This document shows, piece after piece, positions 1 to 64,000 of a stretch of DNA of 64,000 nt (its first letter is position 1; every line of letters begins with the position of its first letter). The stretch covers positions 14,459-78,458 of the forward strand of contig VXYT01000101.1 in assembly GCA_009845855.1 (NCBI GenBank). Direction: 5' to 3'. The notes under the pieces are model-generated. The model did not search any database. It worked only from the letters and a program-made list of their open reading frames with translations, and had not been told where the DNA came from. The translations under genes were made by a program, and so were the position numbers. The stretch is from Candidatus Palauibacter ramosifaciens. Its GTDB lineage: Bacteria; Gemmatimonadota; Gemmatimonadetes; Palauibacterales; Palauibacteraceae.

Positions 1-742
1 GCCGCGGGACGCCGGCGGTGTGGTAGTGGCCGATCCAGGGGCTCGCGTCCGTCAGCGTCCGGATGATGTCCCCCTCCATGATCTGCATGTGATAGATATC
101 GTAGAGGATCTTCACGCGCGGCGAGTCGATGGCGCGGATGATCTCGAGGGCATAGTCCATGCGGTCGCCGATGTAGTCGACGTGTCCGCCCGGCTTCGAG
201 TTGAGGACCTCGACGAGGATTGTCACGCCCTCGGACTCGGCGATCGGGGCGCACGCTTCGAGGCAGCGGATGGAGTTCTCGATGCCGACGCGGTCTTCCA
301 TGCCGCGGCGGTTGCCGAAGAAGCAGATGACGTTGGGGACCGAGACGCGCGCGGCGTGCGGGATGTGGCGTTCGAAGGCCTCGATGATGCCGGCGTGGTT
401 CCGTGTCTCGTTGAGACCGTCCTCGATCGTCCCGGCCGCCACGTCGCCGCACGAGACCGTGAGGCCGTGGTCGAGCGCGACCGGCCACTCCTCGACCGTG
501 AGCAGATCCATCGCGGTGAGGCCCATGTCGGCCACGCCCCGGCAGAAGGGGGCGAGGGGGATCTCCGCGAAGCACCAGCGCGCCACGGACTGCGTGATGG
601 CGTTGGCGGACCGGCGGTAGTGCGCCGACGCGGAGTTCGCCGTGCCGCCGATGAGCAGGCCGAGCGAGGCGGCGCCGGTTGCCCGCAGGGCGTCGCGGCG
701 GCTGACCGGCTTCCTGTCCCCGGGCGGGGCCGGATCAGTCAT
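1..742 (-). CDS. Hydroxypyruvate isomerase-like / xylose-isomerase-like TIM barrel protein with Tat signal (runs off window edge)
   Basis: Not in the ORF track. Manual translation from ATG at 742: MTDPAPPGDRKPVSRRDALRATGAASLGLL...QSVARWCF...EVLNSK..HVDY...KILYDIYHMQIMEGDIIRTL...IGHYHTAG. The start overlaps the stop of the upstream gene (735-737). Confidence 0.85.
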   Translation of the reverse strand, partial: MTDPAPPGDRKPVSRRDALRATGAASLGLLIGGTANSASAHYRRSANAITQSVARWCFAEIPLAPFCRGVADMGLTAMDLLTVEEWPVALDHGLTVSCGDVAAGTIEDGLNETRNHAGIIEAFERHIPHAARVSVPNVICFFGNRRGMEDRVGIENSIRCLEACAPIAESEGVTILVEVLNSKPGGHVDYIGDRMDYALEIIRAIDSPRVKILYDIYHMQIMEGDIIRTLTDASPWIGHYHTAGVPR

Positions 743-1631
743 CGAGCGCGTCGAGGTGCTCGAAGCTCGCGCGTACCGACCCCATCGGGTCGGCGGGCGC
801 ATCGTGTTCGACGAAGTAGTGGATGAGCCCCGCATCGTCCGAGCGTTCGAAGATCGCCGCGAAGTCGATGATGCCGGCGCCCACGTCTGCCATCCCGCCA
901 TCTTCCGTGCGGTCCTTCACGTGGCAGAGTTGAAAGCGGCCGGGATACCGGCTGAAATAGTCGAACGGGTCGGCGCCGGCGTGCACGAGCCAGTAGAAAT
1001 CGACCTCGTAGGTGACGAGTTCGGGGTCCGTGTTCTCGATCATGACGTCCAGGAGACGTAGGCCGTTTACCTCCTCGAGTTCGAAGTCGTGGTTGTGGTA
1101 GCCGAAGATGAGTCCGGCCTCGCCGCACCGCGTCCCGAGCTCGTTGAATTCGTCCGCGAGGCGGCGGTATCCGTCCACGAGGGCCGACCCCGTGGCGCCG
1201 TCGTTTCCCGGCCGCTCCGGACCCGCCAGGTAGGGGAGGACGAGGTAGCGGTGTCCGATCTCGGCGGCCGCGTCGACGGCCTCCTCGAAGCTCGACCGGA
1301 GTTCCTCGAGCGACAGGTGGGCCGCGGGGGCCGCGAGGCCTTCGGCTTCCAGCGCGGTCCTGATCTCGGTTGGCGAGCGGCCGAAGTAGCCGGCGAACTC
1401 CACCTCGCCGTAGCCGATGCGGGCGACGGACGCCAGCGTTCGCTCGACATCGCGCGCCATCAGTGAGCGCACCGTGTAGAGTTGGAGCCCCCAGGCCTCG
1501 GGGAGCGTCCGGGCCTCGTGGAGCGTCCGGGCCTCGGGGAGTGTTCGGGCCGCGGCGGGCGCCGCATGTCCGGTGCCGGCGAGGAGGAGTCCGGCTCCGA
1601 GCGAGTTCTGCACGAATTTTCGTCTGTCCAT
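735..1631 (-). CDS. Sugar phosphate isomerase/epimerase family TIM barrel protein, Tat-exported
   Basis: MDRRKFVQ Tat motif; GLQLYTVR, GYHNHDFE, EVDFYW, HVKD and YFVEHD motifs. Confidence 0.9.
   Translation of the reverse strand: MDRRKFVQNSLGAGLLLAGTGHAAPAAARTLPEARTLHEARTLPEAWGLQLYTVRSLMARDVERTLASVARIGYGEVEFAGYFGRSPTEIRTALEAEGLAAPAAHLSLEELRSSFEEAVDAAAEIGHRYLVLPYLAGPERPGNDGATGSALVDGYRRLADEFNELGTRCGEAGLIFGYHNHDFELEEVNGLRLLDVMIENTDPELVTYEVDFYWLVHAGADPFDYFSRYPGRFQLCHVKDRTEDGGMADVGAGIIDFAAIFERSDDAGLIHYFVEHDAPADPMGSVRASFEHLDALDD
1494..1550. repeat. 18-bp tandem repeat x3 in the linker after the Tat signal (ARTLPE/ARTLHE)
   Basis: ggcctcggggagcgtccg / ggcctcgtggagcgtccg / ggcctcggggagtgttcg. Confidence 0.85.
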
Positions 1632-1764
1632 GGGCGCAATATGTCGCGCGTCCCGGTCGGCGTCGAACCGCGGGGCTTTTGCCGCGGGCTGCCGGGCCTA
1701 TTATGCGGGGCGCGGTGGCGCCTCCGCCGTCCGCGCGCGTCGATGCGGGCCGGGAGGACCGACT

Positions 1765-2406
1765 GTGAGACGGCGCAGGGCTCTCGAAATCATCGGTGTG
1801 GCCGCGGGCGCGCCGCTGCTGGCGCCGGGGAGTGCGGTGGCGGAGGCCCTGGCGCTCGGGCAGCGCATCCGGTCGGCGGCCGGCCCGGTCGGCGGCGCGC
1901 CGCCCGCGACGCTCACGCCCGCGCAGGCGCGGACAGTGACGGCGCTCGCCGAGGTCATCATCCCCAGGACCGACACGCCCGGCGCGAGCGAGGCGGGCGT
2001 TACCGCATTCGTCGATGCCCTCCTGAGCGGTTGGCTGGACGCGTCGGACCGCGACCGTTTCCTGGCCGGCCTGGACGAGATGGACCCGATTGCCCGGGCG
2101 GCCCACGGCGCCGACTTCGCCGACTGCAGCCCGGCTCAGCAGACGGAACTCGTGGCGCGGCTGGACGCGGAGCTCGACCGCCGCCGCCGGGATCCGGATG
2201 AAGACGAGCGGCAGACGTTCTTCTACGACATGAAGCGCTTCACGCTCGCCGGCTACTTCACCTCGCAGGTCGGCTTGCGGTCGCTCGGATACCGGATCAT
2301 CCCCGGCGCCTTCGAGGGGTGCGTCATCCTGGACCAGTACGGCACCGGAGAGGGTCGCCCCGGCGGGCGGCGCAGGCGGCAGAGCCGCGCCGGAGAGCAG
2401 CAGTGA
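1765..2406 (+). CDS. Gluconate 2-dehydrogenase subunit 3 family protein (Tat partner of the GMC oxidoreductase)
   Basis: GTG at 1765 after GGGAGG; RRRALE Tat-like motif; IIPRTDTPGA, KRFTLAGYFTSQVG. Confidence 0.88.
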   Translation: MRRRRALEIIGVAAGAPLLAPGSAVAEALALGQRIRSAAGPVGGAPPATLTPAQARTVTALAEVIIPRTDTPGASEAGVTAFVDALLSGWLDASDRDRFLAGLDEMDPIARAAHGADFADCSPAQQTELVARLDAELDRRRRDPDEDERQTFFYDMKRFTLAGYFTSQVGLRSLGYRIIPGAFEGCVILDQYGTGEGRPGGRRRRQSRAGEQQ

Positions 2407-4091
2407 GCCGGCGGGAGGTCTGGGACGCGATCGTCGTCGGCTCGGGGATCACGGGCGGCTGGGCCGCGAAGGAACTCACCGAACTCGGCCTCAGGACGCT
2501 CGTGCTCGAAGCGGGGCCCATGATCGTCCCCGAGCGCGACTATACCGAGCACGTGCCCCCCTACCGCATGCCGTACCGCGGCTGGAACGACCGCAAGGCG
2601 CTCGCCGCCGAGCAGCCCGTGCAGCGCGAGTGTTACGCCTGCGACGAGATGGGCCGGAAGTTCTTCGTCAACGACATCGAGAACCCGTACACCACGCCGG
2701 ACGAGAAGCCCTTCCTGTGGATCCGGGGCCGCCAGGTCGGCGGGCGCTCGATCATGTGGGCGCGGCAGTCGTACCGCCTCAGCGACCTCGACTTCGAGGC
2801 CAACGCGCGCGACGGGATCGGGGTCGACTGGCCGATCCGCTACTCGGACCTCGCCCCTTGGTACGCGCACGTCGAGGAGTTCGTGGGCATCAGCGGCCAG
2901 CCGGAGGGACTTCCCCAGCTGCCCGACGGCGTCCTCCTGCCTCCCATGCAGATGACCTGCGTCGAGAACGCGGTGAAGGAGGCGATCGCCCGCGACTTCG
3001 GCGACACCCGGATGATGACGATCGGGCGCACGGCCGTCCTCACCCGCGACCACAAGGGACGGAGCGCCTGTCACTACTGCGGTCCCTGCCACCGCGGCTG
3101 CATCACGAAGAGCTACTTCAGTTCGCTCAACGCCACCCTCCCCGCCGCCGAGGCCACGGGCCGGATGACGCTGCGCCCGGACAGCGTCGTGCACAGCGTG
3201 ATCTGGGACCCCGCCCGCGGCCGCGTCGCGGGCGTGCGCGTCATCGACCGTCAGACGGGGGAGGATCTGGAGTTCTTCGGGGAGATCGTCATGCTGGGCG
3301 CCTCCGCGCTCGAGTCGACGCGGATTCTCCTCCACTCGACATCCGCCGACTTCCCGGACGGACTCGCGAACTCGAGCGGGGTCCTCGGCCGCTATCTCAT
3401 GGATCACACGATGAGCACGGGGGCGAAGGCGAAATTCCCGGGCTGGGAGAACCACGGCTACACCGGCGAGCGTCCGAACGGGATCTACATCCCCCGCTTC
3501 CGCAACGTGACGGAACCGTCGCCCGACTTCATCCGCGGTTACGGCTACCAGGGCTGGTCCACGCGGCAGGGCTGGAGCCGCGGCCTCGACATGCCGGGCT
3601 TCGGGGCGGAATACAAGCGCCGGCTCACGGAACCCGGGGTGTGGGAGTTCGAACTCGGCGCCTTCGGGGAATGTCTCCCGCGCGAGGAAAACTACATCGA
3701 ACTCGACCCGGAGCGCGTCGACGCGTGGGGCATCCCCGCCCTCCGCATCCACTGTGAGTGGAGCGATAACGAGCGCCTGATGATGCGGGACAGCGCGGAC
3801 CGCGCCGCGGAAATGCTGGAAGCCGGCGGTGGCACGGACATCGAGCTGCTGACCGACATCACCGCGCCCGGTCTCACGATTCACGAGATGGGGACGGCGA
3901 GGATGGGGCGGGATCCGTCGACCTCTGTCCTCAACAGCTACAACCAGGCATGGGATGCGCCGAACCTGTTCGTGATCGATGGCGCGGCCATGCCCTCATC
4001 CGCCTGCCAGAACCCGTCCCTCACCTACATGGCCCTCACCGCCCGCGCCTGCCACTACGCGCTCTGGGCGAAGAACCGCGGCGAGCTCTAG
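2403..4091 (+). CDS. GMC family FAD oxidoreductase (glycoside 3-dehydrogenase-like large subunit)
   Basis: GTGA overlap; DAIVVGSGITGGWAAKEL, GGRSIMW, CHYCGPCHRGC, HEMGTARMG, NPSLTYMALT. Confidence 0.93.
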   Translation: MSRREVWDAIVVGSGITGGWAAKELTELGLRTLVLEAGPMIVPERDYTEHVPPYRMPYRGWNDRKALAAEQPVQRECYACDEMGRKFFVNDIENPYTTPDEKPFLWIRGRQVGGRSIMWARQSYRLSDLDFEANARDGIGVDWPIRYSDLAPWYAHVEEFVGISGQPEGLPQLPDGVLLPPMQMTCVENAVKEAIARDFGDTRMMTIGRTAVLTRDHKGRSACHYCGPCHRGCITKSYFSSLNATLPAAEATGRMTLRPDSVVHSVIWDPARGRVAGVRVIDRQTGEDLEFFGEIVMLGASALESTRILLHSTSADFPDGLANSSGVLGRYLMDHTMSTGAKAKFPGWENHGYTGERPNGIYIPRFRNVTEPSPDFIRGYGYQGWSTRQGWSRGLDMPGFGAEYKRRLTEPGVWEFELGAFGECLPREENYIELDPERVDAWGIPALRIHCEWSDNERLMMRDSADRAAEMLEAGGGTDIELLTDITAPGLTIHEMGTARMGRDPSTSVLNSYNQAWDAPNLFVIDGAAMPSSACQNPSLTYMALTARACHYALWAKNRGEL

Positions 4092-4115
4092 TCGGTTCGA
4101 ACCGCGGGCCGCGAT

Positions 4116-5438
4116 TCAGGCGGAAGCGGCGAGCGCGTCGGCGATCTGCTCCATCTCCGCCATCGTGTTGTACATGTGCGGGCAGAGCCGGATGCCCGGG
4201 AAGACGCCGCGGCGGAGCGCTCCCGCGACGCCGTGCTCCTCGTAGATCCGGTTGTAGATCTCCGTGTGGTCGTCGACCCCAAGTTCGGCGATGACCACGC
4301 CGCCGCCGAGGCCGGGTACGTCCGACGTGTGGAACTTCACGCCGGGGATGCGCTCGCGGATTGCCCCCTTGAGGCCAGCCGCGAGGGCGCGCATGCGGGC
4401 CTCGATCGCCGCCGCCCCGATCGCCTCGTGGAACTCCACCGTCGTCCCCACGCCCGCCACCGCGGCGTCGTCCCGCTGGCCGTACGTGCCGAACTTGTCG
4501 GCACCGCCGCCCGCGATCGCCCCCTCCCAGCCCACGCCGACGTCGCTCGGCCACAGCTCCGCGACCCGTTCGGCCCGGACGTAGAGGACCCCGGCTTCCT
4601 TCGGCCCGCAGAACCACTTGTGGGCGCTCCCGGTGTACGAGTCGCAGCCCATGGCGTGCAGGTCGACTTCCACCGCGCCGAAGCTCTGCGCCCCGTCCAT
4701 GTGCACGTAGATCCCCCGGTCGCGCGCGATGCGGCACAGGCGCCGCGCCGGCAGTTCGACCCCCGAGATGTTCGAGATCTGCGTGACCGCGAGCACCCGC
4801 GTGCGGTCGGTGAAGGCGCTCACGAACGCGTCGATCAGTTCGTCCTCCGTCTCGGGCGCCGGCGGCGTCGCCACCCGGATCACCCTGTAGCCCCAGCGGT
4901 CCGCCCGGACGTCCCACGCCACGTTGTTCGTGGGATGGTTCTGATCCCACAGCACGACCTCGTCTCCCGCGCCCAGCGTGAGCCCGTTGATGACGGTGTT
5001 GTTGCTCTCGGAGGTGTTGCGGGTGACGACGATCTCATCGGGCGAGGCGCCGAGCAGCCGCGCGAGCGCTTCCACGGACTCCGCGGCCAGCGCGTTGAAC
5101 TTGGCCCGGTTGTGGAACGAGGCGTCCTGATCGATGTCGCGCGTGTAGCCGAACACCGCCTCCTGCACGGGATACGGCGAGGGGCAGAGATTCGCCGCGT
5201 TCACGAGGATGAGTCCGGGACGGAGCGGGAACTGTGACTTCACCATCTCCCAGAAGGACTCGTCCTCCGTCCCCGGGAAGCCTCGCCGCGCCGACAGTTC
5301 CTCCAGGTTGAGACGTGGCCTCGATGGGACCCGCGTCCACGCCGGAGTCGCCGCGAGGGCGGCCCCCGCCGCGGCGTGCTTGAGGAATCGGCGACGGTCG
5401 GGCGGTCGGGTCGCGTCGGTGGGCGTGCGGGTCGTCAC
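4116..5438 (-). CDS. Class V PLP aminotransferase-fold enzyme (cysteine desulfurase/isopenicillin epimerase-like) with Tat signal
   Basis: GTG at 5438 after GGAGGT; DRRRFLK Tat motif; HMDGAQSFG and SAHKW PLP-lysine motif. Confidence 0.88.
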   Translation of the reverse strand: MTTRTPTDATRPPDRRRFLKHAAAGAALAATPAWTRVPSRPRLNLEELSARRGFPGTEDESFWEMVKSQFPLRPGLILVNAANLCPSPYPVQEAVFGYTRDIDQDASFHNRAKFNALAAESVEALARLLGASPDEIVVTRNTSESNNTVINGLTLGAGDEVVLWDQNHPTNNVAWDVRADRWGYRVIRVATPPAPETEDELIDAFVSAFTDRTRVLAVTQISNISGVELPARRLCRIARDRGIYVHMDGAQSFGAVEVDLHAMGCDSYTGSAHKWFCGPKEAGVLYVRAERVAELWPSDVGVGWEGAIAGGGADKFGTYGQRDDAAVAGVGTTVEFHEAIGAAAIEARMRALAAGLKGAIRERIPGVKFHTSDVPGLGGGVVIAELGVDDHTEIYNRIYEEHGVAGALRRGVFPGIRLCPHMYNTMAEMEQIADALAASA

Positions 5439-5644
5439 GGCAACCTCCCGGCTTGTGGGCCACCGCAATCCCGCGCGGCAGCCGCGGTCGTTCAAGCAGC
5501 CCGTGGCAAAACGAACTGCCGTCCAACATAAGACGCGGAACTTCGGGCGGCATGGGGGCGCGCGCGGCGGCCGCGGTCTATGCACGCGGCGAGGCGCGCC
5601 CCATGTTCCGAAAGGCCCCGCGCCCACCACACCAGGAGGTACCC

Positions 5645-7750
5645 ATGGACACGCGCGCCCCCCTTTCCCGCCGCGCCCTCTTCCGGAATCCGGTCCCCCT
5701 CATCGCGCTCTGCGCACTCGGCGTGCTCTTCAGCCTCGCGATCCCCGGCTCGGCGCTGGTCGCGCAGGGAGCGAACGGCGCGCTTGCGCTCGAGTCCTGG
5801 CTCGACTGGGAGCGGGTCCAGGATCCGCGGATCTCGCCGGACGGCGGCGCCGTGGTGTACGAGCGCTTGTGGGTCGACAGGATGAACGACGCGTGGGAGT
5901 CGTCGATCTGGATCGTGAATGCGGACGGGAGCCGTCCGCGCCACCTCGTCGACGGGTCCTCGCCGCGCTGGTCGCCCGATGGCAGCCGGCTCGCATTCCT
6001 CGCGCCAGACGACGAGGGGACCACGCAGATCTTCGTGCGCTGGATGGATGCCGAGGGCGCCGTCTCCCAGGTGACGCGGCTCACGGACAGTCCATCGAAC
6101 CTCGCGTGGTCCCCCGACGGGACGCGCTTCTCGTTCACGATGCGGGTGGGGGCGGAGCAGCCCACGGCGCGCCACTGGTCCATTCCGCTTCCCAAGCCCG
6201 AAGGGGCGACGTGGACGCCGGAGCCGCGGATCATCGAGCGCCTCGTCTATCGGCAGGACCGGGTCGGATTCCTGGGCGACAAGTACCGGCACATCTTCGT
6301 CGTCCCAGCCGAGGGCGGCACGGCGCGCCAGCTCACCCTGGGCGACTTCGATTACGGAGTCCCGGTCTGGGAACCTGACGGACAGTCGCTCCTGTTCAGC
6401 GGTCTCATCGCGGAAGACGCGGTATACCGGTGGCAGGAGACCGAGATCTATCGGCTCGACGCCGCGTCCGGTGAACTGAGCCAGGTCACGACGCGCAAGG
6501 GCCCGGACAACCGGCCGGTGCCATCGCCGGACGGGCGCATGATCGCCTACGTGGGGCACGACACCACGACGTTCGACTACATTGAATCCGCCGTCTACGT
6601 GATGAACGCGGATGGATCGAACCCGCGCGCCCTCACGGCCGAGATGGACCGCAGCCCCGGGGCGCTGCACTGGGCCCCGGACGGCGGCGGCGTCTACTTC
6701 GACGCGGCGGCCGACGGCTATCGCAACCTCCACTACGCCTCGGTGGACGGAGAGGTGCGGGCGATGACCGAGGGCCCGCAGATGTTCGGCCTCAACGACG
6801 TGAGCGGCGGCGGCATGGCCGTGGGGATGTGGGGGGACGCGCACGAACCCGGTGACATCCATGCCTTCCCGGTGGACCGGCCCGACCGGCGCACGAGGCT
6901 GACGGACGTAAACGCCGACGTGCTCGCGGGCGTGACGCTGGGCGAAGTCGAACAGGTCTGGAGCGAGTCGTCCCATGACGGACTCCCGATTCACGGCTGG
7001 GTCATCAAGCCTCCGGACTTCGACGAGTCGCGGCAGTACCCCCTCATCCTCGTGATCCACGGCGGCCCGCACGGCATGTACAACGGCGGATTCAACTTCT
7101 CGTGGCAGGAGCACGCCGCGAACGGATACGTCGTCCTCTACACGAACCCGCGCGGAAGCTCCGGCTACGGGACGGAGTTCGGGAACGCGATCCAGTACGA
7201 CTATCCGAACCACGACTTCGACGACCTCATGTCGAGCGTGGACGAGGTCATCTCCCGCGGGTACGTGGACGATGGCAACATGTTCGTCTACGGGTGCTCG
7301 GGCGGCGGCGTCCTGACCTCGTGGGTCGTAGGGCACACGGACCGCTTCCGGGCCGCGTCGGCGAACTGTCCGGTCGTGAACTGGTTCAACTTCCCGAACG
7401 AGGTCGACGGCAACTACCTGCGCTGGTACGCGGATTTTCGGGAGTTCCCGTGGGTGGACCCGAGCGAGCACATTCGCCGCTCGCCGATCAGCTACGTGGG
7501 TAACGTGACCACGCCGACGATGCTCATGACGGGCGTTCGGGACCTGCGCACGCCGATGTCGCAGACGGAGCAGTTCTACCAGGCGCTCAAGGCGCAGAAC
7601 AAGCCGACGGCGATGGTCCAGTTCGAGGGCGAATGGCACGGCACGTCCCGCCTGCCGTCCAACTTCCTGCGCACGCAACTCATCCTCAGGAAGTGGTTCG
7701 AGCGCTGGGGCACCCACGACGACGAACGCACCGCCGCAACCATGCCGTAG
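5645..7750 (+). CDS. S9 family serine peptidase (acylaminoacyl peptidase-like), exported
   Basis: ATG after AGGAGG; WSPDG propeller repeats; IHGGPH, NPRGSSGYG, GCSGGG nucleophile elbow, DLRTP, EWHG. Confidence 0.92.
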   Translation: MDTRAPLSRRALFRNPVPLIALCALGVLFSLAIPGSALVAQGANGALALESWLDWERVQDPRISPDGGAVVYERLWVDRMNDAWESSIWIVNADGSRPRHLVDGSSPRWSPDGSRLAFLAPDDEGTTQIFVRWMDAEGAVSQVTRLTDSPSNLAWSPDGTRFSFTMRVGAEQPTARHWSIPLPKPEGATWTPEPRIIERLVYRQDRVGFLGDKYRHIFVVPAEGGTARQLTLGDFDYGVPVWEPDGQSLLFSGLIAEDAVYRWQETEIYRLDAASGELSQVTTRKGPDNRPVPSPDGRMIAYVGHDTTTFDYIESAVYVMNADGSNPRALTAEMDRSPGALHWAPDGGGVYFDAAADGYRNLHYASVDGEVRAMTEGPQMFGLNDVSGGGMAVGMWGDAHEPGDIHAFPVDRPDRRTRLTDVNADVLAGVTLGEVEQVWSESSHDGLPIHGWVIKPPDFDESRQYPLILVIHGGPHGMYNGGFNFSWQEHAANGYVVLYTNPRGSSGYGTEFGNAIQYDYPNHDFDDLMSSVDEVISRGYVDDGNMFVYGCSGGGVLTSWVVGHTDRFRAASANCPVVNWFNFPNEVDGNYLRWYADFREFPWVDPSEHIRRSPISYVGNVTTPTMLMTGVRDLRTPMSQTEQFYQALKAQNKPTAMVQFEGEWHGTSRLPSNFLRTQLILRKWFERWGTHDDERTAATMP

Positions 7751-7832
7751 TCGCTCGTGTCCCTGATTCGAGGCAGTCGCGCGTTCACTTGCTGTAGGCG
7801 CGAGGCCTGCCCCGACCCAGGGAGGTGAAGGA

Positions 7833-9026
7833 ATGCAACGAGGGGTGTCTGGCGTGAGTCAGATGATGGCCCTTGGTGTCGTCGCCATAGGCATCAGTCC
7901 GGCGCTCTCCGCGCAGGAGCCGGAGTGCTGGGAGGGCGAGCTCGACCGGCAGGCCGTGACCCGTTTCCTGGCCGCGGGCTGCAACATCAACGAGCGGGAT
8001 ACGGAAGGGAGGAGCCCTCTCCACAGAGTCGCGGCCGCGAATGACTCGGAGGGCGCCGTCGCGCTGCTCGCGGCCGGGGCCGCGTTGGACGCTCGCGATG
8101 AACGGGGTGAGACTCCGCTGCACAGTGCGATCGCAGCCGATTGCGGCACCACGCTGGTGGACCTGTTCCTGGGCCGAGGCGCCGGAGTCTCAGCGGGTGA
8201 CGACGACGGACGTACGCCGCTGCACCACGCCGCGACAGATTGCCAAGTTGCCCAGATCGTCCGCCTGCTTCAAGCTGGGGCGGACATCGGCGTGTTGGAC
8301 GAAACGGGCAGGACACCTCTGCACGTAGCCGGGGAGCGGGGCGAAGCGATGGCGGCGCGGGCGCTCCTGGACGCGGGCGCGGACGTGGATGCACGCGACT
8401 ACCACGGGCGGACGCCCCTTCACGAAGCGGCCTTCCACGAGCTCGGCGCCGTGAGAGTGCTTCTCCAGGCCGGTGCGGATCCTTCCGTACAGGATTTCCA
8501 GGGGCATGCGCCGCTTCATTTCGGCACATATGTGGTCGGCGATGTTGTATTCAGGAAGCGCGTTCTTGAGGCAGAGGTCGGATCAATCATACGGACTTTG
8601 CGGGAGGCGGGCGCGGACATTGGCGCAAGGGACCGGAGTGGCAGCACGCCACTGCACCATGCGGCCCCGCGGGGGCCTCCCGAAGCGATTTCTGCGCTGC
8701 TGGCCGCGGGCGGGGACGTGAATGCACGCGACGAACACGAGGCAACGCCGCTCCATCATTGGGCGCGTCGATTCGGCGATGGCGGCGGACCGGAACTGGA
8801 GCTTCTGATCGCCGCCGGCGCCGACCTGAACGCGGCCGATGACCGGCAACGGAGACCCATCCACTCCGCCTGGCGCTACGGTCGGCCGGCGCCACAGTTG
8901 GAAATGCTCGTGGAGGCCGGTGCGGACGTGAGCGCAAGAGACGTCCACGGCAACACGATATGCGACTTGGCGAGACAAGCGGAGGGCGGGTACGAGCGCT
9001 GGGTCCTACTGGGGATTTGCCAGTGA
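7833..9026 (+). CDS. Secreted ankyrin repeat protein
   Basis: Signal peptide (..ALSA-Q); multiple GxTPLHxAA...LLxAGADVxARD repeats. Confidence 0.92.
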   Translation: MQRGVSGVSQMMALGVVAIGISPALSAQEPECWEGELDRQAVTRFLAAGCNINERDTEGRSPLHRVAAANDSEGAVALLAAGAALDARDERGETPLHSAIAADCGTTLVDLFLGRGAGVSAGDDDGRTPLHHAATDCQVAQIVRLLQAGADIGVLDETGRTPLHVAGERGEAMAARALLDAGADVDARDYHGRTPLHEAAFHELGAVRVLLQAGADPSVQDFQGHAPLHFGTYVVGDVVFRKRVLEAEVGSIIRTLREAGADIGARDRSGSTPLHHAAPRGPPEAISALLAAGGDVNARDEHEATPLHHWARRFGDGGGPELELLIAAGADLNAADDRQRRPIHSAWRYGRPAPQLEMLVEAGADVSARDVHGNTICDLARQAEGGYERWVLLGICQ

Positions 9027-10864
9027 CAGTGCACCGAGCCTCACTTGTTCGGGGCGCGTGCCCCGTGGCCGTCTTCCGACTCGGCACACTCGCGGGCGGA
9101 CTCGCCGTCCTCGCGTACGCCTCGCCCGCGGAGGCGCAGACGCCCGGCTGTTGGGAGAGGCCTCTCGACGTCGCCGCGGTGACGCGTTCCATGGCCGAGG
9201 GTTGCGACGTGAACGTGCGGGGCTGGGGAGGGCGGACGCTTCTGCACACGATCGTCCGCGAGACCTGCAGTCCTCAATCCCTGGAACTTCTTCTCCGTGC
9301 GGAAGCTCCTCCGGACGTGCATGCCCAAGACGAATTGGGACGTTCGCCCCTGCATGAAGCCGCTTTCTGTAGCCCCGACGTTTCCTCGTTGCTTCTCGCA
9401 TTCGGGGCGGATCTGAACGCACGGGACGACGAGGGGGACACGCCTCTTCACGTCGCGGCGCAGCTCGGACCGACGGAAACCGTTCAGGCGCTGCTGGAGG
9501 CGGGTGCGGACGTGAACGGGCTGGATTTCCACAGGCGAACGGCGCTTCACGAGGGTGTCTATCGCGGGATCGAGATGATCCAGACCCTGCTTGCGGCCGG
9601 CGCGGATGTGAACGCCCGCAGCCGCGAAGGGAACGTTCCGCTTCATCTATCTCCCAACGCCGAGCCCGGCCACGCCTACGTCCCGCCGGAACTCGGCGAC
9701 TCGGAATTTACAACCGTCGTCGAGCGGCTGCTCGCGGCCGGTGCGGACCGCGACGCCCGAAACAACAGCGGAAGCACTCCGCTTCACACAACGGTCGGCT
9801 TGGCGTACATCGGGGCGGTCCGGCGACTCCTCGCGGCCGGTGCGGACCCGAATGCGCGCGACGAGTGGGGCCAGACGCCTCTGCACGACGCGGCCGCCAC
9901 CTTCAACGATGCGGACGCCGCGGACATGGTGCACTTGCTGGTGCAGTCCGGCGCGGACGTCAACGCGAGCGACGAGCGAGGCGGGACGGCCATTCACCAC
10001 GCGGTTTCGAGGGACAATCCCGATGTCCTCCGCGCACTCCTCGAGGCGGGTGGGGATCCTCTGGCCGTCAGCGAGCGCGGGAACACGGCACTGCACGAGG
10101 TCGGGGCGGCGGGCCATGTGCCGCTGCTCGTCGAGGCCGGTGTCGACGTGAACGCGCGCGGTGAACTCGGTCGGACAGCGCTGCACTACGTCGCCCTCTT
10201 GTCGTGGACCGAGGGTCCCGAAATTCTCGACGCGCTGCTGGAGGCGGGGGCCGACATCCACGCCACGGTTGACCGGGGCGAGACCGCGCTTCACCTCGCC
10301 GCCAGGCGTCGAGCCGGGCGCGACGTGGTCCGGCCTCTGATGGACGGGGGCGCCGACATCGCGGCACGCTACGGAAACGGACTGAGCGTCGTGCACGCAT
10401 GGGCGGAGGGAGTCCGGGATCCGGCGATGCTGGAACTGCTGCTGGGGGCCGGGGCGGACATCGCGGCCCAAACGGAATCGGCGGAGACCCCCCTTCACCA
10501 TCTCCTGTCGCAGTGGAATCGGTTGGATGCCGGTCCTCTCCGTGCCCTGATTGCGGCGGGCGTCGACGTAAACGCACGAGGTACCGGCGGACGGACCGCG
10601 CTTCACCTTGCAATGCGATGGGAGGACCCACGGATCGCCGCAGCCCTGGTCGATGCCGGAGCGGACGTGAACGCCGCAGACGAGCGGGGCGAGACGCCGC
10701 TGCATTATGCCGTGCGTCGTATGGCGCCCAGGGACGTTTTCGAAGTCCTTCTTGAAGCGGGCGCGGATCTGAACGCCAGGAATGATCGCAACGATTCGCC
10801 CTGTGAGGCCGACTACAATCGCCAGACGCGGGCGCACGTCGCGCAACTGCGAATCTGCCCGTGA
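9023..10864 (+). CDS. Secreted ankyrin repeat protein (longer paralogue)
   Basis: GTGA overlap with the previous stop; signal peptide (..AEA-Q); more than a dozen ankyrin repeats. Confidence 0.92.
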   Translation: MTVHRASLVRGACPVAVFRLGTLAGGLAVLAYASPAEAQTPGCWERPLDVAAVTRSMAEGCDVNVRGWGGRTLLHTIVRETCSPQSLELLLRAEAPPDVHAQDELGRSPLHEAAFCSPDVSSLLLAFGADLNARDDEGDTPLHVAAQLGPTETVQALLEAGADVNGLDFHRRTALHEGVYRGIEMIQTLLAAGADVNARSREGNVPLHLSPNAEPGHAYVPPELGDSEFTTVVERLLAAGADRDARNNSGSTPLHTTVGLAYIGAVRRLLAAGADPNARDEWGQTPLHDAAATFNDADAADMVHLLVQSGADVNASDERGGTAIHHAVSRDNPDVLRALLEAGGDPLAVSERGNTALHEVGAAGHVPLLVEAGVDVNARGELGRTALHYVALLSWTEGPEILDALLEAGADIHATVDRGETALHLAARRRAGRDVVRPLMDGGADIAARYGNGLSVVHAWAEGVRDPAMLELLLGAGADIAAQTESAETPLHHLLSQWNRLDAGPLRALIAAGVDVNARGTGGRTALHLAMRWEDPRIAAALVDAGADVNAADERGETPLHYAVRRMAPRDVFEVLLEAGADLNARNDRNDSPCEADYNRQTRAHVAQLRICP

Positions 10865-10964
10865 CGACCCTCGGCAGGTTGAGGTGCGGCTAGTTGCCGG
10901 CCAACGGCCCGGTTCGCCGCCGGGAGCTTGCGCCGTAACGCGGCTTCCCCACAGATTGTTATAC

Positions 10965-11198
10965 ATGCGTAAAACAATCCTGGCGGTGCGATTGGAGGAG
11001 GAGCTGCGGGAGGCGGTCAACCGCCGTGCCGTCGCGGAGGGGACGACGGTGTCGGGCTTCGTACGGGAGACGCTCCGCGAGGCGGTAGCGGATCGGCCGA
11101 TCGGCGACCGGATCCGTCACCTCAAGGGGACCGTCCGCCTGGAATCCGCTGACGACGCGTGGCGCGTTTCGCTTCGGAGTCGTAACTGGCGCCGCTGA
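10965..11198 (+). CDS. CopG/ribbon-helix-helix antitoxin (VapB-like)
   Basis: MRKTILAVRLEEELREAVNRRAVAEGTTVSGFVRETL RHH pattern; directly upstream of a PIN gene. Confidence 0.8.
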   Translation: MRKTILAVRLEEELREAVNRRAVAEGTTVSGFVRETLREAVADRPIGDRIRHLKGTVRLESADDAWRVSLRSRNWRR

Positions 11199-11629
11199 CC
11201 GAATGGCTCGTGGATACGGGCCCGATCGTCGCCTATCTGGATCCGGACGACCCGGCGCACCCGGAGGTCGGGGCCGCTCTCGACCGCTTCCGGGGCGTGC
11301 TCCACACGACGGGCGCCGTCGTGACGGAGGCCATGCACTTACTCGCCCGGGCTCGCCGCGGCCCATCGGCTCTCGCGGACTTCGTCAGGTCCAGCGACAT
11401 GCGCGTCCACGACGCATGCCAGCCTTCCGGGATCATGAACGCCGCGCTCCTGATGGATCGCTATGCCGACACGCCGATGGACTTCGCCGACGCCACGCTC
11501 GTCCTGCTCACGCAGCGACTCGACGTGCATGAGGTCCTGACACTCGACCGGCGAGGGTTCCGCACCTACCGCACGGATGACGGCCAACCCTTCCAACTCA
11601 TCCTGGATCAGACCGGAGCCGCGCCATGA
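11195..11629 (+). CDS. PIN domain toxin (VapC family)
   Basis: LVDTGPIVA, VVTEA, MDFADATLV, LTLDRRGF. Probable start is CTG at 11195 (track uses GTG at 11210). Confidence 0.88.
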   Translation: MTEWLVDTGPIVAYLDPDDPAHPEVGAALDRFRGVLHTTGAVVTEAMHLLARARRGPSALADFVRSSDMRVHDACQPSGIMNAALLMDRYADTPMDFADATLVLLTQRLDVHEVLTLDRRGFRTYRTDDGQPFQLILDQTGAAP

Positions 11630-11829
11630 TCGAGTACCGGGGATACACCGGCATCTTCGAATACGACGAAGAGTACGAGTTTTTTTCGGGTCACATCATC
11701 GACACGCGAGACGGAATCAACTTCGAGGGCAGGACGGTAGCGGAGCTGAAGGAGTCTATGCGACACGCGGTCGACGACTACCTCGAATTCTGTGAGGAGA
11801 AGGGGAGAGAATCTCCTGGATGTGGGTAA
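11626..11829 (+). CDS. HicB-family antitoxin, N-terminal domain only (possibly truncated; no hicA adjacent)
   Basis: MIEYRGYTG..EYD....FSGHI...DGINFEG.TV.ELK...AVDDYLEFCEEKG; the C-terminal DNA-binding domain is absent. Confidence 0.75.
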   Translation: MIEYRGYTGIFEYDEEYEFFSGHIIDTRDGINFEGRTVAELKESMRHAVDDYLEFCEEKGRESPGCG

Positions 11830-11852
11830 AAATGCGGTCGTTTTACCCACAT
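11820..11852. repeat. Perfect 12-bp inverted repeat with 9-bp spacer
   Basis: ATGTGGGTAAAA-atgcggtcg-TTTTACCCACAT. Confidence 0.85.
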
Positions 11853-12011
11853 GTACGCGAGAATGTTGTTTCTACGCCTACGCTCGCGATGTTCCGGGTA
11901 CCGGGGTGGAACGGGCTGCGGGTCGAGCCGTGCGGGCTGTCGACCTTGGTTACGGTGCCGTTGACGGCTTAGGTTGACTTGGACGGTAGCACACAACGTC
12001 AGGAGAAACCG

Positions 12012-12269
12012 ATGCTCACGATGGACATGCTCCCTCGGGTCATCCCGGACTTTTTTTGCGAAACCGTGGATGAGGCGCTTGCCGAAGTCGTTCGTAGGCA
12101 GGCGTCGCTGGACCCGGAGAGCGCGATCACACGCTTCGACGAATCGCCCTACCGCGGGTACATCGTCTACAGCGTTTCAGCGGAAGCGTTTGCCGCCGTC
12201 CTTGACGACGCGACGCTGGCGCCGTCACCGGACGAGTTGCTACGGCCGCCAAGGTATGTCCATCGATGA
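12012..12269 (+). CDS. Small hypothetical protein
   Basis: ATG after AGGAGA; ATGA coupling to the next gene; lower GC than flanks. Confidence 0.6.
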   Translation: MLTMDMLPRVIPDFFCETVDEALAEVVRRQASLDPESAITRFDESPYRGYIVYSVSAEAFAAVLDDATLAPSPDELLRPPRYVHR

Positions 12270-12682
12270 GTGAAACGACCGGTCGAGAAATCGCGCAGCG
12301 CCAAGACGACTCAAGACAAATGGAACTGTGGGCCGAATTCCGCGCCGTCGAGCAAGAACGCATAGCAAGTGCTGACCGCCGCACGGAAGTGCTGCGCGAG
12401 GGAATCGCCTTGGCCCACGAAACCCAGCGGCAGCAACTCGAATTCCACAAAGAGCGGATCCGACGTGACGACGAGCACCGCACTCGTCGCTGGACTTCTA
12501 GGACCAGGATGGCGTGGGTGGGGATAGCTGCCGGGCTGGCAGTCTTCGCGGTATTGCTCTGGGCAGTGTTCCTGGGCGACGAGGGGCAGCGCGACACTGC
12601 AGTCGTGCTGCTGAGCCACGCACTCTCCGGCGGCGCCTTCCTAGGTCTCGGCTACTACCTGGGACACCGCTCTCCAGGTTAG
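12266..12682 (+). CDS. Hypothetical coiled-coil + two-TM membrane protein
   Basis: Charged helical N-half, then MAWVGIAAGLAVFAVLLWAVFL and AVVLLSHALSGGAFLGLGYYLG. Confidence 0.7.
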   Translation: MSETTGREIAQRQDDSRQMELWAEFRAVEQERIASADRRTEVLREGIALAHETQRQQLEFHKERIRRDDEHRTRRWTSRTRMAWVGIAAGLAVFAVLLWAVFLGDEGQRDTAVVLLSHALSGGAFLGLGYYLGHRSPG

Positions 12683-12898
12683 GCCGTTTCACGGTCGAGC
12701 GGTTGTCCCCCTCCGTCGCCTCGCTTCCCCCCTTGTGCGGCTCCCATGCGTTGACGATCAACGCCGGGCTATCAACCTCAGCGGAAACGCTTGTCGAGTT
12801 GGGAGAGGATCCAGCCAGCTATGCCAGGTACGACGAAATCTGTTCGTTCAAGAGGCATCTAACGTAACAGAACAAATCCCGTTCAAACGGGTCGCTCA

Positions 12899-15800
12899 TC
12901 AGGGCTGGAAGGCGGTTTCGGCGAGGATCTCGTCGAGGCCCGAGACCAGGAGGTCGGCGTCGGCTTCGGAGAAGACGAGCGGGGGCTTCATCTTGATCAC
13001 GTTGTGGTCCGGGCCGTCCGTGCTGAGGAGGAGCCCCTGGTCGCGCATGCGTTGGACGGCGGCGTCGGCGAGATCGGCGGCCGGTTCGAGATCGTCTCCC
13101 TCCCGCACGAACTCGATGCCGGTGAACAGGCCGCGGCCGCGGGCATCGCCCACCGGGGCGTGACGGTCGCGGAGGCCTTCCAGGCCGGCGAGCAGGCGCC
13201 TGCCGACGATGGCGGCGTTCTCCCGCAGTCCCTCTTCCTCGATCACGTCCAGGACGGCGAGGCCGATGGCGCAGGCGACGGGGTTCCCGCCGTAGGTGTT
13301 GAAGTACTCCATCCCGTTGGCGAAGGACTCGGCGATCTCGCGCGTCGTGATGACCGCGGCGAGCGGGTGGCCGTTCCCGATCGGCTTGCCGAGGGTGACG
13401 ATGTCGGGGACGACGCCGTGCTCCTCGAAGGCCCAGAAGTGCGACCCCACGCGGCCGAAGCCGACCTGCACCTCGTCGGCCACGCACAGGGCGCCGTGCT
13501 CGCGGGCCGCCGCGTAGGAAGCCGCGAGGTATCCGGCCGGGAGCGGGATCTGGCCGCCGCAACTGAGGATCGACTCGTGGAAGAAGGCGGCCGCGCCGGG
13601 CGGGCGGTCCTCGAACCAGGTGGGCTCCGTCTCGAGCGCCCGCGCCGCCTCGCCGACGTGGGCCGCGTACAGGGGCGCCGCCTCCCGTTCCGGCCCGCGG
13701 TGGATGCCCCGAAACAGGTCCGGCATCGGCGCCATGCGGACCCAGGGCCGGAGCCCTTTCCCGCCGGGGCCGTTGAACTTGTAGGGGCTCAGGTTGACGA
13801 CCGAACTCGAGTTCCCGTGGTAGGCCCCGTCGAGGACGACCGCGCCCACCTTGCCCGTGTGCGTGCGCGCCATGCGCAGGGCGAGTTCGTTGGCCTCCGT
13901 GCCGGAGCATACGAGGAAGCACACGTCGAGGGGCGACGGGAAGAGCGCCGTCAGCCGCTCCGTGTACTCGAGGATGGTCTCGTGCAGGTAGCGCGTGTTC
14001 GTGTTGAGTGCGGCCATCTGGCGGCGCGCCGCCTCGTTCACGCGCGGGTGCGAATGTCCCACGTGGGCGACGTTGTTCACGCAATCGAGGAAGGGCTGGC
14101 CGTCGATGTCGTAGAGCCGGGCGCCCCGGCCCCGCACGATGTGGAGGGGTCGCCGGTAGGAGAGGCTCAGCGAAGGGCCGAGCTGGCGGTTCCGGTCTTC
14201 GACCAGGGCGGCGTGGCCGCGAGGCCGTGGCGCCGCGGACTCGCCCGGGAGTCGGAGCAGGTGGCTCGGGTCGGGGCTCACCGCCGCCCAGACATCGCGG
14301 GCGCTCGGGGTGGCAACGCCCGGGAAGGTGCCGTCGTAACCAAGGGGATCGAGGAGGATCTGGAAGTGAAGGTGCGGGGCCCAGTCGCCGTTGTCCGGCG
14401 GGCCCCCGACCCAGCCGATCGTCCGGCCCGCCTCCACGACCTCGCCGGGCGCGAAGTTCGGTAAGGATTCGGGCGACAGGTGCCCGAACAGCGTCCGAAA
14501 TCGGACGGGTTCCTCCTCCTCCGCCTCGCCGGCCGGGTTCTCCAGGACGTGCTCCAGGTCGTGCTCCAGGATGATGGTGGGGCCGTAGTCGAGGCGGTCG
14601 GCGTTGTCGCGCACGGACACGACGCGACCCCCGAGCGGCGCGAGGACGGGCGTTCCCGGCTCCGCGAACAGGTCGACTCCGAGGTGAACGGTCCGCCACT
14701 CGTCCATCTCGTTCCCCGGCGCGCGGAAGGCTTCGCCCGTGTACCACCAGCGCACCTCGTCGTAGCGGCCGATGCCGACGGCCGCGCCCGCGTCCCGCAT
14801 CCGGTCGAACAGCCGCTGCGAGAACTTCGAGTGATCCGTGGGATCGAAGCTTCCGCCGTCGTCCCCCGACTCCACGCTCAGGTCGAGTGTGACGGTGGGC
14901 GCGGTGCGGGGGTCCGGATCGAGCACGGGCGCGGCGCTCGGGGCCGCGCGTTCGAGCGCCCGGATGACGCGGGCCGTCGAGGGACACGGCACGTGCCCGC
15001 AGGCCTCCCGCAGCCGGTAACGTCCAAGGTTCGGCGGCGTCGCGTCCAGCCGCTCGAGCACCTCCCACGCGGGCGCTTGGCTCACGAGCAGGTACGCGTT
15101 GTCCGGCTCCTGGGCGCCGCGCACGGACGAGATGGTCACGCTCAGGGCGAGCCGCAGCCGCGCGAGTTCGTAGAGGACATCGGCTTCCGCCTCCATGACC
15201 TCGTGCTCCGGTGCGTACCCCCGCGCCACATCGCAGAAGGCGGCCACCGGATCGCGCGTCCCGAACCCGGCGTAGGCACAGGCCACGGCGAGGTTCGCCA
15301 CCGTCCACGAACGGACCGTGTCGCCGAAGTCCACGATCCCGACGAGGTGGGGCGCCCCGGCCTTCATCCGCCCCGGATCGACATGGATGTTGGCCGGGTT
15401 CGCATCGTTGTAGATCAGGCTCTCGCGCAACTCGCCCGCCCGCGGCCGCACGACCGCCGCGTGCCGCTCGAGGACTCGGGCCACGACTTCGCGCCGTCCC
15501 GGCTCCCGGATCGCGTCCAGGTTCTCTCCGATGAGCGAGGCGGCCCGGCGCAGGTCCCAGATCATCGGGCGGTCCGCGCCCGCCAGTTGCGACGAAGAAC
15601 GATCGACGATCCCGGCGAGGCGGCCGATCTGCCGGCGCAGTTCGGGTCCGTGCGGCCGGAAACGGTCCAGCGGAATCCCCGGGACCGGTTCCAGGAAGCG
15701 GGCGAAGTGGGTGCGCCCGCCGATCGCGTGTTCGACGAGACCCCCGCCCGCCGGTGTGTCCGCGCGGGCCTCCGCGTCCCCGCCCTTCCCGGCGGGGCGC

Positions 15801-16117
15801 CAGTGCGGAAGCGCGAAGCAGGCCTGGGACTCCGAAAGAGCCGCCAGCATGGCCGCTTCCTCCTCGAGGACCGCGCGGTCTTCGAGCAGGTTCGAGACCT
15901 TCAGGTATCCGCGGACCCCGGAGCCGCCGGAAGTCTCGCGAGCGGTCGCATCCGACGAGATCTCGAACACCCGGTCGCGCTCGCTGGCGCACTCGCGGGC
16001 CTGCCCGCGCACGCCCCAGACGTCCCGGACGAGTCCGGTCGCTTCTCCCTCCGAGAGCGAAGGCCTCCCGGCCGCATAGCCGGCGTCGAGCGTTTCCATG
16101 ATGGGCGAAGCTCCCAC
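12899..16117 (-). CDS. Fusion: APH/hydroxylysine-kinase-like + M23 peptidase + class III aminotransferase (phospho-lyase-like)
   Basis: [16 protein letters not shown] (kinase); HLGVD and PHLHFQ (M23); [22 protein letters not shown] (class III). Start may be 16099. Confidence 0.9.
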
Positions 16118-16243
16118 CCGCCAAAGGTCGGGTCAACCACGCCGGCAATTGGCGGTTATTGCCGCCCGCGCCGGTCGAAACGAGCTTTCGATCCCGGTTC
16201 GATCGCCTGGTCGCATGATCGCTTAGTCACATGGAGGAGAATC

Positions 16244-18187
16244 ATGTCGCTCCGCTCAGGGCTTCTCGCTTCCATCTTCGCCGCCGGCGTCGCGACCGCC
16301 GGCCGGCCCGCCCTCGACGCTCAGGAGCGGGTGTACGCGGTCGCTTCGCCGGCTGAACTGGAACTCGAAGTCGGGGCGTCCTTCCAGCTCGCGGCGGAGA
16401 TCCAGGGAGCCGCGGAGGAAGGCGCCGCCTCGGAGGTGCGCTGGTTCGCGGCCGACGATGGCGTGACGGTGACGCCCGAGGGTGTGGTGACGGCGGCGCG
16501 GCCGGGCGAGTTCCGCGTGGCAGCGATGTTCCGCGGCCAGCCGAGTTGGGTGACGATCCGCGTGCCGCGGCTCGAGCCCGCCCGCATCGAGGCCCGCGTC
16601 GCCGGTCCCGTCTACGCGGGCGCCACCGCGGCTCTTCATCTCGAGGCCTACACGGAACCCGGCAGCGCGGTGGACGATGCCAAGTTCGCGTTTGCCTCCG
16701 CCGACGCGGCTGTTGCGACGGTAGATGCGGCCGGACGCGTGCTCGGCCACGGGCCGGGACAGACCGTCATCACCGTCTCTGCGGGAGACGCCTCCGCCCG
16801 GGTCGACGTGACCGTCGAGCCGAACGCGGCGGAGGAATACGAACTGGCGGCGTCCGGGGATGTGAACTCGCTTTCGACAGGAGATGTCGCGGCCTTCCGG
16901 CTGGTGGGCCGCGGCGCCGGGGGCGGCGAGATCCCGCTCGCGCCGCTGTGGAGCGTGACCCCGAGCGGCGCCAGCGTCGAACCTGTCGATGGACGCGGAC
17001 TCTTCGTGGCGGAGGAGCCGGGCACGTACCTCGTGACCGCGATCGCGGGCCCGGCCATCGCCCGGACCGTTTCCGTGCGGGTCGGACCCCGCCGCCACAC
17101 CGCCCGCCTCGAACTCGTGGGAAGCGGGATCACGTCCACGCACCGGGCCGGCGACACCTGGGTGTTCGAGGGCGTCGACGGACGCGACTACGCCTATCTC
17201 GGCACCTTCTACCACGACTGGATGAAGGTGTGGGACGTGACGGACCCGGCGCAGCCCGTCCTCACGGACTCGATCCAGCTCGATGCCCGGCGCATCAACG
17301 ACGTGAAGATCCACCCCGACAACCGCCTCGGGATCGTCACGCGCGAAGGAGCGTCCAGCCGAAGGAACGGGATCGTCCTCCTCGACCTCTCGAATCCCGC
17401 CCATCCGGAGATCCTCTCCGAGTACACGGACACGGTGACGGGGGGCGTACACAACGTCTGGATCCTGGGGGACGAGGATCTCGTCTACGCCTGCCACAAC
17501 GGGACGAGCGAGCTCGTCATCCTCGACATTTCGGATCCGGCGAACCCGCGCGAGATCAACCGCTGGGCGCACGACGAACCGGTTCGCAGCCTCCATGACG
17601 TGATCGTCCAGGACGGCTACGCCTACGCGTCGTTCTGGAACGAGGGCATCTACATCCTCGACGCGGGGGCGGGCACGCACGGGGGCACTGCCCGCGATCC
17701 GAAGCTCGTCTCGCGGTGGGTGTCGGGGCAGGGGAACACGCACGTCGCCTGGCGTCACGGGAAATACCTGTTCGTGGCCGCCGAGATCTACCCGTCCGAC
17801 TGGGATCCGAACGCGCTCGGCCCCATCGAGGCGCGGGGCTACGTGGAGGTCCTGGACATGACCGACATGGATGAGCCGGTGAAGGTCGCCCACTACACCG
17901 TGCCGGAAGCCGGGGCGCACAACCTGTGGAGCGACGACCGCGACCGGCTCTACGTCGGCTACTACCAGGCGGGCCTGCGGGTACTGGACATCTCCGGCGA
18001 ACTGCGCGGCGACCTCTACCGCCAGGGCCGCGAGATCGGAGCGATCAAGACGTCATCGCCGGACGCCGCGGTGCCGAACTGGTCGATGACGTGGGGCGCC
18101 CAACTGTTCAAGGGCCGGATCTTCACCTCCGACCTCCACTCCGGCCTGTGGATCGCCCGCCTTGTCGAAGAGGAACTCGTCCCATGA
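16244..18187 (+). CDS. Secreted Ig-like domain + LVIVD repeat beta-propeller protein
   Basis: ATG after GGAGGA; signal peptide; VTVTPEGVVTA Ig-like repeats; VWDVTDPAQP, LLDLSNPAHP, ILDISDPANP; HN/HD motifs. The track ORF is over-extended to 14480. Confidence 0.85.
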   Translation: MSLRSGLLASIFAAGVATAGRPALDAQERVYAVASPAELELEVGASFQLAAEIQGAAEEGAASEVRWFAADDGVTVTPEGVVTAARPGEFRVAAMFRGQPSWVTIRVPRLEPARIEARVAGPVYAGATAALHLEAYTEPGSAVDDAKFAFASADAAVATVDAAGRVLGHGPGQTVITVSAGDASARVDVTVEPNAAEEYELAASGDVNSLSTGDVAAFRLVGRGAGGGEIPLAPLWSVTPSGASVEPVDGRGLFVAEEPGTYLVTAIAGPAIARTVSVRVGPRRHTARLELVGSGITSTHRAGDTWVFEGVDGRDYAYLGTFYHDWMKVWDVTDPAQPVLTDSIQLDARRINDVKIHPDNRLGIVTREGASSRRNGIVLLDLSNPAHPEILSEYTDTVTGGVHNVWILGDEDLVYACHNGTSELVILDISDPANPREINRWAHDEPVRSLHDVIVQDGYAYASFWNEGIYILDAGAGTHGGTARDPKLVSRWVSGQGNTHVAWRHGKYLFVAAEIYPSDWDPNALGPIEARGYVEVLDMTDMDEPVKVAHYTVPEAGAHNLWSDDRDRLYVGYYQAGLRVLDISGELRGDLYRQGREIGAIKTSSPDAAVPNWSMTWGAQLFKGRIFTSDLHSGLWIARLVEEELVP

Positions 18188-19188
18188 AAAGTCCCATGAC
18201 AGTGAAGGATCGCACCATGAACCGCACCACACTCGCGAAGGCCGCGCTCAGGACGACCGCCGCGCTGGCTGCCGCCGTTTTCACGACCGTCTGGCCGACG
18301 TTCACCGCCGACGCACTCGCTCAGGCGGCGCCCGCTCCCGCTTCCGGGCAGCAGGTCGTGCTGGTCACCGGAGCCACCTCCGGCCTCGGCCGCGAACTCG
18401 CCCTGCGGCTGGGCGCGCGGGGCGATCACGTCATCGTCCACGGCCGCAACGTTGAACGGGGCGCGGAGGTCGTGGATGCGATCAACGCGGCCGGACCCGG
18501 GAGCGCCCGCTTCTATCGCGCCGACTTCGCGTCTCTCGCGGAGGTTCGCACCTTCGCCGAGACGCTGCTCGCCGACTACGACCGGCTGGACATCCTGATC
18601 AACAACGCGGGCTTCGGTTCTGCGCCGGACGAGCGGTGGGTCACCGAGGACGGGCACGAGTACCGCTTCCAGGTGAACTACCTCTCCACCTTCCTGCTCA
18701 CGCACATGCTGATGCCGCGCCTGCTCGACAGCACGCCGTCGCGCATCGTGAACGTGTCGTCCGGCGCGCAGACGCCGATCGACTTCGACGACGTGATGAT
18801 CGAGAACAACTTCAGCGGCCGCCGCGCGTACGCGCAGAGCAAGCTCGCCCAGATCATGTTCACGCACGACCTGGCCGACGACCTGGCCGGGACCGGGATC
18901 GTGGTCGGCTCACTCCACCCGGCGACCTACATGCCGACGGAGATGGTGCGGCGGCTGGGGGCGACGCCACGCGCCACCATCGCCGAGGGGGCCGATGCCG
19001 TGATGCAGGTCGTCGACTCCGACGACTTCGAGAGCGGGCAGTACTTCAGCGGCCTCAATCCGACCCGCGCGAACGACCAGGCTTACGACCCGCAGGCGCG
19101 TGCCCGGCTCAAGCGGTTGAGCCAGGCACTGACCGGCATTCGCTGCCGGGGCGGTCGCTGTCGTTTGGTGGACGACGCCTCCCGGTAG
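18184..19188 (+). CDS. SDR family NAD(P)-dependent oxidoreductase with N-terminal signal-like extension
   Basis: VTGATSGLG, DILINNAG, NVSS, YAQSK catalytic motif; ATGA overlap. Confidence 0.9.
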   Translation: MKSPMTVKDRTMNRTTLAKAALRTTAALAAAVFTTVWPTFTADALAQAAPAPASGQQVVLVTGATSGLGRELALRLGARGDHVIVHGRNVERGAEVVDAINAAGPGSARFYRADFASLAEVRTFAETLLADYDRLDILINNAGFGSAPDERWVTEDGHEYRFQVNYLSTFLLTHMLMPRLLDSTPSRIVNVSSGAQTPIDFDDVMIENNFSGRRAYAQSKLAQIMFTHDLADDLAGTGIVVGSLHPATYMPTEMVRRLGATPRATIAEGADAVMQVVDSDDFESGQYFSGLNPTRANDQAYDPQARARLKRLSQALTGIRCRGGRCRLVDDASR

Positions 19189-19200
19189 CTGGACTGCCAG

Positions 19201-19896
19201 CTAGGGCTGCTGCGCCAGGGCTTCGAGCGCGGCCAGGATGTCGGCGTGCTCCGGGCGGACGCGGTAGTCCACCTCGGTGAAGCTCCAGCGCACCGTGCCG
19301 TCCATGTCGATGACGTAGGTCGTGGGGTGCGGGAGCTGGCGCCCGCGCCCGGAGTCCTCGTTCAGGAGGCCGTAGCGATACGTGATCGCGGAGCCGTCAT
19401 CAGACAGGAGCGGGAAGTCGAGCGCGTAGTCGTAGTCCTCGAGGACCCGGTCGACCATGAGACCGATGTCCTCGGGGCTGTCCGGAGCGATCGCCAGGAG
19501 CTGGGTCCGTTCGCGCTGTTCGGGCGTCATGAAGTCTCGCAGCTCTCCGAGCTGCTTTGCGCAGTACGGTCACCAGTGGCCGCGGTAGAAGAAGAGGATG
19601 ACGTCCTTCTCTCCGCGGTAGTCCGAAAGCGTGATCGGCTCGCCCGTGCTCGAAAGGGCGGTGAAGTCGGGCGCCGGGCTGCCGGCGAGCACGCGCTCGA
19701 GGTCCGCCGGGGGCAGGTCATGCCCGTCCACGGGGCCGAGCGCCACCTGGGTCGCTTCCTGGGCCGCCACCTGGACCGCCGCGGTCGAGGCGTCGGCATC
19801 TTCGGTATCTCCCCCGGGTGCGCAGCCGGCCGACCCCGCCGCCACGAGGGCACCCGCCGAAAATAGCCGGAGGTAACGCGCGTCCATCATCCGCAT
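19201..19896 (-). CDS. AhpC/TSA peroxiredoxin-like lipoprotein, selenoprotein (UxxC)
   Basis: Track ORFs 19570..20103 and 19201..19530 are in the same frame, joined by TGA: FFYRGHW-U-PYCAKQL. APDFT and FPLLSD..PTTYVID motifs; lipobox-like SAGC. Confidence 0.88.
19539..19555 (-). promoter_or_regulatory. Candidate bacterial SECIS hairpin
   Basis: mRNA: UGA-14 nt-GCAGCUC-GGA-GAGCUGC; perfect 7-bp stem with G first in the loop. Confidence 0.75.
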
Positions 19897-20156
19897 CTCC
19901 CTGTCGTCCTTTCCCTTTTGTGTGCGCCCGCGAACGCCGCTGCCGTTCGCGGGCCCGGCAACGCTATCGCACCGGGGGCGCGCGCGACAGCAGCGGCAGC
20001 CATCGGCGGCGGCCATCGGCGGCGGCGCCGGCGTGGCTCGGGGGTCCGGCGCGTCTTGCGTACGCCACGGGCGGTTCGGACTATTTCCGGGACACGACAC
20101 CAAGTGGTCCCGATCACCGGTTCAGGGGACCTCGGTCATCAGCTGGAGCCCATAAA

Positions 20157-22625
20157 ATGCGACACGATTACAGCGCTCGAATCCTCCGATTCTCCCTCTC
20201 CTTCGCGTTCGTCCTCACCGCGGCCACGGCGGATGTTGCCGCGCAGGAGGGTGCGGACGACTATCAGACGCCGGCCGCCGAACTCGCCGCGCTCGTCGAC
20301 GCCCCGGCGACCCCGGGGATCAGCCTGAGTCCCGACGAGTCGGTGATGCTGCTCACGATGCGGCCCAGCCTGCCGTCGATCGCCGAGGTCGCCGCGCCGG
20401 AACTGCGGATCGCCGGACTGCGCATCAACCCCCGCACGAACGGCCCCAGCCGCGCGCGCCCCTCAAACGGTCTCGCACTTCGCACCTTCGACGGGGAAGA
20501 GCGCGCCGTGACCGGCCTGCCGGAGAATCCGCGCATCCGCAACACGCGCTGGTCGCCGAACGGGAGCACGGTGGCGTTCACGCACGATACCGACTCGGCC
20601 GTGCAACTCTGGATCGTGGACGTCGCGTCCGCGGCGGCGCGGCGCCTGTCGGACCTCGATCTCGTGAACGTGGGCTTCGGGGCTCCGTTCAATTGGTCGC
20701 CGGAAGGAGACTTCCTCTACGCCATGGCGGTGCCGCCCGGCCGAGGCCCGGCGCCCGCCGAGCCGATGGTGCCGACGGCGCCCATGATCGAGGAGACGTC
20801 GGGAGAAGCGGCCCCCGCCCGCACGTATCAGGACCTGCTGCAGGACCAGCACGATGAGGCGCTCTACGAGTACTACTCGACGGCGCAGCTGGCCCGCGTC
20901 GGTCTCGACGGTGCCGTGGCCATGGTCGGCGATCCCTCGATCTTCTCGGGCTCCTCGCCATCGCCGGACGGCGAGCATCTGCTCGTACAGACGACCCACC
21001 GGCCGTACTCGTACCAGGTGCCGGCCTCCCGCTTCCCGCGCACGATCGAAGTGTGGGACACGCAGGGGAACGTGGTTCACCAGGTCGCCGAACTCCCGCT
21101 CCAGGATGGCGTCCCCACGTCGTTCGGGTCGGTTCCGACGGGCGTGCGGTCGATCTCGTGGCGCGCCGACGCGGACGCGACGCTGTATTGGACGGAGGCG
21201 CAGGACGGCGGCGACGCGCTCGCCGAAGCGGACATCCGCGACCGGGTGTTCATGCACGCGGCGCCCTTCTCCGGCGAGCCCGCCGCGATCGCGGCGCTCC
21301 CGCTCCGCTACGGCGGCGTGATGTGGGCGGAGGAAGGGTTCGCATTCGTGAGCGAAAGCTGGTTCTCCACCCGCCAGCAGCGCACCTACCGGATCGATCC
21401 AGACGCCCCCGGCGAGATGGAGCTGATTTTCGATCTGCAGACGGAGGACCGCTACAACAACCCCGGCTTTCCGATGTTCACGACGAACGAGCGCGGCCGG
21501 GGCGTCCTCATGACCACCGACGGGGGGTCCTCGATCTACCTGGCGGGGCAGGGCGCTTCGCCGGAAGGCAACCGTCCCTTCCTCAGGAAGCGGAACCTCG
21601 AAACGGGGGAGGAAGAGGAGTTGTTCCGCTCCGAGGCGCCGTACTACGAGGGCGTGGTCACGCTCCTTGAGGATGGGCGGCTGATGACGCGGCGGGAGTC
21701 GGTGGACGAGCCCCCGAACTATTTCGTGCGCGACCTCGAGCGGGGCACGATCAGCGCGGTGACCGAGTTCCCGCACCCGTATCCGCAGTTCGCCGGCGTC
21801 CGCAAGGAGGCGATCCAGTACGAGCGCGGGGACGGCATCCCGCTTTCGGCGACGCTCTACCTGCCGGCGGACTATGACCAGGAGCGCGATGGTCCGCTGC
21901 CGACCTTCGTGTGGGCGTATCCGACCGAGTTCAAGAGCGCGGCGGCGGCCGGCCAGCGGCGCGACTCGCCGTACCAGTTCACGCGGATCCCCTATGGCGG
22001 CGCCGTACCGTACGTGACCCGTGGCTACGCCGTGCTCGACAACGCGTCGATGCCGGTCATCGGCGAGGGCGACGCCGAGCCCAACGACAGCTTCCGCGAG
22101 CAGCTGGTGGCGAACGCCCAGGCGGCGGTCGACGAGGGCGTGCGGCGCGGGGTCGTGGATCCGAACCGGGTCGGCGTCGGCGGACACTCCTACGGCGCGT
22201 TCATGACCGGCAACCTGCTCGCCCACTCCGACATCTTCCGGGCCGGCGTGGCGCGCAGCGGCGCCTACAACCGAACGCTGACGCCGTTCGGCTTCCAGCG
22301 GGAGCAGCGGCTCTTCTGGGAGGACCCGGACCTCTACCTGTACATGTCGCCCTTCATGCACGCGGACAAGGTGAACGAGCCCATCCTCATCATCCACGGC
22401 GAGGACGACAACAACTCGGGCACCTTCCCCATCCAGTCGCGGCGCTTCTACGCGGCGCTCAAGGGGCTGGGCGCGACGGCGCGGCTCGTCTTCCTGCCGG
22501 CGGAGAGCCACGGCTACGCCGCGCGCGAGTCGGTCCTGCACGTGCTGTGGGAGACCGACCGCTGGCTCGAGATGCACGTGAAGCCGGCGAAGCCCGTCAC
22601 CACGACGGACGACGCGGGAAGCTGA
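20157..22625 (+). CDS. S9 family peptidase (glutamyl endopeptidase-like), exported
   Basis: Signal peptide; WAYPTEF, GGHSYGAF, ARSGAYNRTLTPFGFQ, HGEDDNNSGT, ESHGY. Confidence 0.92.
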   Translation: MRHDYSARILRFSLSFAFVLTAATADVAAQEGADDYQTPAAELAALVDAPATPGISLSPDESVMLLTMRPSLPSIAEVAAPELRIAGLRINPRTNGPSRARPSNGLALRTFDGEERAVTGLPENPRIRNTRWSPNGSTVAFTHDTDSAVQLWIVDVASAAARRLSDLDLVNVGFGAPFNWSPEGDFLYAMAVPPGRGPAPAEPMVPTAPMIEETSGEAAPARTYQDLLQDQHDEALYEYYSTAQLARVGLDGAVAMVGDPSIFSGSSPSPDGEHLLVQTTHRPYSYQVPASRFPRTIEVWDTQGNVVHQVAELPLQDGVPTSFGSVPTGVRSISWRADADATLYWTEAQDGGDALAEADIRDRVFMHAAPFSGEPAAIAALPLRYGGVMWAEEGFAFVSESWFSTRQQRTYRIDPDAPGEMELIFDLQTEDRYNNPGFPMFTTNERGRGVLMTTDGGSSIYLAGQGASPEGNRPFLRKRNLETGEEEELFRSEAPYYEGVVTLLEDGRLMTRRESVDEPPNYFVRDLERGTISAVTEFPHPYPQFAGVRKEAIQYERGDGIPLSATLYLPADYDQERDGPLPTFVWAYPTEFKSAAAAGQRRDSPYQFTRIPYGGAVPYVTRGYAVLDNASMPVIGEGDAEPNDSFREQLVANAQAAVDEGVRRGVVDPNRVGVGGHSYGAFMTGNLLAHSDIFRAGVARSGAYNRTLTPFGFQREQRLFWEDPDLYLYMSPFMHADKVNEPILIIHGEDDNNSGTFPIQSRRFYAALKGLGATARLVFLPAESHGYAARESVLHVLWETDRWLEMHVKPAKPVTTTDDAGS

Positions 22626-23416
22626 GCGGAACGGCCGAAGTCCCGCTCCTGGTCGAGGCGGAGGGTCCCGTCCGGATCCTCCGCCTCAACCGTCCTCACC
22701 GTCTCAACGCCGTAAGCCTCCCCATGTACGAGGCGCTGGAGACCGAACTCGCCCGCATCGGCGCCGACTTCGAGACGCGCGTCGTCATCGTGACCGGGAC
22801 GGGACGGGGGTTCTGCTCCGGGGCGGATCTCAAGGCGCACCGGGATCACGAAGCGTCGCGCGCGGAGCGCCACGCCTACATCGAGACGAGCCAGCGTGTG
22901 TTCCGGGCACTCCAGACGCTGCCGCAGCCCGTGGTCGCGGCCGTGAACGGACACGCGATCGGAGCGGGCTGCGAACTCGCCCTCTCGTGCGACTTCGTCC
23001 TCGTGGCGGAGGAGGCGAAGCTCCGCATGCCGGAGGTCGCGCTGGGGACCTTCATCGGCGGCGGGACGGCCTACACGCTGCGTCGGCGCGTGGGACACGC
23101 GCGCGCGGCCGAGTTGATCCTGCTGGGGCGCTACTTCACCCCGGAGGAGGCGGGAGCGTGGGGACTGGCGAACGAGGTGCTCCCTGCGGAGGAGGTCCTC
23201 CCCGCCGCGCTCGATCTCGCCGGACGACTGGCCCGCAACGCTCCGATCTCCATGCGTCTCGCCAAGCGGCTCCTCGACCGCGCGGAATCCGTCGATCCCG
23301 AGGAGGCGCTGGGGCTGGAGGCCGAAGCACTCTTCACCTGCATGGCCTCCGCGGACTGGCGCGAGGGCCTGAAGGCCTTCGCCGAGAAGCGCGCCCCCGT
23401 CTACCGCGGAGAGTAG
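22622..23416 (+). CDS. Enoyl-CoA hydratase/isomerase family protein
   Basis: LNRPHRLNA, FCSGADLK, AAVNGHAIGAGCELALSCD, PEVALG, AFAEKRAP. Probable CTG start overlapping the upstream TGA. Confidence 0.9.
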   Translation: MSGTAEVPLLVEAEGPVRILRLNRPHRLNAVSLPMYEALETELARIGADFETRVVIVTGTGRGFCSGADLKAHRDHEASRAERHAYIETSQRVFRALQTLPQPVVAAVNGHAIGAGCELALSCDFVLVAEEAKLRMPEVALGTFIGGGTAYTLRRRVGHARAAELILLGRYFTPEEAGAWGLANEVLPAEEVLPAALDLAGRLARNAPISMRLAKRLLDRAESVDPEEALGLEAEALFTCMASADWREGLKAFAEKRAPVYRGE

Positions 23417-23425
23417 CGGCTCCGC

Positions 23426-23821
23426 CTACTTGGCAGCTCGCTTTCGGATCGCGCGCCCCCCGGCCCCCATGGCTTCGAAATAGCCTTCGAGTCGAGCCAG
23501 ACGTTCCTTGAGTGCCGCCTCCAGTTTGCCGATGCAGCTGGTGAGCCGTGTCTCCACCTGCGCCACTTCCGTACGCACGGTGGTGACCCTCCGCTCCACG
23601 GATCCGAGACATCCCTCCATGGCGTCGAGGCGTCCGTCCATGGCGTTGAGGCGTCCGTCCATGGCGCCGAGGCGTCCGTCCATGGCGTCGAGGCGTCCAT
23701 CCAGCCCACTCGTCTTCGTGAGCAGGTGCTTGATATCGTTCCGCATGCTGCGCTGGCCGGGAACGATTACCGCGGCCAACGCGATGGCCGCCGCGACGAC
23801 AGCGATGATCTCCCCGCTCAT
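23426..23821 (-). CDS. Membrane-anchored coiled-coil protein with heptad repeats
   Basis: ATG after GGAGG; hydrophobic N-terminus; (LDAMDGR)n; C-terminal ERLARLEG. Confidence 0.75.
   Translation of the reverse strand: MSGEIIAVVAAAIALAAVIVPGQRSMRNDIKHLLTKTSGLDGRLDAMDGRLGAMDGRLNAMDGRLDAMEGCLGSVERRVTTVRTEVAQVETRLTSCIGKLEAALKERLARLEGYFEAMGAGGRAIRKRAAK
23616..23703. repeat. 21-bp tandem repeat x4 (coding heptad)
   Basis: Unit tccatggcgtcgaggcgtccg with 1-nt variants, no spacers. Confidence 0.9.
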
Positions 23822-24116
23822 CGGCGCGCCTCCGCCGAATCCGGCGACGGGCGGTCTCGTTCGGCATGCCGCGTAGCGTGAAAGGGACGTCTCATCATAC
23901 CTCCGTGATTCTCGACCCAAGGTAGGGTCCTCGAGTTCTCTCGCGCGAACGCCCTCCGCCCGCGATACCGCATCACAGGATGACGGAGCGGGTCAACGGA
24001 GACGCATCACGCCGGTGATGTCGACGGAAGTGTACCTGCCGCCATTGCCGCCCTGCCTCCAGGCGCCGCACGTTTCACGGGCTGAACGACCCAGCCCGCG
24101 CAAGGCAGAGGAGGAC

Positions 24117-25520
24117 ATGATGGATTCCGCCCGTCGCTCCGCCCGGATGACCGGAGTTTCAGCGCTCGCGGCCTTCGCCGCGCTCCTCGCGGTCCCGCCC
24201 GCCGCCGCCCAGGAAGGGACGATCGCGCTCGTCGGAGGCCAGTTGCTGGACGGATACGAGGTGCCCCCCATCCACCACGCGGCCGTCGTCATCGAGGGGA
24301 ACCGGATCGTCGCCGTGGGGCCCGCGGCCGAGATCGAGATCCCGCCGGACGCGGAGGTCATCGACACGCGGGGCAAGACGATGATGCCCGGGATGGTCGA
24401 CGCGCACGTGCACATCATGATTCTCGGACACGGCGAGTACGCCGACTGGTTCCCGTGGTTCGAGGGGAACCACGACCTCGTGTACGAGACGTCCGCCAGG
24501 CAGTTGCTCGCGGCCGGTGTGACCGCGGGGGTCGACCTCGCGGCGCCGATGTCGAGCCTCGCCTTCCGGGATCGCGTGAACCGCAACGAAGTCCCCGGTC
24601 CCCGGCTCCTCGCGAGCGGCCCCTGGGTCACGCGCTACGCCTGGAACTTCCTTCCCGACGAACTCCGCGCGCTGCACCGCACGCCCGAGGAGGCGGCGGA
24701 GCGGACGCGGATGCTGATCGACGCCGGAGTCGACGTCATCAAGACATGGATCGGCACGACCGAGGAGGACATGCGGGCGATCAAGGCGGTGGCGGGTCCG
24801 GCGGGTATCCCCATCCACTGCCACGTCTACGCGGAGGAGGTCGTGTGGGGAGCGATCCGCGGCGGTTGCGACGTGCTTCAGCACGCCGGTTCGGGCGGCA
24901 GCGTTCCTCCCTATTCGCAGGAACTCGTCGACCACATCGCCATGGAGGGCATCCCGGTCGTGCAGACGATCTCGCACCGGATCTGGGTCTACCCCGCCAC
25001 GGTCGAGTTCCCGGAGCGGCTCTGGGACCCCGATATCATCAACAGCTTCCCCGAGCCGATCCGGGAACAGGTGCTGAATTCCTACACGAAGGACGACTTC
25101 TGGCGGAGATCCTACTTCCGCACCACCCCGCGCCAGATCCGCAACAGCGAGCGGGCCGGGCGCCAGTTCATCGACGCGGATGCCGTCATGGCGATGGGCA
25201 CGGACACCGGGTCGCCGCTGAACTTCCACGCGGAGTCGGCGTGGCGCGAGGTGTCGGCGTTCGTCGACATGGGGATGACGGAGATCGAGGCGATTTCGGC
25301 GGCCACCAAGGTCTCGGCGGAGGTCCTCGGGCTCCGCGAGACGGGGACCATCGAGCCCGGCAAGCTCGCCGACATCATCGTCGTGGACGGCAACCCGCTG
25401 TTCGACATCAACGTGCTCGGCTACGTGACCGACGTGATAAAGGACGGGATCATCTACAAGCGGGACGGCGTCCCGGTGTGGGAGAAGGAAAGGACGCATA
25501 CGAGCACGAGCAGACGGTGA
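24117..25520 (+). CDS. Exported metal-dependent amidohydrolase
   Basis: ATG after GAGGAG; MPGMVDAHVH, GTDTG, GTIEPGKLADIIVVDGNPL. Confidence 0.9.
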   Translation: MMDSARRSARMTGVSALAAFAALLAVPPAAAQEGTIALVGGQLLDGYEVPPIHHAAVVIEGNRIVAVGPAAEIEIPPDAEVIDTRGKTMMPGMVDAHVHIMILGHGEYADWFPWFEGNHDLVYETSARQLLAAGVTAGVDLAAPMSSLAFRDRVNRNEVPGPRLLASGPWVTRYAWNFLPDELRALHRTPEEAAERTRMLIDAGVDVIKTWIGTTEEDMRAIKAVAGPAGIPIHCHVYAEEVVWGAIRGGCDVLQHAGSGGSVPPYSQELVDHIAMEGIPVVQTISHRIWVYPATVEFPERLWDPDIINSFPEPIREQVLNSYTKDDFWRRSYFRTTPRQIRNSERAGRQFIDADAVMAMGTDTGSPLNFHAESAWREVSAFVDMGMTEIEAISAATKVSAEVLGLRETGTIEPGKLADIIVVDGNPLFDINVLGYVTDVIKDGIIYKRDGVPVWEKERTHTSTSRR

Positions 25521-27208
25521 GGCGCGGGACCTCGGCGGAGCGGCGGATTCCGGGGCGGTCGACCCTTCCGCGGCCGGCCCCGGCACTTGCGGGCGCCCTG
25601 GCCCTCGCCGCGTGCGGAGTCGCGCCGGAGTCGGCGGACGATGGCGCGGCCTCTCGTGCCGGCGACGCTCCGTACGACCTCGTGATCGTCGGCGGAACCG
25701 TCGTTGATGGGACGGGGGTCGACCGCTTCACCGCCGACGTGGGCATCCGCGACGGTCGCGTGGTCGACGTCGCGCGCGACGTCGGGCTCTCGGGGCAGGG
25801 GGCCGAGGAGATCGACGCGTCCGGGCTCGTCGTCTCGCCGGGGTTCGTCGACCACCACAACCACGTCCAGAACCAGGTCCACCGGCGGCCGCTGGCGGAA
25901 AACTTCATCCGCCAGGGGATCACGACGATCCTCCCGTCGCTTCACAGCGGCGACCAGCCGTACCCGCTGCGCGACTACATCGAAAACCTCGAGGTCGCGC
26001 CCAACATCGGCTTCTTCGCGGGCCACACCTGGACGCGCGAGCAGGTGCTCGGGATGGAGGACCGCGCGCCGAGCCCGGAGGAGCTCGACGAGATGCGCGA
26101 CCTCGTGCGCGAGGCGATGGAGGACGGCGCGCTCGGGCTCGCGACCGGGCTCCTCTACGTCCCCGCGAACTACGCCGAAACCGAGGAGGTCATCGAACTG
26201 GCGAAGGTCGCGGCCGAATACGGCGGCATCTACTACACGCACATGCGGGACGAGGCGCGCGGGCTGCTGCCGGCCGTGCGCGAGGCGATCCGCATCGGCG
26301 CCGAGGGCGGGTTGCCCGTCCACATCAACCACTTCAAGGCGATGGGGGTGGACAGCTGGGGGCAGACGGTCCAGTCGCTCGCGCTCGTGGACTCCGCGCG
26401 CGCCGAAGGCATCGACGTAAAGGTCGACGTCTACCCATACACGGCGGGGAGCACGGGCTCCGGCGTGCTCTTTCCGCAGTGGGTGCTGGCGGGCGGCATC
26501 GACTCGTTCCGGGTCCGCGTCACGGACCCGGAGATGCGGGCGCGGATGGAGCCGGAGATCAAGGAGTGGATGCGCCGCGACTGGACGGGCGGGGACCTGT
26601 CACGCATCCAGTTCCGCACGCTCCGCGCCTTCCCCGAATACAACGGGAGGCGGATGTCGGACCTCGCCGCGGACCGGGGACTCCCGAACAACGACGCCAC
26701 CGGCGTCCAGCTCGCGATCGAACTTCAGTTGGCAGGCGGGTTCAGCGCCATCTACCACTTCATGGACGAGGCCGACGTCATCCGCATCATGCGTCACCCG
26801 CAGGCGATGTTCGAGACGGACGGCGACCCGGTCGGCTACGGGCTCGGCTTCCCGCATCCCCGCAGCTACGGCACCTTCCCCCGCATCCTCGGCCGCTACG
26901 TGCGCGAAATGGGCGTACTGACGCTGGAGGAGGCGATCCGGAAGATGACCTCGATGTCGGCCGACGAGATCGGCCAGTCCGAGCGCGGCCGGATCGCGCC
27001 CGGCATGTGGGCGGACATCACCGTCTTCGATGCCGACCGCATCATCGACCGCGCCGATTACGTAGACCCGCACCGCTACTCGGTCGGCATCCACCACGTG
27101 ATCGTGAACGGCGTCCCCGTGATCCTCGACGGCTCGGTCACGGGCGCGAAGCCGGGCCAGGTGCTGAGGGGGCCCGCCCGCCACCTCACCGAAACGCCCG
27201 GCGGGTAG
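25517..27208 (+). CDS. N-acyl-D-amino-acid deacylase (D-aminoacylase) family lipoprotein
   Basis: GTGA overlap; LALAAC lipobox; PGFVDHHNH, THMRDE, HINHFK, DVYPY, HPRSYGTFPRILG. Confidence 0.9.
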   Translation: MRRGTSAERRIPGRSTLPRPAPALAGALALAACGVAPESADDGAASRAGDAPYDLVIVGGTVVDGTGVDRFTADVGIRDGRVVDVARDVGLSGQGAEEIDASGLVVSPGFVDHHNHVQNQVHRRPLAENFIRQGITTILPSLHSGDQPYPLRDYIENLEVAPNIGFFAGHTWTREQVLGMEDRAPSPEELDEMRDLVREAMEDGALGLATGLLYVPANYAETEEVIELAKVAAEYGGIYYTHMRDEARGLLPAVREAIRIGAEGGLPVHINHFKAMGVDSWGQTVQSLALVDSARAEGIDVKVDVYPYTAGSTGSGVLFPQWVLAGGIDSFRVRVTDPEMRARMEPEIKEWMRRDWTGGDLSRIQFRTLRAFPEYNGRRMSDLAADRGLPNNDATGVQLAIELQLAGGFSAIYHFMDEADVIRIMRHPQAMFETDGDPVGYGLGFPHPRSYGTFPRILGRYVREMGVLTLEEAIRKMTSMSADEIGQSERGRIAPGMWADITVFDADRIIDRADYVDPHRYSVGIHHVIVNGVPVILDGSVTGAKPGQVLRGPARHLTETPGG

Positions 27209-27245
27209 CGCGCGGCGCCCCGATCGCCGCGCACAGGCGCGCCGG

Positions 27246-27761
27246 CTACCCGGCGGGGTCGGCCTCCGGATCCTCCGTTCTCCGCCCCAACTCCGTCTCC
27301 AGCATGAGCAGGGCCGACTTGTCGTCGCCCGCGAGCCGCAGCCGGTCGACGATGTCGGAGATCGTCTTCTCCTCCTCGACCTGCTCGTTGACGAACCACT
27401 GCAGCATGACCTGGGCCGGATAGTCGGCTTCGTCCATCGCGAGGCGATAGAGGTCGCCGATCATCCCGCTCACCTTCCGCTCGTGCCCCAGCGCGTCCTG
27501 GAACACCTCCAGCGGTGAACCGAACTCCGAGGGCGGGGCATCGATCGCATCAAGCGAAACCTGTCCCTCGCGGTCGTTCACGAAGTCGAAGATGCGGAGC
27601 GCGTGCTCTCGCTCCTCCTCGGCCTGCGCGCGCATCCAGTGCGCGAAGCCCGGAAGGCCCTCCCCCTCGAAGTGCGCACACATGGAAAGGTAGACCTGAC
27701 TCGCGTACAGCTCCTGCGTGATCTGCTCGTTGAGCGCCGCCTGCATCCTGGTACCGATCAT
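27246..27761 (-). CDS. ftnA: Ferritin (non-haem)
   Basis: LNEQITQELYASQVYLSM, QAEEEREHA, LQWFVNEQVEEE. Confidence 0.92.
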   Translation of the reverse strand: MIGTRMQAALNEQITQELYASQVYLSMCAHFEGEGLPGFAHWMRAQAEEEREHALRIFDFVNDREGQVSLDAIDAPPSEFGSPLEVFQDALGHERKVSGMIGDLYRLAMDEADYPAQVMLQWFVNEQVEEEKTISDIVDRLRLAGDDKSALLMLETELGRRTEDPEADPAG

Positions 27762-27949
27762 CTCGCCTGCCTACTCCTCTCGTCTCGTCGGGAATGCGCG
27801 CCGCGGCGGGGCATGCGCCACGACAGCGCCGATCCGAATCTCGTTCCCCCCGCACCGAATCGCCAGCGACCGCAGCTCACCGCAGGGTGGCCTCCGGGAT
27901 TGAGGGACGCATCCAGTGTTCGACCGGTCTCGCGAGGAACTCGTCGAGC

Positions 27950-28181
27950 TGGATTCCGGCCGCTCTTCACCTCCAGGGCGGTCAGGACGGATCCGGCGCG
28001 CAACACGAAGTCCACCTCGCGGCCACGGTCCCGCCAATAGTACACCTCGCACTCGTCCATGTCGGCGGCGTTTGTCAGGTGCGCCCTCCGTGAGACCGCG
28101 CTCGACGAGCAGGGGCGCCGAACCCGGCAACACCACCCTGAGCGGGCGGGCAGCGCGGTGGTACTCGTCCCACAGGCCCTG
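27950..28181 (-). pseudogene. Remnant of an AAA ATPase + DUF4143 nuclease-like gene with a large internal deletion
   Basis: One frame reads LWDE..RAARPLRVVLPGSAPLLVERGLTE (AAA sensor region). It abuts another frame reading GAHLTNAA..EVYYWRDRGREVDFVL....LTALEVKSGR (DUF4143 C-terminus). Confidence 0.7.
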
Positions 28182-28347
28182 AGGAGATGGAAGGCTTCGC
28201 GCCCGCACGCGGTTTTGCCACGGGCTGCCGGGCACGGCTATCGTTGCGGCTCGCATCCGAAGCCGCGGCGTTCGCGATTCCCAAGGCTCCGGTAAATCCA
28301 GCCGATGCCGCCGTCGCACCCAGCGCGAGCGGCTGCCGAAGATATCC

Positions 28348-29724
28348 ATGACCGACAACACGAACACGGACTCCGCCGCCGATTCGGGCCATCCGGCCGG
28401 GCTGATGGACAAGCTCGTGTCCCTCGCCAAGCGGCGCGGGTTCATCTTCCAGTCCTCCGAGATCTACGGAGGCGTCGGATCGGTGTACGACTACGGCCCG
28501 CTCGGCATCGAACTCAAGAGCCGCATCCAGGATCTGTGGTGGCGCGAGATGGTGTACCGCCACCCGAACATCGTCGGGCTCGACGCGGGAATCCTCATGA
28601 ACCCCGACGTGTGGGTCGCGAGCGGGCACGTCGGCGCGTTCACGGACCCGCTCGTCGAGTGCCGGACCTGCCACCGCCGCTTCCGCGTGGACGACCTGCC
28701 GAAGCTGGAGGCGGGCGAGCCCGAAGCGCAGCCGTGCGGGGTGTGCGGAACGACCGGCCAGTGGACCGACCCCCGCCAGTTCAACCTCATGTTCAAGACG
28801 TTCATGGGGGTGGTGGAGGACGAGGCCTCGACCGTCTACCTGCGGCCGGAGACGGCGCAGGGAATCTTCGTCAACTTCCGCAACGTGCAGGAATCCGTGC
28901 GCCAGAAAGTCCCGTTCGGGATCGCGCAGGTAGGGAAGGCGTTCCGGAACGAGATCACGCCGGGAAACTTCATCTTCCGCACGCGCGAGTTCGAGCAGAT
29001 GGAGATGCAGTTCTTCGTCGCGCCGGGGACGGAGGACGAGTGGTTCGAGACGTGGAAGGAACGCCGCATGGCGTGGGTCGAGACGCTTGGCATCCGGCCG
29101 GGGCGGCTGCGCTTCCACCGGCACGGGCCGGACGAACTTGCGCACTACTGCAAGGACGCGTCCGACATCCAATACCGGTTCCCGTTCGGGTGGCAGGAGT
29201 TCGAGGGAATCCACAACCGGACGGACTACGACCTCGGCCGCCACCAGGAGCACTCGGGGAAGAAGCTGGAGTACTTCGACCAGCCCGCGAACCGAAAGTA
29301 CGTCCCGTACGTGATCGAGACTTCGGCGGGACTCAGCCGCACCCTCCTCGTCGTGCTCGCGGACGCCTACGACGAGGAGGAAGTCGACGGCCAGCAGCGC
29401 GTCGTGCTGCGGCTCAAGCCGGCGCTGGCTCCCTTCCAGGCGGCCGTCTTTCCGCTCGTGAAGAAGGACGGAATGCCGGAGATCTCGGAGAAGTTGGCGG
29501 ATGAACTGCGCGGGCCTTTCAACGTGCTGCATGACATCGCGGGATCGATCGGAAAGCGGTACCGGCGGCAGGACGAGGCGGGGACGCCGTTCTGTCTCAC
29601 GATCGATGGGCAGACGCTTGAGGATGAGACGTGCACGGTGCGCGACCGCGATTCGCTCGAGCAGACGCGCGTGCCGCTGGCGGGCGTCGCGGCGTGGCTC
29701 GGCGCCGCGGTCGGCGGCGCCTGA
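28348..29724 (+). CDS. glyQS: Glycine--tRNA ligase (alpha2 type)
   Basis: LAKRRGFIFQSSEIYGG, YLRPETAQGIF, FRNEITP..FRTREFEQME, PYVIETSAG, IGKRYRRQDE. Confidence 0.97.
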   Translation: MTDNTNTDSAADSGHPAGLMDKLVSLAKRRGFIFQSSEIYGGVGSVYDYGPLGIELKSRIQDLWWREMVYRHPNIVGLDAGILMNPDVWVASGHVGAFTDPLVECRTCHRRFRVDDLPKLEAGEPEAQPCGVCGTTGQWTDPRQFNLMFKTFMGVVEDEASTVYLRPETAQGIFVNFRNVQESVRQKVPFGIAQVGKAFRNEITPGNFIFRTREFEQMEMQFFVAPGTEDEWFETWKERRMAWVETLGIRPGRLRFHRHGPDELAHYCKDASDIQYRFPFGWQEFEGIHNRTDYDLGRHQEHSGKKLEYFDQPANRKYVPYVIETSAGLSRTLLVVLADAYDEEEVDGQQRVVLRLKPALAPFQAAVFPLVKKDGMPEISEKLADELRGPFNVLHDIAGSIGKRYRRQDEAGTPFCLTIDGQTLEDETCTVRDRDSLEQTRVPLAGVAAWLGAAVGGA

Positions 29725-29739
29725 CCGGGCGGGCAGCGC

Positions 29740-31230
29740 TTGCCGTTCCGCGTAGCGGAGATCCGGGATCGGGCCCAACACCTGCAGAGCGCCCTGGCGC
29801 GCGCCTGGTATCGGCTGCGCAGCGGACAGGACGAACGGTCGTCGCTCGCGTCTCTGTACCGGCAACATCGACTTCTCCTCAGCCCAGGAGTGCTTCAGGC
29901 CATCCAGCGCGACCTTTCCGAGGCGTACGGAGATGAGCGCCGGCGCCTGAAGACGCTCTTCAATTGGGTTGCGGGCCAGCAGATCGAAGCCGAACTCGCC
30001 CCGCTGGACGACGAACTGCGGTCGTGGGAGACCGAGGCGACGGTCACCCTCGCCGAGCGGGAGATTCCGCTGAGGCGCGTCCCCGACTGGATCGTGCGCG
30101 CGGAGGACCGAGGCGAGCGGCTGGGGTGGGAGGCGGCGCGCCACCGACGGATCGAAGAGGCCGCGGCGCTTCGGCTCGATGTCGTGCACCGGGGACGCGA
30201 GGCGGTGGTTCAACTGGGTCTCGGGGGATTCACCGAGGCGCGGGAGCGGCTGGCCGGCCTGGATCTGCAGCGCGTGGAGCGCGATGCGGCGGCGATTCTG
30301 GAGGGTACCGAAGCGCGCTACCGGCGGATGTTCGCGGCCGAGGCGGAGGCTCGCCTCGACCCGCGCGAGGGCCCCCCGTCGCGAGCCGACGCGCGGTGGC
30401 TGATGGGGATGCGCTGGCTCGGGCGGCACTTCGAGGTCGAGCCGTTCGCCGCGCATCTTCGCCGCGCCATGGAGGGGTTGGGACTCGGTCGGGTGTTCGA
30501 TCGCTCCGTGCGTGTCGACATCGACCGGCGATCGCTCAAGGACGAGCGGTCGTTCACGGCGGTCATCGACGTGCCGGGGGACGTGCGCCTCGTCGTGTGT
30601 CCGCTCGGGGGATGGATCGACGCGCGCCGCCTGCTCCACGAAACGGGACACGCGCTCCACTACACGCACGCCTCCGCCGCGCTCTCGTGGGAGGAGCGGG
30701 TGCTGGGCGACGATTCGATCGGCGAGTCTTTCGGCCTGGTGTTCGACTCGCTGACGCTGGATCGCGGATGGGTCGAATCCGCGACGGGACTCAAGGGCGC
30801 CGCGCTCGAGGACTATCGACAACTCGCGGCCTTCCTGAGGCTCTACCGTCTGCGCCGGGATGCCGCGCGGCTTCTCTGGGAGGTGGAGCTGGCCCGGGCG
30901 GTGCGGCCGGGCGAGCAGGCCGGCCGATACGCCGAACTGCTGAGCGAAGCGACCGGGTTCGCGCACCATCCGGGCACCTACCTGACGGATCATCGTCGGG
31001 GCTTCCAGGCCGCGCGGCGCCTGCGCGGCTGGATGCTCAGCTCCATCATCATCGATCGCCTGAACAAGCGCTTCGGGGCCGAATGGCACCGCAGCGTCGC
31101 GGCGGGCAAGTTCCTGCTCGAGGTCCTTTCGACCGGCCGGCGCGAGGATGCCGCGCAAGTCGCCCCGCAGTTCGGCGTGGAGGGGCTGACGCCCGAGACG
31201 CTGCTCGGGCGCGTCGAGCGCTGGCAGTGA
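29740..31230 (+). CDS. Gluzincin-like (M3/M32-related) putative metallopeptidase
   Basis: LLHETGHALH motif with a downstream Glu (SIGESF); TTG start. Confidence 0.65.
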   Translation: MPFRVAEIRDRAQHLQSALARAWYRLRSGQDERSSLASLYRQHRLLLSPGVLQAIQRDLSEAYGDERRRLKTLFNWVAGQQIEAELAPLDDELRSWETEATVTLAEREIPLRRVPDWIVRAEDRGERLGWEAARHRRIEEAAALRLDVVHRGREAVVQLGLGGFTEARERLAGLDLQRVERDAAAILEGTEARYRRMFAAEAEARLDPREGPPSRADARWLMGMRWLGRHFEVEPFAAHLRRAMEGLGLGRVFDRSVRVDIDRRSLKDERSFTAVIDVPGDVRLVVCPLGGWIDARRLLHETGHALHYTHASAALSWEERVLGDDSIGESFGLVFDSLTLDRGWVESATGLKGAALEDYRQLAAFLRLYRLRRDAARLLWEVELARAVRPGEQAGRYAELLSEATGFAHHPGTYLTDHRRGFQAARRLRGWMLSSIIIDRLNKRFGAEWHRSVAAGKFLLEVLSTGRREDAAQVAPQFGVEGLTPETLLGRVERWQ

Positions 31231-31240
31231 GCGGACCCCA

Positions 31241-32236
31241 GTGAGCGGGCTGGGCTGGCCGGGCAGGTTCGCGCTGGGCGCGGCGGCCGGAGTTGCGGGC
31301 GTCGGCTGGTGGCTGGCCATGACGCGCCGCAACCAGGCGCTGGTGCGGCCGCCCGTCCGGGATGGCTCCGGCGAGGCGCTCCCCGGCGGCGTCATCGAGT
31401 ATTCCGACGGCGAGAGGGTCGAGTACGTCGACGCGGGGTCGGGTGATGCGCTCGTCTGGGTCCCCGGCGCGGACGGGCCGAAGGAGACGTTTCGCTATCA
31501 GTTGCCGAGCTTCGCCCGGCGGCATCGCGTGGTGTGCGCGGACCTGCGGCGCGAGTTCGCCGCCGAGGACGACTTCGACCGCATGGTCGACGACGTGGCC
31601 GAACTGGTGGACGCGCGCGGCGTCGAGCGTTTCGTCCTCATCGGAGTGAGCCTCGGCAGCGCCATCGCGATGCGCTTCGCCCACCGATTTCCGGAACGGC
31701 TGCGCGGGATGGTCCTCTGCAACCCCCTGGCGCACATCTCCTACGACCACGTCGGCGTCGACGACCTGGCCCTCATCGTTCTCGCCAGGTTCACGACGCG
31801 ATACCTGCCGACGGAGGTGTCGCGCGGCTTCGCCCGCTTCTGGAGCCGCCACGGCATCTGGGTCTTCGACGACTCCCCCGGCCGGGAAGCGCTTATCGAA
31901 TACGCGCTCTTCACCGGTCCGCGGACGGTACGCCCCGCCGTTGCGACCGCCCGCGTTGCCCGCCTGCGGAAGATCGACCTGCGGCCCGGCCTGGCGGACA
32001 CCGCGGTTCCCGCGCTCGTGGTGAAGGGCCCGCGCGATGAGTATTGTCCGGTGGAGTGGGCGCGCGAGATCACCGAACTGCTCCCCAACGCCGAGTACGT
32101 TCCCATTCCCGGCACCGGGCACGGCTCGCACATCTCGCGCCCCGGCGCCTTCAATGAGACGCTGGACGATTGGCTCCAGCGGCTCCGGGCGCGGGAGGAA
32201 GCGGAAGAAGAGTCAGTCGAGAGAGGCGACGCATGA
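31241..32236 (+). CDS. Alpha/beta hydrolase with N-terminal membrane anchor
   Basis: GVSLG nucleophile motif; KGPRD; GTGHGSH. Confidence 0.85.
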   Translation: MSGLGWPGRFALGAAAGVAGVGWWLAMTRRNQALVRPPVRDGSGEALPGGVIEYSDGERVEYVDAGSGDALVWVPGADGPKETFRYQLPSFARRHRVVCADLRREFAAEDDFDRMVDDVAELVDARGVERFVLIGVSLGSAIAMRFAHRFPERLRGMVLCNPLAHISYDHVGVDDLALIVLARFTTRYLPTEVSRGFARFWSRHGIWVFDDSPGREALIEYALFTGPRTVRPAVATARVARLRKIDLRPGLADTAVPALVVKGPRDEYCPVEWAREITELLPNAEYVPIPGTGHGSHISRPGAFNETLDDWLQRLRAREEAEEESVERGDA

Positions 32237-33720
32237 CGAATCCCGTCTTCAGCTCCCGGGCCGCGATGATGCTGGCCATGCTCGGGATGGCCGTCGGAAC
32301 CGGCAACATCTGGCGCTTCCCGCGCATCGCGGCCTCCAACGGTGGCGGCTCCTTCCTCGTCGCGTGGGTCGTCTTCCTCTTCCTCTGGTCCGTGCCCCTG
32401 ATCCTCGCGGAGTTCGCCGCCGGGAAGGCGACCCGCTCGGGTCCGATCGGAGCGTTCACGAAGCTCGGGGGGAAGAAGGCCGCCTGGATGGGCGCCTGGA
32501 TCGCCTTCATCTCGACCGCGATCATGTTCTACTACACGGTCGTCATGGGCTGGACGATCCGGTATCTCGTCGGGGCCGTCACCGGCACCGTGCCGACGGC
32601 TCCCTGCGAGGTCGGGGCCGGGGCGTGCGTCGGGCCGCAGGAGTACTGGGACAGCTTCATCGGCTCTCCGTGGCCGATCCTCACGCACGCGATTGCGATC
32701 GGGCTTGCGGTGATCGTGGTACTCCGCGGCGTGAAGGGCATCGAGCGCGCCGCGCGCTTTCTCATCCCGAGTCTGTTGCTTCTCGTTCTGGCGCTCACGG
32801 TCCGGGCGGTCACGCTCCCGGGGGCGAGCGCGGGTCTGGCGTTCCTCTTCACGCCCGACTGGGCGCAGTTGGGCGACCCGACGATCTGGCTCGAGGCCCT
32901 GACCCAGAACGCTTGGGACACGGGCGCGGGCTGGGGGCTGATCACCGCGTACGCGGTCTACATGAAGAAGCGCGAGGACACGACACTGAACGCCTTCATG
33001 CTCGGGTTCGGGAACAACTCCGTGTCGCTGCTGGCAGGCATCATGGTGCTGTGCACGGTGTTCGCGATCCTGCCCAACGCGGCCGACCAGATCGTCGGAG
33101 CCGGGAACGAGGGACTGACCTTCATCTGGGTGCCGCAACTCTTCGGGCTCATGCCGGGCGGCTCCGTGTTCATGGTCCTCTTCTTCCTCGCGCTCGTGTT
33201 CGCGGCTTGGAGCAGCCTGATCGCGATGATCGAGATGCCCACGCGCGTCCTCGCGGACGCCGGGATCGCGCGCAAGAGGGCCGTGCTGACGATCGGCGGC
33301 CTCGGGTTCATCCTCGGACTGCCGTCGGCGATCTGGATCGAGGTCTTCCGCAATCAGGACTGGGTGTGGGGCGTCGGGCTGATGCTGAGCGGCCTCTTCT
33401 TCTCGCTCATGATCATGCGCCACGGCGTGGACCGCTTCCGCACCCGGCTCGTGAACAGCAAGGGCAGCGACCTCGTGGTCGGACGGTGGTGGAACGTCGT
33501 GATTCGACTCGTGGCCCTGCAGGCGGTCGTGATCACCGTGTGGTGGCTGTGGCGATCCATCGATCTGAACGACCTCGCCGCGTCGTTCACGCTGTTCTCG
33601 CAGTTCAACGTCGGAACGGTGCTCATCCAGTGGGCGATCGCGATCGCCGCCTTCGTGGGTCTCAACCGCTGGCTGGCCGCGAACGCCGCAGGCTCCCCCG
33701 CTTCGGCGGAAGACGCCTGA
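32233..33720 (+). CDS. Sodium-dependent transporter (NSS/SNF family)
   Basis: GMAVGTGNIWRFP, NGGGSF, multiple TM segments; ATGA overlap. Confidence 0.93.
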   Translation: MTNPVFSSRAAMMLAMLGMAVGTGNIWRFPRIAASNGGGSFLVAWVVFLFLWSVPLILAEFAAGKATRSGPIGAFTKLGGKKAAWMGAWIAFISTAIMFYYTVVMGWTIRYLVGAVTGTVPTAPCEVGAGACVGPQEYWDSFIGSPWPILTHAIAIGLAVIVVLRGVKGIERAARFLIPSLLLLVLALTVRAVTLPGASAGLAFLFTPDWAQLGDPTIWLEALTQNAWDTGAGWGLITAYAVYMKKREDTTLNAFMLGFGNNSVSLLAGIMVLCTVFAILPNAADQIVGAGNEGLTFIWVPQLFGLMPGGSVFMVLFFLALVFAAWSSLIAMIEMPTRVLADAGIARKRAVLTIGGLGFILGLPSAIWIEVFRNQDWVWGVGLMLSGLFFSLMIMRHGVDRFRTRLVNSKGSDLVVGRWWNVVIRLVALQAVVITVWWLWRSIDLNDLAASFTLFSQFNVGTVLIQWAIAIAAFVGLNRWLAANAAGSPASAEDA

Positions 33721-33747
33721 CGGAGGCGGCGACCGTTCGATCGCGCG

Positions 33748-34452
33748 GTGAACTTCAACCGATTCGAGACGGCGGCCCGCCGCATGTGGCACGAGATTCC
33801 CGCCGAGGCACGGGAGGGGGTCGACGGGCTGACGATCGAGCCCGAGGCCGCACGCCACCCCGACTTCGGCTGGGTGTACACGATGGGGGAGTGCCTGACG
33901 GAGGCGTGGCCGAGCGGCGCCGGCGGGGACGGCGACGTGCGTTCGGAACTCGTCCTCTACCATGGCTCCTTCCGGGCGCTCGCGGAGGAGGATCCGGACT
34001 TCGACTGGGAAGGGGAACTGTGGGAGACGATCCTGCACGAACTGCTGCACCACCGGGAATCGGCCGCCGGGGAGGCGGGTCTGGATGAGGTGGACTGGGC
34101 GCACGAACAGAATCTGCGCCGGCTCGCGGGGGAGCCCTTCGATCCGGATTTCTGCCGGGCCGTGCCATCCGGCCCGGACGGGATCGTGAAGCTGGAGTCG
34201 GAGCTGTTCGTCGAGTCGGTGATCCCGGAAAACGCGGATGAAGCCGTCTTCGAATGGCGCGGCCGACGCTACGCCGTGGAGGCTCCGGTGTACGCGAGCC
34301 GCGCGTTCGTGGAAGTGCCGAACCTGGCCGGGGGCCGTCTGTGCGTCATCATCCGCCGCCGCCCTCCATGGTGGCGGTTCCCGCGCGGGAAGAAATACAG
34401 GCCCGCACAAGTCTCCCTCCCGGCGTACCCTCTCCCCGCCGAAGACGGCTGA
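33748..34452 (+). CDS. Minimal zincin-like metallopeptidase family protein
   Basis: LVLYHGSF..ELWETILHELLHH. Confidence 0.75.
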   Translation: MNFNRFETAARRMWHEIPAEAREGVDGLTIEPEAARHPDFGWVYTMGECLTEAWPSGAGGDGDVRSELVLYHGSFRALAEEDPDFDWEGELWETILHELLHHRESAAGEAGLDEVDWAHEQNLRRLAGEPFDPDFCRAVPSGPDGIVKLESELFVESVIPENADEAVFEWRGRRYAVEAPVYASRAFVEVPNLAGGRLCVIIRRRPPWWRFPRGKKYRPAQVSLPAYPLPAEDG

Positions 34453-35660
34453 TGCCGCTATTCGGCAGCTTTCGGATCGGACGCTGGTTCGGCTTCCCCA
34501 TCCGGATCGACTATTCGTGGTTTCCGATCGCGGCGCTCGTGATCTGGACCTTCACCACGCGCGAATTCCCGCGCGCGCTGCCCTGCCATCCCTCATCCAC
34601 GTATCTCGCGATGGGCACGGCGGCGGCGCTCCTCTTCTTCCTCTCCGTGCTCCTGCACGAACTGGGTCACGCCCTGGCGGGCCGGGCGCGGGGGGTGGAA
34701 GTCGAGCACATCACGCTCTTCATCTTCGGCGGCATCGCGCAGGCGCGCGACGAGGCCCGGCGTCCGCTGGACGAATTCCTGCTCACCGCGGCGGGGCCCC
34801 TCGCGAGCGTCGCCCTCGCCGGCGCGTTCCACGGCGGGCGGGTGGCGGCGGAGGCCTGGGGCGCCCCGGCGCCGGTGGTCACGGTGCTCGGGTTCCTCGC
34901 GCTCCTCAATTTCGTGCTCGCCGTCTTCAACATGATCCCCGGCTTTCCGCTCGACGGGGGCCGGATCTTCCGCTCCATCGTGTGGGCGGTCACCGGAGAT
35001 CTCGTCAAGGCCACCCGGTGGGCGACACAGGGGGGACGGCTGTTCGGCGGCGCGCTCATCGTGCTCGGGCTCTTCAACCTGAGCCGCGGGCAGTTCCTCT
35101 CCGGCGTGTGGGCGGCCTTCATCGGCTGGTTCGTGGTCAACGCGGCCTCGTCGAGCCTGCGGCACTTCGAACTTCGCACGCTCCTGCGCCGGATCCCGGT
35201 CGCGACGGTCATGAACCCCCGCCCCCGCATGATCGAGGCGGACATGCCCGTGGAGAGGGCCATATCCGACTACTTCCTGCGCGGACGGGAGGAGGCGTAT
35301 CCGGTCGCGCGCGACGGCGACCTGATCGGGGTCGTCGAAGCGCAGGCGGCCTCCGCCGTACCGGAGGATGCTCGCGCAACGACGCCCGTCGCGGCGGTCA
35401 CGCGGCCCGCCGAGGAGTTCCCGGTGGCACGCCCCGACGAGTCCCTGGCCGAAGCCCTGTTCCGGATTCGAATCCAGGTGTCGTACCTGCTCGTGATCGA
35501 GAACGGGTTCGTCGTCGGCGCGCTCGACCCGCGGGAGGTCGGCGCGAGAGTGCAGCGGCTGCAGCGGATGGGGCTCGTGTCGCTGGACGGGAGGCCGGTC
35601 GCTGCCCGGGGTCCGGCCTCCGGGGAGGACCTCGGGCCACCGCCCGCCAGGAGCGCCTGA
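34452..35660 (+). CDS. Site-2 protease (M50) with CBS domains
   Basis: LLHELGH, AAGP, FNMIPGFPLDGGR, C-terminal CBS pair; TGATG overlap. Confidence 0.92.
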   Translation: MPLFGSFRIGRWFGFPIRIDYSWFPIAALVIWTFTTREFPRALPCHPSSTYLAMGTAAALLFFLSVLLHELGHALAGRARGVEVEHITLFIFGGIAQARDEARRPLDEFLLTAAGPLASVALAGAFHGGRVAAEAWGAPAPVVTVLGFLALLNFVLAVFNMIPGFPLDGGRIFRSIVWAVTGDLVKATRWATQGGRLFGGALIVLGLFNLSRGQFLSGVWAAFIGWFVVNAASSSLRHFELRTLLRRIPVATVMNPRPRMIEADMPVERAISDYFLRGREEAYPVARDGDLIGVVEAQAASAVPEDARATTPVAAVTRPAEEFPVARPDESLAEALFRIRIQVSYLLVIENGFVVGALDPREVGARVQRLQRMGLVSLDGRPVAARGPASGEDLGPPPARSA

Positions 35661-35663
35661 GCC

Positions 35664-36323
35664 GTGCCCCGGGCACGTTCGTGGAAGGCTCGTTCCGAGT
35701 TGGCCGCGGCCCTGTCTCCGCGACTTGCCGCCCTCTATCCGGACCTCACCGTCTCGCTGGACTGGGAGACGCCACTCCAGTTGATCGTCGCGACGGTGCT
35801 CTCGGCCCAGTGCACGGACGAGCGCGTGAACCGGGTTACGCGCGCCCTCTTCCCGGCCTATCCCGACGCCCGCGCGTACGCCGACGCGCCGCTGGAGGAG
35901 TTGCGGGAAGCCGTGCGCCCGACGGGATTCTTCAACAACAAGGCGCGCCACCTGAAGGGGCTCGGCCGCCGCCTCGTCGACGTGTACGGCGGGGAGGTCC
36001 CGGGGACGATGGAGGACCTGCTCACGCTGCCGGGCGTTGCCCGGAAGACGGCGAACGTCGTGCTTTCCAACGCGTTCGGGCTCCACGAGGGCGTGGTCGT
36101 GGACACGCACGTGAAGCGGGTCACGCACCGCCTCGGCCTCACGAACGAGGTCGATCCCCCCAAGGTGGAGAAGGACCTGATGAGGGTGCTGCCTCGGGAG
36201 GAATGGCACCCCTTCGCGTGGCGCTCGATCCTGCACGGCCGCACGGTCTGCTACGCCCGGAAACCGCGTTGCGCCGCGTGCCCGGTGGCCGATCTGTGCG
36301 CGAGCGCCGGGAAGTTCGGGTGA
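35664..36323 (+). CDS. nth: Endonuclease III
   Basis: LSAQCTD, LPGVARKTANV, VDTHV, CxxxxxxCxxCxxxxxC. Confidence 0.95.
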   Translation: MPRARSWKARSELAAALSPRLAALYPDLTVSLDWETPLQLIVATVLSAQCTDERVNRVTRALFPAYPDARAYADAPLEELREAVRPTGFFNNKARHLKGLGRRLVDVYGGEVPGTMEDLLTLPGVARKTANVVLSNAFGLHEGVVVDTHVKRVTHRLGLTNEVDPPKVEKDLMRVLPREEWHPFAWRSILHGRTVCYARKPRCAACPVADLCASAGKFG

Positions 36324-36324
36324 T

Positions 36325-37434
36325 GTGAAGGTCGCCCGCGATGCCGCCGCGCTGAAGCGGGACGTCCGCGCCGCCGCGCGGGCCGCCGGGTTCGACCAGG
36401 TGGGGTTCGCTCCTGCGGCGGCACCGGCGCACGCGGAGGCGTACGAGGCCTGGCTCGCGAGCGGTTACCACGGCGAGATGGGCTACATGGCGCGCGAAGA
36501 CGCGGTGCGCCGCCGCCTCGACCCGCGCGAGGCCCTTCCCGGCTGCCGGACGCTCATCGTAGTGAGCCTCCTCTACGGGTCGGCGCCGGCCGGCACGACG
36601 GGGCCGGGCGGGCGGCCCGTCGGCCGCGGGGATCCCGACCGGCACCGCCGGCTGCCGGTCGTCGCCCGCTACGCGCTGGGCCGCGATTACCACGACGTGT
36701 TCGAGGAGCGGCTCGACGCGCTCTCCGCCGCGATCGAAGGCCTCTCTCCCGGCGCCCGCACGCAGCGCTACGTCGACTACGGCCCCGTCCTCGAGCGGGA
36801 CCACGCACAGCGCGCGGGCCTGGGCTGGATCGGCAGGAACACGATGCTCCTTCACCCCGACCTCGGGTCCTACTTCATGCTGGGAGAGCTGCTCACGGAC
36901 CTCGAGATCGAACCCGATCCGCCGTTCGTCCACGACCGCTGCGGGACCTGCCGCCGCTGCATCGACGCCTGCCCGACGGACGCGATTCTCGATGGCCGGC
37001 TCCTCGATGCGCGCCTCTGCATCTCGTATCTCACGATCGAACTCCGGGGCTCCATCCCCGAGACGCTGCGCCCCGCGATCGGAAACCGCGTGTTCGGCTG
37101 CGACATCTGCCAGGAAGTGTGCCCTTGGAACCGGGACGCCCCCGTCCCCGCGGAGGCGCCGTTCGCGCCCCGGCCCGGCCAGCCGGTGCCGCCGGAGGAC
37201 ATGATCGCGTGGGCCGAGGAACTCGCCCCCCTCGACGCCAACGAGTTCCGGGCTCGCTACCGCGGAACGGCGTTCAGCCGCCCCGGCCGCGACGGGCTCC
37301 TCCGCAACCTGGCCGTCGGCCTCGGCAACGCCGGCGGGCTCGCCGCCCGCCCGATCCTGCGGCGCCTCGCGGAGGACCCGTCTCCGCTCGTCCGCGAGCA
37401 CGCCCGCTGGGCGCTCAACGTGCTCCACGGTTAG
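36325..37434 (+). CDS. queG: tRNA epoxyqueuosine reductase
   Basis: ARYALGRDYH, VDYGPVLER, GLGWIGRN, CGTCRRCIDACPT, CISYLTIE, GCDICQEVCPWN. Confidence 0.95.
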   Translation: MKVARDAAALKRDVRAAARAAGFDQVGFAPAAAPAHAEAYEAWLASGYHGEMGYMAREDAVRRRLDPREALPGCRTLIVVSLLYGSAPAGTTGPGGRPVGRGDPDRHRRLPVVARYALGRDYHDVFEERLDALSAAIEGLSPGARTQRYVDYGPVLERDHAQRAGLGWIGRNTMLLHPDLGSYFMLGELLTDLEIEPDPPFVHDRCGTCRRCIDACPTDAILDGRLLDARLCISYLTIELRGSIPETLRPAIGNRVFGCDICQEVCPWNRDAPVPAEAPFAPRPGQPVPPEDMIAWAEELAPLDANEFRARYRGTAFSRPGRDGLLRNLAVGLGNAGGLAARPILRRLAEDPSPLVREHARWALNVLHG

Positions 37435-37479
37435 GTTGGACGTTCGCAGCGAAACGTGTAGAACCGAGGAGAAAGACGC

Positions 37480-38532
37480 ATGCCGGGTTATGCGGCCCTG
37501 GGAGAACCTTGGTGGATCGCGCTCGTGTGGATCCTCGTCGCCGGCCACCTGACGAACATGGTGAACACGCTCTATCTGCACCGCTCGGCGACGCACGGCG
37601 GCGTCGTGTTCCATCCGGTCGTCGAGCACGCCATGCGGTTCTGGTGCTGGCTCACGACCGGGATCGTGACGAAGGAGTGGGTCGCGATCCACCGGAAGCA
37701 CCACGCCTACGCGGACCGCGAGGGCGATCCCCATTCGCCCACGCTCGAGGGTCTCGCGAACATCGCGTTCGGCGGGCTCTTCTTCTACCGGAAGGCCGCG
37801 AAGGACGAGACGCTGCTCGAGAAATACGGGAAGGGGACGCCGGACGACTGGGTCGAGCGCAACGTCTACACGAAGCGCCGCGGCCTGGGGCTCAGAATCA
37901 TGCTCGTCCTCAATCTGTACCTGTTCGGGATCATCCCCGGGCTCATCGTCTGGACGTGCATGGTGTTCTGGATGCCGCTCACGGGGAACATCATCAACGG
38001 TCTCGGGCACGCGCTCGGCTACCGGACCTTCGGCACCCGCGACGACAGCCGTAATCTCTATCCGTGGGGGATCTGGATTCTCGGCGAGGAACTCCACAAC
38101 AACCACCACGCGGACCCGCGCTCGGCCAAGTTCAAGGCGCACTGGTGGGAGTTCGACATCGGCTGGCTATACATCCGGATCCTGAGCGTCCTGCGACTTG
38201 CCAACGTGCTGTACGCGCGCACGGCGACCCCCCGGGAATTCGCGGCGAAGTTCTACCGCGACTCCGCGGACCGCATGAACCGGCGCCTCGACCGGGCGCT
38301 GTCGCGCATCCAGCGGACCCGGGAGGCTGGCCTCCTGCGCATCGAACGCGCCCGCGAGGAGCAGTCCCTCGTGCGTCTCGACCGGGCAGCCACCCGGGCC
38401 CGGGCCCGACTGGACCGGGTCCGAACCGGAAAGTTCGCGCGCGTCGCCCGGGCCAAGGCGGAGGCCGGTGCCGAACTCGACCGGGCTCGCGACGCCGCCC
38501 GCACCCGCATCCTCCGCGCCGTGGAAGCCTGA
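37480..38532 (+). CDS. Fatty acid (delta-9 type) desaturase with Arg/Ala-rich helical tail
   Basis: His boxes HRSATH, HRKHH, HNNHH; GDPHSP; WWEFDIGW. Confidence 0.92.
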   Translation: MPGYAALGEPWWIALVWILVAGHLTNMVNTLYLHRSATHGGVVFHPVVEHAMRFWCWLTTGIVTKEWVAIHRKHHAYADREGDPHSPTLEGLANIAFGGLFFYRKAAKDETLLEKYGKGTPDDWVERNVYTKRRGLGLRIMLVLNLYLFGIIPGLIVWTCMVFWMPLTGNIINGLGHALGYRTFGTRDDSRNLYPWGIWILGEELHNNHHADPRSAKFKAHWWEFDIGWLYIRILSVLRLANVLYARTATPREFAAKFYRDSADRMNRRLDRALSRIQRTREAGLLRIERAREEQSLVRLDRAATRARARLDRVRTGKFARVARAKAEAGAELDRARDAARTRILRAVEA

Positions 38533-38653
38533 CCCCAAAAACGGGCTCGCCACGGACTGACCCGGCCCGCCATGGATTGACGCAGCGTGCCGCGGACGGA
38601 CCCAGCTTGCCGTCGACGGACTCCCCCCGCCGCGGACGGCCCCGGGCGCTTTG

Positions 38654-38682
38654 TTGACGCCGCTCCGAGTTCCGTGCATGTT
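38654..38682 (+). promoter_or_regulatory. Candidate sigma70 promoter for the MCO-ZIP operon
   Basis: TTGACG-N17-CATGTT just upstream of the palindrome. Confidence 0.45.
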
Positions 38683-38692
38683 CCCAGGAACT

Positions 38693-38714
38693 ATTTTTAG
38701 CCTAGGCTAAAAAT
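38693..38714. promoter_or_regulatory. Perfect 22-bp AT-rich palindrome, putative DtxR/MntR-family operator
   Basis: ATTTTTAGCCTAGGCTAAAAAT, followed by a degenerate copy (TTTAGCTCCAGGCT). Confidence 0.75.
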
Positions 38715-38766
38715 TTAGCTCCAGGCTGCGGCCTGGACGGGTGTTCGCGGGAAATTCGGAGGACGA

Positions 38767-39873
38767 GTGAGGCCGGAGCAGTTGAGTCGGCGCGACTGGC
38801 TGAAGCTGGGCGCCGCGGGGGTTGCGGGCGTATCGGGCGCAACGGTGCTGGACCTGGCCTCCCGGGGCGGTGCGGCTGCGGCGCTGGCGGCCAGCGGCGC
38901 CATGCCGCGCGAGCCGCGAGGCGATGGCGCTGCGGCGAGCCCGCACGCGGGGCACCAGGAGGCGATGGGGATCGTCGGCATGCCCGGGCCCGACGGGGCG
39001 TTCGATCCGGCGGCCTTCCTCACCGACTTCGACTACGGAGAGGTCACGACCCGTGCCGACGGGCGCGTCGTGCGCCGCTGGCAGGTGGTGGCGCTCGACC
39101 GGGAGATCGAGATCGCGCCCGGAGTCTTCTTTCCGGCGTGGACCTACAACGGGCAGGTGCCGGGCCCGACCCTGCGCTGCACCGAGGGGGACATCCTCCA
39201 GGTCGAGTTCACGAACGCGGGCTCGCACCCCCACACCATCCACTTCCACGGCACGCACCCGCCGGAGATGGACGGCTTCGAACCCATCGTCGAACCGGGG
39301 CAGCGTTTCACCTACGAGTTCGAGGCGAAGCCGTTCGGCCTCCACCTGTACCACTGCCACACGATGCCGCTCAAGCGGCACATCCATAAGGGCCTGTACG
39401 GGACCTTCATCGTCGATCCGCCCGAAGGCCGGGAACCGGCGCGCGAGATGGTCATGGTGATGAACGCGTTCGACAGCAACCTCGACGGCGACAACGAGGT
39501 GTACGCGGTCAACACGTCGGCGTTCTACTACCACCACCATCCCGTGCGCGTGGGCGTGAACGACCTGTGCCGCATCTATCTCGTGAACACGACCGAGTTC
39601 GACCTCATCAACTCCTTCCACCTGCACGCGGGCATGTTCAAGGTGTTCCGGACCGGCACCCGGCCGGACCAGTACGAGCTCACGGACACGATCATGATGT
39701 GCCAGGGCGAGCGGCACGTCCTCGAGTTCCGGCTCGAGAACCCCGGCATGCACATGTTCCACGCGCACCAGAGCGAGTTCGCGGAACTGGGATGGATGGG
39801 ATTCTTCGAGGCGGTCGAGCGGCTCGCCGCCGACGAGGGCGCGCCCGTGCGCCCGGCTCCGAGCGATGTCTGA
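38767..39873 (+). CDS. Two-domain multicopper oxidase, Tat-exported
   Basis: SRRDWLK; HTIHFHG, YHCH..HIHKGL in domain 1; FHLHA, FHAH in domain 2. Confidence 0.9.
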   Translation: MRPEQLSRRDWLKLGAAGVAGVSGATVLDLASRGGAAAALAASGAMPREPRGDGAAASPHAGHQEAMGIVGMPGPDGAFDPAAFLTDFDYGEVTTRADGRVVRRWQVVALDREIEIAPGVFFPAWTYNGQVPGPTLRCTEGDILQVEFTNAGSHPHTIHFHGTHPPEMDGFEPIVEPGQRFTYEFEAKPFGLHLYHCHTMPLKRHIHKGLYGTFIVDPPEGREPAREMVMVMNAFDSNLDGDNEVYAVNTSAFYYHHHPVRVGVNDLCRIYLVNTTEFDLINSFHLHAGMFKVFRTGTRPDQYELTDTIMMCQGERHVLEFRLENPGMHMFHAHQSEFAELGWMGFFEAVERLAADEGAPVRPAPSDV

Positions 39874-41092
39874 CGAGCGATCCGACGCCGCGCCGCGCCG
39901 GAGCGGCCCGGCGCGCTGGGTCCTGGGCCTCTTCCCGCTCGCACTGCTGGCGGGGCTCATCGCCTTCTTCTTCGGTGCCGATCCCACCGCCCCTTTCCGG
40001 GACGCGTTCCCGCCCGTCGAGGACCTCACGATTGAGCGCGTGAGCTTCCCGGAGACCGGCGTCATGCGCGTGCACGTCGTGAACGGGGGACCGGAGGCGG
40101 CCACCATCGCGCAGGTGATCGTCGACGACGCCTATTGGCAGTTCGAGATCGACGGGGACCCGACGCTGCCGCGTCTCGCCCGGGCCACGCTCGAGCTGGA
40201 CTACCCCTGGGTGGAGGGTGAACTCCACGTCATTCGGCTGGTCACTTCCACCGGACTCACGTTCGACCACGAGGTGGCGGTGGCGACTCTCTCGCCGCGC
40301 CCGAACGCCCTCTACCTGACGACGTTCGGCCTCCTCGGCCTCTACGCCGGCGTGATCCCCGTCCTCGTGGGCCTGCTGTGGTATCCGTTTCTGCGGCGGA
40401 TCGACCGCAAGTGGATCCACTTCTACCTCAGCCTCACGGTGGGTCTGCTGGCGTTCCTCGTCGTCGATGCGTTCGAGGACACGCTCGAGGCGTCGGCGCT
40501 CGTGCCGGAGGGATTCCAGGCCGCGGGGCTGATCGCCGTCGGGGTGATCGGCGCCATCGTCGGCCTCAGAGCGCTGGGGAACCTCGGGCGCGGCAGGGGG
40601 GGCGGAGACTCCACGGGGGCGGACGGCGGTGGAGCGAGCCCCGGGCTCACGGTGGCCTACCTCATCGCCATCAGCATCGGACTGCACAACCTCGGCGAGG
40701 GACTCGCGATCGGGGCGGCCTTCTCGCTGGGAGAGATTGCGCTCGGGAGCTTCCTCGTCATCGGCTTCGCGCTCCACAACACGACCGAGGGGCTGGCCAT
40801 CGTCGCGCCCGTCGCGGACCGGCGGCCCGCGCTCCGGCACTTCGCCTTCATGGGCGGCATCGCCGGGTTGCCGACCGTGCTGGGGGCGTGGGCCGGCGGC
40901 TTCTCCTACTCGCCGACGCTGGCGACCTTCTTCCTCGCGCTCGGCGCCGGGGCCATCCTGCAGGTCATCGTCGAGGTCACGAGGCTGATCCGGAAGAGCT
41001 GGCCCCAGGGCCTGTTCACCCCGCTCAACGCCACGGGCCTCCTCCTCGGCCTGCTGGTCATGTACGGCACCGCGCTCATGGTGACCGCGTAG
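39866..41092 (+). CDS. ZIP family metal transporter with N-terminal extracytoplasmic domain
   Basis: HNLGEG and HNTTEG motifs; about 8 C-terminal TMs; overlaps the MCO stop. Confidence 0.88.
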   Translation: MSDERSDAAPRRSGPARWVLGLFPLALLAGLIAFFFGADPTAPFRDAFPPVEDLTIERVSFPETGVMRVHVVNGGPEAATIAQVIVDDAYWQFEIDGDPTLPRLARATLELDYPWVEGELHVIRLVTSTGLTFDHEVAVATLSPRPNALYLTTFGLLGLYAGVIPVLVGLLWYPFLRRIDRKWIHFYLSLTVGLLAFLVVDAFEDTLEASALVPEGFQAAGLIAVGVIGAIVGLRALGNLGRGRGGGDSTGADGGGASPGLTVAYLIAISIGLHNLGEGLAIGAAFSLGEIALGSFLVIGFALHNTTEGLAIVAPVADRRPALRHFAFMGGIAGLPTVLGAWAGGFSYSPTLATFFLALGAGAILQVIVEVTRLIRKSWPQGLFTPLNATGLLLGLLVMYGTALMVTA

Positions 41093-41152
41093 CAGCCCGG
41101 ACTGCTGGCCCGCCGGCGTAAGCCGGTGTGGCGTCACTCCAAAGGAGGCACG

Positions 41153-41584
41153 ATGCTTGGCGGCAGAAATCCCGGCCTGGGTCTGGCCATCCTCCGCGTT
41201 GTGATCGGACTGATCTTCGTGATGCACGGCTGGCCCAAGCTGGCCGGCGGCATCGAGGGCACCGCAGCCTTCCTGGGCTCGCTCGGAATCCCGCTCTCCG
41301 GCGCGGTCGCGTGGGGGATCGCGCTGGCTGAGACGCTGGGTGGCGCATGCCTGATCGCGGGCCTGTGCGTGACGCCCTTCGCGCTGCTTCTCGCCGCGCA
41401 CATGCTGGCGGGGATCTTCCTCGTCCATCTGGCCAACGGCTTCTACGTCGTGGGCCCGGGCCAGGGCGGCTACGAGTTCAACCTCCTCCTGGTCGCCGCC
41501 CTGCTGACGCTCGTCCTGGCCGGATCCGGGATCGCGACGCTCAAGAGCCTCCTCGCGAACGACGTCGAGGTGGTCATCGACTGA
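41153..41584 (+). CDS. DoxX family membrane protein
   Basis: ATG after AGGAGG; LRVVIGLIFVMHGWPKL, GGYEFNL. Confidence 0.9.
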   Translation: MLGGRNPGLGLAILRVVIGLIFVMHGWPKLAGGIEGTAAFLGSLGIPLSGAVAWGIALAETLGGACLIAGLCVTPFALLLAAHMLAGIFLVHLANGFYVVGPGQGGYEFNLLLVAALLTLVLAGSGIATLKSLLANDVEVVID

Positions 41585-41647
41585 GGCGTTCCCGCGGGAA
41601 CGTTCCGCCGCATCGACACGGCGCACGGGGCCGCGTAGACTGGCATC

Positions 41648-41977
41648 ATGCGCCGGCTCACCATTCCCCTGCTTCTCGCCACGCTCGTGCTTCCGTACGC
41701 GCGCGCCCCGCTGTGCGAGGCGGGCTCGCACGAACACGGCGAGCACCACGCGATGGCGGGGTTGCCGACTCTCGTCGAGTCTCCGGTAGAGGGCGCGGGG
41801 GCGGGAAGGGACTGTCACTCGCTGATGGGTTGCGCGGTCGTGTTGCAGGCTTCGCTCCCGTTGGGCACGACCAGCTTCCGCTCCTTCGCGCACGATTCGA
41901 ACGTTGCGCTCGCCGGCGCTGCATTCCAACTCCGGTCCAGAGCCTCTCCCGACACCCCTCCGCCAAAAACCGTCTGA
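41648..41977 (+). CDS. Small exported His/Cys protein with C-terminal Pro-rich motif (CutF/DUF2946-like leader)
   Basis: Signal peptide; HEHGEHH; CHSLMGC; ends SPDTPPPKTV; directly upstream of cusCBA. Confidence 0.65.
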   Translation: MRRLTIPLLLATLVLPYARAPLCEAGSHEHGEHHAMAGLPTLVESPVEGAGAGRDCHSLMGCAVVLQASLPLGTTSFRSFAHDSNVALAGAAFQLRSRASPDTPPPKTV

Positions 41978-42064
41978 ACGGACACATCCGCGTGAGGCCC
42001 CCGGCCGCCGTGCGATAACGGCGATCCGCGGGCGAGTTGTCACCGTTCAGATGAGAGGCATCTC

Positions 42065-43375
42065 ATGCCATCCGTAACCCATGCCCGCGTGTCCCGCATG
42101 AAGGGCGGGATGCGCCGGGGCATCCGGTTCTTTGCGTGGGCCGTGGCGGCCGGCGGGGCCATGGCGTCCCCGTCGCGGGCGCAGGAGCGCGACACGCTCC
42201 ACCTGGCCGACGCGGTCGCCGCGGCGCGCGGTTCCAACCCGATGCTGCGGGTCGCCCGCCTGAGGGCCGACGCTGCACGGGCACGCGTGCCGCAGATGAG
42301 CGCGCCGCCGGATCCGGTCGTCTCGTTCCGTCTCGGAAACCGTCCCCTCGACGGGTTCGGGGCGGGCGAAAGAATGACGATGAACACGCTCCAGGTGCAG
42401 CAGACGCTGCCCTGGCCCGGGAAACTCGGCTTGGCCGAGGCGCGCGCGGCGCACCTCGCGGTCGCCGAGGAGCTGGCGGTCCTCGACCACGAGGCCGCCC
42501 TCGTCCGCCGCGTGAAGGCGGTGTACTTCGAACTTGCCTTCGAGGACCGGGCGCTGGACATCATGCGCGACACGCGCGATCTCCTGCGCGAGTTCCTCGA
42601 TGTCTCCAACACGCTCTACGCCGTGGGGGCGGGCCTTCAGAACGATGTTCTGCAGGCACAGGTGGCCGTCGCCACGATGACCGAGGACATCACGGCGGCG
42701 GAACAGGCACGGCTCGCCATGGCGGCACGGCTGAACGCGCTCCTGGGGCGCGGGCCCGAACGAAACGTGGGGGCGCTCGAACTGCCCGGCACCGGCGAGC
42801 CCCTTCCGGGCGTGACGGACCTCATGGCCGTGGCGACCGAGAGACGGCCCGCGCTGCGCGCCGCCCGCGAGCGGATCCGGGCGGCGGAGTCGGCCTACGA
42901 GACCGCCCGCCGCGCCATCTACCCTGATCTGAGGCTTGGGGCCGACTACGCGCACCGACCGCGGTTCGCGGACATGCTGAGCTTCAGCGTGGGGGTCAGC
43001 GTCCCGCTGTGGGCGGGTTCCCGCCAGTTGCCCATGCGGGACGAGGCGTTCGCCCGCCAGGCCGCCGAGGAGGCCGCCGAACTCGAACTCCTGAACGAGA
43101 CCTGGGCCCGGATCGCGGAAGCGCGGGCCGAGTCCGATCGCGCCCTGCGGCTCCACGACCTCTACGCCACGTCGATCCTCCCCCAGGCGCGGGCCGCGGT
43201 CGAATCGTCCCTCTCCGCCTACCGCGTCGGTCAAGTCGATTTCATGACGCTCGTGCAGAGCGAACTCACCGTGCACCGCTACGAGATCGAACGCGTACGG
43301 CTCACCGCCGCCTATCACTCGGCCGTCGCGGAGATCGAAGCCCTGCTGGGGGGTGGAACGGAGGTGATCCGATGA
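42065..43375 (+). CDS. TolC-family outer membrane factor of the Cus-type efflux system
   Basis: PPDP, QTLPWPGKL, VSVPLW, AYRVGQVDF; precedes cusBA. Confidence 0.88.
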   Translation: MPSVTHARVSRMKGGMRRGIRFFAWAVAAGGAMASPSRAQERDTLHLADAVAAARGSNPMLRVARLRADAARARVPQMSAPPDPVVSFRLGNRPLDGFGAGERMTMNTLQVQQTLPWPGKLGLAEARAAHLAVAEELAVLDHEAALVRRVKAVYFELAFEDRALDIMRDTRDLLREFLDVSNTLYAVGAGLQNDVLQAQVAVATMTEDITAAEQARLAMAARLNALLGRGPERNVGALELPGTGEPLPGVTDLMAVATERRPALRAARERIRAAESAYETARRAIYPDLRLGADYAHRPRFADMLSFSVGVSVPLWAGSRQLPMRDEAFARQAAEEAAELELLNETWARIAEARAESDRALRLHDLYATSILPQARAAVESSLSAYRVGQVDFMTLVQSELTVHRYEIERVRLTAAYHSAVAEIEALLGGGTEVIR

Positions 43376-44598
43376 AACGATTCAATCTCTTTTCGTCCAC
43401 GCGCGCCCGGGTCGCGCTCGTTCCCGTCGCGGCCGTGCACTGGGCGTGCGGCGGCGGCTCCGAGACGGCGGAGATGCCCGGGGTGGAAGGCGAGCACGCC
43501 GCGCACATGCCCGCCATGGCCGCTCCCCCGGAAACCGACACGATGCCGGCGCTCGGGCGCGGCCTCGTCCAGCTCACATCGGAACAGGAGCAGGCGCTCG
43601 GCGTCACCTACACGGCCGTGGAGCGGGTCTCCGCGGTGCGCGAGATCCGAACCGTGGGCCGCATCGACGCCCCCGAGGGCAACATCGCCGACATCACGCC
43701 CAAGACCGACGGCTTCGTCGAGGAACTCCTGGTCGCGACCACCGGCGAGGCCGTTCGGCGGGGCCAGCCGCTGCTCACGATCTACAGCCCCGCGCTCGTC
43801 GCAGCCCAGGAAGAACTGCTGACGGCGCGCCGGCTCGCCGCGCAGGTCGATACGGTCGCCACCGAGGCGTGGTCGAACGCGCAGTCCATGCTCGAGGCGA
43901 GCCGCCGCCGGCTCGCCTGGTGGGACATCACCGACGAGCAGATCGAGCGGCTGGAGCAGACGGGCGAAGTCACGAAGACGATGCAGCTCGTCGCCCCCGT
44001 GAGCGGGATCGTCCTCGAGAAGGACGTCGTCGAGGGACAGCGGGTGACGCCGGGCACGCGCCTGTACCGCATCGCCGACCTCTCGACCGTGTGGGTGGAG
44101 GGAGAGGTGTTCGAGCGGGACCTCCAGTTCGTCGACGTCGGTTCGCAGGCCCACATCGAGGTCACCGCCTATCCGGGCGAACACATGATGGGGGCGGTGA
44201 GCTTCGTCAATCCTACCGTGGAGATCGCAAGCCGCACGAACCGCGTCCGGGTCTCCGTGCCGAACCCCGGCCTCCGCTTCAAGCCGGGGATGTTCGCCAC
44301 CGTCTTCTTCGAGGTCGCCGCGATCCAGGACGACATCGCGGTGCCGCTGGAGGCGGTCGTCGTCACCGGAGAACGGAACCTCGTCTTCGTGCGCGACGAG
44401 GGGGGGCTGCTCATGCCGCATGAGGTCGTGCTGGGGGCGCGGGCCGGGGATCTGGTCCAGATCCTGAGCGGGCTCGCGGAAGGGGAGACGATCGTCGCCT
44501 CCGCCAACTTCCTCATCGATGCCGAGTCCCGTCTCGGCGCGACCGGCGGGGGCATGCCCGGGATGCAGCACGCGGGCCACGGCGAGGAGGGGCGATGA
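43372..44598 (+). CDS. cusB: Heavy-metal RND periplasmic adaptor (CusB-like)
   Basis: GFVEEL, IYSPALVAAQEEL, RIADLSTVWV, KPGMF, SANFLIDAES; Met/His-rich ends. Confidence 0.88.
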   Translation: MKRFNLFSSTRARVALVPVAAVHWACGGGSETAEMPGVEGEHAAHMPAMAAPPETDTMPALGRGLVQLTSEQEQALGVTYTAVERVSAVREIRTVGRIDAPEGNIADITPKTDGFVEELLVATTGEAVRRGQPLLTIYSPALVAAQEELLTARRLAAQVDTVATEAWSNAQSMLEASRRRLAWWDITDEQIERLEQTGEVTKTMQLVAPVSGIVLEKDVVEGQRVTPGTRLYRIADLSTVWVEGEVFERDLQFVDVGSQAHIEVTAYPGEHMMGAVSFVNPTVEIASRTNRVRVSVPNPGLRFKPGMFATVFFEVAAIQDDIAVPLEAVVVTGERNLVFVRDEGGLLMPHEVVLGARAGDLVQILSGLAEGETIVASANFLIDAESRLGATGGGMPGMQHAGHGEEGR

Positions 44599-47500
44599 TC
44601 GAGCGCGTCATCGCCTGGTCGATCCGGAACCGGTTTCTTGTCCTCCTCGGGACCGCCGTCATCCTCGGCGCGGGGCTGTGGTCCGTGCGTACGACGCCGC
44701 TCGACGCCATTCCCGATCTGTCGGATGTCCAGGTCATCGTCCAGACCGATTTTGCGGAACAGGCCCCGCAGATCGTCGAAGATCAGGTCACGTACCCGAT
44801 CGCATCGGAGATGCTGAAGGTGCCGGGGGCACGCGTGGTGCGCGCGTTCTCCTTCTTCGGGCTCAGCCTCGTGTACGTGATCTTCGAGGACGGCACGGAC
44901 ATCTACTGGGCCCGATCCCGGGTGCTCGAATACCTGAACGGGATCCGGCGGCAGCTGCCGGAGAACGTCGAACCGGTGCTCGGCCCGGACGCGACGGGCG
45001 TGGGCTGGGTCTACGAGTACACTCTCGAGTCGGACAGCCTGAACCTCGCGGAACTGCGCACGCTCCAGGACTGGTACCTCCGCTATCAACTGACGGCCGT
45101 GCCGGGGGTGGCCGAAGTCGCGAGCCTGGGCGGATTCGTCAAGCAGTACCAGGTGGAGGTGAATCCGGAGCGGCTGCGAGCGTTCGACATCCCCGTGACG
45201 CGCGTGTCCCGGGCGATCGGGGACCACAACATCGACATCGGGGCGCGCGTGCTCGAGATGGGGGGGCGCGAATACATGATCCGCGGCCTCGGCTACCTGC
45301 GGGGCACGCTCGACATCGAGAACGTGGCCGTGGGGTCGACGCCGAACGGCACGCCGATCCGGGTGGCCGATGTGGCGACCGTGCAGGAAGGCCCGGCCCC
45401 CCGGCGCGGCGTCGCGGATCTGAACGGCCGCGGCGAGGTCGTGGCCGGCATCGTCATCATGCGCTTCGGCTCGGACGCGCTCGAGACGATCGAGCGGGTG
45501 AAGGAGCGGCTGGACGAGATCAACGCGGGGCTTCCGGCCGGCACGCGGCTGCGGCCGGCCTACGACCGCAGCGACCTCATTCACCGGGCGATCGACACGC
45601 TCCGCGAGAAGCTTGTGGAGGAATCGCTCATCGTCGCCGCCGTGGCGCTGGTGTTCCTCCTCCACTTCCGCTCGGCGCTCGTCGCGATCGTGACGCTGCC
45701 CCTCGGCATCCTCATCTCGTTCATCGTCATGCGGTGGATCGGCGTGAACGCCAACATCATGAGCCTCGGGGGGATCGCGATCGCGATCGGAGCGATGGTG
45801 GACGCGGCCATCGTCATGGTCGAGAACATGCACAAGCATCTCGAGCGCGCCGCCCCCGGCACGTCGCGCTGGGACGTGGTCCTCGCGAGCGCGAAACAGG
45901 TGGGTCCGCCCCTCTTCTTCTCACTCCTCATCATCACGTTCAGCTTCCTTCCGGTGTTCGCGCTCGAGCAGCAGGAGGGCCGGCTGTTCAGACCCCTCGC
46001 GTTCACCAAGACCTTCGCCATGGCGGGGTCCGCGTTCCTCGCGATCACCCTGGTTCCCGTGCTGATGGGATATCTCGTGCGCGGACGGATCCGTCGGGAG
46101 CGGGCGAACCCGGTGAATCGCATCATGCGCTGGCTCTACCGACCCTTCCTGGGCTTCGCGCTCCGCCGCCCATGGCTCGTGGTCGCCACGGCCGCAGGGC
46201 TGCTGGGCGCCACGGTTCTGCCGTGGCAGCGGCTCGGCAGCGAGTTCATGCCGCCGCTTCACGAAGGGTCGATCCTCTTCATGCCGACCACCGTGCCGGG
46301 GGCGTCGATCGCCCAGGCCCGGGAGATCATGCGATACCAGGACAGCGTTCTCGCGACCTTCCCCGAGGTGGAGAGCGTCCTGGGGAAGGCGGGACGCGCG
46401 GAAACCGCCACGGATCCCGCCCCGCTCGACATGTTCGAGACGACGATCACCCTGCGGCCCCGGGCGGAGTGGCGTCCCGGGGTCACCTACGCCGGGCTGC
46501 TGTCGCAGATGGACGAGGCCGTCGCCCTCCCCGGCGTGACGAACGCGTGGACGATGCCGATCAAGGGGCGCATCGACATGCTCGCCACGGGCGTCCGCAC
46601 GCCGGTGGGGATCAAGATCTTCGGCCCGGATCTCGACACGCTGCAGGCGCTCGGGGAGGAGGCCGAGCGCATCGTGCGCGAGATCCCGGGAACGCGCAGC
46701 GCGTTCGCGGAGCGCGGCGTCTCCGGGTACTACGTCGACATCGACGTCGACCGGCCGGAGGCGGCGCGCTACGGCCTCAACGTCGGCGACGTGCACAACG
46801 CGATCATGGCGACGGTCGGCGGGATGAACGCGACGGTCACCGTGGAGGGGCGAGAGCGATACGCGGTGAACGTCCGCTATCCGCGCGAGCTGCGCGACGA
46901 CCTGCAGAACCTGCGCGAGGTGCTGGTGCCCGTGCCCGATGGGACGCAGATCCCGCTCGGCCAGGTGGCCCGCGTCGCGGCCGTTCAGGGGCCCATGGCC
47001 GTGAAAACCGAGAACGCCTTTCCCGTGACGACGATCTTCGTCGACATCGAGGGCGTCGACATCGGGAGTTACGTGGAGGCGGCCCGGCGCGTCGTCGCCG
47101 CCCAGCTCGAACTCCCGAGCGGGTACTCTCTCGTATGGAGCGGGCAGTACGAGTTCATGCAGCGGGTGCAGGAGCGCCTGCGCGTCGTGATTCCGGTGAC
47201 GCTGGGAATCATCTTCCTTCTCCTCTACCTCAACTTCCGGGGCGTGGCCGAGTCGCTGATCGTCATGCTCGCCCTGCCGTTCTCGCTCGTGGGCGGCATC
47301 TGGTTCCTGTGGCTCCTGGGCTACAACACGAGCGTCGCGGTCTGGGTCGGGTTCATCGCGCTCGCCGGCGTGGCGGCGGAGACCGGAGTGGTAATGCTGA
47401 TCTACCTGGACGAGGCGTTCCGCCGTCGTCGCCGCGAGGGCCGCATCCGGACCGCCGCGGATGTGGCCGCTGCGGTTCGCGAAGGGGCGCTGGAGCGGCT

Positions 47501-47732
47501 GCGTCCGGTCGTGATGACGGTGATGGCGATCACGGCCGGGCTGATGCCGATCCTGTGGAGTTCCGGCACGGGCGCGGACGTGATGAAGCGCATCGCGTCG
47601 CCTATGGTCGGGGGAATGATCTCGGCGACGGTACTCACGCTGCTCGTGATCCCGGCCATCTACCTGCTGTGGCGCCGATGGCAACTCCGCCGCATCGCGG
47701 ACGCGCCGCTACGGCCCGGTTCCCGGGCGTAA
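44595..47732 (+). CDS. cusA: Cu(I)/Ag(I) RND efflux pump
   Basis: LDAIPDLSDVQVIV, GPDATGVGW, AIGAMVDAAIV; three-Met site FMPTT / LDMFETT / WTMPIK. Confidence 0.95.
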   Translation: MIERVIAWSIRNRFLVLLGTAVILGAGLWSVRTTPLDAIPDLSDVQVIVQTDFAEQAPQIVEDQVTYPIASEMLKVPGARVVRAFSFFGLSLVYVIFEDGTDIYWARSRVLEYLNGIRRQLPENVEPVLGPDATGVGWVYEYTLESDSLNLAELRTLQDWYLRYQLTAVPGVAEVASLGGFVKQYQVEVNPERLRAFDIPVTRVSRAIGDHNIDIGARVLEMGGREYMIRGLGYLRGTLDIENVAVGSTPNGTPIRVADVATVQEGPAPRRGVADLNGRGEVVAGIVIMRFGSDALETIERVKERLDEINAGLPAGTRLRPAYDRSDLIHRAIDTLREKLVEESLIVAAVALVFLLHFRSALVAIVTLPLGILISFIVMRWIGVNANIMSLGGIAIAIGAMVDAAIVMVENMHKHLERAAPGTSRWDVVLASAKQVGPPLFFSLLIITFSFLPVFALEQQEGRLFRPLAFTKTFAMAGSAFLAITLVPVLMGYLVRGRIRRERANPVNRIMRWLYRPFLGFALRRPWLVVATAAGLLGATVLPWQRLGSEFMPPLHEGSILFMPTTVPGASIAQAREIMRYQDSVLATFPEVESVLGKAGRAETATDPAPLDMFETTITLRPRAEWRPGVTYAGLLSQMDEAVALPGVTNAWTMPIKGRIDMLATGVRTPVGIKIFGPDLDTLQALGEEAERIVREIPGTRSAFAERGVSGYYVDIDVDRPEAARYGLNVGDVHNAIMATVGGMNATVTVEGRERYAVNVRYPRELRDDLQNLREVLVPVPDGTQIPLGQVARVAAVQGPMAVKTENAFPVTTIFVDIEGVDIGSYVEAARRVVAAQLELPSGYSLVWSGQYEFMQRVQERLRVVIPVTLGIIFLLLYLNFRGVAESLIVMLALPFSLVGGIWFLWLLGYNTSVAVWVGFIALAGVAAETGVVMLIYLDEAFRRRRREGRIRTAADVAAAVREGALERLRPVVMTVMAITAGLMPILWSSGTGADVMKRIASPMVGGMISATVLTLLVIPAIYLLWRRWQLRRIADAPLRPGSRA

Positions 47733-47754
47733 CGGTCTGCCGGGCGGCGCGGCG

Positions 47755-48246
47755 TCAGTCGCCCGGCGGAGGGCCGAGCGGGCTCGGCTCGCAGTCCTCG
47801 GTCTCGCGGGTGTAGGCGATGCTGGAGATCTTCCAGCCGTCGCTCGTGTGCACGAGGCTGACCGCGTCGATGCCGCAGTGGCTGAACTGGCCGTCCACGT
47901 GGAAGTCGTACGGCGTCCACACGACGGCGATCGGACCCTCGATCATCACGTGCGGGTCCCACATCCGTTCGAGCAGCGCGGGGCCCGGCTGACCGATCGA
48001 GGCGGCGAAGTCGGCGCCGGTGCTCTCCCGGACCTGGACGCCATCCGGCGTCTCCGCCGTGGCCACGAAGGTGGCGCCCTCGGTCAGGAGGTTGCGGATC
48101 GCGTCGCCGTCGCGGGCGGCCATGGCGTCGAAGAGGGCCTGCACGGTCGCGACCGCCCCGGCTTCGGCGTCATCCTGTGCGTCGGCAACCGCGGGCGCGA
48201 CGAGGATCGCGGCGGTGAGCAGCAAGGTCACTCGGAACTTTCTCAT
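47755..48246 (-). CDS. Secreted NTF2-like (SnoaL/DUF4440-like) protein
   Basis: Signal peptide; AVVWTPYDF..FSHCG.DA.SL...GWKI. Confidence 0.8.
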   Translation of the reverse strand: MRKFRVTLLLTAAILVAPAVADAQDDAEAGAVATVQALFDAMAARDGDAIRNLLTEGATFVATAETPDGVQVRESTGADFAASIGQPGPALLERMWDPHVMIEGPIAVVWTPYDFHVDGQFSHCGIDAVSLVHTSDGWKISSIAYTRETEDCEPSPLGPPPGD

Positions 48247-48312
48247 GGGATTCTCCCGATTCCTGTGGTCGGTCGTCCTTCGTCCGGTTGGTCGTCCATG
48301 GCGTCCGGACAC

Positions 48313-50103
48313 TCAGTACGCGGTCGTGCGAAACACCGGCTGAAAGAGTCGGGTGCGGTGTGCGCAGACCGGATCCGCCGGGCACGCCGCGCAGTCCGGT
48401 TCCGTCATCTCGGGGCAGCGCGTCCGGTTCTGAAAGAAGAACCAGTCCACACCCCCCATGGAGCGCCCGCTCAGACGCCGGATCTCCCCGACCGCCTCGT
48501 AGCAGGCGGCGCGCACGGCCTCCTCCACTTCGTCGCTCACAACCTCCCGCCTGGCGAGCTTCGCGGCCAGCGTCTCGTCGTCCACCGATACGACGCCGAG
48601 CCGGAGGCAACTGCGCTGGCAGTGGTAGTCGACGATGGGCGGCACGTCTTCCCCCTCCCCGAATCGCAGGAAGCGCTCCGGCCGCTGGCTGAGGATCGCC
48701 GCGAGCAGGGCGGACTTCTTCCGCCACGGATCCTCCCTGTATCCGCCGACCGCATCGAGGCGCGCGAGAAAGCGCGCGAGGGGCCGCTCCGCGGCGTTCG
48801 CTTCGGCCAGGAGCGATGCTGGGGTCAGTCCGAGACCCCGCATGGCGCGACCGTAGGCCCGCGCACACGCCGGGTGGAGGGGGCCGGCCGGGAGCGGGTT
48901 GCGTCCTCCGTCGGCTCGCAGTCGGCGATCGAACTTCGCGTCGTCGAGAGCGGCCTGTCCAACGGGAGTGAGTTCGTCCGGTGCCTCGCGGGTCCAGCGC
49001 AGGTAGGCGGCCCACAGGTAGTCGCTCCCCTTAAGGGCCCGGCCCCCCAGCGAGGCGATCATGGGTGCCTCGTAGCGGGCTGCGCGCTCCTGCCAGAAAC
49101 CGAATTGCTGCACGGTGCCGGCGAAGAAGAAATCGAGCGCCGTCGGATCGCCGGGTTCGGGGAAATCCGGGCCGGTGAAGTCGAACGCCGCCGCCTCCGG
49201 AGCCGAGGCGATGACGCCGGCCACGCGCCGGATCCGATCCGCGTCGAGGCGGACCCGAGCGTCCCGCGGCGGCGCCGCCGGCGGGCTGTCCGAGAGGAGC
49301 GGCGCGGGACCGATGCCCGTCACCGTGTGCGCGGCGCAGGCCGTCGCCACGCGCGCGGCGATGGCGGGATGGTCCCCGGCCGCGAGTCGGGCCAGCGCCG
49401 TCCCGCAGAAGGTGTCCCCGGCACCCGTCGGATCCACCTCCTCGACCTCGGGGGCGGGGACGTCGATCGCGTGATCGCCCAGGACGGCACGAGCCCCGCG
49501 CGGCCCCCGGGTGACGAAGAAGGCGCGCCCCGGCGCGACCGCCACCTCATCGAGCGACCCGAACAGGAGACCGGCCTCCTCCTCGTTGCAGAAGAAGTAG
49601 TGGGACGCCTCCACCACCCGCGCGACGATCTCACGGTGCGCGCGGATCCCCGGCGCATAGGTCCCGCACCCGACGCGCACGCCCGCCGCGGACAGCCGGC
49701 GCGCGAACCCCAACTGCAGCTCCGGGTCGAGGAGGGGGACGACGTACGCGAAGGCCCCCGGCCCCGCGTCCGGGATGTCGCCGTAGCGGATGTCCCCCTC
49801 GGAACCGCGCACCGCCCGGCGGTACTCGGTCCGGCCGTCGGGGAAGTATTCGATCTCGAAGTGGGGGAGCGCGGCGGGCGGCACCGGAGGTCCCCGCCAG
49901 TCGAGGAGGCGGTCCGCCGGCTCGAGCTCCGCCGGCATGGGATCGGGCCGCGGCGCGACGACCGTGACTTCGGCCCCGGCCCGCTGTGCGGCGAGTGCTG
50001 TGTAGAGTCCCGCGCCCCCGGCGGACCGCACGGAGCGGCCCCCGAGGTGCAGGAGGTCCAGAGAGGGGCTCCCGACCACGAGGAGCCGTGGCCGGGCGCT
50101 CAC
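48313..50103 (-). CDS. PfkB-family kinase fused to a queuosine-salvage (DUF2419/Qng1)-like domain with C-terminal 4-Cys motif
   Basis: N-half: AGGAG, NEEEA, VTRGPRGA, DPTGAGDTF. C-half: QFGFW, KKSALL, IVDYH.QR..LRLG, EEAVRAA, VDWFFF, then CX7CX2CX5C. Confidence 0.8.
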   Translation of the reverse strand: MSARPRLLVVGSPSLDLLHLGGRSVRSAGGAGLYTALAAQRAGAEVTVVAPRPDPMPAELEPADRLLDWRGPPVPPAALPHFEIEYFPDGRTEYRRAVRGSEGDIRYGDIPDAGPGAFAYVVPLLDPELQLGFARRLSAAGVRVGCGTYAPGIRAHREIVARVVEASHYFFCNEEEAGLLFGSLDEVAVAPGRAFFVTRGPRGARAVLGDHAIDVPAPEVEEVDPTGAGDTFCGTALARLAAGDHPAIAARVATACAAHTVTGIGPAPLLSDSPPAAPPRDARVRLDADRIRRVAGVIASAPEAAAFDFTGPDFPEPGDPTALDFFFAGTVQQFGFWQERAARYEAPMIASLGGRALKGSDYLWAAYLRWTREAPDELTPVGQAALDDAKFDRRLRADGGRNPLPAGPLHPACARAYGRAMRGLGLTPASLLAEANAAERPLARFLARLDAVGGYREDPWRKKSALLAAILSQRPERFLRFGEGEDVPPIVDYHCQRSCLRLGVVSVDDETLAAKLARREVVSDEVEEAVRAACYEAVGEIRRLSGRSMGGVDWFFFQNRTRCPEMTEPDCAACPADPVCAHRTRLFQPVFRTTAY

Positions 50104-50113
50104 GTCGCCGGCG

Positions 50114-51490
50114 TCAGTCGCCCTGCTGCTGATCCGTCGTGATGCGCCCGGCCGCGCCGGCGGGCCCGTTGTCCCAGTCCTGGGCGCTGGAGATGTTCGG
50201 TACGCCCCAGTCGTCGCCGTTCCACCCCTGGAAGCCCTCCATCCGGAAGGTCCAGAGGCCCGTCGTCATGTCGCTCACGACGATGAGCCCGTCCTCATTT
50301 CGGATGTCGACCCCGAACGTGCCGTTGAACACGGGCGTCCGATCCACGTTCGGCGGCCCCAGATAGGTGTCGTAGTGGCCCACCGTGATCGGGTTTTCCG
50401 GGTCCATCATGTTGAACACGACGAGCCCGTCCAGGTAGCCGGACACGAACACGAGCGGCCAGCGCACCTCATGGTTGTGGACGAGGTTCTTCCAGTTCGC
50501 CGTCCACGCCGCGATCGGGCGGTTGATGGCCGACACCTCGCCGTTCAGCCCCGGCCTGAGATCGAAGATCCGGAGCGGCGCGTACTGATACTCCGTCTCA
50601 GCGATCGCGAAGTTGCCGTCCGGCGTGGGCGTGAACGTATGCCCGCTGCGAACCCCGGAGACTCCGACGATCTGCGTCAGAAGTTCGGGATTCCCGAGGT
50701 CCGTCACGTCGTAGATGTAGTAGCCGCCGGTGCCGCCGCCATAGAAGCGGTCCGTCCCCGTTTCCGGGTGATAGCCGAGATAGAAATCGTGGTATCCGCG
50801 CCGCCGGTTCCCCGTCATCCCCTGATCCGGCACCGGGATCTGCGCCACCATCTCATCGCCCCGCCCCTCGACGAGCGCGCCGAGGTCGTAGACGGCCGCG
50901 TACGGTCCCGAGACCGTGGCGACGAGGTAGACGTTCATGTTGGAGTGCTTGTAGATGAAGATGTTGTGGAAGCCGCCCGGAAGGTCGGGTTCCCTGATGC
51001 GGGCCACCTCACGCACCGTGGAGGCGTCCGGCAGTCCCGTGACGTCGAGGACGACCGCCCCCATGTCGGAGTCCGGGCCTCCCTGGCCGAACTGGAGCGA
51101 TTGCACGACGTAGTAGCGGTCGCCCCACTTGAAGTGCTTCACGTCCATCCCGCCGGTGCGCTGGTGGAGGTCCTGGTCCTCGATCCGCCACTCGTAGAGC
51201 ACTTCGGGGTGCTCCGGGTCCTCGATCGAGACGATATCCAGCCCCTTCGGACCGACCGGCCCGTACTGCATGCGCGCCACGTACGCGTACGGCCGGTGCA
51301 TCTCCTGCTCGATGTCCATGTCTGCGATGCTGAGCCGCGGGCCGAGCGGGACGTGTCCGAGCACTTCCATGTTCCGGCTGCCGCGCTCCACGACATCGAT
51401 CGCCTGGGCGCCGAGGGCCGTCGGGGCGACGAAGCCCGCTCCGAGCGCGACGACCGCGAAGAGCGTCAGGGTCCGATTTCCAACCTTCAT
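50114..51490 (-). CDS. Secreted LVIVD repeat beta-propeller protein
   Basis: Signal peptide; IVSIEDPEHP, VLDVTGLP, IYDVTDLGNP; GFHN, GYHD, VHNHE. Confidence 0.8.
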   Translation of the reverse strand: MKVGNRTLTLFAVVALGAGFVAPTALGAQAIDVVERGSRNMEVLGHVPLGPRLSIADMDIEQEMHRPYAYVARMQYGPVGPKGLDIVSIEDPEHPEVLYEWRIEDQDLHQRTGGMDVKHFKWGDRYYVVQSLQFGQGGPDSDMGAVVLDVTGLPDASTVREVARIREPDLPGGFHNIFIYKHSNMNVYLVATVSGPYAAVYDLGALVEGRGDEMVAQIPVPDQGMTGNRRRGYHDFYLGYHPETGTDRFYGGGTGGYYIYDVTDLGNPELLTQIVGVSGVRSGHTFTPTPDGNFAIAETEYQYAPLRIFDLRPGLNGEVSAINRPIAAWTANWKNLVHNHEVRWPLVFVSGYLDGLVVFNMMDPENPITVGHYDTYLGPPNVDRTPVFNGTFGVDIRNEDGLIVVSDMTTGLWTFRMEGFQGWNGDDWGVPNISSAQDWDNGPAGAAGRITTDQQQGD

Positions 51491-51551
51491 TCTTTCCTCC
51501 GTTTTCAAGCGGCGCGCCCCGCGGCGAGCCGGGATCGGCGCGGCGGTGCGG

Positions 51552-53285
51552 CTAGCCGGGATCCACCGTGAACACCATGGACATCCCGGCCTCCAGATGC
51601 TCCGCAATATGGCAGTGCGCCATCCAGCGGCCAGAGTTGGAGGCCTCGAGCAGGATGTCGAACGTCGACCCGACCGGGATCACGACCGTGTCCTTCCAGG
51701 CGAGATTGTCCGACGGCACCCCGTCCCTGGAAAGGATCAGGAAGCGTTGCCCGTGGAAGTGGATCGGGTGCTGCATGGGGTGGAACGAGCGGCGCTGGTT
51801 GTGGATGCGGATCTTGCGGACGGCCCCCTCCGTGAAGCGCCAGTCGATGTCCCCGTTCTCCTTCCCCGTGTGTGCGTCGCGCATGATCCAGATCAGGTTC
51901 TCCGACGTCGACAGGTAGTTCATCATCGGCATTGCATCCGTCCATTCGACGGGCGGGAAGTAGAGGGTGTCGATCGCCATCACCGCGACGATGTCGCTGG
52001 GCAGGTCGCCCACGCGTGCCGTGAGTTCGAGTTCGTGGTCGATGGGCCGACCGAACTCGGCGCGGTAGCGGTCGATGTCCTCGATCACGTCGGCGTGTTC
52101 GCGCAGGGTGGAGAACGCTTCCCCGTGGTCCTCCGCCACCGGTTCGTCGAGGACGGTGACGATCCCGAGCGTGTCCGTCTGCGGATAGAAGCGACCGTTG
52201 AAGTGGTCGATGGCCTGGATCGGGTTGAGGAGCGCGTACGTGCCGGGCTCGTCGAAACGCGCGTCGACGATGTACCGCTGGGCGGGGGCGAGGACGATGT
52301 TGGAGACGAAGCTCTCGCGCTCGAACTTGCTCACGTCGGCGCCCACCAGCTTCAGCTCCGCGCCCTCGAGGACGAGGTTGAAGGTGCGCGTGTTCGCGAC
52401 GTTCGTGAGATAGAGCCGGCGCACCTCGCCGCGGCGGACCGTCGCCTCCCAGCGGGGCTCGCCGTTCACGAGCAACTGGTTCCCGAAGCGGCCCATCAGC
52501 GTCTGGATGGCGGCTTCGCGTCCCCAGGGGAAGAGTCCGCCCTCGTCGACGAGCAGGTCGTCGAGCATGAGGAAGTCCTCTCCGTTCGCCGGGCCGTAGT
52601 AATCCGCGGCGGGTGCGTCGACGAGCATGTTCCCGTACAGGCCGAGGTCCTGCTGGATGTCCTCGCGGTGGTGCGGGTGGTACCAGTACAGGCCGGCGTC
52701 GGGAAAATGGACCCGGTACATGAACGACTCGCCCGGTTCGACCGGGTCCTGGGTGACGCCGGGGACGCCGTCGAACTCGTTCTCAAGTCGCAGACCGTGC
52801 CAATGGACCGCCGTGGGCAGGTCGATGTGGTTCGTGAACAGGACGATGATCTCCGCGCCCTGCGGGACGCGGATGAGGGGCCCGGGGTACTGCCCGTTGA
52901 AGCCGTACATCGTGAAGGTCCGCATCCCGATCGTGCGCCGGACGAACCCGGCCTTGAGGCGGAGCGTGTCGCCGTCGGCCATCTCCACGACCTCGCGGAA
53001 GACCGCCTCCGGGAGCATCGCGGGGTCGTGGCCGGCGTCGGGCAGGTACGGAGTCACTCCGGGGACGGCGCCCATCAGGCCCGGAAGCATCATCGGCATC
53101 GGGATCGGCTGCGGCGGCATGCGCCAAACGGCCCCCATGCTGTCCGTCGCCATCATGTGGCCCGCGTGCTGCTGCCCCGATGCCGGTGCGCCGGTCAGCC
53201 ACAACAGCGCCTGGAAGGCCGCTCCGGCGGCAACGCGACGGGCCATCCGCCCGCCCGGTCTGCTCTTCCTACCGCGCGGCATCAC
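51552..53285 (-). CDS. Three-domain multicopper oxidase with Met-rich N-terminus
   Basis: VHWHG, YWYHPH, HPIHFHG, WMAHCHIAEHLEAGM. Start may be 53246. Confidence 0.92.
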   Translation of the reverse strand: MMPRGRKSRPGGRMARRVAAGAAFQALLWLTGAPASGQQHAGHMMATDSMGAVWRMPPQPIPMPMMLPGLMGAVPGVTPYLPDAGHDPAMLPEAVFREVVEMADGDTLRLKAGFVRRTIGMRTFTMYGFNGQYPGPLIRVPQGAEIIVLFTNHIDLPTAVHWHGLRLENEFDGVPGVTQDPVEPGESFMYRVHFPDAGLYWYHPHHREDIQQDLGLYGNMLVDAPAADYYGPANGEDFLMLDDLLVDEGGLFPWGREAAIQTLMGRFGNQLLVNGEPRWEATVRRGEVRRLYLTNVANTRTFNLVLEGAELKLVGADVSKFERESFVSNIVLAPAQRYIVDARFDEPGTYALLNPIQAIDHFNGRFYPQTDTLGIVTVLDEPVAEDHGEAFSTLREHADVIEDIDRYRAEFGRPIDHELELTARVGDLPSDIVAVMAIDTLYFPPVEWTDAMPMMNYLSTSENLIWIMRDAHTGKENGDIDWRFTEGAVRKIRIHNQRRSFHPMQHPIHFHGQRFLILSRDGVPSDNLAWKDTVVIPVGSTFDILLEASNSGRWMAHCHIAEHLEAGMSMVFTVDPG

Positions 53286-53312
53286 GGTCCCGGCCGGCTC
53301 GCTATCGCCGAC

Positions 53313-53906
53313 TCAGAAGTAGAGCTGGCAGTTCATGGCCTCGAACGGGCCGTGCCCGGCCATCGTGTGCAGCCGGCCGGAAGGCGAGAGGCCGGTGAGG
53401 ACGATCGGGCCCTGCCAGCGCTCGATGTCGGTCGACGCCTCCTCGCTCACGAACACGAGGAACTGGTTCCACGCGATCCGCGCCGCGAGCCGGTTCTCCT
53501 CGCCGAGCGTGCCGAGCTGCATCCATTCGTCGAGTTCGGGCTTCGCGGCCCACGCGACGTACACCGCCCCGCCGCGGCGCCGCAGCCGGTCGACCTGGAT
53601 CTCGATGTCGAACGTCTGAAAGCCGCTGTCGTCCACGGTGATCTCGAACGGCGAGCCGGGCTGCGTGAGCGTCATCGACCCGCGGTTCCCGGGCGCACTC
53701 TGCGTGCCCGACAGACGAACCACTTCCGGGGTGACGAGACAGGCGTCGCCTCGCGGCGTCGCGACGACCCACGGCGCTGCCCCCTCCGGAGCCGGGATGC
53801 CGCTCGGGTCGGCGGCACGTGCCTCGCCCGACACGGGCGAGCCGAGGGAGATCGCGAGGACGGCGGCAGCGCCGATCGCGCCGGCGGACGGTTTCATGCT
53901 CGTCAT
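53313..53906 (-). CDS. Secreted hypothetical protein upstream of the MCO
   Basis: Signal peptide; YVAWAAKPEL; C-terminal HTMAGH possible metal site. Confidence 0.65.
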   Translation of the reverse strand: MTSMKPSAGAIGAAAVLAISLGSPVSGEARAADPSGIPAPEGAAPWVVATPRGDACLVTPEVVRLSGTQSAPGNRGSMTLTQPGSPFEITVDDSGFQTFDIEIQVDRLRRRGGAVYVAWAAKPELDEWMQLGTLGEENRLAARIAWNQFLVFVSEEASTDIERWQGPIVLTGLSPSGRLHTMAGHGPFEAMNCQLYF

Positions 53907-53960
53907 GCTCGAAAGGTCGATTCCGACGCCCCGCCTTGCAAGCACCGCGCGGCCGGGCTG

Positions 53961-54482
53961 CTAGTCCGCGTCCGGGTCGGACTCCTCCACGACGATCTCC
54001 CGTCCTCTTCCCGAGCGTGTACTCGGCGGGTTGGGCCCGCGAGCCCCGGCGCGCGTCCCGAAATCTCCATGGAGTCCGGAGAATCCGCCGGGGTCGCGCA
54101 CCACACGGATCGTGCCGCCGGCCACCTGCCGGCCGAGCCAGTCCCGGACGCGGGCGATGAGGCGCCGCCTCACCGGCGGGACCAGCAGTAGGATGCCGGC
54201 GATGTCGGTGAGGACGCCCGGGGTGATGAGGACGACCCCCGCAGCGAGAATCAGCAGCGCATGGACGAGCGACTCGCCCGGAAGCTGGCCGCCCTGGAGC
54301 TCGTCGCGGACGGCCAGCCAGCCACGCAGACCTTCGCGCCGCGCGAGCCAGGCGCCGGCGAACCCCGTGCCCATGACGAGCAGAAGCGTAGGCCCGAGCC
54401 CCAGCAGACCCCCGATTTGAATGAGGAGCGCAAGCTCCACGACGGGCACGATCGTGAACAGCAGGAACAGCCGCAGAAGCAT
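53961..54482 (-). CDS. fxsA: FxsA family membrane protein
   Basis: LFTIVPVVELALLI, LARREG, LITPGVLTD. Confidence 0.9.
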   Translation of the reverse strand: MLLRLFLLFTIVPVVELALLIQIGGLLGLGPTLLLVMGTGFAGAWLARREGLRGWLAVRDELQGGQLPGESLVHALLILAAGVVLITPGVLTDIAGILLLVPPVRRRLIARVRDWLGRQVAGGTIRVVRDPGGFSGLHGDFGTRAGARGPNPPSTRSGRGREIVVEESDPDAD

Positions 54483-54518
54483 GGTCAGAACCGCGGGGCC
54501 GTCAGAATCCGAACGCCG

Positions 54519-54896
54519 TCAGAAGCCCATCATCGCCCGCACGGCCGGGTCGATCCTCTCGGGCGTCCAGAAGGGCTTCCACACGAGGCTCACCACCGCC
54601 TCCTCCACCCCGTCCACGGATTCCGCCGCGTCCTTCGCGCCTCCGAGAATCTGACCGCCCGCCGGGCAGCCGGGGCTCGTCAGCGTCATCGTGACCTTCG
54701 CCTCGCCCTCTTCGACCTCGACATCGTACACGAGCCCGAGATCCACGATGTTGATGCCGAGTTCGGGATCCGTCACGGAGCGAAGCGCGGTCCGTACCTG
54801 CTCCTCGATCTCGGGCGTCGCCCCGGACGCCTCGTCGGCCGAGCCCATGCCGTCCATCGGATCCCTCGTATCGTTCGCTTCCATCTGTTTCGTCAC
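54519..54896 (-). CDS. Metal-sulfur cluster assembly factor (DUF59/SufT-like)
   Basis: DPELGINIVDLGLVY, MTLTSPGCP, WKPFW. Confidence 0.9.
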   Translation of the reverse strand: MTKQMEANDTRDPMDGMGSADEASGATPEIEEQVRTALRSVTDPELGINIVDLGLVYDVEVEEGEAKVTMTLTSPGCPAGGQILGGAKDAAESVDGVEEAVVSLVWKPFWTPERIDPAVRAMMGF

Positions 54897-54957
54897 CTTT
54901 CGACGGTTTTCCTCACCCGAACCTCCGTCCGACTCCCCCGCCTCCCGAACGCTTCGC

Positions 54958-56193
54958 CTATCCCACCAGCTCGCCGGGGCGCACGCCCGGCTTCTCGAAT
55001 TCCTTCAACAGATCCTCGACCGTGGGACGCGCGCGCACCAGCGCCCGGCAGTCCTCCATTGCGCCGGTCGCGTTGATCAGGATCGTGCCGGTGAGCCGGT
55101 TGTCCGTCACGCAGTACACGATCGAGCGGCCGGAGCCGAGTTCGCCGGAGACGATCGTGCGGTCCACCTCGGCCGTCTCTCCGAACACATTGATGCTCAG
55201 GTCGAACACGTGCGTGAAGAAATAGGACAGGTGGTCGAAGGTCTCCCGGGCGCCGGCCATGTTGCGGCCCGCGTGGCGTCCATGCGCGCGGGCGTGGTCC
55301 CAGTGCTCGAGGCGCGACAGCCCGCCTCCCGCGGGGTCCGGGAAGCGGGCCACGTCGCCCGCCGCGTAGATGTGGGCAGCCGTCGTTTCCGCGAACCCGT
55401 CCACCACGATCCCGTTCTGGACCGCGAGGCCGGACCGGGCGCCGAGTTCATCGTTCGGCGACATCCCGACGCCCAGGATCGCGAGGTCGGCGGAAATCTC
55501 CTCGCCGCTGTCGAGCACGACCCGCGAAAGGCGTCCCTCGCCTTCGAAGGCGACCACGCTCGATCCCATCATGAAGCGCACGCCCCGCTCCTCGAAGTAG
55601 CGGCGGAGGAAACCCGCGATCGTCTCGGGGAAGACCCGCGCCCAGACGCGCGGCTCCACCTCGACGACGATCGCATCGACGTCGAACTTCGACAGCGATG
55701 AGGCCAGTTCCATCCCGATGAAGCCGGCGCCGACGAGCACGACGCGCGACGCCCCGCGGGCCATCTCGCGGAGTTGCTCGGAGTCGGCGGCCGTGCGCAG
55801 CGTCGACACGCCGGCAAGGTGGCTTCCGGGCACCTCGAGCCGCTTCGCCCGCCCGCCCGTGGCGATCAGGATTCGGCCGCCTCGAATCGCGTCGCCCGCG
55901 GCCGTGTGGACGGTCATGGAGCGCGCATCCAGACGCTTCACCGGCGCGTCCGTGAACAGCTTGAGTCCGTTCGCCCGCTCCTCGAACCAGCGCGCGGGCT
56001 TCACGTGCAGCAGGGTCCGCGGCGCCCCCTCCGCCTGCAGGAACTCCTTCGACAGGGGAGGCCGGTGATAGGGAGGGTCCAGCTCCTCGGCGAACATGGC
56101 GATCGAGCCTTCACGGTCGATCTCCCGGATCCCGTCCACCGCCGAGACCGCCGCGAGGCCGCCCCCCACGATGACGTAGTCGAAGGTCCGCAT
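54958..56193 (-). CDS. FAD/NAD(P)-dependent ferredoxin reductase-like oxidoreductase
   Basis: GGGLAA, PYHRPPLSK, IATGG, GAGFIGMELA, IYAAGDVA, RLEHW. Confidence 0.9.
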   Translation of the reverse strand: MRTFDYVIVGGGLAAVSAVDGIREIDREGSIAMFAEELDPPYHRPPLSKEFLQAEGAPRTLLHVKPARWFEERANGLKLFTDAPVKRLDARSMTVHTAAGDAIRGGRILIATGGRAKRLEVPGSHLAGVSTLRTAADSEQLREMARGASRVVLVGAGFIGMELASSLSKFDVDAIVVEVEPRVWARVFPETIAGFLRRYFEERGVRFMMGSSVVAFEGEGRLSRVVLDSGEEISADLAILGVGMSPNDELGARSGLAVQNGIVVDGFAETTAAHIYAAGDVARFPDPAGGGLSRLEHWDHARAHGRHAGRNMAGARETFDHLSYFFTHVFDLSINVFGETAEVDRTIVSGELGSGRSIVYCVTDNRLTGTILINATGAMEDCRALVRARPTVEDLLKEFEKPGVRPGELVG

Positions 56194-56199
56194 CTGTCG

Positions 56200-56724
56200 T
56201 CAGCTCCCGCCGTCTTCGGCCGACTGGTCGTGGACGATGAGCCAGGCCCCTTCCACGTTCAGCAGGACGAGCGTGAACGGTCCGGTCGATGTGACCGTCC
56301 CCTCGCGTTCGAGAACGTAGCGCGCCGTCGCGACGCCGACCCGCTCGTCCACCTCCCGGACCCGCAGGCCCTCGAAGCGGAGGCTGTCCCGCGCCGCGCC
56401 CTGCGCGAATCCCGGGGCGTATCGCTCCCGAATCCCGTCGTAGCCCTCGATGAGTCCCGTCGATCCGATATAGGTCGTCGTCGGAGATGGGGAGTAGGCG
56501 CTCATGAAGCCCTCGAGGTCGCCCCCGTTCCACGCGGCCGCCTGCCGGTCGAGCAGGGAGGCGACCTGCTCGGCGAGATCGGGCCCCTCGTCCGTCGGCG
56601 GAGCGCCGTTGTTGTCCAGCCGCTCGACGCGGCAGCCCGCCATCGCGAGTCCGGCCACGAAGACGGCCACCGTCGCCGCCTGGAACCCCGAACTCCCCCT
56701 TCCGCTTGATCGGTTTCGGGCCAT
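56200..56724 (-). CDS. DUF4440/YybH NTF2-like lipoprotein
   Basis: LAMAGC lipobox; AWNGGDLEGFM, G.FTLV...W.IVHDQS. Confidence 0.8.
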   Translation of the reverse strand: MARNRSSGRGSSGFQAATVAVFVAGLAMAGCRVERLDNNGAPPTDEGPDLAEQVASLLDRQAAAWNGGDLEGFMSAYSPSPTTTYIGSTGLIEGYDGIRERYAPGFAQGAARDSLRFEGLRVREVDERVGVATARYVLEREGTVTSTGPFTLVLLNVEGAWLIVHDQSAEDGGS

Positions 56725-56729
56725 TCGTC

Positions 56730-57641
56730 TCACTCCGGTGCGCGCGTGATGAGCACGCGCGTGAACAGTTCGACGGAGGCATCGATCGCTTCGTCGAGTT
56801 GCGTCGTCGTCTCCGCGAACGGGTGTCCCGCCTGGAACGTGTGCGTACCCCCTTCTACCCCGACGAGCCGCGCGAGGTCGCCTACCGCGTCCGCGATCCG
56901 CCAGGCGTCGCTGAAGGGCACGGACTCGTCGGCGGTCCCGTGCACCACGGTGACCGGAATCCGCAGGCTCGCGGCGCTGGCGAGCACGTCGAGGCGCTCC
57001 CGGTTCGCGCGCATGTCGTCGAGCACGTTTCGCTCGAGCGGCATGTCCTGCTTCGTACGCGCGTTGGGGATGATCACGGTTTCCCCGGCGTCCCACCGGT
57101 CAGCGAAGCTCTCGTAGCGCGTGACCGAGGAGATCGAGGCCCATGTAACGAGCCCTCGGACCTGGGATCGGAGGCCCGCCTTCAGGATGCAGGTGGCGCC
57201 GCCACGGCTGTGTCCGAGCAGGCCGAAGCGCGTGGCTCGCGGCACCTTGACGTCTCCGAGCCGGCCAGCCGCGAGTCCGTCGAGGATGGCCTCCAGATCC
57301 CAAAGTTCGCGCGAGAAGGTGTTGTGGCTGAAGGCCTCCAGGTCGTCGAAGTCCGAGTCGCGTACGCCGGAACCGTCGAAGTTGAAGGAGACGACGGGGA
57401 TCCCCGTTCGTTCGGCGAGTCGTGCGCAGAGATGGGGGAAGAAGCCCCAGTCCTTGAACCCCTTGAAGCCGTGGCAGACGACGATCGCCGCGTCGGTTGC
57501 CACGCCGGCTTCCTCGGCGGCAGTTCCACTGACAACAGAAACGGGCGCTCGGTAGTCGCCGCGAAGGTCCGCGCCCGGCGGCGTGAGTCGAAACGGGGTG
57601 CGCGTCACGGTCCGCATCATGTCCTCACCGACCGCCTTCAT
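56730..57641 (-). CDS. Alpha/beta hydrolase
   Basis: HGFKGFKDWG, GHSRGG, HGTAD, HTF. ATG at 57641 overlaps the upstream TGA (alternative start 57620). Confidence 0.88.
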   Translation of the reverse strand: MKAVGEDMMRTVTRTPFRLTPPGADLRGDYRAPVSVVSGTAAEEAGVATDAAIVVCHGFKGFKDWGFFPHLCARLAERTGIPVVSFNFDGSGVRDSDFDDLEAFSHNTFSRELWDLEAILDGLAAGRLGDVKVPRATRFGLLGHSRGGATCILKAGLRSQVRGLVTWASISSVTRYESFADRWDAGETVIIPNARTKQDMPLERNVLDDMRANRERLDVLASAASLRIPVTVVHGTADESVPFSDAWRIADAVGDLARLVGVEGGTHTFQAGHPFAETTTQLDEAIDASVELFTRVLITRAPE

Positions 57642-58231
57642 CACGCGTTCCCGTCCCGCTGCCGTTGCGGCAGCCACATCGCGTCCTCGCGGCCGGCGCG
57701 CCGGTTCGCGGCCCGGGCGAGCGTGAAGAGCAGGTCGGAGAGACGGTTGATGTAGGGGACGACGACTTCGGCGAGGTCCGGCTGTTCGTCGAGGAGAGCC
57801 GTGACGCCTCGCTCCGCGCGCCGACAGACGGTGCGCGCGACATGCAACTGCGCGGCGAGGGGCGACCCGCCGGGCAGGACGAACGCATCGAGTTCAGGAA
57901 GCTCGGCGTCCAGCGCGTCGATCCAGGCTTCGAGCGCGTCGATCCGGTCGGCGGAGAGCGCGGGAATCGTGCCTTTTCGCAGCAACCGCTCCGGGTTCGC
58001 GGAGGCGAGGCGAGCCCCGATCGTGAACAGATCCTCCTGGACGGTTCGGAGCGCCGGCCCGGATTCGCCGAGCGTCGAACTCCGCGGGTCGAGGGCGAGT
58101 GCCACCCCGACCGCGGCGTTCAGTTCGTCAACGGTGCCGTACGCCGCGACCCGCGCATCGTCCTTCGGAACCCGCGCACCGCCGAGGAGACCGGTCTCCC
58201 CTCCGTCCCCACCTTTCGTGTATATCTTCAA
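57641..58231 (-). CDS. pduO: ATP:cob(I)alamin adenosyltransferase (PduO type)
   Basis: KIYTKGGDGGET, YGTVDELN, FVLPGG, RTVCRRAER, NRLSDLLF. Start TTG 58231 or GTG 58282. Confidence 0.93.
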   Translation of the reverse strand: MKIYTKGGDGGETGLLGGARVPKDDARVAAYGTVDELNAAVGVALALDPRSSTLGESGPALRTVQEDLFTIGARLASANPERLLRKGTIPALSADRIDALEAWIDALDAELPELDAFVLPGGSPLAAQLHVARTVCRRAERGVTALLDEQPDLAEVVVPYINRLSDLLFTLARAANRRAGREDAMWLPQRQRDGNA

Positions 58232-58365
58232 TCGGGATCGGCCGTCATCGGGTTTGGCCGCGTGCCGCGCGTCGTGCGCCACGCTGATGCGCGAACCTTA
58301 ACAGCCCGCGCCGAAACGCCGCCACCGGGCACCGCCACCGGGCACCGCCAACAGGGAGCCGTGAT

Positions 58366-60144
58366 GTGAAGACCGACCGAAGCGATGTCCTGCCCGCAAA
58401 CGTTCAGTCACGAAGAGTCTTCATCGCGACGGCGGCGGCCGGGGTGGGCGCGGCGGCGGCGGGCTCGCTCGGCGCGTGCGGTCCGGGTGACGAGGAGACG
58501 GCCGCGAGCACATCGGACAACGGGGCGCGGGACGTGGGCGGCGGGATCGTCGTCGCGCGCGGACCCATCGCGGTGGAGGCCGGGATCGGCGCGCTCAAGC
58601 GCGGCGGCAACGCGATCGACGCGGCGGTCGCGACGGCCTTCGCGCAGTTCATCACGACCCCGTTCTCGGCCGGTGTGGGCGGCTTCGGCTGCATGGTCGT
58701 GTACAACGCGAGCACCCGGCGCGCCACGTCCATCGACTTCCACGGGCGCGCCGGGAGCAGGGCGACGCCGGACATCTACCGGAGCGCGCTCGAGGGACGG
58801 ATCTACGGACACGCGGACCGCTGGAAGGTGCGCGGCGACATCAACCAGATCGGCTATCAATCCGTCGTCACTCCGGGGACGGTCGCCGGCCTGTGGGAGG
58901 CGTGGAGCCAGTTCGGGACGCGGCCGTGGGCCGAACTTGTAGAGCCGGCGATCCGGCTCGCCTACGACGGCTTCGAAATCCCCGGCGCCCTCGCGCGCGG
59001 CTTCACGACCCGGACCGAGTCGTCCTCGGGCGTCGTCCCGTTCTTCACCAAGGTCCAAACGACCGACGCCTCCGCCCGCATATTTCTCAACAACGGAGTA
59101 CCGTGGCGGGCCGGGGAACGGCTCGTGCAGCCCGATTACGGCCGCACGCTCGAACTCATCGCCGCGGGCGGGGCCGATGTGGTCTACCGCGGCGAGATCG
59201 CCGAACGCATCGCGGCAGACTTCGAGCGCAACGGCGGCCTCCTCACGATGGCCGACCTCGAGGCGTACACGCCCGATGTCTACGAGCCGGTGCATGGCAC
59301 CTACCGCGAACACGACGTGTTTTCGAACGCCCTGCCCGGCAGCGGCGCCCAGGTGATCGAGATCCTGAACCTTCTCGAGGGCTACGACGTGCCGGGTCTC
59401 GAACACGGGAAGGCGGACCACGTCGAACTGCTCGGCCGCGCCCAGATCCTCTCCTTCATCGACCGGCGCCGGTACCACGGCGACCCGAAGTTCATCGACG
59501 ACCCGACGGACATCCTCGTGTCGAAGGACCGCGCGGCGGAACTGAGAGGCTTCATCGACCGCCGCGAACTTCCGCCCGACGTTGTGGAGGAGCCGCCGGA
59601 GGGACCGGACACGACGCACCTCTCGACCGCCGACCGGGCCGGGAACTGCGTCGCGCTCACGCACACGCTCGGCTCCGCTTCGGGGGTCGTCACCGAAGGC
59701 CTCGGCTTCACGTGGAACAACTGCATGTTCCAGTTCAACCCGGTGGCCGGACGGCCGAACAGCATCGCGCCGGGGAAGGCGCGCATCACCGGGATCTCGC
59801 CGGCCATCGTGCTGCGGGATGGGCAGCCCATCCTGGTGACGGGCGCGGCGGGGGGCACCCGCATCCTGGGCGCCGTCCAGCACACGATCAGCAATACCGT
59901 CGACTTCGGCATGTCTGCGCTCGAAGCCGTTTCCGTCCCGCGCTGGCACTGGGAGGACCACCTGCTCGAGCTGGAGCCGCAGCTCTTTCATCACCTGAAG
60001 GAGGAGCTGGAGGGACGCGGTCTGGTGGTCGGGAACGACGCGTTCGTCGCGCAGCTCCACGCGGTCGGGATCGACCCGGACACAGGCCGTCTGACGGGGG
60101 GACCGGACCCGCGCGGGTGGGGCGGCGGATCGGCCACCGTCTAG
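58366..60144 (+). CDS. ggt: Gamma-glutamyltransferase family protein, Tat lipoprotein-like
   Basis: SRRVFI..LGAC; GGNAIDAAVA, TTHLS nucleophile, NSIAPGK, DPR. Confidence 0.9.
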   Translation: MKTDRSDVLPANVQSRRVFIATAAAGVGAAAAGSLGACGPGDEETAASTSDNGARDVGGGIVVARGPIAVEAGIGALKRGGNAIDAAVATAFAQFITTPFSAGVGGFGCMVVYNASTRRATSIDFHGRAGSRATPDIYRSALEGRIYGHADRWKVRGDINQIGYQSVVTPGTVAGLWEAWSQFGTRPWAELVEPAIRLAYDGFEIPGALARGFTTRTESSSGVVPFFTKVQTTDASARIFLNNGVPWRAGERLVQPDYGRTLELIAAGGADVVYRGEIAERIAADFERNGGLLTMADLEAYTPDVYEPVHGTYREHDVFSNALPGSGAQVIEILNLLEGYDVPGLEHGKADHVELLGRAQILSFIDRRRYHGDPKFIDDPTDILVSKDRAAELRGFIDRRELPPDVVEEPPEGPDTTHLSTADRAGNCVALTHTLGSASGVVTEGLGFTWNNCMFQFNPVAGRPNSIAPGKARITGISPAIVLRDGQPILVTGAAGGTRILGAVQHTISNTVDFGMSALEAVSVPRWHWEDHLLELEPQLFHHLKEELEGRGLVVGNDAFVAQLHAVGIDPDTGRLTGGPDPRGWGGGSATV

Positions 60145-60178
60145 CTCTCCGGCCAGCTCCCGGCGGGCCGTTTGAAGG

Positions 60179-60207
60179 TTGACACTTTTTCCATCCCTGT
60201 GTATCCT
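60179..60207 (+). promoter_or_regulatory. Sigma70 promoter of the tRNA cluster
   Basis: TTGACA-N17-TATCCT followed by a GC-rich discriminator, 11 nt before tRNA-fMet. Confidence 0.8.
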
Positions 60208-60218
60208 GCGGGTCGCGC

Positions 60219-60292
<74 letters not shown>

Positions 60293-60297
60293 TCTCT

Positions 60298-60333
60298 CGC
60301 CTCGCCTCGCAAAGCTGCGGGGCGAGGCGTTTT
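60298..60333 (+). terminator. Intrinsic terminator-like hairpin after tRNA-fMet
   Basis: CGCCTCGCCTCGC-aaagct-GCGGGGCGAGGCG-TTTT. Confidence 0.7.
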
Positions 60334-60367
60334 GGTCTCCGATCCCTTTTGCGGGACGGGGGTACGA

Positions 60368-60440
60368 TCCGGGGTAGCTCAGTGGCCAGAGCGGGTGGCT
60401 GTTAACCACTAGGTCGTGGGTTCGAATCCCACCCCCGGAG
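60368..60440 (+). tRNA. tRNA-Asn (GTT)
   Basis: GGTGG-CTGTTAA-CCACT; GGTTCGAATCC. Confidence 0.95.
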
Positions 60441-60475
60441 TCGGCAGCGGGGCTCTTGCCACGGGCTGCCAGGAC

Positions 60476-60548
60476 GGCTGGGTAGCTCAGGCGGTAGAGC
60501 ACGGCGCTGAAAACGCCGGTGTCGGCGGTTCGACTCCGCCCCCAGCCA
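60476..60548 (+). tRNA. tRNA-Phe (GAA)
   Basis: CGGCG-CTGAAAA-CGCCG. Confidence 0.95.
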
Positions 60549-60590
60549 TTTGCCACGGGCCGCCGTCGGCCGGTCCGCGGGAAGCGGCAG

Positions 60591-60663
60591 AGGGGCGTAG
60601 CTCAATTGGTAGAGCACCGGTCTCCAAAACCGGCGGTTGGGGGTTCGAGTCCCTCCGCCCCTG
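60591..60663 (+). tRNA. tRNA-Trp (CCA)
   Basis: CCGGT-CTCCAAA-ACCGG. Confidence 0.95.
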
Positions 60664-60666
60664 TCG

Positions 60667-60738
<72 letters not shown>

Positions 60739-60780
60739 TGGAGCAGCTTGGAACAGGATAACGGGATAACGGGATAACGG

Positions 60781-60855
60781 GCGCCCGTAGCTCAGTTGGA
60801 TCAGAGCACCGGCCTTCTAAGCCGGGGGTCCCAGGTTCGAGTCCTGGCGGGCGCG
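60781..60855 (+). tRNA. tRNA-Arg (TCT)
   Basis: CCGGC-CTTCTAA-GCCGG. Confidence 0.95.
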
Positions 60856-60883
60856 TGGCAGAAGGGGACGACAGCGGCAACGA

Positions 60884-60955
60884 GCCCCCATCGTCCAACG
60901 GCTAGGACACCACTCTTTCAAGGTGGAGATAGGGGTTCGATTCCCCTTGGGGGTA
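60884..60955 (+). tRNA. tRNA-Glu (TTC)
   Basis: CCACT-CTTTCAA-GGTGG. Confidence 0.92.
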
Positions 60956-61019
60956 CTCGACGGAAGCGCGGGACGGGAACGGCGATGGCCCGTCCACGGG
61001 AGGCGGAAGCGGGAAGCGC

Positions 61020-61092
61020 GGGGCCGTAGCTCAGCTGGGAGAGCGCTGCAATGGCATTGCAGAGGTCAGGGGTTCGAATCCCCTCGGCTCCA
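61020..61092 (+). tRNA. tRNA-Ala (GGC)
   Basis: CTGCA-ATGGCAT-TGCAG; G3:U70. Confidence 0.95.
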
Positions 61093-61152
61093 TTTCGTGG
61101 CCTGCGCGGTTTGCCCGCACGAGCCCGCGAACGAGAGCTTGTGACGTCGTAC

Positions 61153-61225
<73 letters not shown>

Positions 61226-61290
61226 TTCTCCCACCCGCCTCCTCATTCTCCCCCGCCTCCTCGCCACGCTCTCCCGGGCCGGCCTGCGCT

Positions 61291-62379
61291 TTACCGGTTC
61301 TCGCGCTCCTGTGCCCGGGCGCCGCGCAGCACGTTCTCCAGCGCGTAGTTCGCTTCGTGGCAGGCGTACTCGTAGAGGAGGTCGTCCATCCTCACGAACG
61401 GGACCTCGCCGCCCCACGGGGTCTCCCATGTGTCCGGGTCGTCGATCAGGAACTCGTAGTTGATCGTGCTCGCGTCCACGCGCGTGAGCCGTTCCGTGAT
61501 CTTCATGTTCGGACTCGCGCCGAAGAACTCGCGGTAGGCGGTGAGCTGCTGCGGATTGAGCTTCGACGTCTCGATCACGAGGGTGTCGTCCTCCCACCAG
61601 CCGCGGGAATCCCCGAACCAGGGCCGGATCGCATCGGGGAACGATGACGGGGCGCCGGTCTCGTCGGACGCTCCGGCGCCGGGAGCGACACCGATCGGAA
61701 TGATGCGGGCGTCGTGCACCATCTCCGTCATGATCATGAGATGGTCGGAGGTCTGCACGATCGTGTAGTTGTTGTTGTAGAAGTAGTTGGGGAGCATCGG
61801 AGGGCCGGCGTTGGACCCGAAGGAGACAATGCAGCGCTCGGAGAGGGGCCGGTTCTCGGGGTTGTCGTACTCTCCGTGCCGGCCGCGGGCGGCCATGAGC
61901 TGCCCGAGCCGCTGCTGGGCCTCGGCGGTGCGCGCGGGGATGCGGCCGTCTTCCGGAATCGTGAGGAGGGAACTGCGCGGTTCGCCGTTCACGACGGCGA
62001 CCCGATCTCCCCGGTCCAGGTAGAAGAGGTTGTAGCCCCCCGTGCCGCCGGCCGCGGCCTCCAGGATGAAGTCGCACCCGATGGCGATCCCGCCCTCCGC
62101 CGGTGCGTCGCGGTCCGGATCGCTGGATCCCGAGTGGGCCTCGATGCACTCCTGCCGGCCGCCCTCGATCTGCGCCACCTGCTCGGGCGTGAGCACAGCC
62201 TCGAACCGCCGGGGCCGCTCGATGGGGGTGATCGTCCCGTTCGTCCAGTTCCCCTGCAGGTCCGGCCGCCCGTCCGGCGTGCGCGGCACTGCGCCGCCAT
62301 CCTGCGCCCGCGCGACCGGGATGGACACCGCGACGACCACCGCGACCGCGACCGTTGCTCGAATCATGGTTGCCTTCAT
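61291..62379 (-). CDS. Secreted hypothetical protein (PRTPDGRPDLQGxW type)
   Basis: Signal peptide; RPLSERC, GDSRGWWEDDTLVIET, YEYACHEAN. Confidence 0.8.
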   Translation of the reverse strand: MKATMIRATVAVAVVVAVSIPVARAQDGGAVPRTPDGRPDLQGNWTNGTITPIERPRRFEAVLTPEQVAQIEGGRQECIEAHSGSSDPDRDAPAEGGIAIGCDFILEAAAGGTGGYNLFYLDRGDRVAVVNGEPRSSLLTIPEDGRIPARTAEAQQRLGQLMAARGRHGEYDNPENRPLSERCIVSFGSNAGPPMLPNYFYNNNYTIVQTSDHLMIMTEMVHDARIIPIGVAPGAGASDETGAPSSFPDAIRPWFGDSRGWWEDDTLVIETSKLNPQQLTAYREFFGASPNMKITERLTRVDASTINYEFLIDDPDTWETPWGGEVPFVRMDDLLYEYACHEANYALENVLRGARAQERENR

Positions 62380-62496
62380 CGGAACTTCCCCCGCGGTTCA
62401 GCGTCTCGGCGACACGAAGGGTCACTCTCCAATCATATGGCCCGTTGCGCGATGATTCACGGGTTCCGGTGGCGATGTCCCGCACCGATACCGACC

Positions 62497-62550
62497 TTGT
62501 TCCGCTTCGAGCGCGGAAACGCGTACGACGTGGAGATCGTTGACTACCAT
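62497..62550 (+). pseudogene. C-terminal remnant of a HigB/plasmid-killer toxin
   Basis: LFRFERGNAYDVEIVDYH matches the typical HigB C-terminus; the rest of the gene is missing. Confidence 0.6.
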
Positions 62551-62588
62551 CGCCAAGCGAGAATAGAGCCGATGATTGAGCCCACATC

Positions 62589-63176
62589 GTGACCGGCGAG
62601 CATGGTCTCTTCTCCTCGCGCCGCGAGAGACGCCTGTGGACCTGGGCGCTGGCGGTGGTCGTAGCGATCTATGCGACGGCCGATCTCGCGCGAACGCTGG
62701 CCGACGCGCTGCGCGAGAGCGGGCTGCTCGAACTCACCCCCACCATGTTCAGCGTCGGCATGCTCCTGATCGGGATCGCGATCCTGGTGCAGGGGCTGAG
62801 GGAGCGGTCGCGCGGCGTGGAGGTCGGCTTCGCGCTGGGCGTCGCGGCGATCGCCGTCATCGGCTTCGCCCGCGGGATCGCCGCGGCCGAGCGGTCCCAT
62901 CTCATCGAGTACGCGGTGCTGGCGCTCATCATCCACGAGGCCCTGGTGGAACGGACGGCCCACGGGAAGCGTGTCCCGGTCCCGGCCGTGCTGGCCATCA
63001 CGCTGACGACGGCAGTCGGCGTCGTGGATGAGTGCATCCAGTTCTTCCTGCCCAGCCGCACCTTCGACCTGTTCGACATCGGGTTCGACCTCCTGGCAAG
63101 CGTGCTTGCGGTCGGCTCGAGCGTCTCGATCCGCTGGGTCCGCCGCCTGATCGGAAGGTGGCGCTCCTCGCCGTAG
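62589..63176 (+). CDS. VanZ family membrane protein
   Basis: SHLIEYAVL, DECIQFFLPSRTFDLFDI. Confidence 0.82.
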   Translation: MTGEHGLFSSRRERRLWTWALAVVVAIYATADLARTLADALRESGLLELTPTMFSVGMLLIGIAILVQGLRERSRGVEVGFALGVAAIAVIGFARGIAAAERSHLIEYAVLALIIHEALVERTAHGKRVPVPAVLAITLTTAVGVVDECIQFFLPSRTFDLFDIGFDLLASVLAVGSSVSIRWVRRLIGRWRSSP

Positions 63177-63223
63177 TCCGGCGGCCTGGGTCCAAGGCCG
63201 CGCGGGGCGCCGAGGCGTATCGA

Positions 63224-63637
63224 CTAGTGTCGCGCGTCCCTCGTCCGCACTTGCCCCGCCGCCCCGTAATCCAGGATGGTCTGGTCGGCGGTGAGCAGCC
63301 GGGCTCCATGGTGGCGGGCCGTGGCGGCGATCAGCCGGTCGGCGGGGTCGGAGGTGAAGGCGCCCGGCAGGCGTACGCTCCCCACGGCGATCGCGGGTTC
63401 GATGGGGAGGAGTCGGAAGGCGGGCAGCTCGAGAACGGCGTCGATCCACTCCACGACATCACGATCGAGGCGCAGCCGTCCCCTCTCGGTCAGGAGGGCG
63501 ATCTCCCATGGAGTGATGGCGGACACACCGACACGACTCTCTCGACCGTTCGCTTCGATGACGCGGGCCGCGGCCGAGCCCAGTCTCCGATCTCCCTGGA
63601 TGGCCCAGATCAGCACATGGGTATCGACGACGATCAC
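63224..63637 (-). CDS. PIN domain toxin (VapC)
   Basis: IVVDTHVLIW, VSAITPWEI, DPADRLIAATA, LLTAD; GTGA overlap. Confidence 0.92.
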   Translation of the reverse strand: MIVVDTHVLIWAIQGDRRLGSAAARVIEANGRESRVGVSAITPWEIALLTERGRLRLDRDVVEWIDAVLELPAFRLLPIEPAIAVGSVRLPGAFTSDPADRLIAATARHHGARLLTADQTILDYGAAGQVRTRDARH

Positions 63638-63879
63638 CTCAGGGCATCCCATTCCGCCGGATCGGCGGCCGGCGCGAAGGGATCATCGTAGCCCAACACG
63701 GATCCCCGCAGCGCACCGATGATCTGCCGACGGCCGTCGTCGGGCCGGGGCACCGGCGCCAGCAGCGCGACGGGCCGACCGTGTTTGGTGATCGTGATCG
63801 GTTCCCGTTGCTCGGCGACCTGCGCAATCAGTCGCGCGCACGTCTTGCGGAACACCGCCACACCCACGGTTCTCGTCAT
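63634..63879 (-). CDS. Phd/YefM family antitoxin
   Basis: FRKTCARLI..V....EPITITKHGRPVALL. Start 63879 or 63885. Confidence 0.9.
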   Translation of the reverse strand: MTRTVGVAVFRKTCARLIAQVAEQREPITITKHGRPVALLAPVPRPDDGRRQIIGALRGSVLGYDDPFAPAADPAEWDALR

Positions 63880-63912
63880 GGCCATCCCCCAGGGTCCTGC
63901 TCCGAATTCGAG

Positions 63913-63933
63913 TATGTACATAAATAATGTACC
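63913..63933. promoter_or_regulatory. Putative Phd/YefM autorepression operator
   Basis: TATGTACATA palindrome plus TGTACC 13 bp away, in an AT-rich patch upstream of the antitoxin. Confidence 0.6.
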
Positions 63934-64000
63934 ATCATCCCAAAAACCATAACATCCGCTCATCCCGAGGCGTCTCGAATCACCCCTCCCACACGTTCTT

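Follow-up and report, generated by a model that had tools for sequence, protein, structure and literature searches.

The window, the 64,000-nucleotide stretch of Candidatus Palauibacter DNA analysed here, carries a gene that joins a PfkB-family kinase to a homologue of Qng1 (DUF2419) and ends in a conserved four-cysteine loop. We consider it fairly probable that the encoded protein turns a guanine-like nucleoside, probably one other than queuosine, first into its 5'-monophosphate and then into free base and ribose-5-phosphate. The protein is not an isolated curiosity of its host: the family was found in at least 392 species-level genomes of several phyla, in which its members are annotated as "carbohydrate kinase" only.

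Gene and domain organization

The open reading frame starts with GTG, and its coordinates are exact with the stop codon counted in. The gene, its substructures and its surroundings are laid out as follows.

48313..50103 (-): whole open reading frame, PfkB kinase, Qng1-like glycosidase and Cys4 tail; 596 aa plus stop
49288..50103 (-): PfkB-family kinase domain, residues 1-272 (PF00294, profile and fold)
50014..50019 (-): GG dipeptide, G29 G30, invariant in the fused family
49576..49587 (-): NEEE (NxxE motif), residues 173-176; N173 and E176 invariant
49414..49434 (-): DPTGAGD, residues 224-230, invariant
49255..49287 (-): Pro/Ala-rich linker, residues 273-283
48418..49254 (-): predicted Qng1/DUF2419-fold nucleotide N-glycosidase core, residues 284-562 (profile, fold and HHalign)
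49021..49032 (-): KGSD, residues 358-361, a family signature replacing the D-G-Y-W pocket wall of Qng1
48715..48720 (-): K462-K463 (profile alignment and conservation)
48622..48633 (-): VDYH, residues 491-494; D492 corresponds to Qng1 D231 and Y493 to Y232, and H494 replaces K233
48445..48447 (-): D553, aligned with Qng1 D298; D in 141/146 members
48364..48417 (-): Cys4 loop CPEMTEPDCAACPADPVC, C-X7-C-X2-C-X5-C, probable [4Fe-4S] site (invariant Cys and likeness to Nth/MutY of the host)
48316..48363 (-): C-terminal tail AHRTRLFQPVFRTTAY, with Tyr596 last; the last residue is Tyr in 141/146 members
50114..51607 (-): upstream gene with a secreted-looking product, 10 nt from the fusion start; a homologue matches 'choice-of-anchor B' weakly
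47755..48312 (-): downstream gene for a small SnoaL/DUF4440-like protein
36367..37419 (+): queG, epoxyqueuosine reductase (TIGR00276, 344 bits against a cut-off of 200)

By residue, the motifs of the fusion are DPTGAGD at 224-230, QFGFW at 333-337, KKSALL at 462-467, IVDYHCQRSCLRLG at 490-503, EEAVRAA at 527-533, VDWFF at 552-556, and C563-X7-C571-X2-C574-X5-C580. Full-length relatives share 82-91% identity with the protein within Candidatus Palauibacter and 52-71% in other phyla. An antisense frame of 764 aa that overlies the gene was set aside as a high-GC artefact and not a real gene, and a scan for promoters and terminators returned nothing that exceeded the shuffled background.

The N-terminal domain matches PF00294 with an E-value of 4.9e-21 and 75.8 bits, above the Pfam cut-off of 25.8, which places it in the PfkB family; the complete kinase domain and the motifs that an earlier note had read from the letters alone were both present. 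The motif residues (D16, G29 G30, N173, E176 and D224-D230) are intact and invariant across 31 kinase domains. We take GG, NxxE and DxxGAGD to be motifs of the PfkB family, and DPTGAGD to be its anion-hole and catalytic-base motif with the catalytic Asp. By motif, the PfkB domain of the fusion appears complete and catalytically intact.

The C-terminal domain belongs with Qng1

Profile and modeled fold both make the C-terminal domain a homologue of Qng1/DUF2419, the outcome of the profile and fold comparison that the earlier note had proposed. A profile of the family retrieved the Qng1 structures 7uk3, 7u07 and 7ugk from the PDB at an E-value of 1e-13, and HHalign of the fusion family against canonical Qng1 paralogues gave 98.9%. 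With an AF2 model of high confidence (pLDDT 96.7), all top 10 PDB matches were Qng1/QNG1 (TM 0.75-0.78, E 6e-12 to 2e-10), and the DNA glycosylases MutY, MUTYH and EndoIII formed a second tier at TM 0.38-0.49, with one outlier at 0.30 left out of that range. Identity to Qng1 is low, about 17% by fold alignment and 21% by profile-profile alignment.

The kinship of the window protein is visible only through the profiles of its relatives and through the fold. Taken alone, its C-terminal domain matched neither Q_salvage nor HhH-GPD in Pfam or NCBIfam, even at E<=10; a single-sequence search of the domain against Pfam, NCBIfam and PDB sequences returned nothing useful, and a six-frame search of the host genome with PF10343 gave no match. 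Relatives do match PF10343 (Q_salvage), 40 of 53 at E<=0.01, and nine of ten fused homologues, which had been preselected as carrying a precomputed match, score at least 25 bits. When the family profile is aligned with the experimental structures of Qng1, GFW falls on FCFW, KK on YKRAQ, VDYH on ADYK and VDWFFF on VDWLLW, which bears out the parallel in motif order with the Q-salvage family that had been noticed earlier. The model also contains insertions of the Qng1 type: a block folded as a beta-hairpin follows GFW, and residues 4-6 and 225-227 of the domain form strands; excerpts of PMC9881137 describe Qng1-specific insertions as blocking or filling the DNA cleft.

A conserved active site with an altered base pocket

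Residue conservation was counted over 146 non-redundant family members aligned to Qng1. The catalytic Asp and Lys, whose geometry the earlier note had wished to see checked, are retained at the level of alignment: D492 falls on the catalytic D231 of Qng1 (D in 143/146) and K462 on the helix-hairpin-helix (HhH) lysine K199 (K in 141/146). The ribose-stacking position of Phe336 is F in 141 members, that of Y493 is Y in 139, and that of H494 is H in 143. According to excerpts of PMC9881137, D298 of Qng1, the counterpart of D553, forms a hydrogen bond with the guanine-like edge of the base, and the terminal Tyr contributes its carboxylate to the active site.

The pocket that receives the queuine side chain is different. 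In Qng1, Y93 and W94 wall the cyclopentenediol pocket, and D69, N72 and D207 form a proton relay and contact the side-chain amine of Q (excerpts of PMC9881137). In the fusion family the wall is rewritten as KGSD (K 132, G 143, S 135 and D 127 of 146), so that Y93 becomes Ser in 135 members and W94 becomes Asp in 127; the D69 position is Thr in 100 and never Asp, and the D207 position is Ile in 97. The N72 position is still polar (Q 117, N 13, D 6, E 4). Canonical Qng1 paralogues read DGYW and retain all queuine-pocket and relay residues. On this pattern of replacement, the substrate base is probably not queuine. Basic residues are kept or added at or near the aligned phosphate site, with H494 in 143 members, R560 in 142, K358 in 132, R497 in 145 and R501 in 146.

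We propose that the fusion would act as a cytoplasmic two-step enzyme. Its PfkB domain would transfer phosphate from ATP to the 5'-OH of a purine nucleoside, and its Qng1-fold domain would then hydrolyze the N-glycosidic bond of the nucleoside 5'-monophosphate to release free base and ribose-5-phosphate. Release of the base would depend on the HhH residue Asp492, on Lys462, on Phe336 and Tyr493, which stack on the ribose, and on the Tyr596 carboxylate, and a structural [4Fe-4S] cluster in the Cys4 loop may tie down the C-terminal tail. The base is predicted to be guanine-like because Asp553, the equivalent of Qng1 D298, is retained. Such a protein could serve the scavenging or catabolism, and possibly the clean-up, of an imported nucleoside. 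Note that retention of this base-reading Asp fits 7-deazaguanines and guanine equally well.

Distribution, gene neighborhoods and queuosine genes

Fusion to the kinase is the rule for the family. The kinase motif lies in the same reading frame in 75 of the closest 80 genome loci, and in 62 of the 79 frames found in 80 metagenome loci. Carriers include Gemmatimonadota, Acidobacteriota, Chloroflexota, Gammaproteobacteria and others. Five annotated loci with stand-alone forms held no split kinase, no Q genes and no shared pattern; their neighbors were TPR/NB-ARC, lipid-A acyltransferase and RtcB, a phosphoribosyltransferase, CinA and GNAT genes.

Neighbors were counted at 131 of 142 non-Palauibacter loci, those where the gene clustered, many of which have short flanks. 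They include a Udp/DeoD-like phosphorylase (11/131), a UshA-like 5'-nucleotidase (11/131), a NupC-type CNT nucleoside transporter (8/131), a TRZ/ATZ amidohydrolase of the deaminase family (7/131), a YjjG-family nucleotidase (7/131) and an XdhA/XdhC-like (xanthine) dehydrogenase (6/131). At least one of five (phosphorylase, UshA-like, CNT, amidohydrolase and Xdh) occurs at 32 loci, and none at the other 99. The gene context of the fusion is sparse and lineage-specific. In the lineage of the window itself the neighbors, a multicopper oxidase (by homologue) and the secreted protein, are uninformative on nucleosides, and the order of the upstream secreted-looking gene and the fusion is kept in Gemmatimonadota only.

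The host carries tgt, queA, queC, queF and queG and is consequently a de novo producer of Q. Of 40 genomes that carry the fusion, 35 have QueA and 21 have a QueF above its cut-off; about 14 of the 35 QueA-positive carriers have no QueF that exceeds it. Given these counts and the Q genes of the host, the fusion does not occur preferentially where queuine must be salvaged, and the phyletic profile against Q genes, suggested earlier as a check, points away from queuosine. TGT is uninformative, being found in 40/40 fusion-bearing genomes and in 14/14 controls alike. A canonical Qng1 accompanies the fusion in five of the 40 genomes, all Chloroflexota without QueF, and tgt adjoins that Qng1 in four; for three of these Chloroflexota the position of the fusion was established, each time on a contig other than that of the canonical gene. 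The neighbors of these canonical qng1-tgt clusters are an integrase, a DNA methylase, a HEAT-repeat protein, a LytR-family protein and a flavoprotein, and no kinase was found among them.

None of tgt, queA, queC or queF was found in 160 fusion loci that total 1.7 Mb. The distance of about 11 kb between queG and the fusion that drew attention earlier is real (10.9 kb), and yet linkage of the two genes was rejected: it is confined to Gemmatimonadota, where it reflects shared synteny in convergent orientation, and to one Acidobacteriota locus. With about 100 independent loci and five Q genes to consider, a rough estimate puts co-location with queG at about chance level.

These patterns bear most directly on salvage of a 7-deazaguanine nucleoside (queuosine, a preQ0 or preQ1 nucleoside, or archaeosine), in which the kinase would form the 5'-monophosphate and the base would then be freed for QueF, TGT or QueA. 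We regard this alternative as possible but rather unlikely. Ordinary purine nucleoside phosphorylases do not readily act on 7-deazapurine nucleosides, which resist them, and this resistance would explain a dedicated deglycosylation route if such nucleosides were the substrate. The retained base-edge Asp, stacking residues and polar N72 position agree with it, as does the specificity for Q-5'MP of Qng1, the sole characterized homologue (excerpts of PMC9881137). The prevalence of QueA implies that carriers insert preQ1, and those without QueF would profit from preQ1 salvage; furthermore, the transporter beside an Acidobacteriota 'qng1' carried preQ0 and preQ1 and not Q according to excerpts of PMC11130926, a 'qng1' that may represent another subfamily. 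Against this stand the replacement of the Y93 and W94 pocket and of the D69 and D207 acids, which canonical paralogues keep in the same genomes, the separate Qng1-tgt pair of true queuine-salvage genomes, the lack in the 160 loci of any Q gene but the synteny-bound queG, and the general nucleoside and purine genes that make up the neighborhoods.

The earlier note had gone further and taken the fusion as a pointer to the missing kinase of queuosine salvage. The kinase that makes Q-5'MP is indeed still called unknown in excerpts of PMC9881137 and PMC12207525. However, the proposal that queuosine is the substrate, or that the fusion is the missing kinase, finds no support in the replaced pocket residues, the de novo Q pathway of the host, the frequency of QueA among carriers and the separate Qng1-tgt genes. 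The broader wording of the note, which also allowed for another modified nucleoside, is still compatible with these findings. The most far-reaching version, which combines an undescribed route from 7-deazaguanine nucleosides (preQ0/preQ1 nucleosides, archaeosine or Q derivatives, with environmental tRNA and phage DNA as sources) to a preQ1-type TGT, an Fe-S intermediate between EndoIII and Qng1, and a PfkB pointer to the eukaryotic queuosine kinase, seems to us unlikely as a whole.

The order of the two steps

The order preferred here, phosphorylation before base removal, could also be inverted, with the Qng1-like domain hydrolyzing the nucleoside and the PfkB domain acting as a ribokinase on the released ribose, for the same net reaction. 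Recycling of ribose by the kinase had been offered earlier as an alternative; we find it the less likely course, and the inverted order as a whole distinctly improbable. Ribokinase RbsK (TIGR02152) is the best NCBIfam match of the whole protein, at 46.5 bits against a cut-off of 299.65, and the kinase lies far under every NCBIfam equivalog cut-off. Ribokinases are also among the best fold matches: in a fold search with the full-length model, ribokinase, KDG kinase and nucleoside kinases were not separable, PfkB kinases spanning a target-normalized TM of 0.61-0.75.

The profile of the 31 kinase domains has 3kd6 of Chlorobium tepidum as its top PDB match, over the full length and at an E-value of 1e-19, with the next match at 1e-13 and ribokinases at about 1e-11; that 3kd6 is called a 'nucleoside kinase' goes back only to the title chosen by its depositors. 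An invariant G-x-Y-T follows the GG motif in the fused family and recurs in 3kd6 in the profile alignment, whereas E. coli ribokinase has its ribose-binding Lys-x-x-Asn at that position. The basic residues kept or added around the aligned phosphate site likewise argue for a phosphorylated substrate. Qng1 prefers the 5'-monophosphate, although excerpts of PMC9881137 also report that StQng1 turns over the nucleoside, with a preference for the 5'-monophosphate of just 1.7-fold, which would suit the inverted order.

The Cys4 loop

The four loop cysteines are Cys in 146, 145, 146 and 146 of the 146 non-redundant members, a near-universal conservation that speaks against a chance arrangement. Judging from the sequence of the loop, its most likely occupant is a structural [4Fe-4S] cluster that descends from glycosylases of the EndoIII/MutY type; the loop could bind zinc instead. 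Its likeness to the EndoIII loop, pointed out in the earlier note, is strong at the local level. The fusion loop and those of host Nth and MutY share the local pattern P-x-C-[AG]-A-C-P-x4-C, but the first spacer is seven residues (in 184/189 members) and not six. A search of the host genome with PF10576 (EndIII_4Fe-2S) at E<=10 found Nth, MutY and a third protein and did not find the fusion tail; among 53 relatives a single one matched PF10576, at an E-value of 0.0062. The loop is acidic, with 3.48 D/E against 0.36 K/R on average across family members, and the basic residues that contact DNA would have been swapped for acidic ones.

Action of the C-terminal domain as a glycosylase on polymeric DNA or RNA, alongside an unrelated or regulatory kinase, is extremely unlikely: the EndoIII-like loop, the second-tier glycosylase folds and a weak sequence match of the family profile to ROS1 (E 0.0078) are outweighed by the much higher fold similarity to Qng1, the cleft-filling insertions, the loss of basic residues from the loop, the preserved terminal Tyr-carboxylate device and the lack of a Pfam match to HhH-GPD (PF00730).

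Significance and comparison with known systems

We found no published description of a kinase-Qng1-like fusion in the titles and abstract starts of the papers listed from 2023 on (the supplements of PMC9881137 and PMC11130926, outside that scope, might show the subfamily), and the literature search likewise returned nothing on a 'queuosine kinase' or on Qng1 with iron-sulfur. Should the favored reading hold, the Qng1 fold would be used for a second nucleotide. It would also be able to keep the Fe-S loop of a DNA glycosylase, a plausible evolutionary link from DNA repair to nucleotide salvage enzymes, and the covalent coupling to a kinase would lend independent support to the logic of eukaryotic queuosine salvage, in which phosphorylation comes first and removal of the base second. 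Fusion-family proteins should not be named queuosine-salvage enzymes, tempting as this over-annotation is.

To our knowledge, no HhH-fold enzyme other than Qng1 acts on a free nucleotide, and only one substrate of Qng1 is known. The fusion family shares with Qng1 (PF10343; 7u07, 7uk3, 7u91 and 7ugk) the fold, both HhH residues (Asp and Lys), the Phe and Tyr that stack on the ribose, the Asp at the base edge and an aliphatic/aromatic sandwich around the base; in both, the chain ends in Tyr. A tag at the C-terminus inactivates Qng1. The fusion family differs in adding the invariant Cys4 loop ahead of the tail, in residues that are new to the family (K358, R497, R501, R560 and FQP), in its usual fusion to a kinase, and in its occurrence mostly in organisms that insert preQ1 and have no need of queuine.

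With EndoIII and MutY the fusion has in common the two-lobe HhH fold (TM 0.4-0.5) and a C-terminal four-Cys loop of the same inner spacing. Theirs is C-X6-C-X2-C-X5-C and basic; that of the fusion has the longer first spacer, is acidic and precedes a tail of 16 residues, the last of which is the terminal Tyr, and the DNA cleft is filled by insertions of the Qng1 type. Compared with the PfkB nucleoside kinases 3kd6, MjNK (2c49, M. jannaschii) and BthNK (3b1n, Burkholderia) and with ribokinase, the kinase domain has the same fold and the GG, NxxE and DPTGAGD motifs, but it is shorter (about 272 aa) and covalently joined to a glycosidase.

AMP nucleosidase Amn, PpnN and the LOG family convert a nucleoside monophosphate and water to base and ribose-5-phosphate. 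We know of no nucleotide N-ribohydrolase of the Amn, PpnN or LOG type that is fused to the kinase making its substrate. The chemistry predicted for the C-terminal domain of the fusion is the same as theirs, and the folds are unrelated.

A PfkB kinase joined to a Qng1 homologue

The fusion and its motifs are laid out as follows:

48313-50103, minus strand: fusion ORF, 596 codons, GTG start
Residues 224-230: DPTGAGD
Residues 333-337: QFGFW
Residues 462-467: KKSALL
Residues 490-503: IVDYHCQRSCLRLG
Residues 527-533: EEAVRAA
Residues 552-556: VDWFF
C563-X7-C571-X2-C574-X5-C580: Cys4 motif

All motifs listed in the earlier note are present in the translation, and the PfkB domain it described is confirmed by the match of the N-terminal half to PF00294 (E 4.9e-21, 75.8 bits). 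The C-terminal domain is a homologue of Qng1, the queuosine-5'-monophosphate (Q-5'MP) N-glycosylase. Its 316 residues alone matched no Pfam or NCBIfam family and, by sequence, no solved structure. An exhaustive phmmer search (E<=1e-3) gave 353 cluster representatives, either kinase-fused (~600 aa) or stand-alone (~313-340 aa). A profile built from the window domain and 52 stand-alone members (A1, 53 sequences) matched solved Qng1/DUF2419 structures at E 1e-13, the alignment covering positions 3-293 of 320; matches to ROS1 (E 0.0078) and EndoIII (E 0.2-0.8, over the Cys tail only) were far weaker. Pfam Q_salvage was matched by 40/53 A1 members at E<=0.01, and HHalign against four canonical Qng1 proteins (lacking the Cys4 loop) from fusion-bearing genomes gave 98.9% probability (E 1.4e-17, 21% identity). 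The ten best PDB matches of an AlphaFold model built with A1 (pLDDT 96.7, pTM 0.93) were all Qng1/QNG1 (TM 0.75-0.78), with MutY, MUTYH and EndoIII ranking after them (TM 0.38-0.49). These profile and fold comparisons, which the earlier note had proposed, bear out the Q-salvage kinship it drew from motif order.

The kinase lies far under all NCBIfam equivalog cut-offs, the top one being ribokinase (46.5 vs 299.65 bits). GG, NxxE, DPTGAGD and Asp16 never vary among 31 kinase domains taken from diverse loci, whose profile matches full length the Chlorobium tepidum PDB entry 3kd6, titled 'nucleoside kinase' by its depositors (E 1e-19; next matches 1e-13 or weaker). The same entry has the top target-normalised TM (0.75) in the fold search; ribokinases and KDG kinase follow closely, so the substrate cannot be read from the fold. 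Confidence in the full-length model is high overall (pLDDT 94.0, pTM 0.93), suggesting that the two domains sit in a fixed arrangement. For the four residues at its end (593-596, window 48316-48327, terminal Tyr included) pLDDT drops below 50; the same block averages 93 in the domain-only model, and the tail may be mobile, or dependent on the kinase domain or on ligand.

Active site

Residues of the Sphaerobacter enzyme (StQng1) were mapped onto the family through the alignment of A1 with Qng1 structures and counted in 146 members filtered to <80% identity (90 fused, 56 stand-alone).

Fate of StQng1 residues in the family (roles as in the active-site account of PMC9881137)
D231, catalytic Asp: kept, D 143/146
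K199, HhH Lys: kept, K 141/146
F75 and Y232, ribose stacking: kept, F 141/146 and Y 139/146
D298, reads guanine-like edge of base: kept, D 141/146
I203 / W302, base sandwich: kept, L 140/146 / F or W 140/146
Y323, last residue, carboxylate in active site: kept, terminal Tyr 141/146
Y93 and W94, cyclopentenediol pocket wall: replaced, Ser 135/146 and Asp 127/146
D69, proton relay from Q's side-chain amine: replaced, Thr 100/146, Asp 0
D207, proton relay: replaced, Ile 97/146
K233, phosphate contact: replaced, His 143/146

Near-invariant residues new to the family are K358, R497, R501, R560 and FQP587-589. Canonical Qng1 paralogues in some fusion-bearing genomes keep all queuine-specific residues and lack the Cys motif. 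Fused members are far more uniform than stand-alone ones at the mapped sites, suggesting that the fusion has a single conserved substrate.

In the proposed reaction, the PfkB domain would phosphorylate a nucleoside to its NMP, and the Qng1-like domain would hydrolyse the NMP to base and ribose-5-phosphate, a step modelled on Qng1, which acts likewise on Q-5'MP. The main mechanistic rival, hydrolysis followed by ribose phosphorylation, yields the same net reaction. Retention of the base-edge Asp points to a guanine-like base, and the changed pocket speaks against queuine; the main substrate rival is a 7-deazaguanine distinct from Q.

The Cys4 loop

Conservation of the cysteines is near complete (146, 145, 146 and 146 of 146 members), and of the 189 sequences (of 193) in which the motif was parsed, 184 have a first spacer of 7 residues. 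The EndoIII-like Fe-S loop of the earlier note stands in part: fusion and host Nth have the local pattern P-x-C-A-A-C-P-x4-C-A in common, but the fusion spacing is C-X7-C-X2-C-X5-C against C-X6-C-X2-C-X5-C in host Nth and MutY, and the fusion tail goes undetected by Pfam's 17-position EndIII_4Fe-2S model. Basic residues of the EndoIII-type loop have a role in DNA binding. Fusion-family loops average 0.36 K/R and 3.48 D/E, whereas host Nth and MutY have 3-4 and 0-1. From these sequences we read the loop as an inherited Fe-S loop, retained for structure without its former DNA contacts; we infer cluster binding, with zinc as the alternative.

Relation to queuosine

The earlier note had read the fusion as a candidate salvage enzyme for queuosine or another modified nucleoside; four independent lines speak against the queuosine tie: de novo Q synthesis in the host, the QueA/QueF profile, coexistence with canonical Qng1 in some genomes and the lack of Q genes nearby except queG. 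The host genome (94.75% complete) has tgt adjoining queA, together with queC, queF and queG. Canonical Qng1 has no match in it; the host makes Q de novo, inserting preQ1. The suggested phyletic profile did not favour salvage: among 40 other fusion-bearing genomes QueA occurs in 35 and QueF above cut-off in 21, and TGT (40/40) is uninformative because all 14 controls have it too. None of tgt, queA, queC and queF lies within 160 fusion loci (1.7 Mb).

Canonical full-length Qng1 (~290 bits) occurs in 5/40 of these genomes, all Chloroflexota. QueF has no match in four and only a sub-threshold one in the fifth, QueA is absent from three, and Qng1 lies within ~1.5 kb of tgt in four. The fusion is on another contig in 3/3 genomes where it was located, and near a xanthine-dehydrogenase-like gene in four of the five (L041, L046, L047, L050). 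Canonical qng1 directly precedes tgt in four Chloroflexota genomes (292 bits on L172), three of which (G010, G011, G020) yielded no QueA or QueF:

L172:5898-8762; L173:4082-6929; L174:6576-8818; L175:5406-8375: canonical qng1-tgt

Their TGT match is split (model positions 2-91 and ~91-351) within one open frame, suggesting an insertion. As of 2025, PMC12207525 still called the Q kinase unknown.

The proximity of queG, taken earlier as a hint, dissolves on comparison. Across the 160 loci queG is near the fusion only in Gemmatimonadota and one Acidobacteriota locus, and we rejected the linkage since the Gemmatimonadota cases are shared synteny in convergent orientation. The window holds:

36219-36320, plus strand: EndoIII-type Fe-S loop C-X6-C-X2-C-X5-C (PF10576, 28.9 bits)
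36367-37419: queG
43009-47732, plus strand: two large ORFs, by the look of their translations a putative CusB/CusA-type RND efflux pair
51552-53285, minus strand: 577-aa ORF upstream of the fusion

The loop ends a 220-aa ORF directly before queG, so host nth and queG appear adjacent. The putative pair lies between fusion and queG, which are only ~5 kb apart in other Palauibacter genomes; it may therefore be a metal-resistance segment inserted there. The 577-aa ORF sits where Palauibacter relatives have a multicopper oxidase (annotation from L008, by position only).

Gene neighbourhoods and distribution

ORFs of 142 non-Palauibacter loci were clustered, the fusion gene being found in 131 (many short), and recurrent neighbours were annotated on one representative per cluster.

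Recurrent neighbours of the fusion gene
Udp/DeoD-like phosphorylase: 11 loci
UshA-like 5'-nucleotidase: 11 loci
NupC-type CNT nucleoside transporter: 8 loci, adjacent, same strand, mostly Acidobacteriota
TRZ/ATZ-family amidohydrolase (family of nucleobase/nucleoside deaminases): 7 loci
YjjG-family nucleotidase (above NCBIfam cut-off): 7 loci
Second PfkB kinase: 7 loci
XdhA+XdhC-like dehydrogenase: 6 loci, Chloroflexota
TonB-dependent receptors: 6 loci

At least one of phosphorylase, 5'-nucleotidase, CNT transporter, amidohydrolase and Xdh-like dehydrogenase occurs at 32/131 loci, a denominator that includes the short ones; at L095 the amidohydrolase starts 10 nt past the fusion stop. The gammaproteobacterial order is 5'-nucleotidase, Zn-ADH, ALDH, 190-aa protein, phosphorylase, fusion. 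The conserved 190-aa protein (L079:5580-6149, plus strand; homologues in L044, L048, L082, L088, L090, L066) has no Pfam or NCBIfam match. These contexts argue for a role in scavenging or catabolising nucleosides and purines in general. The window-lineage order (multicopper oxidase, secreted choice-of-anchor-B-like protein, 10-nt gap, fusion, SnoaL-like protein) says nothing on nucleosides. On one metagenome contig a phosphoribosyltransferase-domain gene (L130:457-966, plus strand) abuts the start of a stand-alone member, a single case of a base-salvage enzyme adjoining the glycosidase.

Candidatus Palauibacter (82-91% identity), other Gemmatimonadota and Acidobacteriota have close relatives of full length. 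With one genome per species searched, relatives are encoded by 392 stretches; the top 80, nearly all from MAGs, cover Gemmatimonadota, Acidobacteriota, Chloroflexota, Woeseiaceae and other Gammaproteobacteria, Polyangiaceae, Spirochaetota and Caldithrix. Kinase motif and Qng1-like domain share one ORF in 75 of these 80 (one is clearly stand-alone). In 80 metagenome loci 79 ORFs were found, 62 of which also contain the motif.

A search of the literature, confined to main texts, found no description of a kinase-Qng1 fusion or of an Fe-S Qng1. Qng1 is the nearest enzyme known; the fusion would act similarly but does not show the features by which a queuine-salvage enzyme is defined.
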